Source of the DNA: an uncultured Bdellovibrionales bacterium
GTDB taxonomy: Bacteria; Patescibacteriota; Minisyncoccia; Moranbacterales; UBA1568
Assembly: GCA_964579335.1 (NCBI GenBank)
Contig: CAZOFS010000003.1
Coordinates: 1-63,126, forward strand
DNA: 63,126 nt
Direction: 5' to 3'
The position numbers and the translations under genes are program-made. Positions 1 through 63,126 of the stretch are shown piece after piece (the stretch's first letter is position 1; each line of letters starts with the position of its first letter). A model generated the notes under the pieces. The model saw only the letters and a program-made list of their open reading frames with translations. It ran no database searches and was not told the DNA's origin.

Positions 1-81
1 AGGTTTTGTTGCCCTGCCTTCCATTTTCTTTTGGTACCTAAGTCTATAGCTGTCCATTTTTTTACCACCTTCTATACTCCA

Positions 82-105
82 CTTTCTTTGTGCAGACAAA
101 GAAAG
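82..105. repeat. Small hairpin, AAAGAAAG family copy 1 (CTTTCTTTGT-GCAG-ACAAAGAAAG)
   Basis: Perfect 10-bp stem with a GCAG loop, read directly. Related copies lie at 431-458 and 29492-29512. Confidence 0.7.
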
Positions 106-142
106 TTCCAAAGAAAACTGCCGTCCTAGTCTCACGGTTCAT

Positions 143-226
143 GGTTTGTTACCTCTCGCTTCCAGCAGTTGCCTCGCGTCTTCTGAAGACTGATCCAACT
201 GTAATCTTCCAGCGAGAGAACAAACC
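143..226. repeat. 84-nt extended imperfect palindrome (rod-like stem-loop)
   Basis: GGTTTGTT-AC-CTCTCGCT (143-160) pairs with AGCGAGAG-AACAAACC (211-226). Nested inside are CAGTTG (166-171)/CAACTG (196-201) and GTCTT (178-182)/AAGAC (186-190). Confidence 0.6.
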
Positions 227-404
227 GACTCACCTTTCGTCGCGGACGTGAATGAAAGTGTTTCAATCCTGTCCGCTACTGAGAGCGACCATTTTTCCTC
301 TACGCTTGGAGGAATATGACTTTCTCAGCTTTCTGAAGCGCGAGAATGTCACCGGAAAGCGTAGGAAGGAAAACGGGAGCGGGAAGTATAGGACAGCGCT
401 TTTC

Positions 405-424
405 CCTGCCTGCCGGCAGGCAGG
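405..424. repeat. Perfect 20-bp GC-rich palindrome CCTGCCTGCCGGCAGGCAGG (GGCAGG family)
   Basis: Self-complementary 20-mer read directly. Related elements lie at 480-499, 12379-12404 and inside 12725-12795. Confidence 0.75.
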
Positions 425-430
425 TTTTGT

Positions 431-458
431 CCACTTCTTTTGGCGGCAAAAGAAATGG
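431..458. repeat. Small hairpin, AAAGAAAG family copy 2 (CCAC-TTCTTTTG-GCGG-CAAAAGAA-ATGG)
   Basis: 8-bp core stem with a GCGG loop plus 3 outer pairs, directly adjacent to the 405-424 palindrome. Confidence 0.65.
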
Positions 459-479
459 ACGACAGATTGGTTGGTAAAA

Positions 480-499
480 CTTGCCTACCGGCAGGCAGG
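480..499. repeat. Imperfect GGCAGG-family palindrome (CTTGCCTACCGGCAGGCAGG)
   Basis: Same CCGGCAGGCAGG core as 405-424, with one mismatch and one wobble. Confidence 0.6.
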
Positions 500-549
500 G
501 AAAGTGGAGTAAGTAGCTGGTTTTGGCGTTGTGTGGAGTATTGGTGTGG

Positions 550-558
550 TGGTATACT
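550..558 (+). promoter_or_regulatory. Candidate extended -10 promoter (TGgTATACT) upstream of the T4SS-like cluster
   Basis: TG-n-TATACT lies about 35 nt upstream of the ATG at 593. There is no good -35 box. Confidence 0.3.
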
Positions 559-592
559 GAAACAAAATGCTTTGAATCCTTCTCGAGGGCAT

Positions 593-2923
593 ATGATGCT
601 CGAGCCTTCTCTTAAACGAACATACAAATTCCGATCGTTTTTTGTTGTGGGACTACTCGTCTTTGCAGGTTTTTTGTCTATCACAAACCTCGTACAAGCC
701 GATTCTTGGGCAGGTACAGAGGCAGGGAGAGCATCCGTTCCTACCCCAACCACTCAGGCTACTGATGGGGCCAAATCCAATGATACCCAACCCAAGAATT
801 CAGGAGATACATCCTCCTCTTGTGGGTTTACGGGGGCCGTTACTGACCCAGTTAAGTGCCTCCTTGTTCCGGCATTGAATGGCTTGACTACCGTGATGCA
901 GTGGCTTGCTAGTGGGGCAGCGGTCATGTTTGTTTGGATTGTCAATCCTGACAATATTTCTGGGGCAAATGGACTTCTTAACAAGGGATCTGTCTATGAG
1001 CTATGGAAATTTATCCGTGACTTTTTTAACCTCTTCTTTATTCTCATCCTCCTCCTCTCAGCCTTTGCCACGGTTTTTCAAGTCGAGAACTTTAGTATCC
1101 GCAAGATTTTCCTCAATGTTCTTATTGCAGCCCTCATTATCAATTTTAGTTTCCCCATCACCCGTTTCCTCATCGACCTCACCAATGTGCCGATGTACTA
1201 CTTCCTCAATGCCATTCTTCCTGGGGCCAATGGCAATGAAGCTTTTACGAGGATCTTTCTCGCTAGTACTGGTATGGGGGGGATTGCTGTTGCATCCCAG
1301 ACGGAATTCATTCCAGCTTTTACAAGTTTTATCTTCATGTTCCTCTTCACCATCTCACTCCTGGTACTAGCTGTACTGTTTCTTGTTCGAGTTATTGCCT
1401 TGACCCTTCTTTTGGTCTTTTCTCCCTTTGGTTTTGCGGCGACCCTTATGCCAGGATTTCAGGATTTGGGTCGGCAGTGGTGGAGTAAATTTTGGAACTA
1501 TGCTTTCTTTGGTCCTGCAGCAGCTCTCATGCTGCTTGTGGCTATGCGTTTCCAGAATCAGCTGGCAACCGATAGTACGCTTGCCTCCTTTAACAAGGTA
1601 TCTACTAGCATGACTGCTGGTGAAGCAGCCGGTAACTCTATATCTCTTGTCGCTTTCTACATTATTCCATTGGTGCTTATTTGGGCCGCCATCGGTATGG
1701 CCAACAAGTTTTCTATCGCCGGCGCCGACAAAGTTACCGGTATGGGCTATACCGCCGCAAGATGGGCGGGAAGAAAGGCTGGAAGAGTAGTCGCTGCCCC
1801 GGTAGTTGGTGGTGCAAAATTTGCAGGGAGAAAATATGAGAAGTTCATGACGACAGGCGAGAAGGCAAAGTTTACCAAGTTTCTCGCTCCCACAGCGCTT
1901 TGGAAAGGGTACAAAGCATCACGTGAAGAACAAGTGCATAAGGACGAGCAGCCAGTGAAGTTGGCTGCAGCAAAGATTCAAGATGATATTAATAATGTTA
2001 CATCTCGTGTTGTCAATACCATTAACCCTAATAACTGGCGGCCAAAGAATTGGAAAAAGCTTGGAGCCAATACTGAGCATACGGATCATGCATTTGATGA
2101 GTCAGAGCGTCAAAAGCACGAGCATGTAAAGGAGATTGAAGCCACCTCTAGTCGTGGTGATCATGTGATAGGGGAACTAGAGTCGGCTATTGAGAGTAAG
2201 AACGTTGCTCAAGCTCGCGCCGCTCTAACTATTCTTGCTAAGAACAACGACTTGAACGATATGTTGATTCGTCTTGGAGACGAATATGGTAAAGGTAAAG
2301 TGGTGAGCTCTGATAATGCGCGCGAAGTTCTTAAAAATATTTTTGAAAAAGTAGGAGTAACTGACGAAGAAGAGATAGCTAAGTCCCTGATGGTCTTGAG
2401 TGATACTGCTTTGGCGAGTGGTAATTATGCCTTTGGTGGACTTGCTACATATAACTCTAAAGAGCATAAATTCGTACTTTCTGATGCTGCTCAACAGGCC
2501 GGTCAAGTAGGTGGAAAGTTCGGTAATTTGGAACCACAAGACCAGGCCCGAAAACTTCATCCAGATGCTCTGTTTACCAGGCATGCAGTAAAAGACCCAA
2601 CTGTACCTGGGGGTTATAAAATTGCTGATCCATCAACTGGTGAACTTGAAGTTGAATTTGGTGATATGAATGGTGATGCTGCAGCTGAGGTAATTAAGAA
2701 AATTACTACAGCAACAGCTGATCAATCAAATCGAAGTCGGACTGATACCCAGAGAGCTCTTATAAATGCCTACGACTCTGTAGTAAATAAAGGACGAAAG
2801 GCAGATTTCCCTAATTTTGTTGCAAACTATAATAGTAATTCAAATTTTAGATACTATGTAACAAAGATGGCTGAACAAAATGGTTACATAGCAAAAGGGG
2901 GTACCCTACCCTCATCAATTTAA
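593..2923 (+). CDS. Polytopic membrane protein, candidate VirB6/TrbL/PrgH-type T4SS channel subunit
   Basis: ORF 440..2923 trimmed to ATGATG at 593, where a signal-peptide-like MMLEPSLKRTYKFRSFFVVGLLVFAGFLSITNLVQA begins. The middle third has multiple long hydrophobic spans and the last ~400 aa are hydrophilic. It is the first gene of a cluster containing PrgI-like and VirB4 genes. Family assignment rests on context and topology only. Confidence 0.45.
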   Translation: MMLEPSLKRTYKFRSFFVVGLLVFAGFLSITNLVQADSWAGTEAGRASVPTPTTQATDGAKSNDTQPKNSGDTSSSCGFTGAVTDPVKCLLVPALNGLTTVMQWLASGAAVMFVWIVNPDNISGANGLLNKGSVYELWKFIRDFFNLFFILILLLSAFATVFQVENFSIRKIFLNVLIAALIINFSFPITRFLIDLTNVPMYYFLNAILPGANGNEAFTRIFLASTGMGGIAVASQTEFIPAFTSFIFMFLFTISLLVLAVLFLVRVIALTLLLVFSPFGFAATLMPGFQDLGRQWWSKFWNYAFFGPAAALMLLVAMRFQNQLATDSTLASFNKVSTSMTAGEAAGNSISLVAFYIIPLVLIWAAIGMANKFSIAGADKVTGMGYTAARWAGRKAGRVVAAPVVGGAKFAGRKYEKFMTTGEKAKFTKFLAPTALWKGYKASREEQVHKDEQPVKLAAAKIQDDINNVTSRVVNTINPNNWRPKNWKKLGANTEHTDHAFDESERQKHEHVKEIEATSSRGDHVIGELESAIESKNVAQARAALTILAKNNDLNDMLIRLGDEYGKGKVVSSDNAREVLKNIFEKVGVTDEEEIAKSLMVLSDTALASGNYAFGGLATYNSKEHKFVLSDAAQQAGQVGGKFGNLEPQDQARKLHPDALFTRHAVKDPTVPGGYKIADPSTGELEVEFGDMNGDAAAEVIKKITTATADQSNRSRTDTQRALINAYDSVVNKGRKADFPNFVANYNSNSNFRYYVTKMAEQNGYIAKGGTLPSSI

Positions 2924-2938
2924 TGATCCAGTATAGCC

Positions 2939-4459
2939 ATGTCTGATAATCTGAAACAAAGTAACTGGGTAGATAGCGCTACTGAAGCAGTAGCCTATCT
3001 TGATGCTAGTCTGGCTAAACAAACGCTTGACGACTGGATTAAGTTTACAGGTCAAGATCCCACTAAGGAGCAGCAGGACAAAAAGATCGAGCGGCTTCGG
3101 AGAGATCTTATGTTTGTTGGCTTTGCATTTATCGATGACGAGCTTGCTTATCAAGTTTTGAATAGGTACTTTATCGAGTATCTAAAAAGTGTTAGTTATC
3201 TTTCTGATCCATTAGATAGGATTCGTGATCGTATTCAGGTGGCGGGGTATAGTTTTTATGATGAAGAGAGGGAGAGATTGAAGAAAGCTTTGGTAGAAAA
3301 TGGAGAAAAACTTGGACCCATATCGATCAGTAGTTGGATTAGACAGTATGAAGCATATAATCAAACTGCTGCTGAGGATGGGGTAGCCAGGTTCATCCTA
3401 CAGGATAGCCAGGCGAATACTCTCGATAAGCAAGCGCAGAGTATATTGCGTACGATACTTTCGTTGTATGATGATTGGTTAAGTAGAAACGTTTTTTCAA
3501 TTTTTGACATAGCGTATATCCAGTCGCATCCAGAACTCCTGACCCAGACTGGGCCAAGATCTACACAGAGTGGACCTTATGCGAGTGAAGCAGCTAATGT
3601 GGCGTATCAGGCTGGGCGGACAACTTCACAGAGTCAAGGGAAGGGTGTGGTACGTCTTCCACTCCTCAAGGCGTTGTCGGAGTATCCGCGGTTGGGGGAG
3701 CAGCCAATTACCACTGAGAAAATTCGGGTGAAATCATCACCCGAGCCAGTGCGACCTTCGCTTGCTAATTGGATCCGGTACTATCGCGATGAACTTGGGA
3801 TCGGCTTCCATGATCAAGTGACACGCGGAAAGTTTCTCTTTCAGTCAGAGAATGGCAAGAAACTCGGCAATGACGAGCGCGAACGTATCAATCTCGTCCT
3901 CAAGTCGCTCGAGGAAGAGTTTCCGCTCGATATCGATACTGACCGGATGGTGATCGTCTTCCCCGTAGCTACTCCCCCGATGGTGCCCCAAGGGAGAGGT
4001 CTCCAGGATCAGTCGCACCCAAGATTACGCACCATGACACAGCCATCAAAACTCTCTTTTCCCACCCCTCCACAAGCTGCTCCGGCTCGACCAGTAAAAC
4101 CTTTTGTACCGAATGATAAGCAACGCCCAACGCCCAACGCTCAACAACCAGTTACCAGTAACCAGGTCGCACCCAAGACAGCGTTCTTTGGGGCCAAATT
4201 TGGCGCGGCCAAAAATGTCGCGGGTGAGACACTTCATTTCTCGACGGGACATGTCTTACCTAGTGAGAAATCAGGGTCGCCTCCAACTCCGCCACCAGCC
4301 AATCTCCCTACGAGTGCATCCTCTGTAGTTGCTACCCCCAGTTTCCGTTCTGCAGGGATTAGCCAGAGCCGTGGTACCGCTCTCCCCCGGAGTCCCTACT
4401 CGATCCGACCACTTCGAATGCGCGATGACCTAGCTGATCAAGAAACTGAGAGTAGGTAG
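2939..4459 (+). CDS. Hypothetical soluble protein with a Pro/Ser/Thr-rich C-terminal third
   Basis: Long ORF packed 16 nt after the previous stop. No hydrophobic spans and no motif I can name. Confidence 0.6.
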   Translation: MSDNLKQSNWVDSATEAVAYLDASLAKQTLDDWIKFTGQDPTKEQQDKKIERLRRDLMFVGFAFIDDELAYQVLNRYFIEYLKSVSYLSDPLDRIRDRIQVAGYSFYDEERERLKKALVENGEKLGPISISSWIRQYEAYNQTAAEDGVARFILQDSQANTLDKQAQSILRTILSLYDDWLSRNVFSIFDIAYIQSHPELLTQTGPRSTQSGPYASEAANVAYQAGRTTSQSQGKGVVRLPLLKALSEYPRLGEQPITTEKIRVKSSPEPVRPSLANWIRYYRDELGIGFHDQVTRGKFLFQSENGKKLGNDERERINLVLKSLEEEFPLDIDTDRMVIVFPVATPPMVPQGRGLQDQSHPRLRTMTQPSKLSFPTPPQAAPARPVKPFVPNDKQRPTPNAQQPVTSNQVAPKTAFFGAKFGAAKNVAGETLHFSTGHVLPSEKSGSPPTPPPANLPTSASSVVATPSFRSAGISQSRGTALPRSPYSIRPLRMRDDLADQETESR

Positions 4460-4615
4460 GGTATTAGGTGATAGAGGAGAGGTAAGGAGAAAGCAGCGGG
4501 AAAAGATAAACCAGGCAAGGGGTGTCATTGTGAGGGAGTATGACGATCATGGTAATCTCGAGGCTGGGCGATCAAAATTCAAAATGCTTCATTCAATATT
4601 CGAACCAAAGATGAT

Positions 4616-5014
4616 ATGATGTCTAATGTCCCACAATTTATTGATATCGAGGACAAAATCGCTGGTCCACTGACATGGCGTCAGCTCCTCTGGATGATTG
4701 GGATGGGGATTACGCTTCTGGTGCTCTACAATATGATCCCGGGCGTTGTTTTTGTTGTTCTCGCGATACCGATCGTGCTCGCCTTCTCGGCCCTTGCTTT
4801 CTACCGTCCTCAGGGGCAGCCGCTCATTAGCTTTATCGGACATGGATTTTTCTTTTTTTTCCGTCCCAAGGTAGCGGTCTGGGAGCGACCAGTGATCCGG
4901 CCTCAAGTAGTAAGGGAAACCAAAAGTCCTATAAAAGATGAGTCAGACGAGGTCAAGGGAGTATCTCGTGACAAACTACATGAGTTAGCCCAGATACTAG
5001 ACCGAGGAAATTGA
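4616..5014 (+). CDS. PrgI-family (VirB3-like) small membrane protein
   Basis: The N-terminus VPQFIDIEDKIAGPLTWRQLLWM followed by two hydrophobic helices matches my recollection of PrgI-family proteins. It sits upstream of VirB4. Confidence 0.6.
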   Translation: MMSNVPQFIDIEDKIAGPLTWRQLLWMIGMGITLLVLYNMIPGVVFVVLAIPIVLAFSALAFYRPQGQPLISFIGHGFFFFFRPKVAVWERPVIRPQVVRETKSPIKDESDEVKGVSRDKLHELAQILDRGN

Positions 5015-5113
5015 TTGGTTGCCATGTTGAGAATGTTACAAAAGTTAGTTGAAGTCAGCTCCAGCCAATACTCCCTGTAACGTTCTAAACCTTCTAAACT
5101 TTCCAATAAAAAA

Positions 5114-5803
5114 ATGGAATTTCTCTCTAAAAACAAAGGCCAACCGAGTAACACCAGTACCCAGCGGTACGTGGATGTCGAATCTATCAGGAATGGTGTA
5201 ATGATACTCAAAAGTGGAGGGTTGCGCTCTATTGTCCTGGTATCTTCGATTAACTTCGAGCTCAAATCAAGTGTGGAGCAGGAAGCGATCATTGCTCAGT
5301 ACCAGAATTTCCTCAATTCACTCGACTTTCCAGTACAGGTCGTTATCCAGTCACGCCGGTTCAATATCACCCCGTATCTCGAGCGGCTCAAGGGTGAAGA
5401 GGCACAACAAGTAAATGAACTCTTGCGACTTCAGATTAGCGAGTATCGCGAATTTATCAAAAACCTGAACGAAGTTTCCAATATTGTCGCTAAGCAGTTC
5501 TATATTGTAGTGCCATTCTCGACCGTTGAGAGTAATGAGGGTGGGTTTTTTCAAACGCTCTCTAATATTTTCAATCAGAAAAAAGCTGTCAATATGAAGG
5601 GTGAGTTATTTGAGTCTTTTCGATCACAACTCCTGCAGCGAGTAGAGCATGTGATGAATGGCCTTTCACCGATTGGGCTTCGAGGCACGCTCCTGGGAAC
5701 GGAAGAAATTATCGAGCTCCTCTACAATAGTTACAATCCATCGCTCTTTACGACGAGTATTATCAAGAATGTGGATCAGGTAGAGTTAACCCCAACTCGT
5801 TAG
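5114..5803 (+). CDS. Hypothetical protein resembling the N-terminal (pre-ATPase) domain of Gram-positive VirB4/TrsE-type proteins
   Basis: RYVDVESIRNGVMILKSGGLRSIVLVSSINFELKSSVEQEAIIAQYQNFLNSLDFPVQVVI has the pattern seen at the start of VirB4-like proteins. There is no P-loop and no TM span. It lies between the PrgI-like and VirB4 genes. Confidence 0.35.
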   Translation: MEFLSKNKGQPSNTSTQRYVDVESIRNGVMILKSGGLRSIVLVSSINFELKSSVEQEAIIAQYQNFLNSLDFPVQVVIQSRRFNITPYLERLKGEEAQQVNELLRLQISEYREFIKNLNEVSNIVAKQFYIVVPFSTVESNEGGFFQTLSNIFNQKKAVNMKGELFESFRSQLLQRVEHVMNGLSPIGLRGTLLGTEEIIELLYNSYNPSLFTTSIIKNVDQVELTPTR

Positions 5804-5858
5804 CAGTCTCTGTAATTTGCCTGAAGGTTTTGTAGCTAATAGCTAAAAGTTAGAAACA

Positions 5859-8219
5859 ATGTCCCGCGAACTTATCATCTTTGATCGTCCGGCCAAAAAA
5901 GCGGCAGCCAAGAAGGCCGTGGTTGATCCAGTGACTTCGGTAGTGTCTCCGGTGGCGCCCAAGGCATCAGCACCCGTAGCTCCCAAAAAGAGTACCCTCA
6001 TGCCCGTTAAACCTGTGACAAAACCTAAGCCAGCACCCAAGGTAGCTCCAGTGAAGCCGGTGGCAGAGAAAGAAGTCGCTCCTCAGGCACCAGTCAAGCC
6101 CGCTCGCCCACCTAAGATTGCTCCTGTACCGAGTGTTTTTGAACGGGAACTCAGTGGGGCTGATGAAGCAGTCGATACGCTCTCATCTGTTGGGGAGAAA
6201 CGCTCAATAGAAGTGGAAGAGAAAGTCTCGACGTCCCCTCCGCTTCAGCGGACCGAACGCCCACTCCATAAAGACAGAATTGCTATTCCTGATCTTTCCA
6301 ATCCTATACCAGAGCGTGCTCCATTGGAGGATGAGTCAGAAAGAGAAGTCTCGCGCCAGACCAAAAAATCCTGGTTCTCCTTTGGGAAGTCCAAAGCATC
6401 TGTTCGTTCAAGTCGGATCGAAGAGGATATCGATGTGAATGCGGGAACTATAGATACTGAGGCGCTCTATGCTCGGGGATTGGCTACTATCAAAGACCTT
6501 ATTGCTCCACCCGCTATCAAGGTGACGGCCAATGTTATGCAAATTGGTGACGTGGTTTCTCGGACACTGTTTGTCATTGCCTACCCACGTTTCCTCTCGA
6601 CTAATTGGTTTAGTCCGATTGTGAACATTGATTTTCCTATGGATACGGCTCTCTTTGTCCATCCAATTGATACGGCTGATATCCTCAAAACCCTCCGCAA
6701 GCAAGCTACTCAAGTGCAGTCCCAGATGAATATTGAGCTCGAAGACGGGAAAATTCGTGATCCAGTACTTGAATCAGCCCTCCAGAACATTGAAGAGTTA
6801 CGAGATCGGCTGCAGCAGGGGACCGAAAAGTTTTTCCGTTTCGGGCTCTATATCACCCTTTATGGCTCAGATGAGAAGGATCTTAATAGTAAGACCAAAT
6901 CAATCGAGGCTATGCTCGAGGCTCAGCTTATCTATACCAAGCCAGCGGTCTTGCGTATGGACAAGGGTTTTGCTGCGACCAGACCCCTCGCGAGTGACGT
7001 ACTCGATGTAGCCAATAATCTCAATACTGAACCGCTTTCAACCACCTTTCCTTTTGTTTCTTCTGACCTCTCTTCCAATGAAGGCATTCTCTACGGGATC
7101 AATCGACATAACAATAGCCTCATCCTCTTTGACCGTTTCAAGATGGAGAATGCTAATATGGTGGTGTTTGCGAAGTCGGGAGCTGGTAAGAGTTATACAG
7201 TCAAACTCGAAGTGTTGCGCTCCCTCATGTTCCGGACCGATGTGATTATTATCGATCCAGAAAATGAATACAAACATCTCTGTGAGACAGTAGGAGGAGC
7301 GTTCGTGCCAATTTCGCTTAACTCAAGTATTCACCTCAATCCCTTTGATCTCCCCAAGATGAAGGAAGGGGAAGATCGTGAAGGCGTGTTTCGCAATGCC
7401 ATCGCCAACCTCGTCGGACTCCTCCACCTCATGCTCGGGACACTGACACCCGAGGAGGATTCGATTCTCGACCAGGCTATTCGTGAAACCTATGCTATCC
7501 GCGATATTCATGCCGGGACTGACTTCTCTCAATTGACCACGGCTTCGTACCCGACCATGTCAGATCTCCATGCCACACTGCGGAGTATGGAAGGAGCTGA
7601 ATCACTCGCGGTCCGACTGGAGCGCTATACGGAAGGTATTTTTGCTGGTTTTCTCAACAATCAGACCAATATTGAGACCAATAATCAGCTCACGGTGTTC
7701 AATATTCGAGATCTCGAGGAAGAACTTCGTCCGATCGCTATGTACATGGTGCTACAGCATATTTGGAATGAGATTCGCTCGACTCTCAAGCAGCGGATGA
7801 TTGTCGTCGATGAGGCCTGGATCATGATGCAAAACGAAGATGCCGCTGCCTTCCTCTTCGGAATTGCCAAGCGTTGTCGTAAATACTTCACTGGTCTTAC
7901 CACTATCACTCAGGATATTAGTGATTTCATGTCGTCACGCTATGGGAAGCCTATCGTTACCAACTCGTCGATGCAGCTCCTCCTTCGTCAATCGCCCGCT
8001 TCGATCGAATACGTGACTGAAACGTTTTATCTCACCGACCATGAGAAGTTCCTCCTTCTTGAGTCCAATGTCGGAGAGGGTATTTTCTTTGCTGGGACCA
8101 AACATGCTGCGATCAAAGTTATCGCTTCGTATAGTGAAGACCAGATTATTACTTCTGATCCGAGACAGCTTCTCGAAATCGAAGAAGCTAAAAGAGAATT
8201 CGATGCCAATAACCCATAG
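5859..8219 (+). CDS. virB4: VirB4/TrsE-type T4SS ATPase with a Pro/Ala/Lys/Val-rich N-terminal extension
   Basis: Walker A FAKSGAGKSYTVK, Walker B MIVVDEAWIMM and a TTITQD motif are present. A VirB4-type N-domain (IAPPAIKV...YPRFLSTNWFSPIV) precedes the ATPase domain. Confidence 0.85.
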   Translation: MSRELIIFDRPAKKAAAKKAVVDPVTSVVSPVAPKASAPVAPKKSTLMPVKPVTKPKPAPKVAPVKPVAEKEVAPQAPVKPARPPKIAPVPSVFERELSGADEAVDTLSSVGEKRSIEVEEKVSTSPPLQRTERPLHKDRIAIPDLSNPIPERAPLEDESEREVSRQTKKSWFSFGKSKASVRSSRIEEDIDVNAGTIDTEALYARGLATIKDLIAPPAIKVTANVMQIGDVVSRTLFVIAYPRFLSTNWFSPIVNIDFPMDTALFVHPIDTADILKTLRKQATQVQSQMNIELEDGKIRDPVLESALQNIEELRDRLQQGTEKFFRFGLYITLYGSDEKDLNSKTKSIEAMLEAQLIYTKPAVLRMDKGFAATRPLASDVLDVANNLNTEPLSTTFPFVSSDLSSNEGILYGINRHNNSLILFDRFKMENANMVVFAKSGAGKSYTVKLEVLRSLMFRTDVIIIDPENEYKHLCETVGGAFVPISLNSSIHLNPFDLPKMKEGEDREGVFRNAIANLVGLLHLMLGTLTPEEDSILDQAIRETYAIRDIHAGTDFSQLTTASYPTMSDLHATLRSMEGAESLAVRLERYTEGIFAGFLNNQTNIETNNQLTVFNIRDLEEELRPIAMYMVLQHIWNEIRSTLKQRMIVVDEAWIMMQNEDAAAFLFGIAKRCRKYFTGLTTITQDISDFMSSRYGKPIVTNSSMQLLLRQSPASIEYVTETFYLTDHEKFLLLESNVGEGIFFAGTKHAAIKVIASYSEDQIITSDPRQLLEIEEAKREFDANNP

Positions 8220-8227
8220 GTTTACCT

Positions 8228-8704
8228 ATGTTTGAAAGATATCAGGCTGTTAGTAAGGAGGCCAAAAAGCAGACTTTGCGTTCTAGAAGCCTGAAGTTTT
8301 CTGGTGAAAAGCCACCCTGGCTTCTCTATATGGTGCTCGGCATGTTTGCGCTCCTCAAGGATACGCTTGATCTCGTCCTGGGAGTCATGATTGGCATTGG
8401 ATCGGTGGTGAGCCTGGCTACGGGGATGTGCTTTTCTCTTATAGCTTTCCTCCTCCTTACTATCTTTGATCGTTCGGGTTCATCGGACAACCTCTGGTTA
8501 GCCAAGAAGATGGTCCATCGGGCCATTGTATTTGTATCGGCTACACTTATTGGTACCCTTCCAATCGTTGGTTCATTTGTACCCGAGACGACGCTCGCGA
8601 TTATCGTACTCTACGTCCTCGCTCATCGGGCTTGGAAGAAGGGTCAAAAAGCTCAAGCGGCTACACAAGGGCGAGCCCGAGTACCCTATAGTGCCTATGC
8701 CTAA
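8228..8704 (+). CDS. Small polytopic membrane protein (hypothetical)
   Basis: Three to four hydrophobic spans. Starts 9 nt after the virB4 stop. Confidence 0.6.
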   Translation: MFERYQAVSKEAKKQTLRSRSLKFSGEKPPWLLYMVLGMFALLKDTLDLVLGVMIGIGSVVSLATGMCFSLIAFLLLTIFDRSGSSDNLWLAKKMVHRAIVFVSATLIGTLPIVGSFVPETTLAIIVLYVLAHRAWKKGQKAQAATQGRARVPYSAYA

Positions 8705-8707
8705 TAT

Positions 8708-9391
8708 TTGAAGTCTATGCATTCACTCATTCTCCTTCTCATTCGTCATAAAGAGTTTATCGTAACCACCTTGGTAGTGGTGACCTCGATTCTCTTTCTT
8801 GGTTACTTTAAGGAGAGTCAGCAGGTTAATCCCGAGCTCCAGGGACTGATCGTAGCAATAGCCGTTTTTTTGGTTATTCCTCTCTTCTATTGTAAACTGG
8901 TACTAGAGCGATCACTTTCGGCGCTTGGTTTTCAGCGAGGTAATCCGTGGGCGGGGATTGGCGGATCTGTCATCGCCTTGGGACTATCACTTGGAGCATT
9001 GTTTGTTCTTTGGAACTTCACCCCACTTCTTGAAGGGTATCGACTACCAGTGATTGTCGAAGAGCAGTTTCTCTTCTTTGTACTCTACGAACTTCTTTTG
9101 AGTGGTATCTTCCTTTTTCTCCTGGAGGTTTTCTTTCGTGGGATGGTGCTTCTCCTCTGGTTGCGTGATCTTGGCATTTGGGGAGTAGGGGTGCAGGCTC
9201 TCCTCTTTGGAGGAATTCTGTTCTTGAGTGGTGATATGGACAATGGGCTCAATCCTCAGACTTTGCCGCTTCTCCTCTTTGCTCCGTTTGCTGGACTGAT
9301 TGCCTACCAATCTCGATCACTCTGGTATAGCTTCGGTGCTTCTTGGTTTTTTGTGCTGATAGTGGACGCATTGGTGCTCATTTTACACTAG
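8708..9391 (+). CDS. Polytopic membrane protein with a distant CPBP (CAAX-protease)-like motif
   Basis: LLEVFFRGMV resembles CPBP motif 1, but only one Glu is present and the later catalytic His motifs are not evident. The start is TTG at 8708 or ATG at 8717. Confidence 0.3.
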   Translation: MKSMHSLILLLIRHKEFIVTTLVVVTSILFLGYFKESQQVNPELQGLIVAIAVFLVIPLFYCKLVLERSLSALGFQRGNPWAGIGGSVIALGLSLGALFVLWNFTPLLEGYRLPVIVEEQFLFFVLYELLLSGIFLFLLEVFFRGMVLLLWLRDLGIWGVGVQALLFGGILFLSGDMDNGLNPQTLPLLLFAPFAGLIAYQSRSLWYSFGASWFFVLIVDALVLILH

Positions 9392-9395
9392 CTGT

Positions 9396-12272
9396 ATGCT
9401 GACATTGTTTACAAAGAAACTCCTCCATTCTTTTTTAAGTGGACTCCTTGTTGTGGGGATGATGGTCCCGTCTCTTGCGCCTGTTCAAGCAGGTCTTTTT
9501 AGTACGCCAAAAATACCCAATCCTTCAGATTTTGCTTCAGATATGGAGCAACGGTACCATATCAATCCTGAAAATATTCAGGAGCAGGGGGAAACGCTCA
9601 ATGTGAGTGACAATAAGAAGGGTACGCCCCAGGTCTCTCTCTTTTTCACTCCCAGCGATCCGCAGGAGGGTCAGAAAATTACTGCACGGTCTTTCCCGAT
9701 CTATTTCGCTAGTGATTCGAGTGACATGTATTTCACCTGGTATCTCCAGCGTAGCGAATGTAAAAAGAACAACTCCCCATCAGGTACGGTCCGAGATCGG
9801 TGTGATTTGAATGGTGATGGCCGGGTTGGTATCGAAGATTGGAAAATAGAGGCAGCCCGTATCATTGCCACTGATGGGTACGACGCCAACTTTACGAGCT
9901 ATACGAGTGATAGTGATAATGATGGGTATCAAGCCCGGTTCGGTGGTAATAGTCGAGTGAATGTACCCAACTACTGTTACTATCACGACAATACTTCTGG
10001 TGAAAACTACGAAATCGTAGAAGATGTTGGTGACACCACCTTTGATGGATGTACCAATGGGGAGGCGGTCTGTATGGAGGGAACAGTTTCGGTTGATCCT
10101 GGTGAGATTAGTGCTAGTGCGAGTGGAGGGAGTTCGAGTGCTGGAGGGGACACCTTTGAGGTCAATAGTGAAAATGATACTGTGACGGGATATCCCTATT
10201 GTGATGCCTCGGGAGTGATTGGTTGTATTAATGGGACGCCCTGTTGTGTGGGTAATGCTGTGACTGCTACCAATTGCACCGTTGATATTACTGGTACTAC
10301 CTGTAGCGCTTCATCGAGCGGGAGTAGTAATCCAGTTTGTAAACACCTTTTCGCGAAGCCGTCAGGCTTTACCAGTGGTGATGGAAGTTTTGGTGCTGGA
10401 GAAGAAGCATTCTGGCAAACTGATCCAAATGATCCTAATACCTCTGATAATGGCAACAAGGATGAGGCCAATGTCGTTGGCTTGGGTCAGGAAAGCTTTA
10501 CGTGGAATTATAGTCCGGGAGATAAGGTTGGGGTAGTGATCGAAGGAGTGTCAATGAATCCTACTAAACACGATGACTCGTCCAACATGATCATGTGGGG
10601 ATTTTCCAAGAACACCTGTGATTATCGGAAATTTGATGCCAATACAGGAACCTACCAGAAAAATATTCGTGGTTACAATGTATCTATTCAAACTATTGAT
10701 CTCAACCTCAATGATTGTCTAGAGGATAACTTGGTGGATCCACTCGAGGGTGGGCAAGCGACTGGTCTCGAAGTTGATCTTCAGGCTACTCCCGATAACC
10801 CCATTAACGACGGGTCAGGGGGCAATAGTGGGGATACGGTTTCAGTGATAGCCAATATCAATAACTCAGCTCAGGAACTTCAGAGTACGTACTTTGATTG
10901 GAAAGTATATCTTTCTCGGGATGGGACTCCCAATCCGTCAGCTGGTGGTTGGGAGAATATCACTCCCTGGTTGAGTGCTGAAAGTCGTAAGTTTCTTTCT
11001 CAATATAAGGGTAATGGCCTAGGATCTATCTCAGTAGCACTCAATTTTAAAGACTCTGCTCGTTCGGAAGATTTTATAGGAGGGAGACCTTTGAGTTCAT
11101 ATACTCCCAGTGGAGTAGGATACCTCAAGTTCCAGGTAGACGTAGCTGAGAATTTTAACCCTTCAGGTACGGCGAGTAGGCGAGGGAAAAGCGATGTGAT
11201 TGTTAAGTTTACCTCAACCTCTGATCGAATCGGAGCCTATATCGTTGACATCAGTGGTGACCCAGCCAGACTTAGTCTAACCAATAAAGAAATATGTAGT
11301 GGTACGGTCAATCCAGCTGATACTCAGGAAAAACAAATTCTCACGAAGCTCGATGCAAAGCTTTGTCGGGTAATTAAAAATGAAATTATTGGACTTAAAG
11401 TGGTTTCTCCCGAAGGATCATTGTCTAACTTTAGTTGGACTATCAATGGTCTGCCTCTCGTCTGTAATACACAGGTGTCAGCTAGTTGTCCTAGTGATAC
11501 TCAAGGAGCTATTAACTTCTTTCCTATTATTGGAAATGTTGGAGATGTCTTTACGATTACTGTATCTGGGACCAAAGCCTCCTATGCTGATGGAAGGATA
11601 AGTGGCGAAAGTACCCCGGCTCTTTCTGGGAAAGCCATCACCTTATCTCGTTCTTTCAAAATCGTTGAGCCAGGAGTGTCAATTGAAACAGCTGATGAAA
11701 ACCAGGCTTGGCCAAAAATTCTGGGGAGATATACCGATCCATCGACGGGCCAAACCTATCCAGACCTTAGCAAAACCACTCTCCAGGCTTTTGCCGGTTC
11801 AGTGGTTAGATTAAAAGCCACCTTTACCCCAGATTTTCTTGGATCTTTTACTCCACCACAGGTAGAGCGATCTTGGGCAGTTGATTCAGAAGGTGTGGGC
11901 GATGGATCGAGCAATGAGATATCGTTTGCCACTTTGAAAGAGCCAGGCGAGATTTACAATGTCACGCTGACTTCGGTGTACCGACCAAGTACGCTTACAC
12001 GCAAGGCCCTTCTCGATATATGGAATATCTCGAGTCTCGACACGACAGAAATGTATTTCAAGACCGAAACACAGCTTGAGCATCCAGAGCAAATAGATCT
12101 CGCTCAAGCAGGGACAAATAAATATCTCGCTCTCCTCTCGAGTTACCTCCCAGCACCGCTGCTCTTCTCTATCCGTATCTTTCTCTCAGTTGGACTCATC
12201 ATCTTTGTCACTGGGTTTCTCTTTGCTCTCATTCCCAATGCCCCAGCTCGTTTCGAGCGTTTCCGGCATTAG
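9396..12272 (+). CDS. Large exported Cys-rich surface protein with a C-terminal membrane anchor
   Basis: N-terminal signal-like LLHSFLSGLLVVGMMVPSLAPVQA, a dockerin/EF-hand-like loop DLNGDGRVGIEDW, and a Cys-rich block around aa 190-320. A C-terminal hydrophobic helix is followed by a basic tail (FLFALIPNAPARFERFRH). It is the last gene of the cluster. Confidence 0.7.
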   Translation: MLTLFTKKLLHSFLSGLLVVGMMVPSLAPVQAGLFSTPKIPNPSDFASDMEQRYHINPENIQEQGETLNVSDNKKGTPQVSLFFTPSDPQEGQKITARSFPIYFASDSSDMYFTWYLQRSECKKNNSPSGTVRDRCDLNGDGRVGIEDWKIEAARIIATDGYDANFTSYTSDSDNDGYQARFGGNSRVNVPNYCYYHDNTSGENYEIVEDVGDTTFDGCTNGEAVCMEGTVSVDPGEISASASGGSSSAGGDTFEVNSENDTVTGYPYCDASGVIGCINGTPCCVGNAVTATNCTVDITGTTCSASSSGSSNPVCKHLFAKPSGFTSGDGSFGAGEEAFWQTDPNDPNTSDNGNKDEANVVGLGQESFTWNYSPGDKVGVVIEGVSMNPTKHDDSSNMIMWGFSKNTCDYRKFDANTGTYQKNIRGYNVSIQTIDLNLNDCLEDNLVDPLEGGQATGLEVDLQATPDNPINDGSGGNSGDTVSVIANINNSAQELQSTYFDWKVYLSRDGTPNPSAGGWENITPWLSAESRKFLSQYKGNGLGSISVALNFKDSARSEDFIGGRPLSSYTPSGVGYLKFQVDVAENFNPSGTASRRGKSDVIVKFTSTSDRIGAYIVDISGDPARLSLTNKEICSGTVNPADTQEKQILTKLDAKLCRVIKNEIIGLKVVSPEGSLSNFSWTINGLPLVCNTQVSASCPSDTQGAINFFPIIGNVGDVFTITVSGTKASYADGRISGESTPALSGKAITLSRSFKIVEPGVSIETADENQAWPKILGRYTDPSTGQTYPDLSKTTLQAFAGSVVRLKATFTPDFLGSFTPPQVERSWAVDSEGVGDGSSNEISFATLKEPGEIYNVTLTSVYRPSTLTRKALLDIWNISSLDTTEMYFKTETQLEHPEQIDLAQAGTNKYLALLSSYLPAPLLFSIRIFLSVGLIIFVTGFLFALIPNAPARFERFRH

Positions 12273-12290
12273 GCTCGTAGCAATATACAA

Positions 12291-12319
12291 AAAATCTCCC
12301 TACTAGAGGGAGATTTTTT
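12291..12319 (+). terminator. Rho-independent terminator of the T4SS-like cluster
   Basis: AAAATCTCCCT-ACTAG-AGGGAGATTTT stem-loop followed by a T-run. Confidence 0.8.
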
Positions 12320-12378
12320 AACTGAGCTTATTTTCCTTCTAGTACCGCGAGAGACCCTCCTTTGCCAAAGCTTCAGAC

Positions 12379-12404
12379 AGGCAGGCCCGCCTGCCTCTGG
12401 CGGG
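12379..12404. repeat. GGCAGG-family GC-rich hairpin (AGGCAGG-CCCG-CCTGCCT, overlapping CCCGCC...GGCGGG)
   Basis: 7-bp stem read directly. It shares the motif GCAGGCGGGC (minus strand here) with 12787-12796. Confidence 0.6.
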
Positions 12405-12568
12405 GACTCGCCCTAGTAGTAGAACAAGTTTACTACGGGGTAAAAACTCTCATATGATTGCTTTTGTTATTTCAATCAGACCCAGTGTGTCCATACTGAA
12501 ATATTTTGTGGGCAAGAGAGGACTCGAACCTCCATGGATTGCTCCACCAGTTCCTAAGACTGGCGCGT

Positions 12569-12707
12569 CCCGTCACTCATTTAGTAGTGCTGCAGGAGAG
12601 ACTCGAACTCTCATGGGATTACTCCCGCTAGCTCCTAAGGCTAGTGCGTATACCAATTCCGCCACTGCAGCAAATTTCATTTTGTGTCACATATTATGAG
12701 TGACGGG
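12569..12707. repeat. 12-bp inverted repeat pair (CCCGTCACTCAT 12569-12580 / ATGAGTGACGGG 12696-12707) bracketing the intact tRNA-Leu
   Basis: Exact reverse complements read directly. They enclose tRNA-Leu 12588-12671 plus short spacers. Confidence 0.8.
12588..12671 (-). tRNA. tRNA-Leu (anticodon UAG), intact, no encoded CCA
   Basis: GCTGCAG/CTGCAGC acceptor stem, 3-bp D stem, anticodon loop CTTAGGA, long variable arm CGGGAGTAATCCCAT, T arm GAGAG-TTCGAGT-CTCTC, discriminator A. Confidence 0.9.
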
Positions 12708-12816
12708 GTGAATCTACCAACCTGCCCCGCACCAAGCGTAGCTTCGGTGCTGGGGTTCCCTGCCCGTAATGCTACGCATAAGCGTTGCAGGCGGGCGCCA
12801 CTTGCCCATTCTATCC

Positions 12817-13164
12817 TTAAGCGAGGAGGGTAATACCCCCAACACTCTGTTCTATCCGACCCAACTCCTCCTTGAGGGCCCCGTCGTTCTCGTACTCACC
12901 GTGATGACGGGTGTCTTTGCCATAGGTCTCACGTTTCTGATCGAGATGAAGACTAAAGACATATTTCCCACTCTCTATTTTGACATAACAGTGAAAGCGG
13001 GGAAATCCAGCCCGAGCCAGTGGCCGGACAAAGCTTTGCTCGCCATTTTCCTGGTATTGAAAAATGTATCCCAGCCGGCGCATGAGAGTGGTAGCATTGT
13101 CGGTTTGAGAGGTGAGGGTAAAGCGCATAAGCATTAGGAACATGAAACTTGAAACATGAAACAT
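12817..13164 (-). CDS. Small conserved-looking hypothetical protein (His-rich motifs FHCYVKI, LHLDQK, HHGEY)
   Basis: The ORF is on the same strand as the flanking tRNAs and cca. The start is uncertain: the first ~12 codons translate a heptamer array, and Met11 or Met13 are alternatives. Confidence 0.5.
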   Translation of the reverse strand: MFHVSSFMFLMLMRFTLTSQTDNATTLMRRLGYIFQYQENGEQSFVRPLARAGFPRFHCYVKIESGKYVFSLHLDQKRETYGKDTRHHGEYENDGALKEELGRIEQSVGGITLLA

Positions 13165-13168
13165 GGGG
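13141..13168. repeat. Heptamer-periodic array CATGAAA-CTTGAAA-CATGAAA-CATGGGG
   Basis: Four consecutive 7-nt units. The minus strand reads ATGTTTC-type units like the right arm of the cca insert at 14418-14445. Confidence 0.65.
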
Positions 13169-13214
13169 GACAGAAGAGTGATTGTGCGCCTTTACTCTCA
13201 CACCAATGCTCTTG

Positions 13215-13285
13215 TCGGGGTGCCGGGAATTGAACCCGAATTACATGCACCCGAAGCATGTGTAATGCCGTTATACCACACCCCG
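13215..13285 (-). tRNA. tRNA-Pro (anticodon CGG), no encoded CCA
   Basis: CGGGGTG/CACCCCG acceptor stem, anticodon arm CATGC-TTCGGGT-GCATG, T arm TCGGG-TTCAATT-CCCGG, discriminator A. It has a short D region and is 71 nt long. Confidence 0.8.
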
Positions 13286-13289
13286 AAGC

Positions 13290-14846
13290 TTAGGAAACGT
13301 GGTGAGCACTTTTGATATCCTGATCGTCTTCCGTCCGTTTCTCATCAATCCGCTCCCGGGCGAGGTCACGCAAGACATCCAAATCAGTATCCATCAACTC
13401 CCTGGCTCGGTCAAGGAGTGTATCTCGTTTATTTTTCTCCGCATCTTCGATCACCTCGGCCAAGAGACAGTCGAGGATAGCCCCGATCTTGGGTCCTGGC
13501 TGGAGCTTCAGTTCCTGCATGAGTTCAGCACCATTCACCTGGAGCATTTTGACAGAAACTGCATCCTGAGAAACCTTGTCAATCATGTACTCAAGGTGGC
13601 GGAGTTTGTACGGCTTGGCCTTGGGGACACCGGAGCCGAGGCGATCACCAATCCGGACTGCCATGAGATCATCCATGTTTTCGAGTCCCACTCGTCGGAG
13701 GAGTCGCCGAACACTGGCCTCAGTCACTTCCCCCACATTGTAGTAGAAGAGATGATTATCAACGAGCATACTCGCATGCGCCACTACTTTCTTGGGATAA
13801 CGTAGTCGTTCGAGTACGCGCTTGGTGACTCTGGCCCCAGCATGATCATGGTTGTAAAACGTCGCACGGTAGCCCTCACCGCGCTTGGTTTCGGGTTTGG
13901 CGATATCGTGCATGAGGGCCGCGAGTCTGACGGAAAGCTTGTCTGAGGGACAAGTCTCGAGAGCTCGTAGGTTATGCTCCCAGACAGTGTAAATGTGATG
14001 CAGATTCTGCGTGACGCCAATTCCACGCTCGAGTTCAGGGAGGAAGTATCCGAGGGCGCCCGCCTCATGAAGGAGTTCGATGCCTTGGCGTGGGTGAGGC
14101 GATAGGATGATGCGAGAAAACTCATCACGAATCCGTTCGATGGAAAGAGCACCAATACGGCTCGCAAGCTTGGCGAGCGCAGCCCAGGTGGTGGGTTCGA
14201 TAGTCCAGTCGAGACGCTCGGTTTTCCAGGTGCCACTAGAGAGCTCGGTTACGAGCCGGATAGCACGAAGGATGCGTAGGGCATCTTCACCAAACCGCTC
14301 CTCGGGATTCCCTACCGCCCGGATGATTTTACTCTTGAGATCGGCTTGGCCATGGAAGGGATCAATAATATTCATGGAGCATGGAGCATGGAGCATGGAG
14401 CTGGTATTTTTGGTAGTATGTTCTATGCTGTATGCTTCATGTTTTACGATCTTGGCGGCCATTGCATTGATGGTGAAATCCCGACGAGCGAGATCTTCTT
14501 CAATGGTTTTGACAAAGGTTACTTGGTCCGGATGACGTTGATCACTGTAGCTAGATTCGGATCGATACGTGGTAACTTCGACAATATCAGTATCATGTGA
14601 TCCTGGTGTATTTTTGAGAAAACGCGGCGTTTTGACTCCGACAGTTCCAAACTCATTCTTATAGACAGAATCAGTGAACAGTTTTTGGATTTCCTCTGGC
14701 TTCGCATTAGTAGTGATATCCCAGTCCTTAGGTTCGCGCCCCATGAGGATGTCTCTAAGCGAACCACCTACCACAAAAGCCTCAAAACCATTGGTTTCGA
14801 GGGTGCGGAGGATAGTTAAGACTGGTTGAGGGAGAAGTACTTGCAT
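13290..14846 (-). CDS. cca: CCA-adding tRNA nucleotidyltransferase with HD domain
   Basis: VVGGSLRDILMGREPKDWDITT, RRDFTINAMA, DPFHGQADL, EDALRILRAIR and the HD motif HDIAKP are present. About 23 extra residues lie between NAMA and IIDPF. Confidence 0.85.
   Translation of the reverse strand: MQVLLPQPVLTILRTLETNGFEAFVVGGSLRDILMGREPKDWDITTNAKPEEIQKLFTDSVYKNEFGTVGVKTPRFLKNTPGSHDTDIVEVTTYRSESSYSDQRHPDQVTFVKTIEEDLARRDFTINAMAAKIVKHEAYSIEHTTKNTSSMLHAPCSMNIIDPFHGQADLKSKIIRAVGNPEERFGEDALRILRAIRLVTELSSGTWKTERLDWTIEPTTWAALAKLASRIGALSIERIRDEFSRIILSPHPRQGIELLHEAGALGYFLPELERGIGVTQNLHHIYTVWEHNLRALETCPSDKLSVRLAALMHDIAKPETKRGEGYRATFYNHDHAGARVTKRVLERLRYPKKVVAHASMLVDNHLFYYNVGEVTEASVRRLLRRVGLENMDDLMAVRIGDRLGSGVPKAKPYKLRHLEYMIDKVSQDAVSVKMLQVNGAELMQELKLQPGPKIGAILDCLLAEVIEDAEKNKRDTLLDRARELMDTDLDVLRDLARERIDEKRTEDDQDIKSAHHVS
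14373..14445. repeat. In-frame heptamer-periodic imperfect palindrome inside cca
   Basis: (CATGGAG)x4 at 14373-14400, then ATGTTCT-ATGCTGT-ATGCTTC-ATGTTTT at 14418-14445. The arms match 19/24 as an inverted repeat, and 4 of the 5 mismatches are G-T. Confidence 0.75.
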
Positions 14847-14947
14847 AGAAAGAGGAGAGCGAGAGCAAAGAACTTCCTTCTTCCTGAACCGGGATGGGTT
14901 CGTGGTTATACAAAAGCTCTTCCCCTCACTCTACCAAGCTATATAGT

Positions 14948-16708
14948 CTATAGTCGGCGGCGTTTTTCTTCGATCGAGAAGGAGATGAGAGTATCGCCGA
15001 CAGCAATTTTGGTTGACCCTTCAAAGACGACACCACATTCGTTGCCTTGGCCGACTTCATCAGCTGGTTCTTTATTTTTCTGGAGATTGGTCATAATGCC
15101 TTCACCCACGATTTCACCGTCGCGCTTGACTTCAATCTTGGATTTTCTGACCATTTTGCCACTAGCAACTCGGCCACCGACGATCATGTCACGCTTTCCG
15201 GTCTTGAAGATGGCGAGGACAGAGAGGTTGCCGTGGTCGGTGCGGATGATTTCGGGCGGGAGGAGATCGCTCATGGCGTCTTTGACTGCTTCGACGAGCT
15301 TATAAATGATATTGAAGCTCTGGATAGGGACATTGACGTTCTCGGCAATGCGCTTGGCGACGCTGGTTGGCTCGACATTGAAGCCATAAATCCGAGCCCC
15401 AGCACTCGCGGCGAGCTTGACGTCTGACTCAGTAATGGAACCTACTCCAGTAGCTACTTCTTCGAGCCTCACCTCAGGATGCTCGATGGCTCCGAGGATT
15501 TGCTGAATGGCTTCGAGGGATCCTTGGACGTCAGCTTTGATGATAATAGAGAGTCGCTTGATGCTTTCGTCTTCTTTCTTGGCCACACGTTTTACTTCGC
15601 CGTCTTTGAGGAGAGCCTCTTGGGACTTGAGGCGAGCTAGGGCTTTGCCTGAGACGACTTGAATCACATCATTGACCTGGGGGACGACGCCAAAACCATA
15701 GAGAGTAGCGGGGAGGGAAGGACCAGCTGATTCACGACTTTTCCCTACGAAGTCCTCGAGCCGCCGGACACGACCAAAGGCCGAGCCAGCGATAATATCC
15801 TGGCCGACTTTGAGGGTGCCGGTTTTGACGAGGATAGTCGCCACGGGGCCCTTCTGAGGATCGAGATGGGATTCGAGGACGACCGCCAAACCATCACGTT
15901 TGGCATCGGCTTTGAAATCCTCAACTTCGGCGACGAGAAGGATGGACTCCAGGAGTTTATCGATATTCAGTCCACTCTTGGCACTGACCTCGACACAAAT
16001 GACCTCACCACCCCAGCCTTCGAAGAGGATACCATGCTCAGCGAGTTCTTGTTTGACGCGATCGGGCCTTGCATCGGGCTTATCGATCTTGTTGATAGCG
16101 ACGATAACCGGGAGTTTCTTTTCATTGATGAACTGAATCACTTCTTTGGTCTGCGGTCGGACACCGTCATCGGCTGCGACGACGAGGATAGCAATATCAG
16201 CGATCGAAACACCACGCTCGCGCATTCCAGAGAAAGCTTCGTGACCAGGCGTATCAATAAAGGTGATAAGTTTGCCGTGCTTCTTGACTTGGTAGGCACT
16301 AATCTTTTGCGTGATACCACCAGCTTCACCAGCAGCCACATTGGCCTTGCGGATGGTATCGAGGAGAGTGGTCTTGCCATGGTCGACATGCCCGAGGATA
16401 GTGACGATAGGCGGGCGCGACTCAAGCGGCCGTTCACTCTCGGACTTTTCAGTGGCACAGATTTTGGTGAGGTCAACGAGCGTCAGAGTACCAGCTTTTT
16501 CCTCGGTGCTTTCGGTAGCTTGGAAACCGAGCTCCGAAGCAATAATGGAGGCGGTATCGAAATCAATCTCCTCATTGATGGTGGCGAGGATTTTGTTCTT
16601 CATGAGCTCAGTGATGACACTCGCTACCGGGACATGCAAAAGCTCGGCAAATTTTTTTACCGTGACAGTCTCGGGGAGAGCAACAATTTTCTGATTCTCT
16701 TGTGACAT
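14948..16708 (-). CDS. infB: Translation initiation factor IF-2 (short form)
   Basis: G-domain motifs [20 protein letters not shown] and NKID. Only a short N-terminal region precedes the G domain. Confidence 0.95.
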
Positions 16709-16831
16709 ACAAATATATTATGACTGTGACGGTTTTGTTCGAAATTCATCGGTTAAGTCGGAGTAACAAGCAAGGATGAGATACTGTGTCGTGTAGAGAA
16801 GAGTAATCTCTCGGGAGATTGCCTCGACGGT

Positions 16832-17347
16832 CTAAATCTTCTTCTCCTGGGCTGAGAGAATGGCTTCGTGAATGACAGCCTTTTCTTCCTCGGTAAAGGG
16901 GAAGCCGTCAGCGCTGCCATTTTTGACTGGCTTGGCATAGGCTCGAGTGCCTTCGCGGGTGTGAAGCGATGAGAAGACGACGCCACTGTTTTTTCCATTG
17001 AGGAGAGCTACGGCAAAACTTTGATTGCCACCCACTTCTTTGAAGGGATTGAAGCGCATCACAGCTGACTTGTGGAGGCTCCGTGTCCCAAGCTGATGTA
17101 GACTATTGGAGATCGTAAAGAGCTCTTGGATGTCCTCATCGAGAGAGCGAACTGAGGATTTAGTCTCGAGAAGTACGGTTTCGAGACTTTGACCGTCTTT
17201 GCCGGAGAGAAACACCGAAAGGAGGTGTTCCAGTCGCTTGAGTCGCCGATGCTGGTACCAACTGACTCCTACGAGCAAGAGAATACCGAGGCTGAGGCAG
17301 CCAATAAAGGAAAAAGTCAGAAGAGAGGAGGTAACGGGGAATGGCAT
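16832..17347 (-). CDS. DUF4446-like membrane-anchored protein
   Basis: N-terminal TM span, then MRFNPFKEVGGNQSFAVALLNGKNSGVVFSSLHTREGTRAYAKPV, typical of the family as I recall it. Confidence 0.5.
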   Translation of the reverse strand: MPFPVTSSLLTFSFIGCLSLGILLLVGVSWYQHRRLKRLEHLLSVFLSGKDGQSLETVLLETKSSVRSLDEDIQELFTISNSLHQLGTRSLHKSAVMRFNPFKEVGGNQSFAVALLNGKNSGVVFSSLHTREGTRAYAKPVKNGSADGFPFTEEEKAVIHEAILSAQEKKI

Positions 17348-17478
17348 ATGACTCTATGGGGAAGCCTAGCATTGTTTGAGCCTCTCGTCTACAGGAGAGG
17401 TTCTGTAGTCTGGCTTGTTAAAAGTAGTAAAAAGTTAAGGGTGGTATATAATAAATGTATTAATCATAACGCAAGGTT

Positions 17479-18135
17479 ATGGCCAAAATTATTGGGGGGA
17501 TAGTGGTAGTGGTGCTCGTTGTTGGGGCATATATACTGTGGCAGGGTCAGCGAGCAGTGGCTCCAACTGATTCCATGCAACCAATGCAAGGAGTCGAGTC
17601 AGAGGCCGCATCAGAAACGATGATGGACAAAGGGAAACAGATGGTTTCTTCCATCAAGGATGCTATGGGGCTCGGGAAGGCTATGCAGTGTACTTACGCT
17701 ATGGATCAAGATGGGAAGGCTATGCAGTCAACCGTTCTGGTCGAGGGACAAAAGTTTAAATCAATGACTACTATGGATGGGATGGAAGTGTATGGTGTTT
17801 TTGACGGGGAGAATCAATATTCATGGACGAGTGCCTCCAAAGTAGGTATGAAGATGTCCAAGGCCTGTCTCGATAAGATGGCCGCGAGTGCTAAGGATAT
17901 GGCCACTACAACATCAGAATCAGGGGCTAAGGCTGAAGATATGCGAGCGGCGTTTGATGTGGCCAAGAATGTGCAATGTGAAGCAGCTGGAATGGTTGAC
18001 TTCACCCTCCCTAAGGACGTTACCTTCACTGATCAATGCGCCATGATGGAGGAATCAATGAAGATGATGGAGCAAATGAAAGACAAAATGCCAGCCGGGA
18101 TGACGCTCCCGACTCAGCCCAATATGGCGTATTAA
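17479..18135 (+). CDS. Methionine-rich membrane-anchored/exported protein (hypothetical)
   Basis: N-terminal hydrophobic anchor IIGGIVVVVLVVGAYILW. I counted 28 Met in 218 residues and four Cys. Confidence 0.65.
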   Translation: MAKIIGGIVVVVLVVGAYILWQGQRAVAPTDSMQPMQGVESEAASETMMDKGKQMVSSIKDAMGLGKAMQCTYAMDQDGKAMQSTVLVEGQKFKSMTTMDGMEVYGVFDGENQYSWTSASKVGMKMSKACLDKMAASAKDMATTTSESGAKAEDMRAAFDVAKNVQCEAAGMVDFTLPKDVTFTDQCAMMEESMKMMEQMKDKMPAGMTLPTQPNMAY

Positions 18136-18242
18136 GTGAGTAAACTGAATTTCCCCCCTATCTCTATTCATGCTTGGCCTACTTCTCCAGAACTCTGGTG
18201 AGGGTTTCGGGTGGAAATTTTTGAAAAAGTGGCTTCTATGAG

Positions 18243-18722
18243 CTAGAAGGGTAGTCGACAAAAGACAGGGACAACACAGCCAAAAAGAAGTGAACCAAGA
18301 CCAACAGCTACCCCGAGGAGGCCAAGTGGAAACACATGAGGAGTAAACCGTTTGATCTGTGCCGCGATTACAGGGTAACGCTCAAGTTTGGGGAGGGCGA
18401 GGAGTGCACCGGTGAGAATAGCAGGGATAGCCTGAGGAAAACTCGAGCCGAGCTCTGGGATAAACCATGGGATGAGATGGATTCGATCTAAAAGCCCAAT
18501 AATACCGACAACTAATGTAAGGAGCCCCAGCGTATCTTTCCAGGGAGCAGACTTTGCTTCTATTGTTGTTAACCACTCTTGTGCTCCTCGTTCTTTAAGT
18601 CCTGGGAGAGCCAGGAGAAATCCAGCCAGGATATTGATGATTTGAAGAATCATACATGTTGTATTAATACTCTTGTTTCGAGTATAGACCTTCTCCGAGA
18701 AAAAGGAAGAGATTTGCGTCAA
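18243..18722 (-). CDS. Small polytopic membrane protein (hypothetical)
   Basis: About four hydrophobic spans. The start may be the internal Met24. Confidence 0.55.
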   Translation of the reverse strand: MTQISSFFSEKVYTRNKSINTTCMILQIINILAGFLLALPGLKERGAQEWLTTIEAKSAPWKDTLGLLTLVVGIIGLLDRIHLIPWFIPELGSSFPQAIPAILTGALLALPKLERYPVIAAQIKRFTPHVFPLGLLGVAVGLGSLLFGCVVPVFCRLPF

Positions 18723-18725
18723 TGA

Positions 18726-20648
18726 CTAAAACGGATCAGAGAGAAGGGATTTGAGCAGCTTGGGGAGTGGGATGGAGGCGACGCCAATGACTCGATCTGC
18801 ACCACCGTAGTAGGTGATGAGTGTATTGTCTCGGACGATAGCGCCGCACGGGAAGACGACATTTGGGACGATGCCATTACGTTCAAACTCTTTCTCAGGT
18901 TCAAAGAGTGGGTGGAGGCTACGGCCGATGACTTTTTCGGGATGGTTGAGATCGAGGAGGAGGGCTCCGACGCGGTATTCTCCATCATGGAGGGATACAC
19001 CGTGGTAGAGGATAAGCCAACCAGCTCTGGTTTTGATAGGGGCGGTATTGATCCCAATTTTTTTGCTGTCCCAAAACCCAGGGCGAGGAAAGATAAAAGG
19101 GTTATGAACTAACCAAGTGGTGGCACCATCAAAATCGAGTGAAGAAACGAAGTTAATATCGATCGAGGGTTGGATGCGGTGGAGGATGACGTATTGACCG
19201 TTGATTTTTTCGGGGAAGAGACAGGCATCTTTGTCATCAATGCCCGGCGGGGAGATGAGGACTGGATCGGTAAAGCGCTCGAAACGACGGTTGAGGAAGT
19301 CATCAGCTGGAATTGTGCTGAGAGCCACGCGAGGTGGCGTGGCTGCATCGACAGCAGTGTAGAGCATGTAATAGGTATCATCGAAGCGGGTGAGACGCGG
19401 ATCTTCGCAGCCAGAGTTGCCACCGGATCGTTTGGTTTCAAAGGGTGCACGGGGAACATACACTGGGTCAGGTAGGCGCTCGGTAATTCGGAAGGCATTA
19501 CGACTCTCGGCATACCCAAGGACAGAAGTATCGTCGTCTCCCATGGCGCGATAGAGGATACGCACGGTGCCAGCCTCATCGATAGCAGCTGGATTGAAAA
19601 CAGCTTTTTTCTCCCAGGTATGTTCGGCTACGGGTTCGAGGATGGGATTTTTGGTATAGCGTTTGAGAGTAGGTCGGGATTCAGGTTTGGCGAGAAGTTC
19701 TTTGAGGAGCACTTTCAAACTTCCGGTTGCGAGACAAGTCGTTGTATCGGCCGCTCCATAGTAGACCGACAGCGTATCACCGCGGAGGGTTACTCCTGTG
19801 GGAAAGACGATGTCTTTGACTTTGCCATAGCGTTCGTACTCTTCCTCAGGGGTGAGGAGGGGCATAGTAGTACGCCCGAGGACTTTTTTGGGATTGTTGA
19901 GATCGAGGAGGAGAGCTTCGATAGTGAAGAGGGGATCATTGGAAAGGTAGTTCTGAATATAGGAGTAGAGGAGGAGCCAGCCTTTTTTGGTTTTGATTGG
20001 TGGGGCGCCAATTTCAATATGATCTTGTGTTTCGCGCTGGAGATCAAAACCGTGTTGGTCGAGTTCACGATACCATTTTTCCCAGCGCTTATGATCCCAC
20101 ATCTCTTCTGGACTATCAAAAGTAGCGAGCGCAATGGTCGCAGGTGGGCGATCAGTATTGACTGAGAGAATCGTCCAGATCTTGCCATTGATGCGTTCGG
20201 GAAACATGGTCATCGCCTTGGCGTTGAAGGGCGTGATATGATGTTTGTCAAAATATCTGAAGTCTCGGGTAGTGGCGAGTCCTACCTGGATGCCTTCAGC
20301 CCGAAATGGGAATTCAGAAAGCGCGGTGTAAAAAATGTAATACGTATCTTCGAATTTGGTCACGCGCGGATCTTCGCAGCCATACCGTTCCCAGTGAAGT
20401 TCGGGTTCGAACGCAATGCGATGTTTTTTGAAATGTACCCCATCGGTACTCTCGACGTGGCCAACGGAAGAGAGTGAAAGCCAAGGGCCGTCTTCATGGA
20501 GGAGGGGGAGTGACTGAGCCCGATAGAGGAGATGGGTTTTGCCTTTGTCGCGGATGGCTGACCCATTGAATGCTCCCTCGGCTTCCCACGGGAGATCACT
20601 TTCGGGAACGAGGACCGGGTTTTCGAACGAGCGCTTGAGAAAGGGCAT
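18726..20648 (-). CDS. Tandem double-domain GH130-family protein (glycoside phosphorylase/hydrolase-like)
   Basis: Two repeats of the GH130 pattern: NPVL...AFN...YRA, then GCEDPRVTKFEDTYYIFYTA and GCEDPRLTRFDDTYYMLYTA. Confidence 0.7.
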   Translation of the reverse strand: MPFLKRSFENPVLVPESDLPWEAEGAFNGSAIRDKGKTHLLYRAQSLPLLHEDGPWLSLSSVGHVESTDGVHFKKHRIAFEPELHWERYGCEDPRVTKFEDTYYIFYTALSEFPFRAEGIQVGLATTRDFRYFDKHHITPFNAKAMTMFPERINGKIWTILSVNTDRPPATIALATFDSPEEMWDHKRWEKWYRELDQHGFDLQRETQDHIEIGAPPIKTKKGWLLLYSYIQNYLSNDPLFTIEALLLDLNNPKKVLGRTTMPLLTPEEEYERYGKVKDIVFPTGVTLRGDTLSVYYGAADTTTCLATGSLKVLLKELLAKPESRPTLKRYTKNPILEPVAEHTWEKKAVFNPAAIDEAGTVRILYRAMGDDDTSVLGYAESRNAFRITERLPDPVYVPRAPFETKRSGGNSGCEDPRLTRFDDTYYMLYTAVDAATPPRVALSTIPADDFLNRRFERFTDPVLISPPGIDDKDACLFPEKINGQYVILHRIQPSIDINFVSSLDFDGATTWLVHNPFIFPRPGFWDSKKIGINTAPIKTRAGWLILYHGVSLHDGEYRVGALLLDLNHPEKVIGRSLHPLFEPEKEFERNGIVPNVVFPCGAIVRDNTLITYYGGADRVIGVASIPLPKLLKSLLSDPF

Positions 20649-20660
20649 AGTGAGTATAGA

Positions 20661-22541
20661 TTAGGAGCGTTTACGGATATTCATTTTTTTGAGGGTAGGT
20701 GGTTTTTCACGCCAGAGATCATTGAGGAAAGTATCGAGATTGGCGGTCGCGACAGCTGCGGTCCGATCCGAGGCGCCGTAATAGACAAAGAGAGTATCGC
20801 CTTTGACTACTGCCCCACAGACATACACAACACCTCGTTTGTGACCACTGTTTTCATATTCGGTTTCTGGCTCAAGCACGGGCTCAAGTGCCCGACGAAG
20901 AATCCGTTCAGGATACTGTTTGTCGAGAAGCATAGCACCGACTTTGTATTTGCCTGGGTCACGCATGTCCATGCCATGGTAGAAGACGAGCCATCCACGC
21001 TTGGTGGGAATGGGTGGGGCCCCAGTGCCACGGACGATATTGTCCCAAGCTTCCAGGCGGGCGGAATCGATATACCCCCGGCCGCCATGGGAAGACAGGC
21101 TTTCGATGTACTGGGTTTTTCCGAGTTGGCTGAGACTGTCGAGGTATTCAATTTTGATAGTCGGGGTTAATCCGTGAAGAATAGCAAATTTCCCATGAAT
21201 TTTTTCTGGAAAGAGCACCCAGTTTTTTTGGATTTGACCTGGACGTGAGATGAGTCGTGGTTCTGACCAGCGCCAGCGTTTGGCGAGAAAGTTTTTGGTT
21301 GAAAGAGAAGCAAGGGCTACTCCCGGGGGATGACTCCCATCAAAGGCAACATAGATGAGATAGACCATTCCATCAATTTCGACGAGGCGTGGATCTTCGC
21401 AGCCACCGGTACCACCACCCGAGGTGTAGGGATAGAGGCTTTCCTCGATGCTTTTGGCGCGCGAGGGAACGAAGACGGGGTTGGGGGAGCGCTCATCGAT
21501 CTGGATACCATTACTACTCCCAGCATAGCCGAGGACGGACTGACCATCGTAGCCCTGAGCTCGGTAGAGGAGGTGAATACGTCCGTCAAGTGCAATAGCT
21601 GCTGGATTGAATGAAGCAAAGGCTTCCCAGGCATAGGCAGCTCGTGGTTCGAGAATAGGGTTCGATGCCACTCGCTCGAGGGTGATTTTGATCCCAGTTT
21701 TACGTTTGGGGAGTACAAGGGTGTCGGGAAGTTTGGCTTGACGTGGGGCTTTCCAGTATTCAGCAATGGGAAAACATTCAATACCCTTTTCTTTGGATTC
21801 GACGTACAGAGAGAAATAGCGACCATGATGGAAACCACCGAGGAAACGCAGCGTCGAGGCTGGATGTTTGGGAGGGAGCTCCCAGAGTGGGAAGTCACTT
21901 CGCCATATGAGCTCAGTCGGATTGTGTTTCTCAAACAAAGCCGCTCCGAGAGTTGGTCTCCCTTTTGCATTCTTGGCTGTATACACGAGGAGAGTAGTGC
22001 TCCCTTGGAGTTCAGTGTAGAGAGGGGCGAGTTCAGTATGATCAAAGTGATTGGTTCTCGCTCGGAGGACAACATCGCCTTCTCGGAAATGAGAGAGGTC
22101 GGATTTGGAATGAGCCTGGAAAATAGTCCGGCCGGTTTTGGTGGAAAACGCGAGGTATTGCGTCTTGATTTTTCTTGTTCCAGGAATTTTGACTACAACT
22201 GTAGGTTGAGTGAAGAGAGATGATTGAGCCACTACTTGCCAGTGATAGTGTTTGTTGAGTCGGACAAAGGCACTAGGCTTACCTTTTTCGCTTACCACGA
22301 GCTCTGCTCCTACGTCAGGGGCATTGGCTCGGACGGTTAGCTCATTTCCGGGGAGAACTTTGGTACCATTGGCTCGTGTGTAGGTGACAAAATCGATGCT
22401 AGATGAAAACTTTTGTCCATCGTGACTCTTGGCGCCATAGAGACCTGGGGCTCCAGGGGAATCAGTCTGCCAATACAAGCACACCTCTTTCCCTTTGGGG
22501 AAAATAACCAAACCCCGGCGATGGCTCAAAGCAGGCAACAT
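20661..22541 (-). CDS. GH130-family domain protein with a ~290-aa N-terminal extension of unknown function
   Basis: The C-terminal half carries NPILEP...AFNPAA...GGCEDPRLVEIDGMVYLIYVAFDG. The N-terminal half has no catalytic-type motif. Confidence 0.65.
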   Translation of the reverse strand: MLPALSHRRGLVIFPKGKEVCLYWQTDSPGAPGLYGAKSHDGQKFSSSIDFVTYTRANGTKVLPGNELTVRANAPDVGAELVVSEKGKPSAFVRLNKHYHWQVVAQSSLFTQPTVVVKIPGTRKIKTQYLAFSTKTGRTIFQAHSKSDLSHFREGDVVLRARTNHFDHTELAPLYTELQGSTTLLVYTAKNAKGRPTLGAALFEKHNPTELIWRSDFPLWELPPKHPASTLRFLGGFHHGRYFSLYVESKEKGIECFPIAEYWKAPRQAKLPDTLVLPKRKTGIKITLERVASNPILEPRAAYAWEAFASFNPAAIALDGRIHLLYRAQGYDGQSVLGYAGSSNGIQIDERSPNPVFVPSRAKSIEESLYPYTSGGGTGGCEDPRLVEIDGMVYLIYVAFDGSHPPGVALASLSTKNFLAKRWRWSEPRLISRPGQIQKNWVLFPEKIHGKFAILHGLTPTIKIEYLDSLSQLGKTQYIESLSSHGGRGYIDSARLEAWDNIVRGTGAPPIPTKRGWLVFYHGMDMRDPGKYKVGAMLLDKQYPERILRRALEPVLEPETEYENSGHKRGVVYVCGAVVKGDTLFVYYGASDRTAAVATANLDTFLNDLWREKPPTLKKMNIRKRS

Positions 22542-22561
22542 GTGTATTGGTGTTTGCCTCT

Positions 22562-22570
22562 ATTTTAGCA
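22562..22570 (-). promoter_or_regulatory. Candidate extended -10 promoter (TGcTAAAAT) for the GH130 genes
   Basis: The minus strand reads GATGCTAAAATAG about 20 nt upstream of the ATG at 22541. Confidence 0.3.
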
Positions 22571-22731
22571 TCAAAGTTGAGTAGCGTAGAGGGTGTCTCG
22601 GACCACTTTTAGTATAGAAGTATTCAGACAGAGCATGATCGAAGATAGTTGATAGATGTGAGGCAGCATTGATGAACCCATATCCCCCCTATAGTTTTTT
22701 CAGGCTTTTTGCTGTAGATTCTGTTGACTGT

Positions 22732-23505
22732 CTATCGTTGTGCATGTTTGAGTATCCATCTGGTGTGCTCATTGTTTGACTTCGACCATTGATCGATAAT
22801 CTTCTTTGCTTCTTGTGGATTGACCTTGAGCCAGTCGCGCAGATGATTGGCCACTGATCTTTTGACAAACTTCACCCCATCTTCTTTGAGAATTTCCAGT
22901 ATTTCAAACACTGGTTTAGGGTTCTCGTTCCAGACATCAAGCTTGGGTGCCCAGGGGAGCTTGGGTCGCAATCCCTCAGATGCTAAGCGTCGGAGGTGAA
23001 AATTTTTGCTCCGTGCCCATTTTCTACATACGGCGAGTATTTTGTCAGGATGTGTACGAGCGTAGGGGCGTATAGCGTATTCACCGGTATTTCTTTTGGT
23101 TACTTCCTCAATGGCTTTGATGGATAATGCAAAGTGATCTAGGCCGTATTTTTCAATGAATTTTCCCACTGGCATGAGCCAGTAGAAATGTGTAAACATC
23201 CCTGTTTCTTCCTCGTTTTCTGGTCCAAGTATCTGCAAAAGAATGGCTAGAGCTTCAGAGTATTTCTCTGGTAGGTACCTCTTTAGAGCATCCGCTAGTA
23301 TCTCTATCCGTTCAGTATACCGTTTACCCACTACTTGCTTTTTTACACTTGTACAAAAATCCTTTTTAGGAAAATCTTTGTGTACAGCCATGATCTTGTC
23401 TGAGAGCAGGATTGTCAGCTTGTCGCCAAAAACCACCGTAATCGACATCCGACCGGTTTGTGGATCTATAGCGTAGTGATTTTTTTGTACGGTAGATTTT
23501 TCCAT
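22732..23505 (-). CDS. DNA alkylation repair protein (AlkC/AlkD-like HEAT-repeat glycosylase family)
   Basis: The region NTGEYAIRPY...NFHLRRLASEGLRPKLPWAPKL...KRSVANHLRD matches my recollection of this family. Confidence 0.55.
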   Translation of the reverse strand: MEKSTVQKNHYAIDPQTGRMSITVVFGDKLTILLSDKIMAVHKDFPKKDFCTSVKKQVVGKRYTERIEILADALKRYLPEKYSEALAILLQILGPENEEETGMFTHFYWLMPVGKFIEKYGLDHFALSIKAIEEVTKRNTGEYAIRPYARTHPDKILAVCRKWARSKNFHLRRLASEGLRPKLPWAPKLDVWNENPKPVFEILEILKEDGVKFVKRSVANHLRDWLKVNPQEAKKIIDQWSKSNNEHTRWILKHAQR

Positions 23506-23535
23506 GCCTATTGAAAATGTACCGACATGTTTTTG

Positions 23536-23622
23536 CGGAAAGGGCGGGATTCGAACCCGCGATACCGGTTAGGGTATGCACGCTTTCCAAGCGTGTGCCT
23601 TCAACCTCTCGGCCACCTTTCC
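23536..23622 (-). tRNA. tRNA-Ser (anticodon GGA), no encoded CCA
   Basis: GGAAAGG/CCTTTCC acceptor stem, anticodon arm CACGC-TTGGAAA-GCGTG, long variable arm, T arm GCGGG-TTCGAAT-CCCGC, discriminator G. Confidence 0.9.
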
Positions 23623-23699
23623 ATAACTACTCACTTGTACCGCAAAAATGGTTTTCCTTCAAGCTTCTCTAGTGTACAATAGAGACAAAGACACAAACT

Positions 23700-24245
23700 A
23701 TGAATGTACCTAAAGGATTGGTATTTGTAGAACCAAAACAAGTGGTCCGGGAACTTTCGCTCGGGCTTGGTGATACGGTGGCTGATTTTGGCGCGGGTTC
23801 AGGCTACTTTTCTTTTGAATGTGCGCGAGCGGTAGGGGATGAAGGCAAAGTCTATGCTCTCGACGTACTTCCGAGCGCCCTCGAAGCGATTACAAGCCGA
23901 GCCAAAGCCTTGGGTCTCTCCAATGTTATCGCCCAGCGGGTGAATCTCGAACGACCCAATGGCTCAGGCTTAGGTTCAGGAAGCGTTGATTGGGTGATTG
24001 TCAAAGACGTACTGATGCAAAACAAAGACAAGTCTACTATCTTACGAGAGGTAGCGAGAGTACTGAAGTCCGATGGCCGAGCGATTATTATCGAGTGGCA
24101 CCCGAACGAAGGGACGGTTGGTCCGGATCGCGAGCTTCGCATGGCACCAGAGGCTCTCAAGGTACTTCTCAGTGAGAGCGGTCTCACAGTAGTCGAAGAA
24201 CCAGCGGTAGGTGGTTTTCACTATGCTTTTATAGTCAAAAAATAG
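23700..24245 (+). CDS. Class I SAM-dependent methyltransferase
   Basis: Motif I VADFGAGSGYFS followed by VYALD. Confidence 0.7.
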   Translation: MNVPKGLVFVEPKQVVRELSLGLGDTVADFGAGSGYFSFECARAVGDEGKVYALDVLPSALEAITSRAKALGLSNVIAQRVNLERPNGSGLGSGSVDWVIVKDVLMQNKDKSTILREVARVLKSDGRAIIIEWHPNEGTVGPDRELRMAPEALKVLLSESGLTVVEEPAVGGFHYAFIVKK

Positions 24246-24255
24246 GGACGTACTT

Positions 24256-25626
24256 ATGAGACGTTTGAATCGATTCTTTTCCTTACTTCTACTCTTACCA
24301 GCCTTAGTTATACTTTCAGGTTGTGGTGAACCCGAAGCTATACCGTACAAGGTTGAGCTTGAGGTATGGGGAGTGTTTGATGATTCTGATGTTCTGAGTG
24401 GGCTCTTTGATAGTTATCAGAAAATCAACCCTTATGTACAGGTCAAGTATCGCAAGATGACACCTGAGACGTATCGGACTGATCTTTTGGAAGCTTTTGC
24501 TGCCGGCAAAGGACCCGACGTGTTTATGCTCCAGAACACCTGGCGCAGTGGTTTTGAGGACAAGATTGTCCCTGCTCCAGCTCTTTTTGTGAATGAGAAA
24601 AAATTTCGAGAAACTTTTGTGGATGTAGTGGCCGATGATTTTCTTGGATCAGATGGTCAAATCTACGCTGCACCACTCTCTGTTGACTCACTTGCACTCT
24701 ACTACAATAAAGATATCTTCAACACGCTCGGGATCGCTGAGCCACCCAAGACATGGGAAGAGCTCTTAGGCCTGGTGCGCAAGATGACCGAGATTGATCG
24801 TTACGGTAATATTAACCGCTCAGCCATCTCTCTCGGTACTGGAGATAATATCAATCGCTCAGTCGATGTGCTTCTTCTCCTCATGCTTCAAATGGGGGCT
24901 GATTTTCAGGATGAACGCTTCTTTACCACGGGTGCCGCGCAGAAGGCTTTCGAGTTTTACAATCGTTTTGCTCGCCTTGATTCGACCTTCTACACCTGGA
25001 GTCCAAGGGAGCACTACTCCATCGACGCTTTCTATGAGGGGACTTTGGGCATGACGATCAACTATTCGTACCACTACCCAACCTTTCGTCAGAAGAATGC
25101 AAAGTTTAACTTTGCCGTAGCTCCGCTGCCCCAGTTTTCGGGTGAACAACCTATCAACTTTGCTAATTACTGGGGATTCGCGGTAGCCAAGAACAAAGCT
25201 TATACGCCTAGTCGAAGTGATACTACTCCGCTTACAGCTGAACAGTATCAGCAAGTGAGGACTCATGAGGCATGGCAGCTCATTCATTATCTCGCTTTCC
25301 CTCATCCGGGAAATAGTTTGACGCTCTACAATGCCCTGGGCCCGACCTCTGCAGCATTCGCGCTCAAGAGTGACCCAGCCCTAGATTACTTGAAACTTAC
25401 CAGGAAACCAGCTGCTCGACGCGATCTCATAGAGACCCAGAAAGATGATTTGGCTCTTGCTCCTTTTGCGCTAGGTAATTTAGTGGCGCGAAGTTGGAAG
25501 CCAGGGAACAATACTGAGGCAGTCGAGAGTCTTTTGGTGGATGCAATTAACTCGGTCAATCGCGGTGAACGTACTATCGGTGAGGCTCTCTCTGTCTTTG
25601 AAGCGCGGCGTAATCAATTTCGTTGA
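24256..25626 (+). CDS. ABC-transporter extracellular solute-binding lipoprotein (sugar-type family 1)
   Basis: Lipobox LVILSGCG. Overall SBP-like pattern (GKGPDVFMLQNTW, YYNKDIF). No permease or ATPase gene is adjacent. Confidence 0.6.
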   Translation: MRRLNRFFSLLLLLPALVILSGCGEPEAIPYKVELEVWGVFDDSDVLSGLFDSYQKINPYVQVKYRKMTPETYRTDLLEAFAAGKGPDVFMLQNTWRSGFEDKIVPAPALFVNEKKFRETFVDVVADDFLGSDGQIYAAPLSVDSLALYYNKDIFNTLGIAEPPKTWEELLGLVRKMTEIDRYGNINRSAISLGTGDNINRSVDVLLLLMLQMGADFQDERFFTTGAAQKAFEFYNRFARLDSTFYTWSPREHYSIDAFYEGTLGMTINYSYHYPTFRQKNAKFNFAVAPLPQFSGEQPINFANYWGFAVAKNKAYTPSRSDTTPLTAEQYQQVRTHEAWQLIHYLAFPHPGNSLTLYNALGPTSAAFALKSDPALDYLKLTRKPAARRDLIETQKDDLALAPFALGNLVARSWKPGNNTEAVESLLVDAINSVNRGERTIGEALSVFEARRNQFR

Positions 25627-25683
25627 TAACTTTGTCGGCCCGTACCCTTTGCATGGATACTGGTCTATACTACACATAAGACT

Positions 25684-26010
25684 ATGCCTGTAGAATCTCG
25701 CACCAGAAAAAAGTCACCGGAAGCCTGGTCATTTGTTCCAGACTTTCTTGATCGCATGTTCGAGACAGTTGAAGTGTTTACTGGGCGACTCCTACTCCTT
25801 TTTTCCGATACCGCTGAGACGCTTGTCACTCGGGCAGTACAACGTCTCTTTGGGCTCCTCCTCTTAGGTGTAGGCATCGTGTTTGTGCTTTCAGGTGGTG
25901 CTGAAGTACTCAATCAACTCTTCCGTTTTCCCGGTATTGGCGACATGATTGTGGGGGCCTTTCTTATTTTCGTTACGTCGATTATTCTCCTCGTTACTCG
26001 TCGGCGTTAG
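25684..26010 (+). CDS. Small two-TM membrane protein, YqjE/DUF1469-like
   Basis: Two hydrophobic helices and a basic C-terminal end. It is paired with a DUF883-like gene, as in yqjD-yqjE. Confidence 0.35.
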   Translation: MPVESRTRKKSPEAWSFVPDFLDRMFETVEVFTGRLLLLFSDTAETLVTRAVQRLFGLLLLGVGIVFVLSGGAEVLNQLFRFPGIGDMIVGAFLIFVTSIILLVTRRR

Positions 26011-26041
26011 AGTATGTATTAATTCTTTAATTCTCAACCCT

Positions 26042-26275
26042 ATGGCAAAAATGACCAAGGAAGAATTGCAGGACAAGGTGGTGAAGGAACTCGCTAAGAG
26101 TCGAAAAATGGCTGAGCGTGAACTGGCCAAGATCAAAACGACTGTGACGAGCAAGATGAAAGAAGTCGAGAAGTTTGTCGAGAAAAATCCAGAGAAAGCA
26201 GCCCTCATCAGTGCTGGTATCGGAGCTGCTCTTGGAGCGGCTATGGCTCTCTTCATGAACAAGAAAAAGCGCTAA
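26042..26275 (+). CDS. DUF883 (YqjD/ElaB-like) membrane-anchored protein
   Basis: ORF trimmed to the ATG at 26042. Coiled-coil N-terminal part, then NPEKAALISAGIGAALGAAMALFM tail anchor. Confidence 0.5.
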   Translation: MAKMTKEELQDKVVKELAKSRKMAERELAKIKTTVTSKMKEVEKFVEKNPEKAALISAGIGAALGAAMALFMNKKKR

Positions 26276-26303
26276 TTGTAGGTGATAGCGTTTACGAAAA
26301 GTC

Positions 26304-26332
26304 AAAAAAAGCCAGGGGAAACCCTGGTTTTT
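26304..26332. terminator. Bidirectional rho-independent terminator
   Basis: A-run, CCAGGG-GAAA-CCCTGG, T-run, lying between convergent genes. Confidence 0.75.
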
Positions 26333-26400
26333 GTATGCGCAGTTGTACTCACGGTCGTAGGTTGAAGTGTATGTGTGTTGGAAACGCTAAAAACAGGGGA

Positions 26401-27099
26401 TTATTTGTTTTCTTTTAATCTCCCCGTAAAGCACGGGAGCTTCTTTTCGGTTTTGATCCGGCAGACTTTCTGAGTGAGTTCATTTCGTCCGCTTGCCGCT
26501 CGGTAGTAGCCGTAGCGTACCGGGTTGCGCTCACCATAGTTTTGATGGTAATCCTCAGCGGGGAAGAAGTTAGTGAAGGGGAGGATGCTGGTGACGATCG
26601 GTTTGTCATACACCTGATTATCAGAGAGCCATTGTTTGACCGCTTCAATCTCGCGCTTTTCGTCTTCATTTTGATAAAAAATCGCCGAGGTATAGCTTTC
26701 ACCCCGATCGTGAAACTGTCCCTCCGCATCGGTCGGGTCGATATGATCAAAGAAGTACTCGACGAGCTGGCGGTAACTGACGACGCTCGGGTCATAGTGT
26801 ACCTCGACGCTCTCGCGGTGGCCGGTAGTTTCGGTATTTACGTCCTCATAGCTTGGGTTTTCCTTGTTTCCACCCGCATAGCCCGAGACGACTTCGCTCA
26901 CCCCGAGAACCTTCTGAAAGTCTGATTCGGTACACCAGAAACAGCCACCGGCAAAATACGCCTTGGCTTCGGAAGTAGAGTTTTGCGAGCGTGTTGGTAT
27001 CTCGGGTCCGACCAGGGCTTGGGGCATAGAGAAAATATAAATAGTAATAGCTCCCAAAAGGGTAATGAGAGCGAGGCTTATGAGCAAGGCTTTGGACAT
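26401..27099 (-). CDS. msrA: Peptide-methionine (S)-S-oxide reductase MsrA with an N-terminal signal/anchor
   Basis: GGCFWCTE active-site motif. Hydrophobic N-terminus LLISLALITLLGAITIYIF. Confidence 0.85.
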   Translation of the reverse strand: MSKALLISLALITLLGAITIYIFSMPQALVGPEIPTRSQNSTSEAKAYFAGGCFWCTESDFQKVLGVSEVVSGYAGGNKENPSYEDVNTETTGHRESVEVHYDPSVVSYRQLVEYFFDHIDPTDAEGQFHDRGESYTSAIFYQNEDEKREIEAVKQWLSDNQVYDKPIVTSILPFTNFFPAEDYHQNYGERNPVRYGYYRAASGRNELTQKVCRIKTEKKLPCFTGRLKENK

Positions 27100-27298
27100 G
27101 GGTCTATTTTACCACTTACACTGATACCCTGCCTATTGTCTGTTTCTTTCTATAAGAAGACGTTTCCTCTGAAGGTAAGCCAAGTCTTTATGGAAATATA
27201 TCAGTGTGTCGCAAGGCATCAGTGTGGTGGTTTACCATGGATGGGCACTATCTTGGCCAGGAAAGTTCTTTGACCCGGGGATGATATACTAGGGGCGT

Positions 27299-28066
27299 AT
27301 GAAATTACTCGTCATGAGCTTGATTATTGGCGGAGCACTTCTCGTCGGAGGGGCTTGGTTTTGGTTTGACCGAGATCAGGAACCTCAGCCCATGGTGCTC
27401 GAGAATAAACCCATTGTTCTCGAGGGAGATCAGAAAGAGATTCAAAAAGAAGACATGGAGAGTGGGACTGTCGCCTCTCAGTCCAATGATGCTTTGGCCC
27501 AAGCGCTGTCTGCGGTCGGTGCTCCAGCTCCGTCAACCCCATCCACTAGTGTAGATGAGCCGATCGTCACTTCTCCTTCCGAGGCAGTCCCAACGCCACC
27601 CTCCATATCGATCGTTGACCGCTTGCTCGGGTTTGGTTTTCGCACCCCATCGACACCGCGAACGATCGATACGATTGTGCTCCATTCCTCGTACAATGCC
27701 TCGGGAGGTGATACCTATAACCTCGATAAGATTATCGGTCAGTATGAGCAGTATGGGGTCGGGGCGCACTATCTCATCGATCGGAGTGGGAAGGTATATC
27801 GCCTCGTCAAGGAGAGTGATATTGCCTATCATGCTGGCGAGAGCAAAATGCCTGATGGAAGGAAAAACGTGAACGATTTCTCTATTGGTATCGAACTCAT
27901 GGGGACGGAGGACAGTGGTTTTACCGACAAGCAATATACGGTGACCAATGACCTCATTGCCGATATCAAAACCCGTTACAAAATCAAAGACATTGTTGGT
28001 CACGGTGACGTCGCCCCCAAGCGCAAAACCGATCCCTGGAAATTCGATTGGAAACGGTTGAAGTAA
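27299..28066 (+). CDS. N-acetylmuramoyl-L-alanine amidase (Amidase_2/PGRP fold), membrane anchored
   Basis: IVLHSS, AHYLIDRSGKVY, AYHAG, SIGIELMG and GHGDVAP.RKTDP motifs. N-terminal TM span. Confidence 0.75.
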   Translation: MKLLVMSLIIGGALLVGGAWFWFDRDQEPQPMVLENKPIVLEGDQKEIQKEDMESGTVASQSNDALAQALSAVGAPAPSTPSTSVDEPIVTSPSEAVPTPPSISIVDRLLGFGFRTPSTPRTIDTIVLHSSYNASGGDTYNLDKIIGQYEQYGVGAHYLIDRSGKVYRLVKESDIAYHAGESKMPDGRKNVNDFSIGIELMGTEDSGFTDKQYTVTNDLIADIKTRYKIKDIVGHGDVAPKRKTDPWKFDWKRLK

Positions 28067-28088
28067 TGAAATAATCCTATACCCTATA

Positions 28089-28850
28089 ATGATGAGTATT
28101 GAATACCCAACTGGACCATACAATGATCCCCAAAAAGCGGCTGCCTATTTGGAAGCCAACAAGGGAGCAACCGATTTTGATGGGGTGAATGCCAATGTCT
28201 TTCGTTATTTGCAGCAGATTCTCCCACCTGATCTTTCCGCCAAGAACGTCCTGGATCTCGGGTGTGGCAATGGCCGATGGTCGGAAGAATTTTGCAAACG
28301 TGGGGCGGCCGCTGTGTATGCCGTAGATGTTAGTCCCACCATGATAGTCCAGGCGAAAGAAAGACAACAGTTGAAGCAGCTCTCATCCTTGTATTTGGTA
28401 GTCGGTGACATGCGAGCCCTTCCAGTGAAAGAAAATTCGATCGATACAGCATTTTCCTCCTTTAGCCTCATGTATTTCAATGACGATGATCTCGAACGTA
28501 TTTTCCAAGAACTTAAACGGGTTACCAAGCCAGGGGCGACACTCTATATCGCCACTAACATTATTACTTCACCGGACAAGGAATTTCTGCTTTCTCACAA
28601 AGGGGAGGGAGTCCCGGTCGATCTCGGATTTGAGAAAAAAATGCGCGGGGAGAATCCTATTCAACTCTTAGATGCCTATCATGAAGCGTTGGCAAGAGCT
28701 TCATTTCAATTGACCGATGAACAACATTTCGTACCAGAAGGAGCGGCGATTGTCCAAGAGTATGAACACTATGATAAAGTTGCTCTTGATAAAGTCGTGA
28801 TGGTAGCGTCAAAAGTTCAGGACCTTGAAACAGCTCAGGCGGACTCTTAA
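28089..28850 (+). CDS. Class I SAM-dependent methyltransferase
   Basis: Motif I VLDLGCGNGRWS and post-I AVYAVDVS. Confidence 0.7.
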   Translation: MMSIEYPTGPYNDPQKAAAYLEANKGATDFDGVNANVFRYLQQILPPDLSAKNVLDLGCGNGRWSEEFCKRGAAAVYAVDVSPTMIVQAKERQQLKQLSSLYLVVGDMRALPVKENSIDTAFSSFSLMYFNDDDLERIFQELKRVTKPGATLYIATNIITSPDKEFLLSHKGEGVPVDLGFEKKMRGENPIQLLDAYHEALARASFQLTDEQHFVPEGAAIVQEYEHYDKVALDKVVMVASKVQDLETAQADS

Positions 28851-28899
28851 AATCAATAACCATTTGCAGTGTTTTTCGTACTTATACTTACAGAAATTT

Positions 28900-29193
28900 A
28901 TGTACTCATTCCTCCTTACTCTCACCAAAACTGATGCTAGGCTCGAACTCCGAAAAGGGGAAAGTGTAGTGGCGCACAAAGAATGGCAGGAGAGTCGGGA
29001 TATGGGGCAGCAATTGTTTGAGGCAATTCAGGCTCTCCTTGGAGAGAATGGACTAGGGCCAATCGATGTGGATACATTTGAGCTTCAAACCGAGGTTTCG
29101 GACAACTTTACGAGTGTAAAGATTGCAGAAACAGTGGCCAAGGTGTACACTTGGGGTGTCAGTGTGCAAGCAAAAACAACCAAAAAAAGCTGA
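28900..29193 (+). CDS. Truncated/degenerate TsaB (YeaZ) N-terminal-domain-like protein
   Basis: ORF trimmed to the ATG at 28900. By eye, LLTLTKT...ESRDMGQQLFEAIQALL...NFTSVKIAETVAKVY aligns with TsaB ILAIDT...HS..L...I..LL...GPGSFTGVRIG. Only ~97 aa, and the GPGSFTG motif is lost. Confidence 0.3.
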   Translation: MYSFLLTLTKTDARLELRKGESVVAHKEWQESRDMGQQLFEAIQALLGENGLGPIDVDTFELQTEVSDNFTSVKIAETVAKVYTWGVSVQAKTTKKS

Positions 29194-29238
29194 AATTTGA
29201 ACCTGGAGCTCACGAGCTTCTGGGTTTCTCTGTCTTAT

Positions 29239-29267
29239 TTGACAGTTTTTTGGTTTTTTGCTACTCT
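29239..29267 (+). promoter_or_regulatory. Candidate sigma70-type promoter for rpoBC (TTGACA-17-TACTCT)
   Basis: -35 TTGACA at 29239-29244, 17-nt spacer, -10 TACTCT at 29262-29267. This leaves a leader of about 260-270 nt. Confidence 0.45.
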
Positions 29268-29491
29268 GACAAGTACCTTTAGAGAGAAAGTTTTCGATTT
29301 CACGATCGAGGTCCGTCGAAACACTATTTTCAGCCAAAGGCAAAGGGAATTTCTTCAGAGTTACAGATTGGGAACTGTGAAGATGTTCTCGGGAAAGTGG
29401 TTTCTCGATAGACTCAAAAGCTTAAAGTACGGGTGATGTATCTAGGGCTTCTTGGGACACAAGTAATTCAATAGCTTCCTACTGGACTGGT

Positions 29492-29512
29492 TTTCTTTTT
29501 TCGCCAAAGAAA
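29492..29512. repeat. Small hairpin, AAAGAAAG family copy 3 (inverted orientation)
   Basis: TTTCTTT-TTTCGCC-AAAGAAA. The minus strand CTTTCTTTGGCGAAAAAAGAAA resembles 431-458. It lies 10-25 nt upstream of the rpoB start. Confidence 0.5.
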
Positions 29513-29537
29513 GCTTGGCTCCGTGGGCGTTTTTTCT

Positions 29538-32500
29538 ATGACGAAGGGCAAAGGACTGCGAGTGAAGGACGCTTTTGGATCAGGATCATCCCTGTCCAAA
29601 CGCAAGTTTTTTAAGAATCGTATCACGGTTTCGCTACCGGACCTGATCGAAGTACAGACAGCATCGTACCAGTGGTTCTGGGACAAGGGACTCAAGGAGC
29701 TTCTCGATGAGATTAATCCGATTGGTGACTTTGCCAACAAGGACCTCGAGCTTACGCTTGACCAGTACTATCTTGACGAGCCCAAGTATGGGACGAGTGT
29801 CGCTAAGGCAAAAAATATTTCCTACGAAGCGCCGTTGCGAGCCAAGGCGACTTTGGTCATGAAGAAGACTGGCGAAGTCAAGGAACAGGAAATCTATCTC
29901 GGTGAAGTGCCCCTCATGACTGAGCGTGGTACCTTTATCATCAACGGTGTTGAGCGTGTGGTGGTGTCCCAGCTCATCCGCTCCCCGGGGGTGTTCTTTA
30001 CCATGGAGTATCAGAAGGGGAAGAAACTCTTCGGTGCCAAGATTATCCCTAATCGCGGAGCCTGGCTCGAAATCGAAACCGATCTCGACGGTGTGATCTC
30101 GGTCAAGATCGATCGCAAGCGCAAGCTTCCTATCACCACTCTTCTCAAAGCCTTTGGTCAGAGCGACAAAGACATCCGCAAGGCGTTTGCCGATATCGAT
30201 AAGGGCGAAGTGAAGTTTATCGAAACGACCATCATGAAGGATGGGACGAGCGATCGGGGTGAAGCCTACCGCGAAGTGTATAAGCGTCTCCGCCCAGGCG
30301 ACCTCGCTACCGAGGAAAACGCCAAGCAGATGATCGATGCCATGTTCTTCAACTTTGAACGTTATGACTTCGGCGCGGTCGGTCGCTACCGACTCAATCA
30401 GCGGCTCGAAGTCGATCGTTCGGATACCGAGGCCAACCGTGTCTTGAATGTCGAGGATCTCATCCTCATCATCCGTGAAGTGATTCGTCTCAACAATGAT
30501 CCCGAAGGCAAGGCCGATGATATCGACCACCTCGGAAACCGTCGTGTGCGAGCCGTGGGGGAACTCATCCAGAACAAGCTCCGTGTCGGTTTGTACCGCA
30601 TGGTCCGGAACATCAAAGATCGTATGTCGACCTGTGATGTGGCGACAGTGGTCCCAGGGCAACTTATCAACCCACGTCCGGTCGCTGCCTCGATCAAAGA
30701 ATTTTTCTCGAGTTCACAGCTCTCGCAGTTTATGGACCAGGTCAATCCGTTGGCCGAGCTCGAGCACAAGCGCCGCCTCTCGGCTATGGGTCCTGGTGGT
30801 CTCACACGTGAGCGTGCTGGCTTCGAAGTACGTGACGTTCACCACTCTCACTATGGTCGTATTTGTCCGATTGAAACTCCCGAAGGTCCAAACATTGGTC
30901 TCGTCGGTCACCTCGCGACGTATGCGCGGGTCAATGAATATGGTTTCCTCGAAACCCCGTACCTTATCGTCAAGAAGGAAGTAACTGCTCTCGCCGAGGA
31001 ACTCGAAAACCGTATTTTGGCTGAAACCGTGGCTGGCCTCAAGGCCGGTGAACACTTGACCGCTGAGACAGCCGCCAAAGTAGCCAAAGAAATGAAAGGT
31101 AAGACGGTAAAAGTGAAACCATTTGTGACGCTCGATATCGAGTACCTCAATGCTATCGTCGAGGATCGTAAAATCATCGCACATGCCGGTATCAAGCTCG
31201 ACGAGCATCGCAATATGATCGAGTCGATGGTTGAGGCTCGCGTCAAGGGCCACCCTGAAACGATTGAAGCTGAGACGATTGATTATGTCGATGTCTCGGT
31301 GAAGCAGTGTATTTCGATCGCGACCGCCCTCATCCCATTCCTCGAGCATGACGATGCCAACCGTGCTCTCATGGGTTCCAACATGCAGCGCCAGGCCGTG
31401 TCCTGTGTCGTCCCAGAATCACCGATTATCGGTACGGGGATTGAAGACAAAGCCGCTCGTGATTCGGGTCAAGTCGTCTTGGCTCTCGAAGCCGGCGAAG
31501 TCGTTGAGGCTGATGCTGAGCATATTATCGTGCGTTCCAAAGCGCCAGCCGGAGCCAAAAAAGAATATCTCGATCGCGAATATCCACTCCAGAGTTTTGA
31601 AAAGTCCAATGCCTTTACCTCGATGAACCAGGTGCCTCGTGTAGAGAAAGGGCAAAAGGTAGAGAAAGGCGATCTCTTGGCTGATGGGGCTTCGACCGAA
31701 AATGGAGAACTGGCCCTCGGACAGAATATGCTCGTCGCCTTTATCCCATGGGAAGGCTACAACTATGAAGACGCCATCATCCTCTCTGAGCGTGTAGTGC
31801 AAAAAGATCGCTGGAGCTCGATTCACATCGAGGACTTCTCGATCGATGTACGAGACACCAAGCTTGGGCCTGAGGTAGTCACTCGGGATATCCCCAATAT
31901 CGGTGAGGATCGTCTCAAGCACCTCGATGAAAACGGCATTATCCGTATTGGTGCCGAAGTCTCATCGGGTGATATTCTCGTCGGGAAAATTACTCCCAAA
32001 GGCGAAGGTGATCTCACGGCTGAAGAGCGCCTCCTCCGCGTTATCTTTGGTGAGAAGTCACGTGATGTGAAGGACTCTTCGCTCTATCTCCCGCACGGTG
32101 AACACGGGAAGGTTGTCGATGTCAAAATCTTCTCGCGTGAGAAGGGTGATAAGCTCCCGATGGGTGTGTTTGAGCAAATCCAGGTATCGGTGGCACAGCT
32201 CCGTAAAATCCAAGTCGGTGACAAGCTCGCTGGTCGCCACGGAAACAAGGGTGTTATCTCGCATATCGCACCAGTTGAAGATATGCCGTATCTCCCTGAT
32301 GGGACACCAGTCGATGTGATCCTCAACCCGCTTGGTGTGGCTTCACGTATGAATATCGGTCAAATCCTCGAGACGCATCTCGGTTGGGCTGCTTCTCACT
32401 TGGGATACAAAGTGGCGAGTTCCTCACTTGACGGTGTGTCGGAAACCGATATCAAGGCTGAGCTCAAGAAAGCCAATCTCCCAGAGCACGGTAAGATTCG

Positions 32501-32942
32501 TCTCATCAACGGGAAAACCGGAGAAGGTTACGACAATGAATCAACCGTTGGGGTGATGTACATCATGAAACTCAATCACTTGGTGGATGACAAGATTCAC
32601 ATGCGTTCCATCGGGCCGTACTCGCTTATCACGCAGCAGCCGCTGGGTGGTAAGGCACAGTTCGGTGGTCAGCGTTTCGGAGAAATGGAAGTGTGGGCGC
32701 TCGAAGGTTATGGCGCTGCGCATACGCTTCAGGAAATGCTGACGATCAAGTCAGACGATGTCTTGGGTCGCTCGAAAGCCTATGAGTCGATTATCAAGGG
32801 CGAACCGATCAAGAGCCCCAATATCCCAGCTTCTTTCCATGTGTTGGTCAATGAACTCAAGGGCCTGTGTCTCAATGTCGAGCTCAAGGGTGCCAAGACC
32901 ATCGCTTCAGATGGGGAAGAAGATGATATTGAAACCGTCTAA
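29538..32942 (+). CDS. rpoB: DNA-directed RNA polymerase subunit beta
   Basis: GNRRVRAVGELIQN, NMQRQAVS and LAGRHGNKGVIS motifs. Start taken at ATG 29538 (the ORF opens at GTG 29523). Confidence 0.97.
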   Translation: MTKGKGLRVKDAFGSGSSLSKRKFFKNRITVSLPDLIEVQTASYQWFWDKGLKELLDEINPIGDFANKDLELTLDQYYLDEPKYGTSVAKAKNISYEAPLRAKATLVMKKTGEVKEQEIYLGEVPLMTERGTFIINGVERVVVSQLIRSPGVFFTMEYQKGKKLFGAKIIPNRGAWLEIETDLDGVISVKIDRKRKLPITTLLKAFGQSDKDIRKAFADIDKGEVKFIETTIMKDGTSDRGEAYREVYKRLRPGDLATEENAKQMIDAMFFNFERYDFGAVGRYRLNQRLEVDRSDTEANRVLNVEDLILIIREVIRLNNDPEGKADDIDHLGNRRVRAVGELIQNKLRVGLYRMVRNIKDRMSTCDVATVVPGQLINPRPVAASIKEFFSSSQLSQFMDQVNPLAELEHKRRLSAMGPGGLTRERAGFEVRDVHHSHYGRICPIETPEGPNIGLVGHLATYARVNEYGFLETPYLIVKKEVTALAEELENRILAETVAGLKAGEHLTAETAAKVAKEMKGKTVKVKPFVTLDIEYLNAIVEDRKIIAHAGIKLDEHRNMIESMVEARVKGHPETIEAETIDYVDVSVKQCISIATALIPFLEHDDANRALMGSNMQRQAVSCVVPESPIIGTGIEDKAARDSGQVVLALEAGEVVEADAEHIIVRSKAPAGAKKEYLDREYPLQSFEKSNAFTSMNQVPRVEKGQKVEKGDLLADGASTENGELALGQNMLVAFIPWEGYNYEDAIILSERVVQKDRWSSIHIEDFSIDVRDTKLGPEVVTRDIPNIGEDRLKHLDENGIIRIGAEVSSGDILVGKITPKGEGDLTAEERLLRVIFGEKSRDVKDSSLYLPHGEHGKVVDVKIFSREKGDKLPMGVFEQIQVSVAQLRKIQVGDKLAGRHGNKGVISHIAPVEDMPYLPDGTPVDVILNPLGVASRMNIGQILETHLGWAASHLGYKVASSSLDGVSETDIKAELKKANLPEHGKIRLINGKTGEGYDNESTVGVMYIMKLNHLVDDKIHMRSIGPYSLITQQPLGGKAQFGGQRFGEMEVWALEGYGAAHTLQEMLTIKSDDVLGRSKAYESIIKGEPIKSPNIPASFHVLVNELKGLCLNVELKGAKTIASDGEEDDIETV

Positions 32943-33039
32943 TTAACTAACAACGAACGACTAACCACCAACAACCACTCACAATCAAGACAACCATTTT
33001 GGTTTATTGTCAGTCGTAGGTTGTCAGTTGTCGGTTAAG
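32942..33039. repeat. A/C-rich arm followed by G/T-rich arm: long imperfect inverted repeat with ~7-nt periodicity in the rpoB-rpoC spacer
   Basis: The left arm is made of CTAACAA/CGAACGA/CTAACCA/CCAACAA-type units and the right arm of TTGTCAG/TCGTAGG/TTGTCAG/TTGTCGG units. The outer arms TTAACTAACAACGAACGACTAACC and GGTTGTCAGTTGTCGGTTAA are largely complementary. Confidence 0.55.
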
Positions 33040-33048
33040 AACACGCTT

Positions 33049-36000
33049 ATGCCTCAACCAATCGAAAACATCACCAAGGTCAGTGACTTTGACTCAGTCA
33101 AGCTCACACTCGCTTCACCCGAGGATATCCTCCTCTGGTCCAAGGGCGAAGTCACCAAGCCAGAAACTATTAACTACCGTACTCAGCGCTATGAGCCGGA
33201 TGGACTTTTCTGCGAGCGCATTTTCGGTCCTTCCAAGGACTGGGAATGTTATTGTGGGAAGTACAAACGGATTCGTTACCAGGGTATCGTCTGTGACAAG
33301 TGTGGTGTCGAAGTGACTCGCGCTATTGTCCGCCGTGAACGCATGGGCCATATCAAACTGGCTACCCCGGTCTCGCATATCTGGTTTCTCCGCGGTGTGC
33401 CATCCAAAATCGGTCTCGCGCTTGGGATCGGACCTCAGGACTTGGAGCGCGTGATTTACTTCTCGGCCTATATCATCACCGAAGTCAAAGAAAACCTCAA
33501 AGAGCAGTCGCTTGAAGCGCTCGAGAAAGAGTACAAGGCCAAGCAGAAGGAACTGCGAGCTGAAGAAAAGGATGAAAAGAAACTCGAGAAAATTCTCGAA
33601 GATCTCAAGGAGCAGTATCGTTCGACCAAGGAAGATATCAAAAACCTTCGTCCTTACCAAATTCTCTCAGAAGTAGAGTACTTCAATCTCTCAAGTCGTT
33701 TCGGTCAGGTGTTTACCGCTGGGATTGGAGCCGAAGCAGTGCGCAAAATTCTTGAGAAGATGGACGTGTCCAAGATGGTAGATATTCTCAAGGATGAAGT
33801 AGTGGAGGACGACACCCTCGATCAGAAGAAGCTTCTCCAGCGGCTCAAAGTCTATCAGGGGTTTGAGAAAGCCAATCTCAAGCTTGAGTGGATGCTCCCG
33901 ACGGTGATCCCTGTGATCCCACCTGATCTCCGACCGATGGTGGCGCTTGATGGTGGCCGATTTGCAACTTCGGACCTCAATGATCTCTATCGTCGTATCA
34001 TCAACCGCAACAACCGTCTCAAGAAGCTCATCGCTATCGGCGCTCCGGAAGTCATCACACGCAACGAAAAGCGTATGCTCCAGGAGGCCGTGGACGCTCT
34101 CTTCGATAACTCGGCTCGTCGAGGTCAGGCTTCGACTGCAGCTGCGACCGGTCAGCGCCGGGCACTGCGTTCACTCGCCGATGCTCTCAAAGGCAAACAA
34201 GGTCGTTTCCGTCAGAACCTCCTTGGAAAGCGTGTCGACTATTCTGGTCGCTCGGTCATCGTCGTTGGACCTAAGCTCAAACTCTATCAGTGTGGACTGC
34301 CCAAGAAAATGGCCTTGGAACTCTTCAAGCCGTTTATCATCAACAAACTGATTGAGAAGGAATTGGCGCACAATGTGCGTACGGCTGGCCGCATGGTAGA
34401 TGCTGAAACCGAAGAGGCTTATGAAATCCTCGATGAAATCATTCCAAACCACTATGTGCTGCTTAACCGCGCACCAACCTTGCACCGTCTCTCGATTCAG
34501 GCCTTTCAGCCGGTTTTGATCGAAGGAAAAGCGATTCGTCTGCACCCGATGGTGTGTACCGCTTTCAACGCTGACTTCGATGGTGACCAGATGGCGGTCC
34601 ATGTGCCACTTACTATCGAGGCTCGCGAGGAATCAGCCAATATCATGCTCTCGTCCAAGAACCTCCTCAAGCCTGCTTCAGGAGAACCAATTGTGTCGGC
34701 TACGCTTGATATGGTGCTTGGTTCGTACTACCTCACTCACATCAAGCCAGGGGCTAAGGGCGAAGGCCGCGTGTTTAGCTCAATCGATGAAGCTATTCTC
34801 GCTTACGAAAGCAAGGTGGTCGCCGTCAATGCCAAAGTGAAGCTCTTGTGGCAGGGAGCGCTTATTGAGACCAGCGTCGGTCGGATGCTGCTCAATGATA
34901 GTCTCCCAATGGAGCTTCGCTTCGTGAACGAGGAGATGACCAAGAAAGACTTGAAGGCGCTTATGACGCGCATCCTCGAGACGTTGGGTCAAGATGAAGC
35001 TGCTCGTTTTGCTGATCGCCTCAAGGATCTCGCCTTCCGGGCAGTATCCAAGTCTGGTATCAGCTGGGGTATCGATGACCTCAAGGTACCGGAAGCCAAG
35101 GGTGAACTCATCGCTGCGGCCGAAACCAAAGTGAAGCTCGTTAAGGACCAGTACAACATGGGACTTCTCACCAATGATGAGCGTAAGAATCGCGTGATCG
35201 AAATCTGGAACGAAACCAAGAATGAAATTACCGATGCCGTGCGCGCTTCGCTCGACAAAGAGGGCCCGGTTTACTCAATGGTCTACTCCAAAGCCCGTGG
35301 TTCTGAGTCGGTCGTCGTGCAGATGACTGGTATGAAGGGTCTCATGGCTGGACCAACCGGCGAAACGATTGAGCTCCCTGTGAAGAGCTGTTTCAAGGAA
35401 GGTTTCAATGTACTTGAGTACTTCATCTCAACTCACGGTGCGCGTAAGGGTATGGCCGATACCGCCCTTCGTACGGCAACCGCTGGATACCTCACACGTC
35501 GTCTCGTTGATGTGTCACAAGATATTATCGTACGTGACGAGGACTGTGGTGATACCGAAGGAGCCTATCTTTACCGAGAAGACTCGGACAAAGTTGGTGG
35601 CTCGTTTGCTGCCCGTATTGAAGGTCGAGTTACGGTAGAAGCGATTAAACACCCAGAATCCAAGGATGTGTTAGTCAAGAAGGGTGTGCTCATTACCAAA
35701 GCTCAAGCCAAGCTTGTTGAGGGTCTGGATATTCCCAAGGTTAAAGTCCGTACCCTCGTCACTTGTGTATCGCAGCGCGGAGTCTGTCGCAAGTGTTATG
35801 GCCTCGACCTCGGCCGCAATGCTTTGGTTGAACTCGGAGCTTCAGTGGGTGTTGTAGCTGCTCAGGCGATCGGTGAGCCAGGGACGCAGCTTACCATGCG
35901 TACTTTCCATGTTGGTGGTGTGGCTGGATCCGATATTACCCAGGGTCTCCCTCGCGTTGAAGAAATCTTTGAAGCTCGTACACCCAAAACTGAAGCTATC

Positions 36001-36645
36001 CTCTCCGAAGTGGATGGACAAGTGAAGTCGATTGTCAAAGAAGTGAAAGTAGTCAAAGTGACAGTCGTAGCAGAGGACAAGAAGGAGTATGAGTACTCAG
36101 CTCCAGCTAATGCCGCGGTCAAAGTCAAAGTTGGCGACCTCGTGGGCAAGGGTTCTATCCTCTCCGAAGGTCACGTTGATCTCAAGAAACTCCACGAAGT
36201 GATGGGACTTGAAGCAGTACATCGCTACATCATCCGTGAAATCCAAGAGATTTACGCGAGCCAAGGTGAAGGCATCAATGACAAACACATCGAAGTGATT
36301 ATCCGTCAGATGTTCTCACGTATCCGTGTGGCTGACCCAGGGGATACCATGCTCCTCCCAGGCGATATCGTCGAAAAGGATCAATTCCTTGAAGCCAATG
36401 AAGAAGCCGTGACGAGCAAAGGTGAGTCAGCTACGGGTGAGGCGATGGTTCTCGGTATCACCAAAGTAGCGCTCTCGACTGAATCCTTTCTCTCAGCAGC
36501 GTCTTTCATGGAAACGGCTCGTGTGCTTATCAATGCCGCGGTCCAAGGGAAAGAAGATCGCTTGCGTGGGCTCAAGGAAAACGTCATCATCGGTCGCCTT
36601 ATCCCAGCTGGGACTGGCTACCGTGAAGGCCAAGAGAAGCGCTAA
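33049..36645 (+). CDS. rpoC: DNA-directed RNA polymerase subunit beta'
   Basis: Zn finger [20 protein letters not shown] and catalytic [12 protein letters not shown]. Start trimmed to ATG 33049, because the upstream codons translate the spacer repeat. Confidence 0.97.
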   Translation: [1198 protein letters not shown]

Positions 36646-36663
36646 ACCGCTACACTTTAGTGA

Positions 36664-36700
36664 GAAGACAGCCCTTTATAAGGGCTGTCTTCATTTTGTT
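36664..36700 (+). terminator. Rho-independent terminator after rpoC
   Basis: GAAGACAGCCC-TTTATAA-GGGCTGTCTTC followed by ATTTTGTT. Confidence 0.85.
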
Positions 36701-36815
36701 GGTCTTGATGGGAGGTGTACACTTTAAGGGGGCAATGCCGTATTATGGTAGTGTTTAGGTATTGTGGCCAATAGACTGTATCAGGGAGAGTTTTCTAATT
36801 GACTAGTTTTATTGT

Positions 36816-37754
36816 ATGAGAGAGACATCGTTAGTATCCGTAGAAAGTGGGGGAGGTGGGAGAGCTGCGGTACCAGTTGCCGAAAGTACATCTATAGAGC
36901 CATCTGTGGCAGATACAGCCCGATCCCAGTCAGATGCGAGCCCTCCGGATAGAGAAGCGCCTTCTCATCAGGTATCAGTAGAAAATCCAGATCAAGTGGT
37001 AGAGACTGGGCCTATTGGCCGGGTCATGGATCGGTGGAATCACTGGTGGAAAGAACGGAAGACAAGGAAGGTTGAGGCTAAATTAAATAAGGCGGAACTT
37101 GATCACCAATCCTTGACTGATGAAGCTACCAGTTTACGTACTCAAGCGGAGCAGCATCTTGCTCTGAAACTAAAGAAAATAGAGGCTCTCACCGCAACTC
37201 TGGGAGAGGCGGGTGTTAGGCAGGCAAAGAGACAGATCGAAGAAGAAGCAGCAACCATACGATCCCAGGCAGTAGCTCTTGAGACTAAACGAGATAAGCG
37301 AGCGCCAAAATTGGCTGAACTACGCCAGCGGGACAGCGAACATCAACAGGCATTACAAACATTGGAACAGCGCATCAATAAACCATTCGAAGTGAAACAA
37401 GAGGGGTATCGAGCAGAAGTACAGAAGCTTGAAGAGGCACTCAAGAGCTATTTCACGGAGATTAAAGAGCTTGAAGCACAGTGGGAAAAGGCTGAGAAAA
37501 GACAAGAAGAGTTGAAAAAAGAGATGAAAGCCTCCTCGAGTAGCCAGGAAAAATCCTTGAAGAAGCAAGAAGGAAAAAGACTCAAAGAGGAAAACGGGAA
37601 ACGTTTGAACTGGATTATGAAACTCAAGAATGAAACGGTTGAACTCACTGATAGGCGAAAGCATCTGAATTATCAGATTCTCATGCTTGAGTACCGTAAG
37701 GCCAAAAGAAAAAATAGCCCATCTACGGTAGACGTTGGGAAGCTACTCGCATAG
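36816..37754 (+). CDS. Coiled-coil hypothetical protein
   Basis: Long ORF, heptad-like and rich in E/K/Q/L, with a disordered N-terminus. Confidence 0.55.
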   Translation: MRETSLVSVESGGGGRAAVPVAESTSIEPSVADTARSQSDASPPDREAPSHQVSVENPDQVVETGPIGRVMDRWNHWWKERKTRKVEAKLNKAELDHQSLTDEATSLRTQAEQHLALKLKKIEALTATLGEAGVRQAKRQIEEEAATIRSQAVALETKRDKRAPKLAELRQRDSEHQQALQTLEQRINKPFEVKQEGYRAEVQKLEEALKSYFTEIKELEAQWEKAEKRQEELKKEMKASSSSQEKSLKKQEGKRLKEENGKRLNWIMKLKNETVELTDRRKHLNYQILMLEYRKAKRKNSPSTVDVGKLLA

Positions 37755-37807
37755 ATCTTTCTGGATGGCATTGTCTCTAGCAGTCCCATTATTACTAATA
37801 CCTCTGT

Positions 37808-38053
37808 ATGTTTGATCCAGCTATCAACAGTGACCAGGATTTTCAGAATTGGATTGAAGAGCAGAAGCAGTCTCTTTCTTTGTTGCCATCAAACAAAGAC
37901 ATTGAAATTCCAGTTGATGATGATCTCAAAGCTGCACTTGATGAAGTAGAGCGTACGGGTACTAATCTTTTTGTGGCGCTAGATGTGATCGAGAAGATGA
38001 GCACTGATGAGGATTACCCAGCTTCTCCTAGTATAGTGGCGGTCGATAGCTAG
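37808..38053 (+). CDS. Small acidic hypothetical protein
   Basis: 81-aa ORF in the gap before ftsK. No recognisable motif. Confidence 0.4.
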   Translation: MFDPAINSDQDFQNWIEEQKQSLSLLPSNKDIEIPVDDDLKAALDEVERTGTNLFVALDVIEKMSTDEDYPASPSIVAVDS

Positions 38054-38148
38054 TCGAGACTGTTTGCTTCACAGTATCAAAGCAGCGTACAATAGAGGTA
38101 GAGGGCTTGTTGGTTGACACAGGCTTGTTGGTTTGAATTGCTATACCT

Positions 38149-40557
38149 ATGGGACGGAAAAAGAAAACTGAGATTGAAAAAAATAAAGACGAACAGCCAA
38201 TATTGAGTCGCGAAACCAAGCGGGGCATTGTGGCTATTTGTCTCTTTGCTTTAGCTATTTTGTTCTTCCTGGGTTTTATCGGCCAAGCAGGGAAATTTGG
38301 TGAAACTATCGATCGTCTCCTCGGGCTTGCGGTTGGTTGGAGTCGCTGGCTTTTGCCACCACTCTTCACGCTCGTGGGCGTAATGCTCTTTCGAGAGCGA
38401 GAAACGAGTTTCCGTAACCTGATCAAGTATATTGCCCTTACGGTAGCCTTTGTGGCTATCCTCGGCCTCTCCCACCTCTTTTTGGGTGACACTACCAAGG
38501 AGTTACGTGCGGTAGCCGAGGATGGCATTGGCGGTGGGTTTCTTGGTTACTGGATCGTCTCAGGGCTCAATACAGCCATGGGTAAAGTGGCAAGCACTGT
38601 CGTTCTCCTTACACTGTTGGCTATCGGAGTGATTGCGGCTTTCAATGTGTCACTCTATGTTTTTCTCGAGCGTTTGCGAGCACGCTTGGTAAAGCCAGTC
38701 CCAGAAGGAGATGAAGTACCACTTGAAGCACACTCAACTCCAGATGTGCCCGAAGTTCCTCCTACTTCACCTGACCCACTTTCTCTGGGGCAGGCCTTTG
38801 AGGGAAGTGATGCCAAAGAGATCTCTCCTCAAGTAACCGCTTCCGATGTGTCGGATACGAATATTCGAGGCATTCGTTTTGTGGGAGATGAAGAGATGAA
38901 TTCGCAATCTGAAAATGCTTCTCGAGACACGGCTGACGACAAAGATGATGAGACGGTACTTGTGCCCGCTTTTATCAAACCCAAGCGTCCCAAAATGAGT
39001 CGACGCTGGGAGGTGCCACCTATCGATCTTCTAGCTGCTTCTAAGGAGCAGGGTCAAGGAGGTGACATTGCCCAGAATCAGGATATTATTGTTCGTACAC
39101 TCAAGTACTTTGGTATCGATGTGGAGCTCGGTGAAGTAGAGCAGGGTCCGACCGTGACCCAGTACACCTTTCGCCCAGCGGTAGGGGTCAAACTCTCACG
39201 TATTACTGCGCTCAATGATAATCTCGCCCTTGCTTTGGCGGCTCATCAGGTGCGTATCGAAGCACCGATTCCCGGGAAGTCTCTTATTGGTATCGAGGTG
39301 CCCAACAAAACCAAGGCTACTGTACGGTTACGTAACTTTCTCGAGGATAAAGAATTTCGTGGACGGGCTTCCAATTTGACACTCGTGCTTGGTCAGGATG
39401 TCTCGGGGCGGTATATTTATGCTGATCTCGCCAAGATGCCGCATGTTCTCATCGCAGGTGCGACCAATTCTGGGAAAAGTGTTTGTGTTAATACCTTCCT
39501 TCTTTCACTCCTCTATCAAAACTCACCCGAGGATCTCCAGCTCATTTTGGTTGATCCCAAGCGCGTCGAACTCTCTCTCTATCGCAACATCCCGCATCTC
39601 AAAACCGATGTGATCGTTGATAGCCACAAGGTGGTCAATGTGCTCAAGTGGGCCATTGGAGAAATGGAACGCCGCTACAAAGTGCTCGAGAGTGTGGCCT
39701 CACGTGACCTTTTCTCATATCGTGAGAAGCTCCTCCGCGGTGAGAAAAAACATACTTTTGATCCTGAAACCAATGTGACCAAAGAGGAATATCTTGAACC
39801 CTTGCCACAGATCGTGATTGTGATCGACGAAATGGCTGATCTCATGATGGCTCATGGTAAGGAAGTAGAAGGTCTCATTGTACGCTTGGCGCAGAAAGCT
39901 CGCGCCGTTGGACTCCATCTCGTCCTTGCTACACAGCGGCCAGAGGTCAACGTGATTACTGGTCTCATTAAAGCCAATATCCCAGCCCGTATCTCGTTCC
40001 AGCTCAAGACCCAGATCGACTCGCGGACGATCTTTGGCACCGGTGGTGCTGAGAAGCTTCTTGGTCAGGGAGATATGCTCTATTCTTCGGCCGAAGCTTC
40101 GAGTCTCAAACGCATCCAGGGAGTGTATGTGTCTGAGGATGAAGTGAAAAAAGTGGTGCATTACCTTGTCGATCAGAAACTCAAAAATGGTTGGGATGAG
40201 ATCGGTGAGGATTTGGGTGGAAGTGACAAGAAGGCGCCGAGCGAAACGGATGCTATCCCGATTGATCTCGATACGCCACTCGATGCTGATGATGATGAAT
40301 CGATTTACAATGCTGCCAAGGCTCTCGTTATTCGTACCCAGAAAGTTTCTACCACCTATCTCCAACGGCATCTCAAAATTGGCTATCCCAAAGCCGCTCG
40401 AATCACTGACCTTCTCGAGGAGCGGGGAGTGATTAGCTTTGAAGAAAACAAACGGCGTACCGTCCTGATCCCTCGAGAGAGCGAAGGGGAAGCGCCGCCA
40501 AAATACGGGGAAGATCCATTGGCTGATCAAGCTGCTCGAGACAAGTGGCAGGCCTAA
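38149..40557 (+). CDS. ftsK: DNA translocase FtsK/SpoIIIE
   Basis: N-terminal TM helices, Walker A IAGATNSGKSV, Walker B VIVIDEMADLMM, and a C-terminal winged-helix gamma domain (VSTTYLQRHLKIGYPKAARITDLLEERGVIS). Confidence 0.93.
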   Translation: MGRKKKTEIEKNKDEQPILSRETKRGIVAICLFALAILFFLGFIGQAGKFGETIDRLLGLAVGWSRWLLPPLFTLVGVMLFRERETSFRNLIKYIALTVAFVAILGLSHLFLGDTTKELRAVAEDGIGGGFLGYWIVSGLNTAMGKVASTVVLLTLLAIGVIAAFNVSLYVFLERLRARLVKPVPEGDEVPLEAHSTPDVPEVPPTSPDPLSLGQAFEGSDAKEISPQVTASDVSDTNIRGIRFVGDEEMNSQSENASRDTADDKDDETVLVPAFIKPKRPKMSRRWEVPPIDLLAASKEQGQGGDIAQNQDIIVRTLKYFGIDVELGEVEQGPTVTQYTFRPAVGVKLSRITALNDNLALALAAHQVRIEAPIPGKSLIGIEVPNKTKATVRLRNFLEDKEFRGRASNLTLVLGQDVSGRYIYADLAKMPHVLIAGATNSGKSVCVNTFLLSLLYQNSPEDLQLILVDPKRVELSLYRNIPHLKTDVIVDSHKVVNVLKWAIGEMERRYKVLESVASRDLFSYREKLLRGEKKHTFDPETNVTKEEYLEPLPQIVIVIDEMADLMMAHGKEVEGLIVRLAQKARAVGLHLVLATQRPEVNVITGLIKANIPARISFQLKTQIDSRTIFGTGGAEKLLGQGDMLYSSAEASSLKRIQGVYVSEDEVKKVVHYLVDQKLKNGWDEIGEDLGGSDKKAPSETDAIPIDLDTPLDADDDESIYNAAKALVIRTQKVSTTYLQRHLKIGYPKAARITDLLEERGVISFEENKRRTVLIPRESEGEAPPKYGEDPLADQAARDKWQA

Positions 40558-40667
40558 GAGAGATCAAAAAGCAAAAATAGAAATTAAAAAAGAATCAAAG
40601 GACCCGATTGACTTTTTGGGTATTTTTCTTTATCTTTAATATTCGATACTTCATTTTTGATTTGGCT

Positions 40668-41654
40668 ATGACCGATGGCTTTATCCGTAAAAAAGTGGAA
40701 TCACTTACACTTGGTGAGAAGTTAGTGAAGCTTCGGAGTCAGTACCGGATGAGTTTGGCTGAGATTGCCAAAGCTACGCGGATCCAAGCTAAATACCTTG
40801 AGGCATTGGAGAGTGGGGATTACCAAAGTCTTCCAGCTGAAGTATACGTGCGAGGTTTTCTTAGGAGTTATGCTCGCTATCTTGGGCTCGAGGATGAGGC
40901 TTTTGTAAAGCTGTACGACAAAGAAAAACATATCCGGACACACCTGGGAAAAACCGAACCAGTCAAAGAGCGTCCGAAGGTCGTCTTGGGGAGAGTATGG
41001 GTGGTGACGCCGCGCACTCTCGTCTGGATAGGTATTGGAGTGGTGCTCTTGGGAACATTTGGTTATTTGCTCCGAGAACTCAATTCTTTTGTCGCTGAGC
41101 CGCACTTGATTGTTACGAGCCCGGTCTCTGGTATGACAACGAGCGAGGGGTCGCTTACACTGATCGGACGGACTGATGCTGGTGCGAGGATTATGCTCAA
41201 TGGTCAGTCAGTCTTTGTAAATGGTGATGGGGCTTTCCAGGAACTTCTGACGCTTCAGCCGGGGACCAATACCTTCCAGGTTTCAGCCACCAATCGTTTC
41301 GAAAAGACCAAAACAGTGACGGTAGTGGTTGAAAACACTACTCTCCCACCAGTGGTAGATGAGTCTCCAATACCAGTCACAGTGGGGGTGAACCGTAGGG
41401 TGGAGGCAGTCAGGCTAGTGGCCGATGGTGTGGTAGTATGGAATGGCGCCTGGGAAGAGGGCAAGGAGGAGTCGCTCTCTGTCCGCGAGACGCTTACCGT
41501 GACGACGAGTGATCCATTGGCGACTCTGATCCGGGTGGAGGATACAGTACTTCAGTCGGTTGGGCTCAATTCAAATGTGACAGAAACCTTTGAGTACACC
41601 CCACTCTCGCTCACAGCCCTCAAGAATACCAATACTAATTCACCCGCGGAGTAA
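40668..41654 (+). CDS. rodZ: RodZ-like HTH/transmembrane cytoskeleton-associated protein
   Basis: HTH region LGEKLVKLRSQYRMSLAEIAKATRIQAKYLEALE and VYVRGFLRSYARYLGL, a single TM span, and a DUF4115-like C-terminus. Start trimmed to ATG 40668. Confidence 0.6.
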   Translation: MTDGFIRKKVESLTLGEKLVKLRSQYRMSLAEIAKATRIQAKYLEALESGDYQSLPAEVYVRGFLRSYARYLGLEDEAFVKLYDKEKHIRTHLGKTEPVKERPKVVLGRVWVVTPRTLVWIGIGVVLLGTFGYLLRELNSFVAEPHLIVTSPVSGMTTSEGSLTLIGRTDAGARIMLNGQSVFVNGDGAFQELLTLQPGTNTFQVSATNRFEKTKTVTVVVENTTLPPVVDESPIPVTVGVNRRVEAVRLVADGVVVWNGAWEEGKEESLSVRETLTVTTSDPLATLIRVEDTVLQSVGLNSNVTETFEYTPLSLTALKNTNTNSPAE

Positions 41655-41675
41655 TTTCTTATTATTTTTACGCGT

Positions 41676-42683
41676 ATGCCGAAGGAAAAAGGGAGTGATG
41701 GGAAAAAGAGTATCGACGCTATCGTTGATGAGATTAAAGGCAAATTTGGCGAAGGAATGATGATGAAGCTTGGGGATGTGAAGCGAGTCGATGTCGAGGC
41801 TATCCCTACAGGCTCGCTCTCACTCGATATTGCACTCGGTATCGGTGGGATGCCTCGAGGACGTATCGTCGAAGTCTATGGACCAGAGTCTTCGGGGAAG
41901 ACAACGCTCACCCTTCACACTATTGCCAATGCTCAGCGCGCTGGTGGTGTTGCGGCCTTTATCGATGCTGAACATGCACTCGATCCCGAATATGCCAAGC
42001 GGATTGGGGTCAATATTAATAATCTCCTCATCTCTCAGCCGGATTCTGGTGAGCAAGCTCTCGATATTGTCGAAACCTTGGTCCGCTCCAACGCGGTGGA
42101 TGTTATTGTCGTAGACTCGGTCGCTGCCTTGGTGCCACGAGCTGAGATCGAAGGTGAGATGGGGGATCAGCATGTAGGCCGCCAGGCCCGTCTCATGTCA
42201 CAGGCGCTCCGCAAACTCACCGCCATCATCGCTCGGAGCAATGTGATTGTGATTTTTATTAACCAGCTTCGGATGAAGATTGGTGTGATGTTTGGCAATC
42301 CCGAGACGACGACCGGTGGCAATGCCCTCAAGTTCTACTCCTCCGTCCGCATCGAAGTCAGGAAGAGTGCCCAGGTAAAGAAAGGCGAGGACGTAGTGGG
42401 TAATCAGGTCAATGTCAAAATCGCCAAGAACAAAGTTGCACCACCGTTTAAGACCACGAGCTTCTTTATCATGTACAATGAAGGTATTTCCTGGGCTGAT
42501 GATGTACTCGACACTGGGCTTAAATACGAAGTGATCAAAAAACAAGGTAACTCACACCTCTTTGGTGAGGTAAAGCTTGGGGTCGGGCGGGAGCAAGCGC
42601 GTACCTTCCTCAAAGAGAATCCCAAGGTAGGCAAGGAAATCGAAAAAGCAGTGTGGAAGCAGGTTCGAGCGCTTGAGGCTTAA
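41676..42683 (+). CDS. recA: Recombinase RecA
   Basis: [13 protein letters not shown] and [19 protein letters not shown] motifs, and [28 protein letters not shown]. Confidence 0.97.
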
Positions 42684-42720
42684 ATTCTAAGCTCGATGCA
42701 GGCTGGGTTTGCATGGTTCT

Positions 42721-43995
42721 ATGTTATTCAATACCAATACACAATCAACAGTTCGGAGCCTAGTTCTTTTGGCTGGGTTTGCTTTGTTATGTCTTCCCGC
42801 GCCAAGCTTTGCAGCTGAAGATATTGACAATATCAAAGACGATATCTCTGCTATTGAAAAGAAGCTCAAGAAAGCTGAGGAGAAGCGAGCAGCACTTCAG
42901 GCCCAGGTTAATAGCCTGAGTTCTGTTCTCTCAATTACCGACCGGACCATCAAAGAAACACAGATTAAAATTGAGCAGGCTGAAAACACGATCGAACGTA
43001 AGACAGCAGAAATAGAGCTTCTTGAAGCCCAGATCGAAGAGGAGAAGGCACTTCTAACGGAGCTCATCCAAGACCTCTACTATGAAGGGCAGGCAAGTAT
43101 TCCCGAGTTCCTCTTCTCTCAAGACGACTTCACCAGCCTTATTAATCATCCTGACCGTCTCCTTACGGTCAAAGAACGAATCATAACCCTCGTCAACTCA
43201 CTCGAGAGTCGTTATGCAGAAACCGCTACCGAGCGAGCTTCGCTCGAGGCAGCCAAAGCCGATCATCAGGAACTCCTCGAGAAAAAAGCCAGTGAGAAAG
43301 AAGAACTTGCCGCTGATCGGGCTGAGACCCTCGAGGCTGTAGAAGATCAAGAGAAAATTATCAGTCGACTGCAAAAAGAACTGAAAGAACTCCAAGGCGA
43401 TCTCTCAACACTGACGGGAAAAAACTATAATGCCAAAGATATTCGTCAAGCGGTAGAGGATGCTAGTGATGAAACTGGCGTGCCCGAAGGTGTACTCTAT
43501 GGCTTCCTCAAGATGGAAACCAACCTCGGGGCCAATACCGGCCAATGTACCTACAAAGAAGTGGAGAAGGTATCGGTAGCTCGTTATAAGAAGTATGGAA
43601 GTAAGTACAAAGCTTCTATCAACTTGCTCTATAAACGACGAGATATCTTCTATGAAATTGTGAAGGAGCTCGATTACAGTAAAGATAAAAAAGTTTCTTG
43701 CTCGCCCAACTATATCGGCCAGGGAGGGGCAATGGGAGTGGCTCAGTTTATGTCGGATGTATGGCGGGGATATGAAAGCGATATTCGATCCAAGACAGGA
43801 CACAAAAATCCTGATCCCTGGAACCTCACCGATGGTGTGATGGCCATGGCTCTCAAACTTAGGAAAGCCGGAGCCACTTCGGACAAGGAGTCAGTGATCA
43901 AAAAAGCCTCGATCAACTACCTTGGTAATTTCAATGCTAATTATTACAACGGCATCGTCTACTGGGCCAAGAACTACAAAAAGCTCTTCAACTAG
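42721..43995 (+). CDS. Exported coiled-coil protein with a C-terminal lytic transglycosylase (MltB/SLT-like) domain
   Basis: Signal peptide ending PSFA, then a long coiled coil. The C-terminal part carries LKMETNLG (catalytic Glu context) and GAMGVAQFM. Start taken at ATG 42721 (TTG 42709 is also possible). Confidence 0.55.
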   Translation: MLFNTNTQSTVRSLVLLAGFALLCLPAPSFAAEDIDNIKDDISAIEKKLKKAEEKRAALQAQVNSLSSVLSITDRTIKETQIKIEQAENTIERKTAEIELLEAQIEEEKALLTELIQDLYYEGQASIPEFLFSQDDFTSLINHPDRLLTVKERIITLVNSLESRYAETATERASLEAAKADHQELLEKKASEKEELAADRAETLEAVEDQEKIISRLQKELKELQGDLSTLTGKNYNAKDIRQAVEDASDETGVPEGVLYGFLKMETNLGANTGQCTYKEVEKVSVARYKKYGSKYKASINLLYKRRDIFYEIVKELDYSKDKKVSCSPNYIGQGGAMGVAQFMSDVWRGYESDIRSKTGHKNPDPWNLTDGVMAMALKLRKAGATSDKESVIKKASINYLGNFNANYYNGIVYWAKNYKKLFN

Positions 43996-44148
43996 AGTCC
44001 TCGCACAAAAGTCCGGCCTGTGTACGGGTGGGGTTGACCCCGCATTAGTTTCTACAGGACTCTTGGCGATAGGGTACGTCTGACACATAGTATTAGCTTC
44101 GCCTCAGATCTATTGTTTTCATAAGTTATTGCCTAAACTGGCGCGGGG

Positions 44149-44177
44149 TTGACAGGAGACGCATTCATTGCTAGACT
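44149..44177 (+). promoter_or_regulatory. Candidate sigma70-type promoter (TTGACA-17-TAGACT) for rpsF-ssb-rpsR
   Basis: Consensus -35 TTGACA at 44149-44154, 17-nt spacer, TAGACT at 44172-44177. The leader to the ATG at 44335 is about 150 nt. Confidence 0.5.
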
Positions 44178-44334
44178 CTCACCACAACTGATGAAGTCCA
44201 AAGTGTTCCCGCTTCTACCGTCAGCCCTTCGACAGGCTCGGGGTAAAAGATAGGAATACAATCACCGCGAGCCGGCTTCATCTTTGGAGTTGGTCTTTTT
44301 TTATCGGCTCTCTAATTTTTGATAGTATCACTGT

Positions 44335-44868
44335 ATGCGTGAGTACGAACTGTTTTATCTCGTCGGAGAAACCAAAGAAGCCGAGCTTCCACGGATTCGC
44401 ACCGAAGTAGAAACGCTTATCAAAGAGCGTGGTGGTGAGTTTTTGTCAGTTGAAACGAGCGACAAGCGTCGTCTGGCGTACGAAGTCAAGGGTGAAGCAC
44501 GCGGATTCTATATCGCTCGTCGTTTCACTCTGCCTGATAATGCTGAGCTTGTTGGACCCGAACTCGAAGCTAAGATTGCTGAGGGAGATGCGATTGCCTA
44601 CTTCACCCGCAAATTGTCTCTCTCCAAAGATATTTTGCGTATTCTCTTTCTCCGGGCCGAAGAGCTCCCAGCTCTTAAGCCAATTGAGCGGACTGAGTAT
44701 ATGCGCAAAGAAACTCGTGGTCGCTCAGTGCGCCGCGAACGTCCACCAGTTGCTGATCCCAACTTTATTGCCTCAGCTCCTCCCAAGCCGGTAGCTCCGG
44801 TGGAAGCCGGAAAGACTGTTTCGAAAGAGGAAATAGATAAGCAACTCAAAGATAAGTTGGATATTTAA
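44335..44868 (+). CDS. rpsF: 30S ribosomal protein S6 with a C-terminal extension
   Basis: MREYELFYLV...RRLAYEVKGEARGFY. Confidence 0.9.
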   Translation: MREYELFYLVGETKEAELPRIRTEVETLIKERGGEFLSVETSDKRRLAYEVKGEARGFYIARRFTLPDNAELVGPELEAKIAEGDAIAYFTRKLSLSKDILRILFLRAEELPALKPIERTEYMRKETRGRSVRRERPPVADPNFIASAPPKPVAPVEAGKTVSKEEIDKQLKDKLDI

Positions 44869-44949
44869 TGTAGTGTAAAAGTTGCAAGGTTGTGAAGGCA
44901 ATTAATACTATAAAATTTCTCAATACTCTAACTTGTTAATTTCATTCGT

Positions 44950-45435
44950 ATGAATGTCAACAAAGTGATTCTTGTCGGTCGCCTCACTCGTGATCCAGAG
45001 GTAAGGAGCACACCATCAGGGCAGTCAGTAGCGACTATTGGTATGGCCACCAACAATTACTGGACTGATAAGAGTGGTCAGAAACAAGAGCGGACTGAGT
45101 TTCACACCGTTGTCTTGTGGGGGAAGCTTTCTGAAATTGCTGGGCAGTACCTCACTAAGGGGCAGGAATGTTATGTTGAGGGACGACTTCAAACTCGTAC
45201 CTACACTGGTAAGGACGGGGTGGAACGTAAGGCAGTCGAAATTGTCGGTGAGACCATGCAGCTCGGGAGCCGGGCAGGGCAGGGTGGCGGAGGGATGAGT
45301 GGAGGAACTCGACCGATGGCCGCTGGTGCAGCAGCAGGAGCTGTAGTTTCTAAGCCAGCACCGAGAGAAGAAGAAATTCCAACCATCAATCTCGATGACG
45401 ACAAGGAAATCAAGATTGAAGATGTACCTTTTTAA
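44950..45435 (+). CDS. ssb: Single-stranded DNA-binding protein
   Basis: MNVNKVILVGRLTRDPEV...TEFHTVVLWGKLSE, a Gly-rich linker, and an acidic tip ending DVPF. Confidence 0.93.
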   Translation: MNVNKVILVGRLTRDPEVRSTPSGQSVATIGMATNNYWTDKSGQKQERTEFHTVVLWGKLSEIAGQYLTKGQECYVEGRLQTRTYTGKDGVERKAVEIVGETMQLGSRAGQGGGGMSGGTRPMAAGAAAGAVVSKPAPREEEIPTINLDDDKEIKIEDVPF

Positions 45436-45437
45436 TT

Positions 45438-45531
45438 AATTTCAAAATAAAAATTTCAAATTTTAAAATAAAAACTCAATTTCAAAACTTTTAAATATTA
45501 TTTTGAAATTTAGAATTTATCATTTGAAATT
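45438..45531. repeat. AT-rich repeat cluster: AATTTCAAAA x3 and inverted TTTTGAAATT x2
   Basis: Forward copies at 45438-45447, 45452-45460 and 45478-45487. Inverted copies at 45501-45510 and 45523-45531. The third forward copy and the first inverted copy form a 10-bp hairpin. Confidence 0.6.
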
Positions 45532-45539
45532 ATAATCCT

Positions 45540-45740
45540 ATGACTCTCGATGAAGCCTCTCGGAAAAAATTAGCTCAGGTAGACTACAAAGACGCCTATT
45601 TCCTACGTCGATTTCTCAATTCACAAGGGAAGATCTATCCACCCAAACGCTTTGGTTTGACTGCGCGCGAACAGCGTCACTTGGTCGAAGCGATTAAGCG
45701 TGCTCGTTACATGGCCCTTATTCCATATACGGTGAAATAA
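45540..45740 (+). CDS. rpsR: 30S ribosomal protein S18
   Basis: DYKDAYFLRRFLNSQGKIYPPKRFGLTAREQRHLVEAIKRARYMALIPY. Confidence 0.9.
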   Translation: MTLDEASRKKLAQVDYKDAYFLRRFLNSQGKIYPPKRFGLTAREQRHLVEAIKRARYMALIPYTVK

Positions 45741-45834
45741 TTTCTTGGCGACAAGAGACAAGCTACAGGCAATAAGAGAATTTCAATTACTTGCCTCCAT
45801 GTCACTTGTTACTTTTCGCTTGTCAACCCATCCT

Positions 45835-46392
45835 ATGTTGTCTCTTACCGAAATCAAAACGGGTAAAAAAATTCTCTGGCGAGATGAGCCACACCTTGTT
45901 TTAGAGTATCAACATTCCAAGACAGGGCCACAGCGGGCCGTTCTTCGAACCAAACTCAAAAACCTCATCAACGGGGCGATCATTGACTATACCTTCAAAG
46001 GAGCCGAATCAGCTGATGAGGCCGAGGTGACACGGGCCACGGCCCAGTACCTCTATCACACCGGTGACGAGTACTCATTCATGGATATGGAGAGTTATGA
46101 TCAGTTTACGCTTTCGCGGGATATCCTGGGTGACAATGCCAACTACCTCGTTGATGGGACCGAAGTAACACTCCTCAAATGGAATGAAACGCCGATCAAC
46201 GTCGAGCTTCCGATCAAAATGACTTTTCTCGTGACTGATGCGCCCCCAGGAATCAAGGGTGACACAGCTTCGGGCGGGGACAAAGTGGTGACACTCGAGA
46301 CTGGTCTTACAGTAACGACCCCACTCTTTGTGAAGACGGGAGACCGGATTATCGTCAATACTGAGAAGGGTGAATATGTCTCACGAGCCTAA
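45835..46392 (+). CDS. efp: Elongation factor P
   Basis: Start trimmed to ATG 45835 (MLSLTEIKTGKKILWRDEPHLVLEYQH). It has the KLKNL anchor and an EF-P C-terminal pattern. The loop reads SKTGPQRA. Confidence 0.85.
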   Translation: MLSLTEIKTGKKILWRDEPHLVLEYQHSKTGPQRAVLRTKLKNLINGAIIDYTFKGAESADEAEVTRATAQYLYHTGDEYSFMDMESYDQFTLSRDILGDNANYLVDGTEVTLLKWNETPINVELPIKMTFLVTDAPPGIKGDTASGGDKVVTLETGLTVTTPLFVKTGDRIIVNTEKGEYVSRA

Positions 46393-46408
46393 CCACTTCC
46401 TTCGGTTC

Positions 46409-46440
46409 AAAAGAGCCTAAAGCGGGCTCTTTTTGCTTTT
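46409..46440 (+). terminator. Rho-independent terminator after efp
   Basis: AGAGCC-TAAAGCG-GGCTCT followed by TTTTGCTTTT. Confidence 0.7.
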
Positions 46441-46525
46441 GTTAAGCCATAAATTCACTTGTCATGGATAGAAAAAGGGTGTACCATAGAGAAGAGGGTA
46501 GGCTTTATCTTATCACCCTTTTTCT

Positions 46526-46909
46526 ATGTACCTTCGTGCGACACGCATCATGAGTTGGCTAGTCTTCTCGGTCACTCTGGGACTCCTCAGTACTATCGTA
46601 GTAGCCATTGATCCCAATTCACTCAATCAACTCGGGATAGCGGCCGTTTTTGGGCTCTGTTTTCTTTTGATCACGAGTGTAGTGTTCTTGGGACTCCTCA
46701 GAGTAAGTGAACGTCTTCTAGGGAGAGACCGCACCCTAATCTATCGGTGGACGGCTTTACGCCAGAGCGTCTTACTTGCGTTTTTTTGTACCGTTCTCCT
46801 TGTGGCCCAGTACACCAGAGTACTGACTTGGTGGGGAGCGCTCCTTGGCCTGGCGCTCATACTCCTCATTGAGCTCACTGTTCGTCGATTCTCAACCTCC
46901 CAACGTTAA
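46526..46909 (+). CDS. Small four-TM membrane protein (hypothetical)
   Basis: Hydrophobic spans throughout. Its stop overlaps the gyrB start (TAATG). Confidence 0.55.
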   Translation: MYLRATRIMSWLVFSVTLGLLSTIVVAIDPNSLNQLGIAAVFGLCFLLITSVVFLGLLRVSERLLGRDRTLIYRWTALRQSVLLAFFCTVLLVAQYTRVLTWWGALLGLALILLIELTVRRFSTSQR

Positions 46910-48990
46910 TGCATTCCAAGTCTATGGCAGAGAAAACTGATAACAAGAAAGATCAATACGGCGCCCATTCCATTCAGGTGTTGGAGGGGCTCGACCCAGT
47001 GCGTAAGCGCCCGGGTATGTATATCGGCGGCACATCGACCGAAGGACTGCATCACCTTATTTGGGAAGTGGTCAACAATTCGATCGATGAGGCCATGGCT
47101 GGTTATTGTACCGATATCGTCGTACGTCTCCTTCCTGATAATTGGGTAGAGGTGATCGACAATGGTCGTGGTATTCCGGTTGATATCCACCCACAGACCA
47201 AGAAATCAACTCTCGAAACCGTATTGACCGTGCTCCATGCTGGAGGTAAGTTTGGTGGCGATGGTTACAAAATTTCTGGTGGTCTCCACGGTGTCGGTGT
47301 CTCGGTCGTCAATGCACTCTCTGTTCATACCAAGGTGACGGTCGAGCGTCAGGGCAAGGTGTGGCTTCAGGAATACAAGCGCGGTAAACCACAGGCCAAT
47401 GTGAAGCCAATTGGAAAATCAGATAAAACTGGAACTACCGTAGCTTTTCAAGCTGATCCAGAAATTTTTCCCGAGATTACCTATAGCTGGAGCAAGATTC
47501 TTGAGTACCTCCGCTTCCAGGCCTTCCTTACCAAGGGCGTTCGCATTACTTGTGAAGATAGAAGGTTAGTCACGAGTCCTACCGAGGAGCACAAGACAGT
47601 GCGTCACGGCTTTTACTTTGATTCAGGGATTATTTCCTTTGTGAAGTTTCTTAATCGAGGGAAAGAAGTCAAGAACCAGATGCCGTTTTATGTTGAAAAG
47701 ACGGTGGATGGTGTGTACGTTGAGGCGTCGCTTCAGTACACAGATGGTTTCAAGGAACATCTGTTTGCTTTTGCTAACAATATCGTGAACCCAGGTGGCG
47801 GCACCCATGTGACAGGACTCAAGATGGCTCTTACTCGTGTCCTCAATGACTATGCCAAGAAAGGTAATCTCATCAAAGACAAAGAAGGTGCTTTTACCGC
47901 TGATGACTTGCGCGAAGGACTGACGGCGGTTGTCTCGGTCAAATTGGCCAATCCGCAATTCGAAGGTCAGACCAAGGACAAACTCAATAACTCTGAAGTG
48001 CGCGGTATCGTACAGACGGTGGTGTTTGAGGCGTTTACTGACTATCTCGAACAGCACCCCAACAATGCCAAGGGGATCATCGAAAAATGTCTGCTCACCG
48101 TCCGCGCTCGCATCGCAGCTCGGGCTGCCAAAGACGCAGTAATTCGGAAAGGCGCTCTCGAGGGTATGACCCTTCCGGGGAAACTGGCCGACTGCTCAAG
48201 TAAAGATGCTTCGCGTTCCGAACTCTATATCGTTGAGGGAGACTCTGCCGGTGGCTCAGCCAAACAAGGCCGCAACCGTGAGTTTCAGGCGATTTTGCCG
48301 CTTCGAGGGAAGCTCGTCAATGTTGAGAAGACTTCGCTCGATAAGGTAGTGAAGTCCGATACTCTAAAACCGATCATCATCGCACTTGGGGTAGGGATCG
48401 GGGAGACATTTGATATCTCGCGCCTCCGCTATCACAAGATCATCATCATGGCCGACGCCGACGTCGATGGTTCACATATCCGTACGCTCCTCCTCACCTT
48501 CTTTTATCGCTATTTCGAGGAATTGGTACGTGGTGGACATATCTATATCGCTCAACCACCTCTCTATCGTCTCCAGAAAGGCAAGACCGTACGTTATGTG
48601 TATAACGAGGAAGAAAAAGTACGCGTAATCGAAGAAATGAAAAGTTTGGCTGAGGCAACCAAAACTGCCAAGGCGAAAGCCAAAGCTGAAGAAGTCATAG
48701 AAAAAAAATCTGACGAAGCGGCGCCGCTCGTCGAAGGTGAGGCTCCAAGTGAGGGAACTGAAACCGTCGCAGGTATCAATATCCAACGCTACAAAGGTTT
48801 GGGAGAGATGAACCCAGATCAGCTCTGGGGGACTACTATGGATCCCGATAACCGTGTCATGCTTCAAGTCAATATCGATGATGCTGAGGAGGCTGATCGA
48901 TTGTTTGATGTTCTGATGGGGAACGAAGTCGAACCACGTCGCCGTTTCATTCAAACTCACGCCAAGAGCGTCCAGAATCTGGATGTGTAG
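46909..48990 (+). CDS. gyrB: DNA gyrase subunit B
   Basis: IQVLEGLDPVRKRPGMYIG, HAGGKFGG, the Toprim motifs EGDSAGG and IMADADVDGSHI, and the C-terminal QRYKGLGEMNP. Confidence 0.96.
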   Translation: MHSKSMAEKTDNKKDQYGAHSIQVLEGLDPVRKRPGMYIGGTSTEGLHHLIWEVVNNSIDEAMAGYCTDIVVRLLPDNWVEVIDNGRGIPVDIHPQTKKSTLETVLTVLHAGGKFGGDGYKISGGLHGVGVSVVNALSVHTKVTVERQGKVWLQEYKRGKPQANVKPIGKSDKTGTTVAFQADPEIFPEITYSWSKILEYLRFQAFLTKGVRITCEDRRLVTSPTEEHKTVRHGFYFDSGIISFVKFLNRGKEVKNQMPFYVEKTVDGVYVEASLQYTDGFKEHLFAFANNIVNPGGGTHVTGLKMALTRVLNDYAKKGNLIKDKEGAFTADDLREGLTAVVSVKLANPQFEGQTKDKLNNSEVRGIVQTVVFEAFTDYLEQHPNNAKGIIEKCLLTVRARIAARAAKDAVIRKGALEGMTLPGKLADCSSKDASRSELYIVEGDSAGGSAKQGRNREFQAILPLRGKLVNVEKTSLDKVVKSDTLKPIIIALGVGIGETFDISRLRYHKIIIMADADVDGSHIRTLLLTFFYRYFEELVRGGHIYIAQPPLYRLQKGKTVRYVYNEEEKVRVIEEMKSLAEATKTAKAKAKAEEVIEKKSDEAAPLVEGEAPSEGTETVAGINIQRYKGLGEMNPDQLWGTTMDPDNRVMLQVNIDDAEEADRLFDVLMGNEVEPRRRFIQTHAKSVQNLDV

Positions 48991-49097
48991 ATTTGACGCA
49001 CGCAGGGATTTTTACTATAACTCAATGGTCCTTTGATTTCAGTGGATGACCTAGTGGGGTCAATCCTGTCTACAACTATTGCTGTGAGGAGAAAGTC

Positions 49098-49724
49098 TTG
49101 AGTCAACTTCACTTCGTCAGTGAGTTACGGCTGGATGGGACTCATGAGGGTCAAACAATCCTGGTCCGCACCGGCGTGCCACAGGCAGTCACATGCTACC
49201 GCGCCCTGGTGGTAAGTTCAGGAGTGAGCGAGGCACTTGTCGTTTTGCGCAATACGAGTCGTCGAGTAGGATCTGAACCACAACTCGCCTTCTTTCTGGG
49301 TAGTACTAATGGGAAGGATGAATTCTGTCCACATCACATCACATCGGGGATGAGTCTTGGTTTTGAGACAGAACATGAGCGACTGATCACCTCTCGAGTG
49401 ATCCCAGGCGGCATTTGTCTTGTGCCCCAAGTCGCAGTGACTGACCGGGATCAGATGATCCTTGCGGCAACGAGACAGCTTGTGCTTGACCCGCACCTGT
49501 CCGAGTATGGGGTTTTGTCAAGCGAACTGGACGGTTGTACTCCGCTCGAAAGGATGCAGATCATCAGTACTCTTTCGGGCCTCCCAAAGGAGTATCGTCG
49601 AGATGCTGCTAGGGTCATCATGGCTGCACAGCGCTCAGGGGATCGACATTCGTTCTTTGGGGCACTCTCTCGACATAACGTCCTCAGCCGTCTTCATCGT
49701 ATAGCTGAAGGGGATGAGGGGTGA
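49098..49724 (+). CDS. Hypothetical protein (orphan-looking)
   Basis: TTG start preceded by GAGGAGA at appropriate spacing, with its own terminator. No recognisable motif. Confidence 0.5.
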   Translation: MSQLHFVSELRLDGTHEGQTILVRTGVPQAVTCYRALVVSSGVSEALVVLRNTSRRVGSEPQLAFFLGSTNGKDEFCPHHITSGMSLGFETEHERLITSRVIPGGICLVPQVAVTDRDQMILAATRQLVLDPHLSEYGVLSSELDGCTPLERMQIISTLSGLPKEYRRDAARVIMAAQRSGDRHSFFGALSRHNVLSRLHRIAEGDEG

Positions 49725-49729
49725 GCCAA

Positions 49730-49769
49730 GCCGTACTCAGGGACTTCCCAGGGTACGGCATGATTTTTT
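49730..49769 (+). terminator. Rho-independent terminator
   Basis: GCCGTAC...GTACGGC stem followed by ATGATTTTTT. Confidence 0.65.
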
Positions 49770-49957
49770 CTTACTCCTGTTGGAGAGAAATTGTCGCAAG
49801 CGACTGAGGGTGTGTTAGAAGCGTAGCGGTCTCTAATGGGGTTGACCAACATATCTTTTCTTGATACACTAGCGCTACTCAAAAATCCCTTGAGATAGGG
49901 CTTTTGGGAGTGAGATAGGTACTTGGTTACTCCTCGGAGTGGCTCATCAACAGCCAA

Positions 49958-49986
49958 TTGTTCTTAGTGGTCTAACGAGGTACAAT
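49958..49986 (+). promoter_or_regulatory. Candidate sigma70-type promoter (TTGTTC-17-TACAAT)
   Basis: -35 at 49958-49963 and -10 TACAAT at 49981-49986, 20 nt before the GTG at 50006. A second candidate, TTGACC-17-TACACT, lies at 49842-49870. Confidence 0.4.
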
Positions 49987-50005
49987 CTCTATAAGTACTA
50001 CCAAC

Positions 50006-50332
50006 GTGAAACCTTCTCTCGACAATCTGAAGTCGCTCGTTCACTGTCCGGTGTGCAACAAAGAATACCGGCCAGCCAAAATGCTACTCCTCAATCAAGA
50101 GGACAAGCGGACGACCCTTCATATTACCTGCGAATCATGTCACACTTCGAGTCTAGTCTATGTCTCGATGTCGCCGGTGGGGGTAGTCTCGATGGGTGTA
50201 CTTACCGATCTCGAGCAATCTGAAGCTAAGCGTTTTTTCACAGGTAAGCCATTGTCAGAGGACGATGTGCTCGAGGTGCATCATCTCCTCAAGCAAGCTA
50301 AAGGCAAGGCTGATGTGCTGATCGGTTCCTAA
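50006..50332 (+). CDS. Small zinc-ribbon protein (CPVC...CESC)
   Basis: HCPVCNKEYRPAKMLLLNQEDKRTTLHITCESCH gives a CxxC-x24-CxxC arrangement. GTG start, no obvious SD. Confidence 0.45.
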   Translation: MKPSLDNLKSLVHCPVCNKEYRPAKMLLLNQEDKRTTLHITCESCHTSSLVYVSMSPVGVVSMGVLTDLEQSEAKRFFTGKPLSEDDVLEVHHLLKQAKGKADVLIGS

Positions 50333-50373
50333 AAGATATATTGCAATTTTGATTTTTAATTTTTGATTTACGT

Positions 50374-51072
50374 ATGACGACTACACTCAAACTTACCGTT
50401 ACTCCTCGCACTGAAACTGGCAAAGCCGTGGCACAGTTGCGCGACAATGGATTTATCCCAGCTGTTCTCTATGGTCGCGAAGTGGAACCGATGGCTCTGT
50501 CGATCAACTATCTCGATTTTGCCCGTGCCTATAAAGCCGCTGGTGAAAGTACGTTGATCGAAATTGCTCCCGAAGGAAAGAAGCCCGTCAACGTGCTGAT
50601 CCACGATGTAGCCGTCCATCCGCTTACTGGCCGTTTCGTCCATATCGATTTCTATCAGGTCAACATGAAAGAGGAGATCGAAACCGATGTACCACTCGAG
50701 TTTGTGGGTGAATCCGAAGCCGTCAAAGCGCTCTCAGGTATCCTCGTCCGCTCGCTCGAAGCAGTGAAAATCAAGTGTCTTCCGAGCAATCTCCCACACG
50801 CGCTCGAGGTTGACCTTTCCAAACTCGCAACGTTTGATGATGCCATCAAGATCGCAGATATCAAGCTTCCTCAGGGTGTCGTCATGCTCGATGATATTGA
50901 AACGGTGATAGCGACAGTCGCTGCGCCGCGTACCGAAGCCGAGATGGATGCGCTCAATGAGAAGGTTGAAATGGATGTGACCAAAGTCGAAGGTGTCGTC
51001 AAAGAAACTCCTGAAGGCGCTCCGGCCGAAGGTACTGACAAATCTGAAGCCAAGAAAGAAGAGAAGAAATAG
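50374..51072 (+). CDS. rplY: 50S ribosomal protein L25 (long Ctc form)
   Basis: LKLTVTPRTETGKAVAQLRDNGFIPAVLYG, with an acidic C-terminal tail. Confidence 0.88.
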   Translation: MTTTLKLTVTPRTETGKAVAQLRDNGFIPAVLYGREVEPMALSINYLDFARAYKAAGESTLIEIAPEGKKPVNVLIHDVAVHPLTGRFVHIDFYQVNMKEEIETDVPLEFVGESEAVKALSGILVRSLEAVKIKCLPSNLPHALEVDLSKLATFDDAIKIADIKLPQGVVMLDDIETVIATVAAPRTEAEMDALNEKVEMDVTKVEGVVKETPEGAPAEGTDKSEAKKEEKK

Positions 51073-51107
51073 GGAGTGGTATCGAGAGTGTGGAATAATG
51101 AGTCGTA

Positions 51108-51133
51108 GAAAACCCCGGGAAGCCGGGGTTTTT
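51108..51133. terminator. Bidirectional rho-independent terminator (rplY / pth)
   Basis: AGAAAA-CCCCGG-GAAG-CCGGGG-TTTTT between convergent genes. Confidence 0.8.
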
Positions 51134-51176
51134 AGTATCTCCTCTTGTAGACTTCTTTTTTAGAAGAGAAAGGAAA

Positions 51177-51764
51177 TTAGAGCCAAGCTTTGAGGAGGGT
51201 TTCAGATTCCTTAAACATGGTTGAGAGTTTGGATTGTTCGTCTGAGGTGAAGGGGGCGAGGACATGATCGCTGACGGAGATATTGGGATTATTCCCTTTG
51301 CCCACGCCGAGACGGACACGACGGAAGTCCTGGGTGCCGAGATGTTCGATGATATCCTTGACGCCATTGTGACCAGCGGCGCGCGATGAGAGGGTCGTTT
51401 TGATGCTGCCAAACGGGATATCGACTTCGTCATGGAGGACGATTGTGGCGGCGGGCGTGGCTTTGTAAAAGCTCATGAGCGACTGGACACTTGCGCCGGA
51501 GTGATTCATAAAGGTCATTGGTTTGACGAGTACTATCTTTCTTCCTTGATAGGCTGCCTCGCTTATTTCAGCCTGAAATTTTTTCTCGAGTCGCCATTCA
51601 CTTCCACTCCAGGATTGTTGGAGGTGTTCAAGAGCGAGGAAGCCGAGGTTGTGACGAGTATTGGCATACTTTTTCCCGGGATTACCGAGACCGATGATAA
51701 AGAGAGGTGGTAGTGAGTTGGTTACCGTCTTTTTCGGAGTGAAGAGTTGTGAGAAGAAATTCAT
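51177..51764 (-). CDS. pth: Peptidyl-tRNA hydrolase
   Basis: LFIIGLGNPGKKYANTRHNLGF and GHNGVKDI. Confidence 0.92.
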   Translation of the reverse strand: MNFFSQLFTPKKTVTNSLPPLFIIGLGNPGKKYANTRHNLGFLALEHLQQSWSGSEWRLEKKFQAEISEAAYQGRKIVLVKPMTFMNHSGASVQSLMSFYKATPAATIVLHDEVDIPFGSIKTTLSSRAAGHNGVKDIIEHLGTQDFRRVRLGVGKGNNPNISVSDHVLAPFTSDEQSKLSTMFKESETLLKAWL

Positions 51765-51872
51765 AGCATTATTTCATGGAGCGTAAAACAGAGAACATGG
51801 AACAAGAGTAGGGTAGAAGTGAGCGAAAGTTATGGGGTATTCATTTATGTCCTACGCTTCATGCTACAAGAT

Positions 51873-53354
51873 TTATGATTCAGGAAAGTCCCCCATATCC
51901 TCGGGTGGTATTTCGTGAATGAGGCCAGGGATGGTATCACGTGTGTAGAGAAGAATGAGGTCAGCTGCTGGGAAAGACTGAGGTAGAGTGAAGGGGAGGG
52001 TATCCTCTCGTCTGAGATCGTAGCGCCCGATAAGACTATCGAGCGTATAGAGTTTGCGTGTGGCACTGCTCCTTTCGATGATAGCGCTCCCTGTGACATT
52101 TTCCAAACCTCGGAATGTTTTGATACTTACGTTGGCTACTGGGAACGTATCGCGAATGTCACTGGCTAAATCATTGGCGACAGTGAGGCGAGTTTCGGGC
52201 GCGATGATAAGGAGAGTGACTGCCTCCTTTTCGATTTCCTTCTGGCGAGCCTGGAGCGTCTCGATGTCAAAAATATTTTTGGCCAGTGTTTGTACTTCGT
52301 TCCAGGTACCACTTCTTGGTATGAGAGCAAAAGCTCGACCACTACTTGATTCGATATGTGTGACGCGGAGCAAGCTTTCTTTCTTCCAGGCATCGACGAC
52401 CACGCTGGTGAGAGCATGCGTATCGATGGTATCAGCGAGCGCGAGGAGGGCGTGGGCCTCTTCGGGAGAGATATCGGTGTCGACGCTTTCACCCAGGCTT
52501 TCGAGGAGGCGGGTGAGTGTGAGTGGATTCAAGAACGTCGGGAGCGACCAAGCTCGGTCACGCACCGCCTCGAGGATTTGCTGCTGGCGCTTGGCCCGGC
52601 CAAAGTCGCCTTCGGGATCACCATGACGGCTGCGAGCATATTTGAGAGCAGTTTTTCCATCGAGTTTTTGCCAACCCTTTTGGATGGTAAAGGTTTCATA
52701 GCTGTAGTTTGGTCCAGGGTAGCGGGTGTCGCGAATATCGCGGACCACATCGATCGTGATACCACCGAGGGCATCGATCACACGTTCGAAACCATCAAAA
52801 TCAATGCTGGTGAAGTAGTGGATAGGGAGACCGGTAATGGTGGAGACGCTTTTCCTAATGAGCTCGCCTCCTTCTCCGCTTGAGCGGCCGTATTGATAGA
52901 GGGTATTGAGTTTGACAGTCGCAGTGGTATCGGGGAGGGGTACGAGGAGGTCGCGTGGAAAGGAGAGTAGGGCTACCTTTCTCTCTCGAGTATTAACAGA
53001 GAGGAGCATGACAGTATCGGTGAGGTGTTTCCCAGGTTTGCCTTCACCAGCCCGGCCGAGAAGGAGGATATTGATGCGGCCATCCTCATACCCAGCGAGA
53101 TCCTGGGGTGAAGCCAAGAGTCCTTGCCCGATGAGGCGCATGCCTTCAAAGAAAGAAATGGGGGTGTTTTCAAACTGTAAGTCCTGCGTAAAGCGGGTGC
53201 CAAGTACGAGGGTGATACCGAGCGCTACAAGCACTACACTGCCAAGTACCAAGAGGAGTGAGTGGCGGAGAAGTGAGGGGCGTTTGGTTGTGGGGATCAC
53301 ATGAGGAGGAGTGAGCTCGGTACTTCCCAGAGAAAAGCGATTGGGTGGGTTCAT
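51873..53354 (-). CDS. LCP (LytR-CpsA-Psr) family cell-envelope protein with a C-terminal LytR_C-like domain
   Basis: N-terminal TM span, then INILLLGRAGEGKPGKHLTDTVMLLSVNTRERKVALLSFPRDL and ALKYARSRHGDPEGDFGRAKRQQ. Confidence 0.8.
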   Translation of the reverse strand: MNPPNRFSLGSTELTPPHVIPTTKRPSLLRHSLLLVLGSVVLVALGITLVLGTRFTQDLQFENTPISFFEGMRLIGQGLLASPQDLAGYEDGRINILLLGRAGEGKPGKHLTDTVMLLSVNTRERKVALLSFPRDLLVPLPDTTATVKLNTLYQYGRSSGEGGELIRKSVSTITGLPIHYFTSIDFDGFERVIDALGGITIDVVRDIRDTRYPGPNYSYETFTIQKGWQKLDGKTALKYARSRHGDPEGDFGRAKRQQQILEAVRDRAWSLPTFLNPLTLTRLLESLGESVDTDISPEEAHALLALADTIDTHALTSVVVDAWKKESLLRVTHIESSSGRAFALIPRSGTWNEVQTLAKNIFDIETLQARQKEIEKEAVTLLIIAPETRLTVANDLASDIRDTFPVANVSIKTFRGLENVTGSAIIERSSATRKLYTLDSLIGRYDLRREDTLPFTLPQSFPAADLILLYTRDTIPGLIHEIPPEDMGDFPES

Positions 53355-53467
53355 GCGGAAGAGAAATGACGGGTTATGGTGAGAAAAGGCTTATTTGAGG
53401 CCAAAGTTTGCTCTTGATTAGCACTCTTTTTCGTGGTACACTGGGGGGGATTTGTTCTCTCGTACGC

Positions 53468-54100
53468 ATGTCCAACCACATATCCCAGAATAGAGAGTCG
53501 GTGGTCACCGGCCCAGATAGCGAAGAATACCTCTCACTCGGGGCACTCTTGCTTGAGATGGTCAAAGTGATTGCTTTGGCTATCGTTATCATTATACCCA
53601 TTCGGGTCTTTCTCTTCCAACCATTCTTTGTGCAAGGAGCATCGATGGAGCCCAATTTCCATGATGGTCAGTATCTCATTATTAATGAGTTTGGTTACAA
53701 ACATACTGATATTCCAGGTGTGGGAGCGGTCAAGCAGTTTCGTGAACTTGAGCGCCAAGAGCCAATCGTTTTCCGTTATCCCAAAAATCCCGAGCAATTC
53801 TATATCAAACGCATTATCGGTCTCCCTGGTGAGTCAGTAGCGATCAAAGATGGTCTAGTGTACATCTTCAATAACGTGCATCATGAGGGTTACGTACTCG
53901 ATGAAAGCGCCTACCTCGGCGAGGGAGTAAAAACGAGTGACATGCCAAAACTCACGCTCAGTGAAGATGAATACTTCGTAATGGGGGACAACCGATCCTT
54001 TAGCTACGACTCGCGAGCCTTTGGACCAATACACAAAAAAGATTTGATCGGCCGAGTACTTCTCCGAGCTTGGCCACTCTCGACTATTACTCTCTACTAA
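53468..54100 (+). CDS. lepB: Signal peptidase I
   Basis: GASMEPNF (Ser box), YIKRIIGLPGE (Lys box) and GDNRSFSYDSR. Start trimmed to ATG 53468. Confidence 0.9.
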   Translation: MSNHISQNRESVVTGPDSEEYLSLGALLLEMVKVIALAIVIIIPIRVFLFQPFFVQGASMEPNFHDGQYLIINEFGYKHTDIPGVGAVKQFRELERQEPIVFRYPKNPEQFYIKRIIGLPGESVAIKDGLVYIFNNVHHEGYVLDESAYLGEGVKTSDMPKLTLSEDEYFVMGDNRSFSYDSRAFGPIHKKDLIGRVLLRAWPLSTITLY

Positions 54101-54136
54101 TCAAGTATCTGCACGTAATTTATTTTTACTACCGTT

Positions 54137-55630
54137 ATGGCCAAAGTTCAGAAAGCTTCTAAGAAAACTGCTACCAAAAAGGTGACCAAGAAAGTCATCA
54201 AGAAAGCAGCTGAGAAAAAAGCAACTACCCCAGCTCCAGTCGAAGAAGAGATGCTCCTCCAGGCACTGCGCGGGATGCGCGATATCCTTCCCGACGAGCA
54301 GCCCTATTGGGAGCGAGTACGACGAGTCTTGTCTCACGCCCAGCATGAGTATGGCTATCGGCGGATCGATCTTCCTATGGTTGAGTACGCGCACCTGTAT
54401 CTCCGCTCCATCGGTGAAGGGACTGATATTGTCGACAAAGAGATATATCTCTTCAATACCCGGGGTGGGGATCGTGTGGCGCTGCGGCCCGAGATGACTG
54501 CTGGGCTCTGTCGGGCCTATATCGAGCACGGAATGGGTGTGATGGCCAAGCCGATCAAACTCTTCTCTTTCGGATCGCTCTTTCGCTACGATCGGCCTCA
54601 GGAGGGTCGTTACCGTGAACATACCCAGGCCAATTTTGATGTCTTTGGTGAAGAAGACCCGATCCTCGATGCTCAAGTGATTCAGCTTGCTTACCGTGTG
54701 ATCAAAGATTTGGGACTCAAAAATATTGAATTCCAAGTCAACTCGATCGGGACACCAGAGTCGCGCCGTGATTATGAAAAAGTCTTAGTCCGTTATCTCG
54801 AGTCGCAAAAGCATCGCTTGAGCCAAGAGGACCGCGAACGCATCACGACCAATCCACTGCGGTTACTGGATTCCAAAGACGAGAAGACTATCCAGGTTAT
54901 GTCACATGCGCCTCAGTCACTCGACTATCTCGATACCGAATCTCGTGAACACTTCAAACACCTCCTTGAATATCTCGATGAGCTTGATTTGCCATACTCG
55001 ATCAATACGCGACTGGTGCGCGGACTCGACTACTATACCCGGACGGTATTTGAAATTCGTTCGACTGATGAAACCGGCAAAGGCTACTCCCTCGGCGGTG
55101 GCGGTCGCTATGATCGGCTCGTCGAGTCGCTCGGCGGTGAAGCAACACCCGCGATCGGCTTCGCACTCGGTATCGACCGCATCGTACTCGAGATGAAGCG
55201 TACTCAAGTCAAGCCCTATGTTGAACCCAAACCTCGCGTCTTCCTGGCTCAGCTCGGTGCTATGGCCAAGAAAAAGAGTCTCCGTCTCTTCTCTGAACTC
55301 GAGAAAAATGGCGTTTTGGTGGCTGAGTCATTTGGGCGGGGAACGCTCAAATCGCAGCTGCGTGTCGCCAACCGTCTCGGAGTTGAGGTCACTATTATTC
55401 TCGGTCAGAAAGAAGTGCTCGATGGGACGGCGATCGTCAAAGATATGGTGTCTGGTACCCAGGAAACGGTGGTCCAGGACAAGCTTGTCGATGCGGTCAA
55501 GAAACTCCTGAAGGGGAACCTGGCTCTCATGGGACCCAATGGGTTGCCACTGCCTAAGCTCGAAGACGAAGAGGAAGAAGCTGAAGAAGATGAGAAAGAG
55601 CGGCTCGAGAAAGAACGAGGAAAGAAGTAA
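54137..55630 (+). CDS. hisS: Histidyl-tRNA synthetase with a Lys-rich N-terminal tail and an acidic C-terminal tail
   Basis: RGMRDILP, motif 2 LFRYDRPQEGRYREH and motif 3 GGGGRYD. The first 38 codons are Lys/Ala/Thr-rich. An alternative start is Met39. Confidence 0.9.
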   Translation: MAKVQKASKKTATKKVTKKVIKKAAEKKATTPAPVEEEMLLQALRGMRDILPDEQPYWERVRRVLSHAQHEYGYRRIDLPMVEYAHLYLRSIGEGTDIVDKEIYLFNTRGGDRVALRPEMTAGLCRAYIEHGMGVMAKPIKLFSFGSLFRYDRPQEGRYREHTQANFDVFGEEDPILDAQVIQLAYRVIKDLGLKNIEFQVNSIGTPESRRDYEKVLVRYLESQKHRLSQEDRERITTNPLRLLDSKDEKTIQVMSHAPQSLDYLDTESREHFKHLLEYLDELDLPYSINTRLVRGLDYYTRTVFEIRSTDETGKGYSLGGGGRYDRLVESLGGEATPAIGFALGIDRIVLEMKRTQVKPYVEPKPRVFLAQLGAMAKKKSLRLFSELEKNGVLVAESFGRGTLKSQLRVANRLGVEVTIILGQKEVLDGTAIVKDMVSGTQETVVQDKLVDAVKKLLKGNLALMGPNGLPLPKLEDEEEEAEEDEKERLEKERGKK

Positions 55631-55721
55631 ATGAGAAGCTGGAGTTTTGAGTTAGGAATGGAAAGTGAGAAGTTCTCTATAATCAAAATTTCTCAATCTT
55701 GATGCTCAATTCGTCTGATAT

Positions 55722-56039
55722 ATGAAAACGGTATTCGAAAAAATCCGCGATCGGGAAATTCCAGCCACGTTTCACTATGAGGATGATGACATTATGGTCT
55801 TTGATGACATCCATCCCAAGGCCCCAGTACACCTGCTTATTGTTCCCAAACGTTGCATTGTCTCGATTGCCGAGATGGCGGATGGTGATGAGGTACTGGT
55901 TGGGAAAATGTTTCGCGTGGCTCGGGATGTAGCTCGAGACTTGCATATTGCTGAAAGAGGGTATAAGCTAGTTATCCATGTGGGCGAAGGTGGGGGACAA
56001 GAAGTGCCTCATCTTCATTTGCACCTCATGGGAGGTTAG
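55722..56039 (+). CDS. HIT-family (histidine triad) nucleotide hydrolase
   Basis: The protein ends with the histidine-triad sequence HLHLHLMGG. Confidence 0.88.
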   Translation: MKTVFEKIRDREIPATFHYEDDDIMVFDDIHPKAPVHLLIVPKRCIVSIAEMADGDEVLVGKMFRVARDVARDLHIAERGYKLVIHVGEGGGQEVPHLHLHLMGG

Positions 56040-56060
56040 CTACGAGAAAGGAGGTCTCTT

Positions 56061-56309
56061 ATGATTCAGATCAAACGAAAAGAGAAGGAAACGACCGAAA
56101 GTCTTATTCGGCGGTTTTCACGTCGTGTCCAGCAGAGTGGAGTACTCCGTCAAGTCCGGAAACTACGGTACCGAACTGTCGAGAAGAGTAAGCCTGCCAG
56201 ACGCAACGAAGCGCTCTACAAAGTCAAGATCCGCAAAGAAATTGATAAGCTCAAGAAATTGGGCAAGTTCGACGAAGATGCACTCCGTGACATCAAGAAG
56301 CGAATCTAG
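56061..56309 (+). CDS. rpsU: 30S ribosomal protein S21
   Basis: ESLIRRFSRRVQQSGVLRQVRKLRYRTVEKSKPARRNEA. Confidence 0.85.
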   Translation: MIQIKRKEKETTESLIRRFSRRVQQSGVLRQVRKLRYRTVEKSKPARRNEALYKVKIRKEIDKLKKLGKFDEDALRDIKKRI

Positions 56310-56312
56310 TTG

Positions 56313-56400
56313 AATGGCTTTATGGTTACATGGCTCTTACGGTTATTGGAATTCCAGTAATCCTAGAGCCATGAGACAATACAACCATTAAACACTTATT
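56313..56400. repeat. ~90-nt imperfect palindrome filling the rpsU-yqeY spacer
   Basis: The core is CATGGCTCT...TTATTGGAATTCCAGTAA...AGAGCCATG, centred on GGAATTCC. The outer arms AATGGCTTTATGGTTA and AGACAATACAACCATT are partly complementary. Confidence 0.6.
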
Positions 56401-56410
56401 TCTTTTGCCT

Positions 56411-56863
56411 ATGTCTCTCGTTACTACGATCAATGATGAGCTCAAAGCAGCTATGAAGGCTGGTGAAGCGGAGAAGCGCGATACTCTACGCTTTCTTCAG
56501 AGTGCACTCAAAAATGTGGCCATTGAAAAACGTAAACCCGTCACCGAGTTTACCGATGCCGAAGTTCAGGAAGTGGTGAAGCGCCTCGTCAAGCAGCGCA
56601 AAGACAGCATCGCGCAGTACCAAGCCGGTGGCCGAGCTGATCTCGTCGCCAAAGAAGAGTCCGAGCTCGCGATCATCACTCCCTATCTCCCAGCGACCCT
56701 CTCACCCGAAGCAACCGAAGCTTTGGTAGAGCAAGTGATTGCTTCTCTCGGTACCGTGACAGCCAAAGACATGGGCCGCGTCATGGGAGCAGTGATGAAA
56801 GAAAGCGCTGGCCAGGCTGATGGGCAGCTCGTGCGAGAAATTGTTATGAAGCATCTCCAATAA
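56411..56863 (+). CDS. GatB/YqeY-domain protein
   Basis: INDELKAAMKAGEAEKRDTLRFLQSALKN...AQYQAGGRADLVAKEESE...AKDMGRVMGAVM. Confidence 0.85.
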   Translation: MSLVTTINDELKAAMKAGEAEKRDTLRFLQSALKNVAIEKRKPVTEFTDAEVQEVVKRLVKQRKDSIAQYQAGGRADLVAKEESELAIITPYLPATLSPEATEALVEQVIASLGTVTAKDMGRVMGAVMKESAGQADGQLVREIVMKHLQ

Positions 56864-57020
56864 TAGATGGTTGATGTATTCGTACTCGAAATTCCTAGAC
56901 CGCGCGGTAGTATCTCGGAATCTGAGCACTGAAGTTGTTGTGTTTTTCTCTACTGGCATCATGTGGATTGGCTACAATAGAAATTTCTCCGTTCAAATAC
57001 ATCAACCTTAGTGTGTATCT

Positions 57021-57494
57021 ATGCGTGTTTCCTTGTCTCTTGCTTCAGCCAAGCTTCCGGCCGGTGTGTCGGAGACTTTTTTGCGCTCTATTATTCGACG
57101 GACCTGCCAAGAAGCTTTCCCTAAACTTTTTCAGGAGAGCGGGCGGGGAGTAGAGCTCGAAGTAGCCTTTGTTTCTGATTCGAGGATAGCCAAACTCAAT
57201 CATGAGTACCGAGGCAAAGAAAAGCCCACGGATGTTCTTTCCTTTGGCGAGTTTGAGGAGAGAGGTCAGGTGGCCAAAGCAACGGCCAAGACTCTCACCC
57301 TCGGGACACTCATCCTGTCACTTCCGTTTATCCGTCGTTCGGCTCGAGAAGATGGTGTATCATGGGAGAGGGAGTTTGTCTTTGTGTTCTCACATGGTGT
57401 ACTCCACCTTTTAGGATTCGACCATGAAGAGCGAATGTTCGCAATCCAAGACATGGTGACCGATCATTTCGCTCCACTCAAAAAACAAAAGTAG
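57021..57494 (+). CDS. ybeY: rRNA maturation endoribonuclease YbeY
   Basis: Zn-binding motif HGVLHLLGFDH, preceded by TDVLSF. Confidence 0.88.
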   Translation: MRVSLSLASAKLPAGVSETFLRSIIRRTCQEAFPKLFQESGRGVELEVAFVSDSRIAKLNHEYRGKEKPTDVLSFGEFEERGQVAKATAKTLTLGTLILSLPFIRRSAREDGVSWEREFVFVFSHGVLHLLGFDHEERMFAIQDMVTDHFAPLKKQK

Positions 57495-57501
57495 TTTTGG
57501 T

Positions 57502-57876
57502 ATGACATTGGTAAAATCATTTCTGCGCAGCTTACGGCACGCGTTTGCTGGTATCGTGTACGCCTTTCGTGAGGAGCGTAATTTTCAAATCGAACTGGTG
57601 CTTGGCCTTGCCGCGCTTGGGCTCACTTTTTTCTTTCCGCTCTCGCCTGCTGAGCGTTCGATCATTTTTCTTCTCATTGGCTTTATCCTCACCCTCGAGC
57701 TTGTTAATACTGCTTTCGAGCGTCTTCTCGACCTCCTCAAACCGCGGGTACACCCCTATGTAAAAGTGGTTAAAGACGTAGTAGCCGGTGCTGTTCTCAT
57801 TGGTTCGGTGGCCGCTCTTCTTGTAGGTGCGTTTATCTTCCTACCATATCTCATGACCTGGGCGATGTATCAGTAA
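57502..57876 (+). CDS. dgkA: Diacylglycerol/undecaprenol kinase family protein
   Basis: Three TM helices, ERNFQIE, and LELVNTAFERLLD. Confidence 0.8.
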   Translation: MTLVKSFLRSLRHAFAGIVYAFREERNFQIELVLGLAALGLTFFFPLSPAERSIIFLLIGFILTLELVNTAFERLLDLLKPRVHPYVKVVKDVVAGAVLIGSVAALLVGAFIFLPYLMTWAMYQ

Positions 57877-57924
57877 TAAATGGTAGTGTGAGGGGAGTGT
57901 GACTACACGAAGAGCACAGTGTAA

Positions 57925-57933
57925 TGGTATAAT
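57925..57933 (+). promoter_or_regulatory. Candidate extended -10 promoter (TGgTATAAT) for ftsA-ftsZ
   Basis: Consensus TATAAT preceded by TGn, about 60 nt upstream of the ftsA ATG. The leader contains a UUCG-capped hairpin. Confidence 0.45.
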
Positions 57934-57994
57934 AGTCCGCATGCACCCCTCAGGTTGAAGTGCTTCGGCTTTCAGAGAGAGGTGTTTCCTTACT

Positions 57995-59260
57995 ATGGCC
58001 AAAAAGAATATTATTGTTGGACTAGATATTGGCACTGCCACCGTACGGGCAGTGATTGCCGAGGCGTCCAAAGATGGCGGTGCGCCGCGTGTGATCGGTG
58101 TGGGGACAGCTCCATCGGTTGGGATTCGGCGTGGCATCGTGGTGCAACCCGAGGAAGTCGCCAAAGCGATCAATGTTGCACTTTCGGCCGCCGAGCACAT
58201 GGCCGGGGTACCAGCTGAACAGGTGACGGCCTCGGTGTCGGGGACTGAACTTTTTTCTCTCCTTGCCCAAGGTGTGGTAGCGGTAGGCAAATCCGATGGC
58301 GAAGTGACCGAGGAAGATTTGGAACGCCTGATCGAGGAGACTGAGATGCGCACGGTGCTCTCTCCCAACAAAGAAATCCTCCATGTCGTCCCACAGTCGT
58401 ACCGTCTCGACGATGAGTCCAATATCAAGGACCCAGTGGGACTCCGGGGTGTACGGCTCGAAGTCTCAGCTCTCGTCATCGGTACCGCGAGCAATCATCT
58501 CAAAAACCTGACTCGGAGCCTCGAGTTGGCTGGCATCGGATCGTACCATTTTATGGCTGAACCATTGGCTTCGGCTGAAGCCGTGCTTTCACCCAAACAG
58601 AAAGAGCTTGGAGTGGTGGTCGTCAACCTTGGGGCGAGCACTACTACGCTATCAGTGTTTGAAGACGGCGACCTCCTCCACTTGGCCGTGCTTCCGATGG
58701 GGGGCGTCCATGTGACCAATGATATTGCCATAGGTCTCCGGACCTCGATCGATGTCGCCGAAGCCATCAAACGCGAATACGGCCATGCCTTGCCACATGA
58801 AGTGAACAAGAAAGAAGAAATTGATCTCGGCGATTTCGATTCTCAGGAAACCGATACGGTGTCGCGACATCACATCGCTGAAGTGATTGAAGCCCGGCTC
58901 GAAGAAATTCTTCACTACGTCAACCTTGAACTTAAAGGGATAAATCGCGAAGCGCTTCTTCCAGCGGGGGTGGTACTCACCGGCGGTGGAGCACTCGTCC
59001 CGGGCTTGGTGGAGCTCGCCAAAAAGAAACTACGTTTGCCAGCCCAGATCGGTTACCCCAAGCCACTGGGTGGGATTCTCGATCAAGTCGATGGCCCAAG
59101 CTTTGCGACGATCGTAGGACTCCTCTTTCTCTCACTCGAAGAAACAGCGACGAAAAAAAATCGTCTCCAGAACACGGGGAAAATTTTTGAAGCCATGCCG
59201 GATCAAATGAAAGATGGCTTCCACAAAATGGAGCGCTGGTTCAAGCGGTTTCTCCCATAA
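57995..59260 (+). CDS. ftsA: Cell division protein FtsA
   Basis: VGLDIGTATVRAVI and the actin-like fold motif GGVHVTNDIA. The C-terminal end looks like an amphipathic helix. Confidence 0.92.
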   Translation: MAKKNIIVGLDIGTATVRAVIAEASKDGGAPRVIGVGTAPSVGIRRGIVVQPEEVAKAINVALSAAEHMAGVPAEQVTASVSGTELFSLLAQGVVAVGKSDGEVTEEDLERLIEETEMRTVLSPNKEILHVVPQSYRLDDESNIKDPVGLRGVRLEVSALVIGTASNHLKNLTRSLELAGIGSYHFMAEPLASAEAVLSPKQKELGVVVVNLGASTTTLSVFEDGDLLHLAVLPMGGVHVTNDIAIGLRTSIDVAEAIKREYGHALPHEVNKKEEIDLGDFDSQETDTVSRHHIAEVIEARLEEILHYVNLELKGINREALLPAGVVLTGGGALVPGLVELAKKKLRLPAQIGYPKPLGGILDQVDGPSFATIVGLLFLSLEETATKKNRLQNTGKIFEAMPDQMKDGFHKMERWFKRFLP

Positions 59261-59412
59261 ATAGAGCGTTTGTCAAGCCAAAAGGACGGGAGTTGACACC
59301 CCTCCTTTTTGCATGATAGAGTAGTGCATCGAGTGGGTGAGGCTCTTCTTGTTTGGGTTAGCCGGATCCACTCCTTTTGACTCACTAATTGACGCTTTCT
59401 GCCTCTACTCTT

Positions 59413-60657
59413 ATGGCTGAAATCAAACCGGACATCGAAACGTTTGCCAAGATTAAAGTCGTCGGTGTTGGTGGTTCGGGTGGGAACGCTATTTCACGCA
59501 TGATCGATGCCAAAATCAAAGGCGTCGAATTTGTCGCGATCAATACTGATGCGCAAGCCTTGCATCATTCCAAAGCGCAAGAAAAAATTCACATCGGAAA
59601 AAATTTGACCAAGGGACTCGGAGCGGGGATGAATCCTGAGATTGGTCGCCAAGCGGCCGAAGAAAACCGCGATGAAATCCAGGAAGTCCTCAAAGGTGCT
59701 GACATGGTGTTTGTCACCTGCGGCCTCGGTGGTGGAACAGGCTCGGGTGCTGCGCCGATCGTCGCTGAGACGGCCAAGGAGCTCGGGGCTCTCACCGTCG
59801 GTGTCGTGACGCGCCCGTTTGCTTTCGAGGGTTCACAACGTCGCGCTATCGCCGAAGAGAGTCTCAATAACCTCAAGGATCGTGTCGATACGCTCATCAC
59901 CATCCCCAACGACAAACTCCTCTCGATTATCGATCGCAAGACGACTCTCATTAGCGCCTTCCGTATCGTCGACGATGTGTTGCGTCAGGGTGTCCAGGGG
60001 ATATCGGACCTCATCACCAAACCGGGGATCGTCAATGTCGACTTCGCCGATGTACGCGCTATCATGCAGGACTCAGGCTCAGCCCTCATGGGCATCGGTA
60101 TCGCCAGTGGTGAGAACCGCGCCGTCGAAGCCGCCCGCGCTGCGATCAATAGTCCTCTCCTCGAGCTCTCGATCGATGGGGCCAAGGGTGTCCTCTTCAA
60201 TATCTCGGGCTCATCCGATCTCTCGATGCTCGAAATCAATGAAGCCGCCAATATCATTACCGAAACGATTGATCCCAATGCCAAGGTTATCTTTGGTGCG
60301 GTCGTCGATGATCAGATTCGGAAGGGTGATGTACAGATTACGGTTGTCGCAACTGGCTTTGACTCTGGCAAGGTAAATGAAATGCCCGTTGGTCTCGTCA
60401 ATCGAGCCAAGTCCCAGACAATCGGGTCACTGGTTTCGAGTGCGCCTACCCGAGTAGAAACCAAGCGCGAAGAAGTACGCGATGAAGAGCCAGAAGACAA
60501 TATGGTGTTTCCTACGAGGAAGATCGAACCAACCCCGATGATTATCGAAGAAAAAATCCAACCCAAGAATTTTACCCTGCGCCAGGAATCGCGCGATATT
60601 GTCGAGGAAGAAGACCTCGAGATTCCCGCCTTCATCCGCCGCAAAATGAAGAAATAA
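59413..60657 (+). CDS. ftsZ: Cell division protein FtsZ
   Basis: GVGGSGGNA and [12 protein letters not shown] motifs. The C-terminal conserved peptide is [11 protein letters not shown]. Start trimmed to ATG 59413. Confidence 0.96.
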
Positions 60658-60682
60658 GTCGAAGCATTTCTGTATATTCTGA

Positions 60683-60711
60683 CCCGAGGACTCATCCTCG
60701 GGTTTTGGTTT
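60683..60711 (+). terminator. Rho-independent terminator after ftsZ
   Basis: CCCGAGGA-CTCA-TCCTCGGG followed by TTTTGGTTT. Confidence 0.85.
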
Positions 60712-60738
60712 GACGGTGGGGGAGGGAAGTGGTAGCTT
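60710..60738 (+). promoter_or_regulatory. Candidate promoter (TTGACG-17-TAGCTT) for the P-loop gene
   Basis: -35 at 60710-60715 and -10 at 60733-60738. SD GGGAGG lies 6 nt before the GTG at 60777. Confidence 0.35.
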
Positions 60739-60776
60739 ACAGTTTCGTTCTTTGTTTGTTACCCAGGGAGGTTGCG

Positions 60777-61301
60777 GTGAAACAAGTATTCTTGACTTCT
60801 GGCCCACGTGGTGGGGGAAAATCCACCTATGTGGAGGAATTGTGCCGGCGTCGTCCAGACCTGACTCTGGTGAGTCGAGACCAAGTCATGCTGGAACTTT
60901 TCGGTACCGTCTGGTTTGGTGCCTACTCAGGTGGTGCTGACCATGATCGGGGAATGCAAGAAGTATGGCGTCGACTTGAAGTAGCACTCAAGCCTGAAGG
61001 TGCATGTGTCGTGTTCGATTGCTGGAACGGATTCCCGGCTGATCGACGATGGCTTATCGAGAAGCTCCGCGAACTAGGAGCTGATCAAGTCATTTGTCTT
61101 CAGTTCTTTGTGTCGGTCGAGACCTGTGTTCGGTGGTACATGCGGAAGCCAGAGCAAGTACGTGGTGGACTGTCTGAGTCGTCGATTAGGTGTGATTATC
61201 GGCTGTATTACGGACAAGCACAGTCAATTGGTCAGGATGGCTTTGATCACGTCATTGAGGTGCGACCAGAGGAGCCGGAACTCTTTGATCTGATCCCTTG
61301 A
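60777..61301 (+). CDS. P-loop NTPase/kinase-like protein (AAA_33/zeta-toxin-like size class)
   Basis: GTG start with SD. Walker A LTSGPRGGGKST near the N-terminus. About 174 aa. Confidence 0.55.
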   Translation: MKQVFLTSGPRGGGKSTYVEELCRRRPDLTLVSRDQVMLELFGTVWFGAYSGGADHDRGMQEVWRRLEVALKPEGACVVFDCWNGFPADRRWLIEKLRELGADQVICLQFFVSVETCVRWYMRKPEQVRGGLSESSIRCDYRLYYGQAQSIGQDGFDHVIEVRPEEPELFDLIP

Positions 61302-61323
61302 GATGCGTTTGTGTACAGACTGG

Positions 61324-61368
61324 CTGGGCCGCTTGGGGAATATCCTGAGCGGCCCTCGAATTTTTTTT
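61324..61368 (+). terminator. Terminator-like hairpin repeat, copy 1
   Basis: CTGGGCCGCTTGGGGAATATCCTGAGCGGCCCTCGAATTTTTTTT, with stem GGGCCGCT/AGCGGCCC. Confidence 0.75.
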
Positions 61369-61473
61369 ATGCGATGAATAGCCAGGATTGGCAACCTTTC
61401 CCAGTCGCCTTTTGTTTGCTAGAGTAGACTATCGTTAGACTACCGTTTCAGTTTTTTAAAAAGGGAGAAGTGT

Positions 61474-61689
61474 ATGACAGCTGGTATAGCAGGTTCGGGA
61501 CCATACTCAAGGTTGCGGGACCTACGGTTTCAGGTGAGGGCTTTGGCTCAGGAAATTCGCAATAAGCCGATGGGACCTCGAACGAAGCAGAGGAAAGAAG
61601 CCGAGCTCCGAGCACTCCGGCAACAATTGAAAGTCATTAACGCAGAAATCCGGAGCAAAAAACTTCGCCCGCGTGACTGCAGTGAGTAG
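61474..61689 (+). CDS. Small basic coiled-coil protein (hypothetical)
   Basis: SD GGGAGA lies 6 nt upstream of the ATG. 71 aa, rich in Arg/Lys. Confidence 0.5.
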   Translation: MTAGIAGSGPYSRLRDLRFQVRALAQEIRNKPMGPRTKQRKEAELRALRQQLKVINAEIRSKKLRPRDCSE

Positions 61690-61699
61690 CATTGGCCAA

Positions 61700-61742
61700 C
61701 TGGGCTGCTTGGGGAATATCCCGGGCGGCCCTCGAATTTTTT
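61700..61742 (+). terminator. Terminator-like hairpin repeat, copy 2
   Basis: CTGGGCTGCTTGGGGAATATCCCGGGCGGCCCTCGAATTTTTT. It differs from copy 1 at three positions. Confidence 0.75.
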
Positions 61743-61759
61743 ATAAGTCAAATAAGCTC

Positions 61760-61787
61760 TTGATAGCAGGTGATTTTCCTGTATAAT
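61760..61787 (+). promoter_or_regulatory. Near-consensus sigma70-type promoter (TTGATA-16-TATAAT)
   Basis: -35 at 61760-65 and -10 at 61782-87. It is followed by SD GGGGAG and the TTG at 61823. Confidence 0.55.
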
Positions 61788-61822
61788 GCGAGGCAACCAA
61801 CCACTTCCGAAAGGGGAGAAAA

Positions 61823-62803
61823 TTGGAGCTCTCTATCAATTGGAGACGGGTGTACGGTAATTTCGCTCTACTCATCCCGTCACGGCGCGAAGGATCCTTT
61901 CCGTACCTGCCGGACTACATGGCACGAGTACCTCATCATATGGTGGACTTGGCCCAGATCCCTGATCTGACGGCCAATGACGTGTTCTACATCACTCATC
62001 TGTTGCGGGGTAAGGTCGAAAGTCACATGGTTACCGGCCGGGCCTTGGCACTGCGTAGAGAGCGTCCTGAACTGTTTGATCCAGTGCAGGCAGCGCAACT
62101 CTCGGCAAGCCAAATTGACTACCGACTTCGAAAAATCTTTGGAACCGTTCCCAAGTGGCAGCTCTATGGTGAAGCTTGGCGGCGCAACTCGGAGATTCTC
62201 CTCAAGGGGTGGGGCGGTGATATCCTCAAGGTCTTTGACGGAGTGACGACAGAGGCGGAGGTCAGGGATCGAGTGATAAATAAGCAGAACTACAAACTGC
62301 CTTTTGCTGAGCGAGGCTTCTACATGTTTCAGGCCAAGATGACAGCACTTCTGGTCATCAATCTCATGCAGGCTGGGTTTATCCCTCGCATCAGCGTGTC
62401 GTTCCCGGTGGACTTCCATCACTTGCGGGCACTCATCGGTACAGGGATGATTCAACTCGAAAACGGTAGCTACAACCCAGAACCGCTGGTTGCAGCGGGG
62501 GATCGGATTGGAAGAGCGTACCTCGACCGCTTTCCGGGCATGGACCCAGTGGTGTTCTCGGAACTCTTGTTTGTCCTCTCACGTGAAGGTTGTGCCAACG
62601 CAGTCGATGATCACATGGCTGATTGGAGCGACCCTGTCATCCAGCGTCGGTACCAGATGAGCTGCGGTCGTTGCCCACTTGAGCATCGTTGTCAGCAGAC
62701 AGCAGTATCGAGCGAGTACTATCGCAAAGATGGCGGGAGGCGAGTGATCAAGATCGTTGCTCGACCCAGGCCGCCGCGGCGTATCCGGCTGCACCAAACC
62801 TGA
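61823..62803 (+). CDS. Divergent HhH-GPD-superfamily (EndoIII-like) DNA glycosylase-like protein with a C-terminal Cys cluster
   Basis: FPVDFHHLRALIGTGMI resembles the EndoIII VDTHV.R...R.G segment. The C-terminal C-x24-C-x2-C-x5-C partly matches the Fe-S cluster loop C-x6-C-x2-C-x5-C. Comparison by eye only. Confidence 0.35.
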   Translation: MELSINWRRVYGNFALLIPSRREGSFPYLPDYMARVPHHMVDLAQIPDLTANDVFYITHLLRGKVESHMVTGRALALRRERPELFDPVQAAQLSASQIDYRLRKIFGTVPKWQLYGEAWRRNSEILLKGWGGDILKVFDGVTTEAEVRDRVINKQNYKLPFAERGFYMFQAKMTALLVINLMQAGFIPRISVSFPVDFHHLRALIGTGMIQLENGSYNPEPLVAAGDRIGRAYLDRFPGMDPVVFSELLFVLSREGCANAVDDHMADWSDPVIQRRYQMSCGRCPLEHRCQQTAVSSEYYRKDGGRRVIKIVARPRPPRRIRLHQT

Positions 62804-62816
62804 ACCGTTCCTCTCT

Positions 62817-62856
62817 CGCCGTCCTTGGGATCCCCTCGGGCGGCGCATTCTTTTGT
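62817..62856 (+). terminator. Terminator-like hairpin, diverged copy 3 of the 61324/61700 family
   Basis: CGCCGTCC-TTGGGATCCCCTC-GGGCGGCG followed by CATTCTTTTGT. It shares the CTTGGG...CCC..GGGCGGC core with copies 1 and 2. Confidence 0.55.
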
Positions 62857-62923
62857 AACGACACTTTTCTCATAGTCAAAGCAGGGGTGAAGCGGTACAA
62901 TAGGAGGAGATACAAACACAACA

Positions 62924-63126
62924 ATGCACTTTTTTCTCTGGTACTATACGACCGGTTTGCTCGGCATCTTCCGGATCGCTCTAAACGCGATGCGCTATGC
63001 CGTGCACCGCTTCAATATTCTCGAACTCTTCGCGACGCTCATATCGCCGTGGAAGCGTGACGTGAGTCATCAGACCTGGTCTGGCTTCCGGCCGATACTC
63101 TTTCTCAATGCGCTGGCCAACAATTT
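62924..63126 (+). CDS. Partial (5' end) membrane protein, hypothetical; runs off the window
   Basis: ATG at 62924 after AGGAGGA. The frame stays open to the window end: MHFFLWYYTTGLLGIFRIALNAMRYAVHRFNILELFATLISPWKRD... It is not in the ORF track because no stop is reached. Confidence 0.55.
   Translation, partial: MHFFLWYYTTGLLGIFRIALNAMRYAVHRFNILELFATLISPWKRDVSHQTWSGFRPILFLNALANN

Follow-up and report, generated by a model that had tools for sequence, protein, structure and literature searches.

A tRNA-Leu(UAG) gene nested in the D-loop of an older tRNA-Leu(UAG) gene on a Moranbacteria chromosome

The locus described here lies on a Moranbacteria (CPR) chromosome, of which a stretch of 63 kb was analysed as a whole (the window). 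On the minus strand an inner tRNA-Leu(UAG) gene is nested in the D-loop of an older tRNA-Leu(UAG) gene with a different sequence, and the window holds three generations of this gene: a T-arm remnant with hairpins, the outer gene with its interruptions and the inner gene, which is intact (Table 1). The gene order at the site is CCA enzyme, tRNA-Pro, a small ORF and tRNA-Leu, and the ORFs scanned in the window are core genes, for example those for RecA, GyrB, FtsA, FtsZ, HisRS and IF-2. The predicted fold of the whole locus is a nested double cloverleaf (z = -4.9). Two independent Logan assemblies, DRR274965 and SRR16481186, contain the 5' part of this arrangement without a single base difference, and since three assemblies agree, the nesting is unlikely to be an assembly artefact. 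Two assemblies break off within the locus.

Several neighbours of the locus were also inspected. The small conserved ORF between tRNA-Pro and tRNA-Leu was considered as a nuclease and rejected, as it has no Pfam match and no nuclease support; its AlphaFold model (pLDDT 83) gave only weak KA1-like and METTL16-VCR-like matches with a TM of about 0.5. That the upstream T4SS-like genes (VirB4/TraG) belong to an integrated element was rejected, since core genes make up their context in the window. The abstract of PMC12102498 names such a secretion system (type IV) as a feature of Patescibacteria. A neighbouring protein of 958 aa had no database record when it was looked up.

Table 1. Features of the nested tRNA-Leu(UAG) locus, with positions counted in the window.
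Feature	Positions	Strand	Sequence or basis
Outer tRNA-Leu(UAG), 5' piece, GGGCAAG-type allele (acceptor 5' strand, U8, G9, D-stem 5' strand)	12796-12807	-	GGGCAAGTGGCG; matches uninterrupted L051, L052 and L033
Insert 1, composite GC-rich palindromic element, 71 nt	12725-12795, probably to 12721	-	folded with DNA parameters
Hairpin A of insert 1	12758-12795	-	CCCGCCTGC...GGGCAGGG
Hairpin B of insert 1	12725-12755	-	CCCCAGCACC...GGTGCGGGG
Outer D-loop piece	12713-12724	-	CAGGTTGGTAGA; secure part TTGGTAGA at 12713-12720
Left flank of inner gene	12672-12712	-	inverted-repeat arm CCCGTCACTCAT at 12696-12707
Inner tRNA-Leu(UAG), GCTGCAG-type allele, intact, presumed working gene	12588-12671	-	ARAGORN; RF00005 59.1 bits
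Right flank of inner gene	12568-12587	-	inverted-repeat arm ATGAGTGACGGG at 12569-12580
Outer 3' piece (D-stem 3' strand, anticodon arm, variable arm, T arm, acceptor 3' strand)	12509-12567	-	BLAST match to complete relatives
Oldest tRNA-Leu remnant, GCCGCGG-type	12342-12451	-	GAGAGTT (12445-12451), CGAGTC (12405-12410), TCTCTCGCGGTAC (12342-12354)
Terminator-like hairpin with T-run, intrinsic type	12289-12319	-	AAAAAATCTCCCT-ctagt-AGGGAGATTTTTT

A first-pass annotation made from the sequence had proposed that three minus-strand pieces belong to one interrupted tRNA, and all three read exactly as it claimed. Joined, they give an 83-mer that ARAGORN calls as a type II tRNA-Leu(tag) with a 7-bp acceptor stem, a long variable arm and a T arm, whereas no call is made when the D-loop piece is left out. 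The 12-mer of the 5' piece occurs a single time in the window, and because this unique sequence has its 7-nt acceptor complement beside a T arm 285 nt away, a chance match is not plausible. The genomic locus itself, which the first-pass annotation had suggested scoring, stays below threshold for the outer gene: RF00005 recovers the 3' piece only, at 17.7 bits (E = 0.8) against a gathering threshold of 29 bits. All stems of the outer gene are perfect and the conserved bases are present, and the sole deviation of the joined tRNA from its uninterrupted orthologues is the junction with insert 1, which in the alignment reads GCG|CAGGTTGG as opposed to GCG-GAATTGG in all others. Since no decay is seen beyond this junction, either the disruption is very recent or some constraint remains. 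At the junction, the outer gene carries CAGG (12721-12724) where 8 of 8 compared tRNAs have GAA; its A could substitute for A14, and in the predicted fold CAGG is paired to the CCTG with which the insert begins. Because of this pairing and of the deviation from the orthologues, CAGG probably belongs to insert 1, and the native G13-A14-A15 of the outer tRNA have probably been lost. The earlier assignment of the middle piece as a tRNA-Leu D-loop is thus secure for TTGGTAGA but probably not for its first four bases. The joined outer tRNA and the inner tRNA-Leu(UAG) are 79% identical, so the pair is not a recent local duplication.

Between the D-loop piece and the 3' piece lies a 145-nt insert (12568-12712) that holds an intact tRNA-Leu(UAG) different from the outer one, as had been claimed and as ARAGORN and Rfam both find. 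The closing helix proposed for this insert is perfect and consists of 12 continuous base pairs between the two inverted-repeat arms. Judged by its sequence the inner allele is the clade-typical one: L001-L003, the closest relatives, have a single tRNA-Leu(UAG) each, with which the inner gene shares 89-93% identity. Its flanks have counterparts elsewhere. Homologues of the left-flank sequence TTCACCCCGTCAC are TTCGTCCCGTCAC in the tRNA-Pro cassettes of L004, L006 and L009 and TTCACCCTATTACTCA in L001, while the right-flank sequence CTACTAAATGAGTGACGGGACG can be aligned to CTACTGCTTAAATGTGACGGGACG on the right side of the L004 tRNA-Pro cassette and recurs at the right junction of L011. Compared with native upstream flanks of simple tRNA-Leu genes, the left flank shows no similarity above shuffled controls, hence it was not copied from a local leader, and no leader-trailer complement of at least 8 nt is present at simple tRNA-Leu genes of the closest relatives.

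The inverted repeat around the inner tRNA-Leu is homologous to repeats that enclose nested tRNA-Pro(CGG) genes of relatives. CCCGTYAC...GTRACGGG pairs at most 200 nt apart were found only at L004, L006, L009 and L049, around tRNA-Pro, and in the window, around tRNA-Leu, so that the repeat appears to be a separable vehicle. L004 has two identical tRNA-Pro genes, one of which lies inside the anticodon arm of the other, with a 16-bp repeat; the 5' piece and 39 nt of the 3' piece are identical between inner and outer gene. As in transposons and MITEs, terminal inverted repeats are present, of 12 perfect bp in the window and 7-16 bp in related cassettes, and by inspection no target-site duplication was seen at the junctions of the window, L004 and L071. 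The repeat helices outlast decayed outer halves (15 bp in L009, 13 bp in L074) and show compensatory change, with T:A in L049 at the place of C:G in L004. Persisting helices of this kind would be explained by selection on an RNA or DNA structure no less well than by transposon ends. A scan of the genome collection for CCCGTCAC-N(95-125)-GTGACGGGACG was discarded since, among the matches listed, chance ones in GC-rich genomes swamp the signal; among the same matches listed, one had an ARAGORN tRNA nearby, a tRNA-His on the actinobacterial contig L317, which we take as chance co-occurrence. Scans of metagenomes gave 0 matches for the right junction and, for the left junction, 2 chance matches without a tRNA.

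The 71-nt insert 1 folds into two hairpins, as the first-pass annotation had described, when DNA folding parameters are used. Hairpin A is identical in 37 of 38 positions to L247 (4329-4366), where it sits in the T-loop of a tRNA-Val fragment, and the arms of hairpin B resemble the repeat around the nested tRNA-Pro of L048. Hairpins related to insert 1 also occur in L052, L058 and L048, and a related double hairpin lies in frame within the CCA-enzyme ORF of L076. In remnants of different tRNA alleles, hairpins occupy the same pair of T-arm sites. Solo hairpins fit their loops precisely and have no target-site duplication. In L052 and L047, a 39-nt hairpin occupies the T-loop of a tRNA-Pro(cgg) that is intact in all other respects and is the only intact-looking copy at that locus. 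Short GC-rich palindromes dispersed through genomes, also in RNA genes, are known as Rickettsia palindromic elements, REP elements, mitochondrial GC clusters and double-hairpin elements. Insert 1 shares with RPE- and REP-like elements its palindromic sequence, near-identical copies, dispersal within and between genomes and tolerance within genes, including the protein gene of L076. The hairpins differ from these families in being shorter (16-40 nt) and in lying, at the loci read, often in tRNA D- or T-loops or in tRNA fragments; furthermore, family members or similar repeats here enclose a whole tRNA gene. No repeats of either insert were found in the window outside the locus.

Downstream of the nested pair, the pieces of the oldest remnant are parted by hairpin inserts at two T-arm sites. 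With the inserts removed, 24 of its 26 positions agree with the 3'-terminal part of the tRNA-Leu that L023 carries intact, and the same two-site architecture is seen in L039 and L052. The hairpin at 12289-12319, which can be aligned with the terminator stems in Rfam leader models and was not called by a simple terminator scan, presumably ends a transcription unit with all three tRNA generations. A scan of the locus for sigma-70 promoters gave no more matches than shuffled sequences. One sigma-70-like match consists of TTGGTA of the outer D-loop piece and CATAAT of the left flank.

The synteny comparison that had been suggested found the outer allele whole in relatives. An uninterrupted GGGCAGG-type tRNA-Leu(tag), up to 83% identical to the joined outer tRNA, is the sole gene at the syntenic site in L019, L033, L051, L052, L079 and others. 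Across about 13 of 62 related loci, tRNA-Leu(UAG) fragments scoring at least 24 bits flank the live gene, compared with 0 in the reversed-sequence control. L071 is a second complete nesting, located at the same D-loop edge, with a different repeat and an extra base that bulges the anticodon stem of the outer gene. Progressive decay of the nesting is seen in L071, L001, L011 and L029: L001 retains the outer 5' piece only, together with the homologous left flank, and its relative L023 holds that outer allele intact, while in L029 only matching acceptor halves are left. A mismatched 5' and 3' remnant is found in L055. The outer shell is therefore not conserved in relatives, where it is uninterrupted or decaying. 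Inner and outer alleles are deeply diverged in the window, L071, L001 and L048, with compensatory stem differences. The pattern of nested or fragmented tRNA genes extends to several CPR lineages and involves several of their tRNA genes. The first-pass annotation knew of no described bacterial tRNA within a tRNA; our literature searches for nested or hairpin-interrupted bacterial tRNA genes likewise found no description, but given this recurrence the arrangement is not unique. The second strain L252 was considered as evidence for selection on the locus and set aside: its last 1,594 nt are identical to the window and 133 differences fall in its first 1,945 nt, so that the identity reaches beyond the locus as a recombination tract and allows no inference of selection.

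We consider it probable that a tRNA cassette bounded by an inverted repeat inserted in the resident gene and replaced it, and that the resident is now a pseudogene. Of the two readings offered by the first-pass annotation, that of a broken pseudogene housing its functional replacement gains support from the uninterrupted relatives, the graded decay, the older remnant and the apparent loss of three D-loop bases. The locus would then be a stack of successive tRNA-Leu(UAG) genes in which the inner one does the work. The inner gene would have come as a segment of ~145 nt with the inverted-repeat ends CCCGTCAC.../...GTGACGGG and would have entered the resident GGGCAAG-type gene where its D-loop ends on the 3' side. 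Such a segment would break the resident gene and provide its replacement in one step, and thus an insertion in a presumably single-copy, essential tRNA gene could survive. The resident gene, which we infer to be non-functional, would also have been struck at the 5' edge of the D-loop by the composite GC-rich hairpin element, a putative member of a dispersed family with D-loops and T-loops of tRNAs as landing sites, and a still older gene would be left only as the hairpin-filled T-arm remnant downstream. Entry of the cassette by insertion and not by local duplication is the more consistent interpretation, and the repeat-bounded unit may itself be mobile or homing. As there is no enzyme, target-site duplication or second cassette copy in the 63-kb window, the case for its mobility is a comparative one.

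A different and rather unlikely course is that a tRNA was duplicated locally together with its native leader-trailer stem, e.g. by template switching at DNA hairpin tips, and that the copies were then invaded by palindromes and eroded. The inverted repeat would in that case be no mobile-element end but a processing stem of the pre-tRNA, for instance one cut by RNase III. Such an origin would agree with the identity of inner and outer tRNA-Pro in L004, where the outer unit has its own leader-trailer duplex (-34 kcal/mol as against -15 for shuffles), with the simple tRNA-Pro of L007, which has a like flanking duplex, and with the compensatory changes in the repeat helices. Same-allele partial copies moreover adjoin 22 of 168 tRNAs in CPR loci and none in the control, and tandem partial copies occur in L161, L249 and L072. 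The deep divergence of inner and outer alleles in the window and in three other loci speaks against local duplication, as does the homology of the window's repeat to the tRNA-Pro cassettes of other genomes and not to flanks of simple tRNA-Leu genes. In addition, the halves of the outer gene are exactly complementary (21|22 or 22|23), so that two duplications with an identical breakpoint would be needed.

Very unlikely, in our estimation, is an origin as scars of larger elements, phage or integrative, that used tRNA-Leu(UAG) as attachment site and were lost imprecisely after integrase-mediated integration, leaving duplicated tRNA parts behind. The classic attachment-site signature, 3' fragments starting in the T-loop, is common in related loci, and at tRNA-Pro and tRNA-Ser of several loci a structured insert of ~95 nt is followed by a duplicated 20-nt tRNA 3' end. 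The nested pair also resembles tRNA-targeting integrative elements in that conserved loops are targeted, a functional gene is restored by the incoming DNA and the native part that it displaces is left behind as a fragment. Here, however, the insert measures only ~145 nt, no integrase or transposase is found among the scanned ORFs of the window and no element genes lie beside the locus, the repeats are inverted and not direct, a whole tRNA of a different allele is carried, and the site is the D-loop or, for tRNA-Pro, the anticodon. Fragments of the 5' part upstream and breakpoints in the D-loop are an unusual pattern for integration scars, the outer 3' piece is of a different allele from the inner gene, and viral contigs scanned for both tRNA 3' ends gave 0 matches.

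The least probable reading, which we regard as highly doubtful, is the second one of the first-pass annotation, an expressed nested or split tRNA as in archaea: a precursor of ~300 nt would be cut by RNase P and RNase Z, perhaps also by RNase III in the helices, the inner tRNA would be freed, and the outer pieces, paired via the 12-bp helix and the acceptor stem or ligated, would form a second tRNA-Leu(UAG) or a tRNA-like RNA. Although the intact outer stems, the predicted double cloverleaf, the position of all pieces upstream of one terminator-like hairpin, the compensatory change that maintains repeat helices and the hairpin-bearing tRNA-Pro(cgg) of L052 and L047 would suit it, this reading is disfavoured by a closing helix that is continuous, by the absence at both exon-insert junctions, on inspection and in the predicted fold, of a bulge-helix-bulge motif (3-nt bulges around a 4-bp helix), by the lack of any Rfam intron or ribozyme match at E up to 10 (12250-12900), and by an outer shell that passes through every stage of decay in relatives, including the bulged anticodon stem of L071 and the mismatched remnant of L055. 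The probable removal of G13-A14-A15, a free D-loop piece of 8-12 nt without a base-paired anchor and the lack of an obvious use for a redundant second tRNA of that anticodon also weigh against it.

To our knowledge, the host is a bacterium without a known splicing endonuclease, and neither a splicing endonuclease nor a ligase was seen among the scanned ORFs of the window. Group I introns in tRNA genes likewise insert site-specifically in a conserved tRNA loop and spread among alleles without target duplication; the present locus lacks a ribozyme core and is interrupted in the D-loop, not the anticodon loop, and rescue comes from a second gene copy and not from splicing. Intervening sequences of rRNA are removed by RNase III, and rRNA insertions have been reported in CPR bacteria. 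Like the inserts described here, they resemble hairpins and interrupt structural RNA genes in organisms of this kind, and fragmented RNA could in principle function, whereas here relatives lose the interrupted tRNA. The archaeal split, tri-split and multi-intron tRNAs of Nanoarchaeum, Caldivirga and Thermoproteales (documented in part by PMC4390854 and PMC4090602) have non-canonical interruptions, including in the D-arm, and a GC-rich helix of about 12 bp that joins the halves. The present locus is set apart from them by the lack of a bulge-helix-bulge, by the complete tRNA in the insert and by the decay of the interrupted gene in relatives.

Beyond this locus, we tentatively propose that repeat-bounded tRNA genes could be a new self-complementing mobile or homing unit of CPR bacteria or, alternatively, that selection could maintain the repeat helix as a processing signal and cleavage without ligation could render some nested or hairpin-bearing tRNAs functional; we hold this broader proposal to be possible rather than probable. 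A mobile or homing unit would enter a conserved loop of a resident gene of the same isoacceptor, destroy the resident and substitute its own allele, which would amount to a drive-like turnover of tRNA alleles between lineages, with the small GC hairpins as empty or related forms. It would be a minimal selfish element whose sole cargo is the gene that it destroys, and would offer a route for the horizontal exchange of tRNA alleles among bacteria with tiny genomes. The hairpin-bearing tRNA-Pro of L052 and L047 raises the question whether a loop insertion is tolerated or shed by a bacterial tRNA. In practical terms, nested tRNA loci are missed or mis-counted by tRNA finders and contigs break there, and tRNA fragments may inflate or confuse tRNA-based estimates of the completeness of CPR genomes. 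tRNA genes are usually seen as the most static genes of a genome and as passive landing pads for integrases. In the lineages described here, a presumably essential tRNA appears to have been replaced repeatedly by a complete rival copy entering its own loops, and datable dead layers remain.

Three minus-strand pieces of a tRNA-Leu(UAG) gene, separated by two inserts, enclose a second, complete tRNA-Leu(UAG) gene (see the table). The first-pass annotation had described this arrangement from the sequence alone, and the pieces and both inserts were found with the positions and sequences it had claimed. ARAGORN calls the joined outer 83-mer tRNA-Leu(tag), as proposed, and makes no tRNA call once the D-loop piece is left out. 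The scoring check that had been suggested gave a divided result: the joined sequence was called, but in its genomic context the outer gene is undetectable as a tRNA, with only 17.7 bits (RF00005) for its 3' piece. The inner gene is intact, as had been stated, and the helix said to close the 145-nt insert is a perfect 12-bp inverted repeat (CCCGTCACTCAT / ATGAGTGACGGG) flanking the inner gene on both sides. A nested double cloverleaf is the predicted fold of the whole locus (z = -4.9 versus shuffles). The 12-mer of the outer 5' piece occurs once in the window, and two independent assemblies agree exactly with the arrangement over its 5' half, both contigs stopping within the locus. Because the tRNA calls, the repeat, the fold, the uniqueness of the 12-mer and the independent assemblies agree, the observation stands.

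Features of the nested tRNA-Leu locus
Feature	Position	Strand	Basis
Outer gene, 5' piece GGGCAAGTGGCG	12807-12796	minus	sequence read
Insert 1, 71 nt, GC-rich	12795-12725	minus	sequence read
Outer gene, D-loop piece CAGGTTGGTAGA	12724-12713	minus	sequence read
145-nt insert	12712-12568	minus	sequence read
Outer gene, 3' piece, 59 nt, D-stem 3' strand to discriminator A	12567-12509	minus	sequence read
Inner tRNA-Leu(tag), intact, within the 145-nt insert	12588-12671	minus	ARAGORN and Rfam RF00005, 59.1 bits
Third, older tRNA-Leu layer: GAGAGTT	12451-12445	minus	match to L023
Third, older tRNA-Leu layer: CGAGTC	12410-12405	minus	match to L023
Third, older tRNA-Leu layer: TCTCTCGCGGTAC	12354-12342	minus	match to L023
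Terminator-like hairpin, downstream of all tRNA layers	~12319-12289	minus	sequence

A sigma-70-like match (TTGGTA-N16-CATAAT, 12693-12720, minus strand) has the outer D-loop remnant as its -35 box and a -10 box in the left flank, the inner tRNA lying ~20 nt downstream. Since such matches are no more numerous than in shuffles, we treat it as a lead only.

From relatives of the CCA-adding enzyme, the window was assigned to Candidatus Moranbacteria (CPR/Patescibacteria); on CPR contigs such as these, several MAG labels ('uncultured Bdellovibrionales' or 'Gammaproteobacteria', TPA assemblies) are clearly erroneous. Neighboring genes encode the CCA-adding enzyme, IF-2, RecA, GyrB, FtsA, FtsZ, HisRS and a VirB4/TraG-like ATPase, and no integrase or transposase was found among the window ORFs scanned. 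The same relatives led to 80 syntenic loci, arranged as CCA enzyme, tRNA-Pro(cgg), conserved 103-aa ORF, tRNA-Leu(tag); fetched comparison loci, a single genome per species, carry L-numbers here. The 103-aa protein (12817-13125, minus strand; true start MRFTL) occurs in Moranbacteria and Parcubacteria only, always encoded between tRNA-Pro and tRNA-Leu. It has invariant motifs (PRFH.Y, HLD.K, TYG, RHHGEY), no Pfam family and a predicted model (pLDDT 83) with weak likeness to KA1 and METTL16-VCR RNA-binding folds. Two Logan contigs, L252 (DRR274965) and L253 (SRR16481186), share this ORF and break off within the nested locus. Compared with the window, L252 has 133 differences in its first 1,945 nt and 0 in its last 1,594 nt, an identity that looks like a recent recombination tract over the CCA 3' half, tRNA-Pro, the ORF and the nested locus.

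At the tRNA-Leu site, different species hold one of two deeply diverged tRNA-Leu(UAG) lineages, a GGGCAGG-type and a GCYGNGG-type. The former includes the joined outer gene, which shares up to 83% identity with genes of L052, L033 and L051, the uninterrupted orthologues that the synteny comparison had been meant to find. The inner gene belongs to the latter, with 89-93% identity to the single copy in the closest relatives (L001-L003) and 79% to the outer gene. Relatives display graded decay. When 61 complete tRNA-Leu genes were searched against the 260-nt flanks of every locus, fragments of at least 24 bits appeared in 13 loci (3' type downstream in 10, 5' type upstream in 5) and in 0 loci of the reversed-sequence control. 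L071 is a second complete nesting, located at the corresponding D-loop edge, with a repeat of other sequence (TGCCCGC..TGCCA / TGGCA..GCGGGCA) and an additional base already present in the outer anticodon stem. L001 retains a GCCGTAG-type 5' piece only, followed by a left flank homologous to that of the window (TTCACCCTATTACTCA versus TTCACCCCGTCACTCA) and the live gene; its relative L023 has this outer allele intact at the corresponding place. In L029 the live gene is enclosed by matching acceptor halves only. GCCG-type remnants adjoin a GGGCAGG-type gene in L019, L051 and L017 and the reverse holds in L055; judged by these remnants, allele replacement at the site has run both ways. Combined, the bits of the older layer in the window match the tRNA-Leu 3' end of L023 at 24 of 26 positions, with hairpin inserts lying between them.

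Insert 1 is predicted to fold into two GC-rich hairpins, A and B. L247 has a 37/38-identical copy of hairpin A (12795-12758) in opposite orientation. It follows GGTTC within the T-loop of a 3' fragment of tRNA-Val, whose distance to the intact tRNA-Val upstream is 44 nt; this copy shows that hairpin A has recently been mobile. Hairpins of the form CCNGCC...GGCNGG follow GAGTC and GTT in T-arm remnants of different alleles (L013, L029, L039, L048, L052, L055, L058) and lie in the D-loops of 5' remnants (L017, L019, L038, L051, L055). A perfect 20-nt palindrome of this family, CCTGCCTGCCGGCAGGCAGG, located at 405-424 of the window before a T-run, is present in >120 genomes of many phyla (CPR, Bacteroidota, Omnitrophota, Planctomycetota), far above the ~1 chance hit expected from collection size and pattern length. 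The identical 20-mer occurs inside tRNA fragments of relatives and, in CPR genomes, often in the D-arm of a truncated tRNA, directly after ..TAGA, with an intact copy following. A double hairpin (TCCGCCAAAGGCGGA + CCAGCCTCKGGCTGG) is present in T-loop remnants, and a 30-nt version, TCCGCCAAAGGCGGA-CCAGCCTCTGGCTGG, lies in-frame in the CCA-adding enzyme gene of L076 (6526-6555), where its ten codons add SAKGGPASGW. Since copies are found across tRNA D-loops and T-loops, genomes and a protein gene, hairpins of the insert 1 type are, by their distribution, dispersed palindromic elements frequent in tRNA loops. The joined outer tRNA deviates from the orthologue alignment solely at the insert 1 junction, with CAGG for GAA; because CAGG replaces GAA and is predicted to pair with the start of the insert, insertion probably took out G13-A14-A15.

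Related structures were seen elsewhere. L073 (2018-2047) has a similar double hairpin within another ORF, and the equivalent point of the CCA enzyme in Moranbacteria, including the window, holds an unrelated 10-12-residue insertion. In L052 (~7360-7470) and L047 (identical sequence), a single tRNA-Pro(cgg) looks intact at the locus, and it carries a 39-nt GC hairpin in the T-loop, between C56 and G57, and a decayed first copy upstream bears the 20-nt palindrome at the matching position. L036 (2340-2620) presents the same syndrome for tRNA-Ser(cga): a 14-nt 5' piece, the intact gene, then a D-loop bit between two hairpins and the 3' piece of a second tRNA-Ser (~position 26 to the end). In L249 (~2600-2860), from a MAG labelled Chitinophagales, two tandem partial tRNA-Gly(gcc) copies with hairpin GATCCGCCTGAGGCGGAT in place of the anticodon arm precede the intact gene, so the phenomenon is not strictly CPR-limited. 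A ~95-nt conserved structured insert (GAGAAAGCCAACTGCTTGGCTTTC ... CAGGCCCGCAGGG) follows tRNA-Pro (L033 6893-7010, L080, L034, L039, L044, L069) or tRNA-Ser (L034 1769-1880, L049, L021) and is succeeded by a repeat of ~20 nt from the end of the preceding tRNA, starting within the T-loop. This pattern suggests a second category of small tRNA-targeting insertion, one with a long target duplication.

In 2.2 Mb of fetched sequence, the pair CCCGTYAC ... GTRACGGG was found within 200 nt at five sites only. Four enclose tRNA-Pro(cgg) (L004, L006, L009, L049), and the fifth encloses the tRNA-Leu of the window. The right flank there, CTACTAAATGAGTGACGGGACG, can be aligned with CTACTGCTTAAATGTGACGGGACG from L004. 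As these sequence matches show, one repeat vehicle carries different cargo. In L004 (7567-7745), a tRNA-Pro(cgg) is nested in the anticodon arm of a second, identical tRNA-Pro, in the order outer 1-30, 16-bp repeat arm, inner gene, other repeat arm, outer 35-76; the outer unit has a strong leader-trailer duplex of its own (~21 bp). Decayed or variant repeat-bracketed versions (L006, L009, L011, L048, L049, L001, L066, L072, L074, L075) have repeats that are 7-16 bp long and vary in sequence from lineage to lineage, and the arms in L048 resemble hairpin B. The closest relatives' simple tRNA-Leu genes have no leader-trailer complement of at least 8 nt and the left flank of the window is unlike their upstream flanks, which argues that the repeat arrived with the cassette. 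Partial self-copies within 300 nt accompany 22 of 168 tRNAs in CPR loci versus 0 in the control. All ten positives of a mixed locus set fall in five CPR-labelled or ambiguously labelled loci, and none in Chloroflexota, Vampirovibrionales or Eremiobacterota loci.

We favor, with moderate confidence, insertion of a repeat-bounded unit and replacement of the resident gene. Such a mobile unit would insert into a conserved loop of a resident gene for the same isoacceptor and be tolerated because it brings a working copy along; no target duplication was seen. The disrupted resident would later be invaded by hairpin elements and eroded. The outer gene is very probably not functional. A disrupted pseudogene with its replacement inside, one of two interpretations in the first-pass annotation, agrees with the uninterrupted orthologues, with the stages of decay seen among relatives and with the damage at the D-loop junction. 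In a rival scenario, a gene with its native processing stem was duplicated locally and the copies then decayed; this would account for L004 and many same-allele partial copies and is consistent with compensatory changes in the repeats. It is nevertheless unlikely, leaving unexplained why inner and outer alleles have diverged in the window, L071, L001 and L048 and why flanks are homologous across loci, and we infer an origin by insertion instead. Scars of larger integrated elements would match the T-loop 3' fragments but are at odds with a 145-nt inverted-repeat insert that contains a whole tRNA and lies among core chromosomal genes, and this explanation appears quite improbable. The annotation's other interpretation, an expressed nested or split tRNA, draws on intact outer stems, the predicted fold and co-transcription geometry but is very doubtful, as neither a bulge-helix-bulge motif nor an intron or ribozyme family was found, the outer gene is not conserved in relatives and its D-loop junction is damaged.

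The literature searched contained no description of tRNA-within-tRNA or hairpin-interrupted tRNA genes in bacteria, in line with the first-pass annotation, which knew of no tRNA nested in a bacterial tRNA D-loop. The arrangement shares with tRNA-targeting integrative elements the logic that the insert restores the gene that insertion breaks. Its form is new: a minimal inverted-repeat unit that carries a complete tRNA, is associated with palindromes targeting tRNA loops and recurs in several CPR lineages. Should this unit prove to home or move autonomously, a separate category would be warranted.
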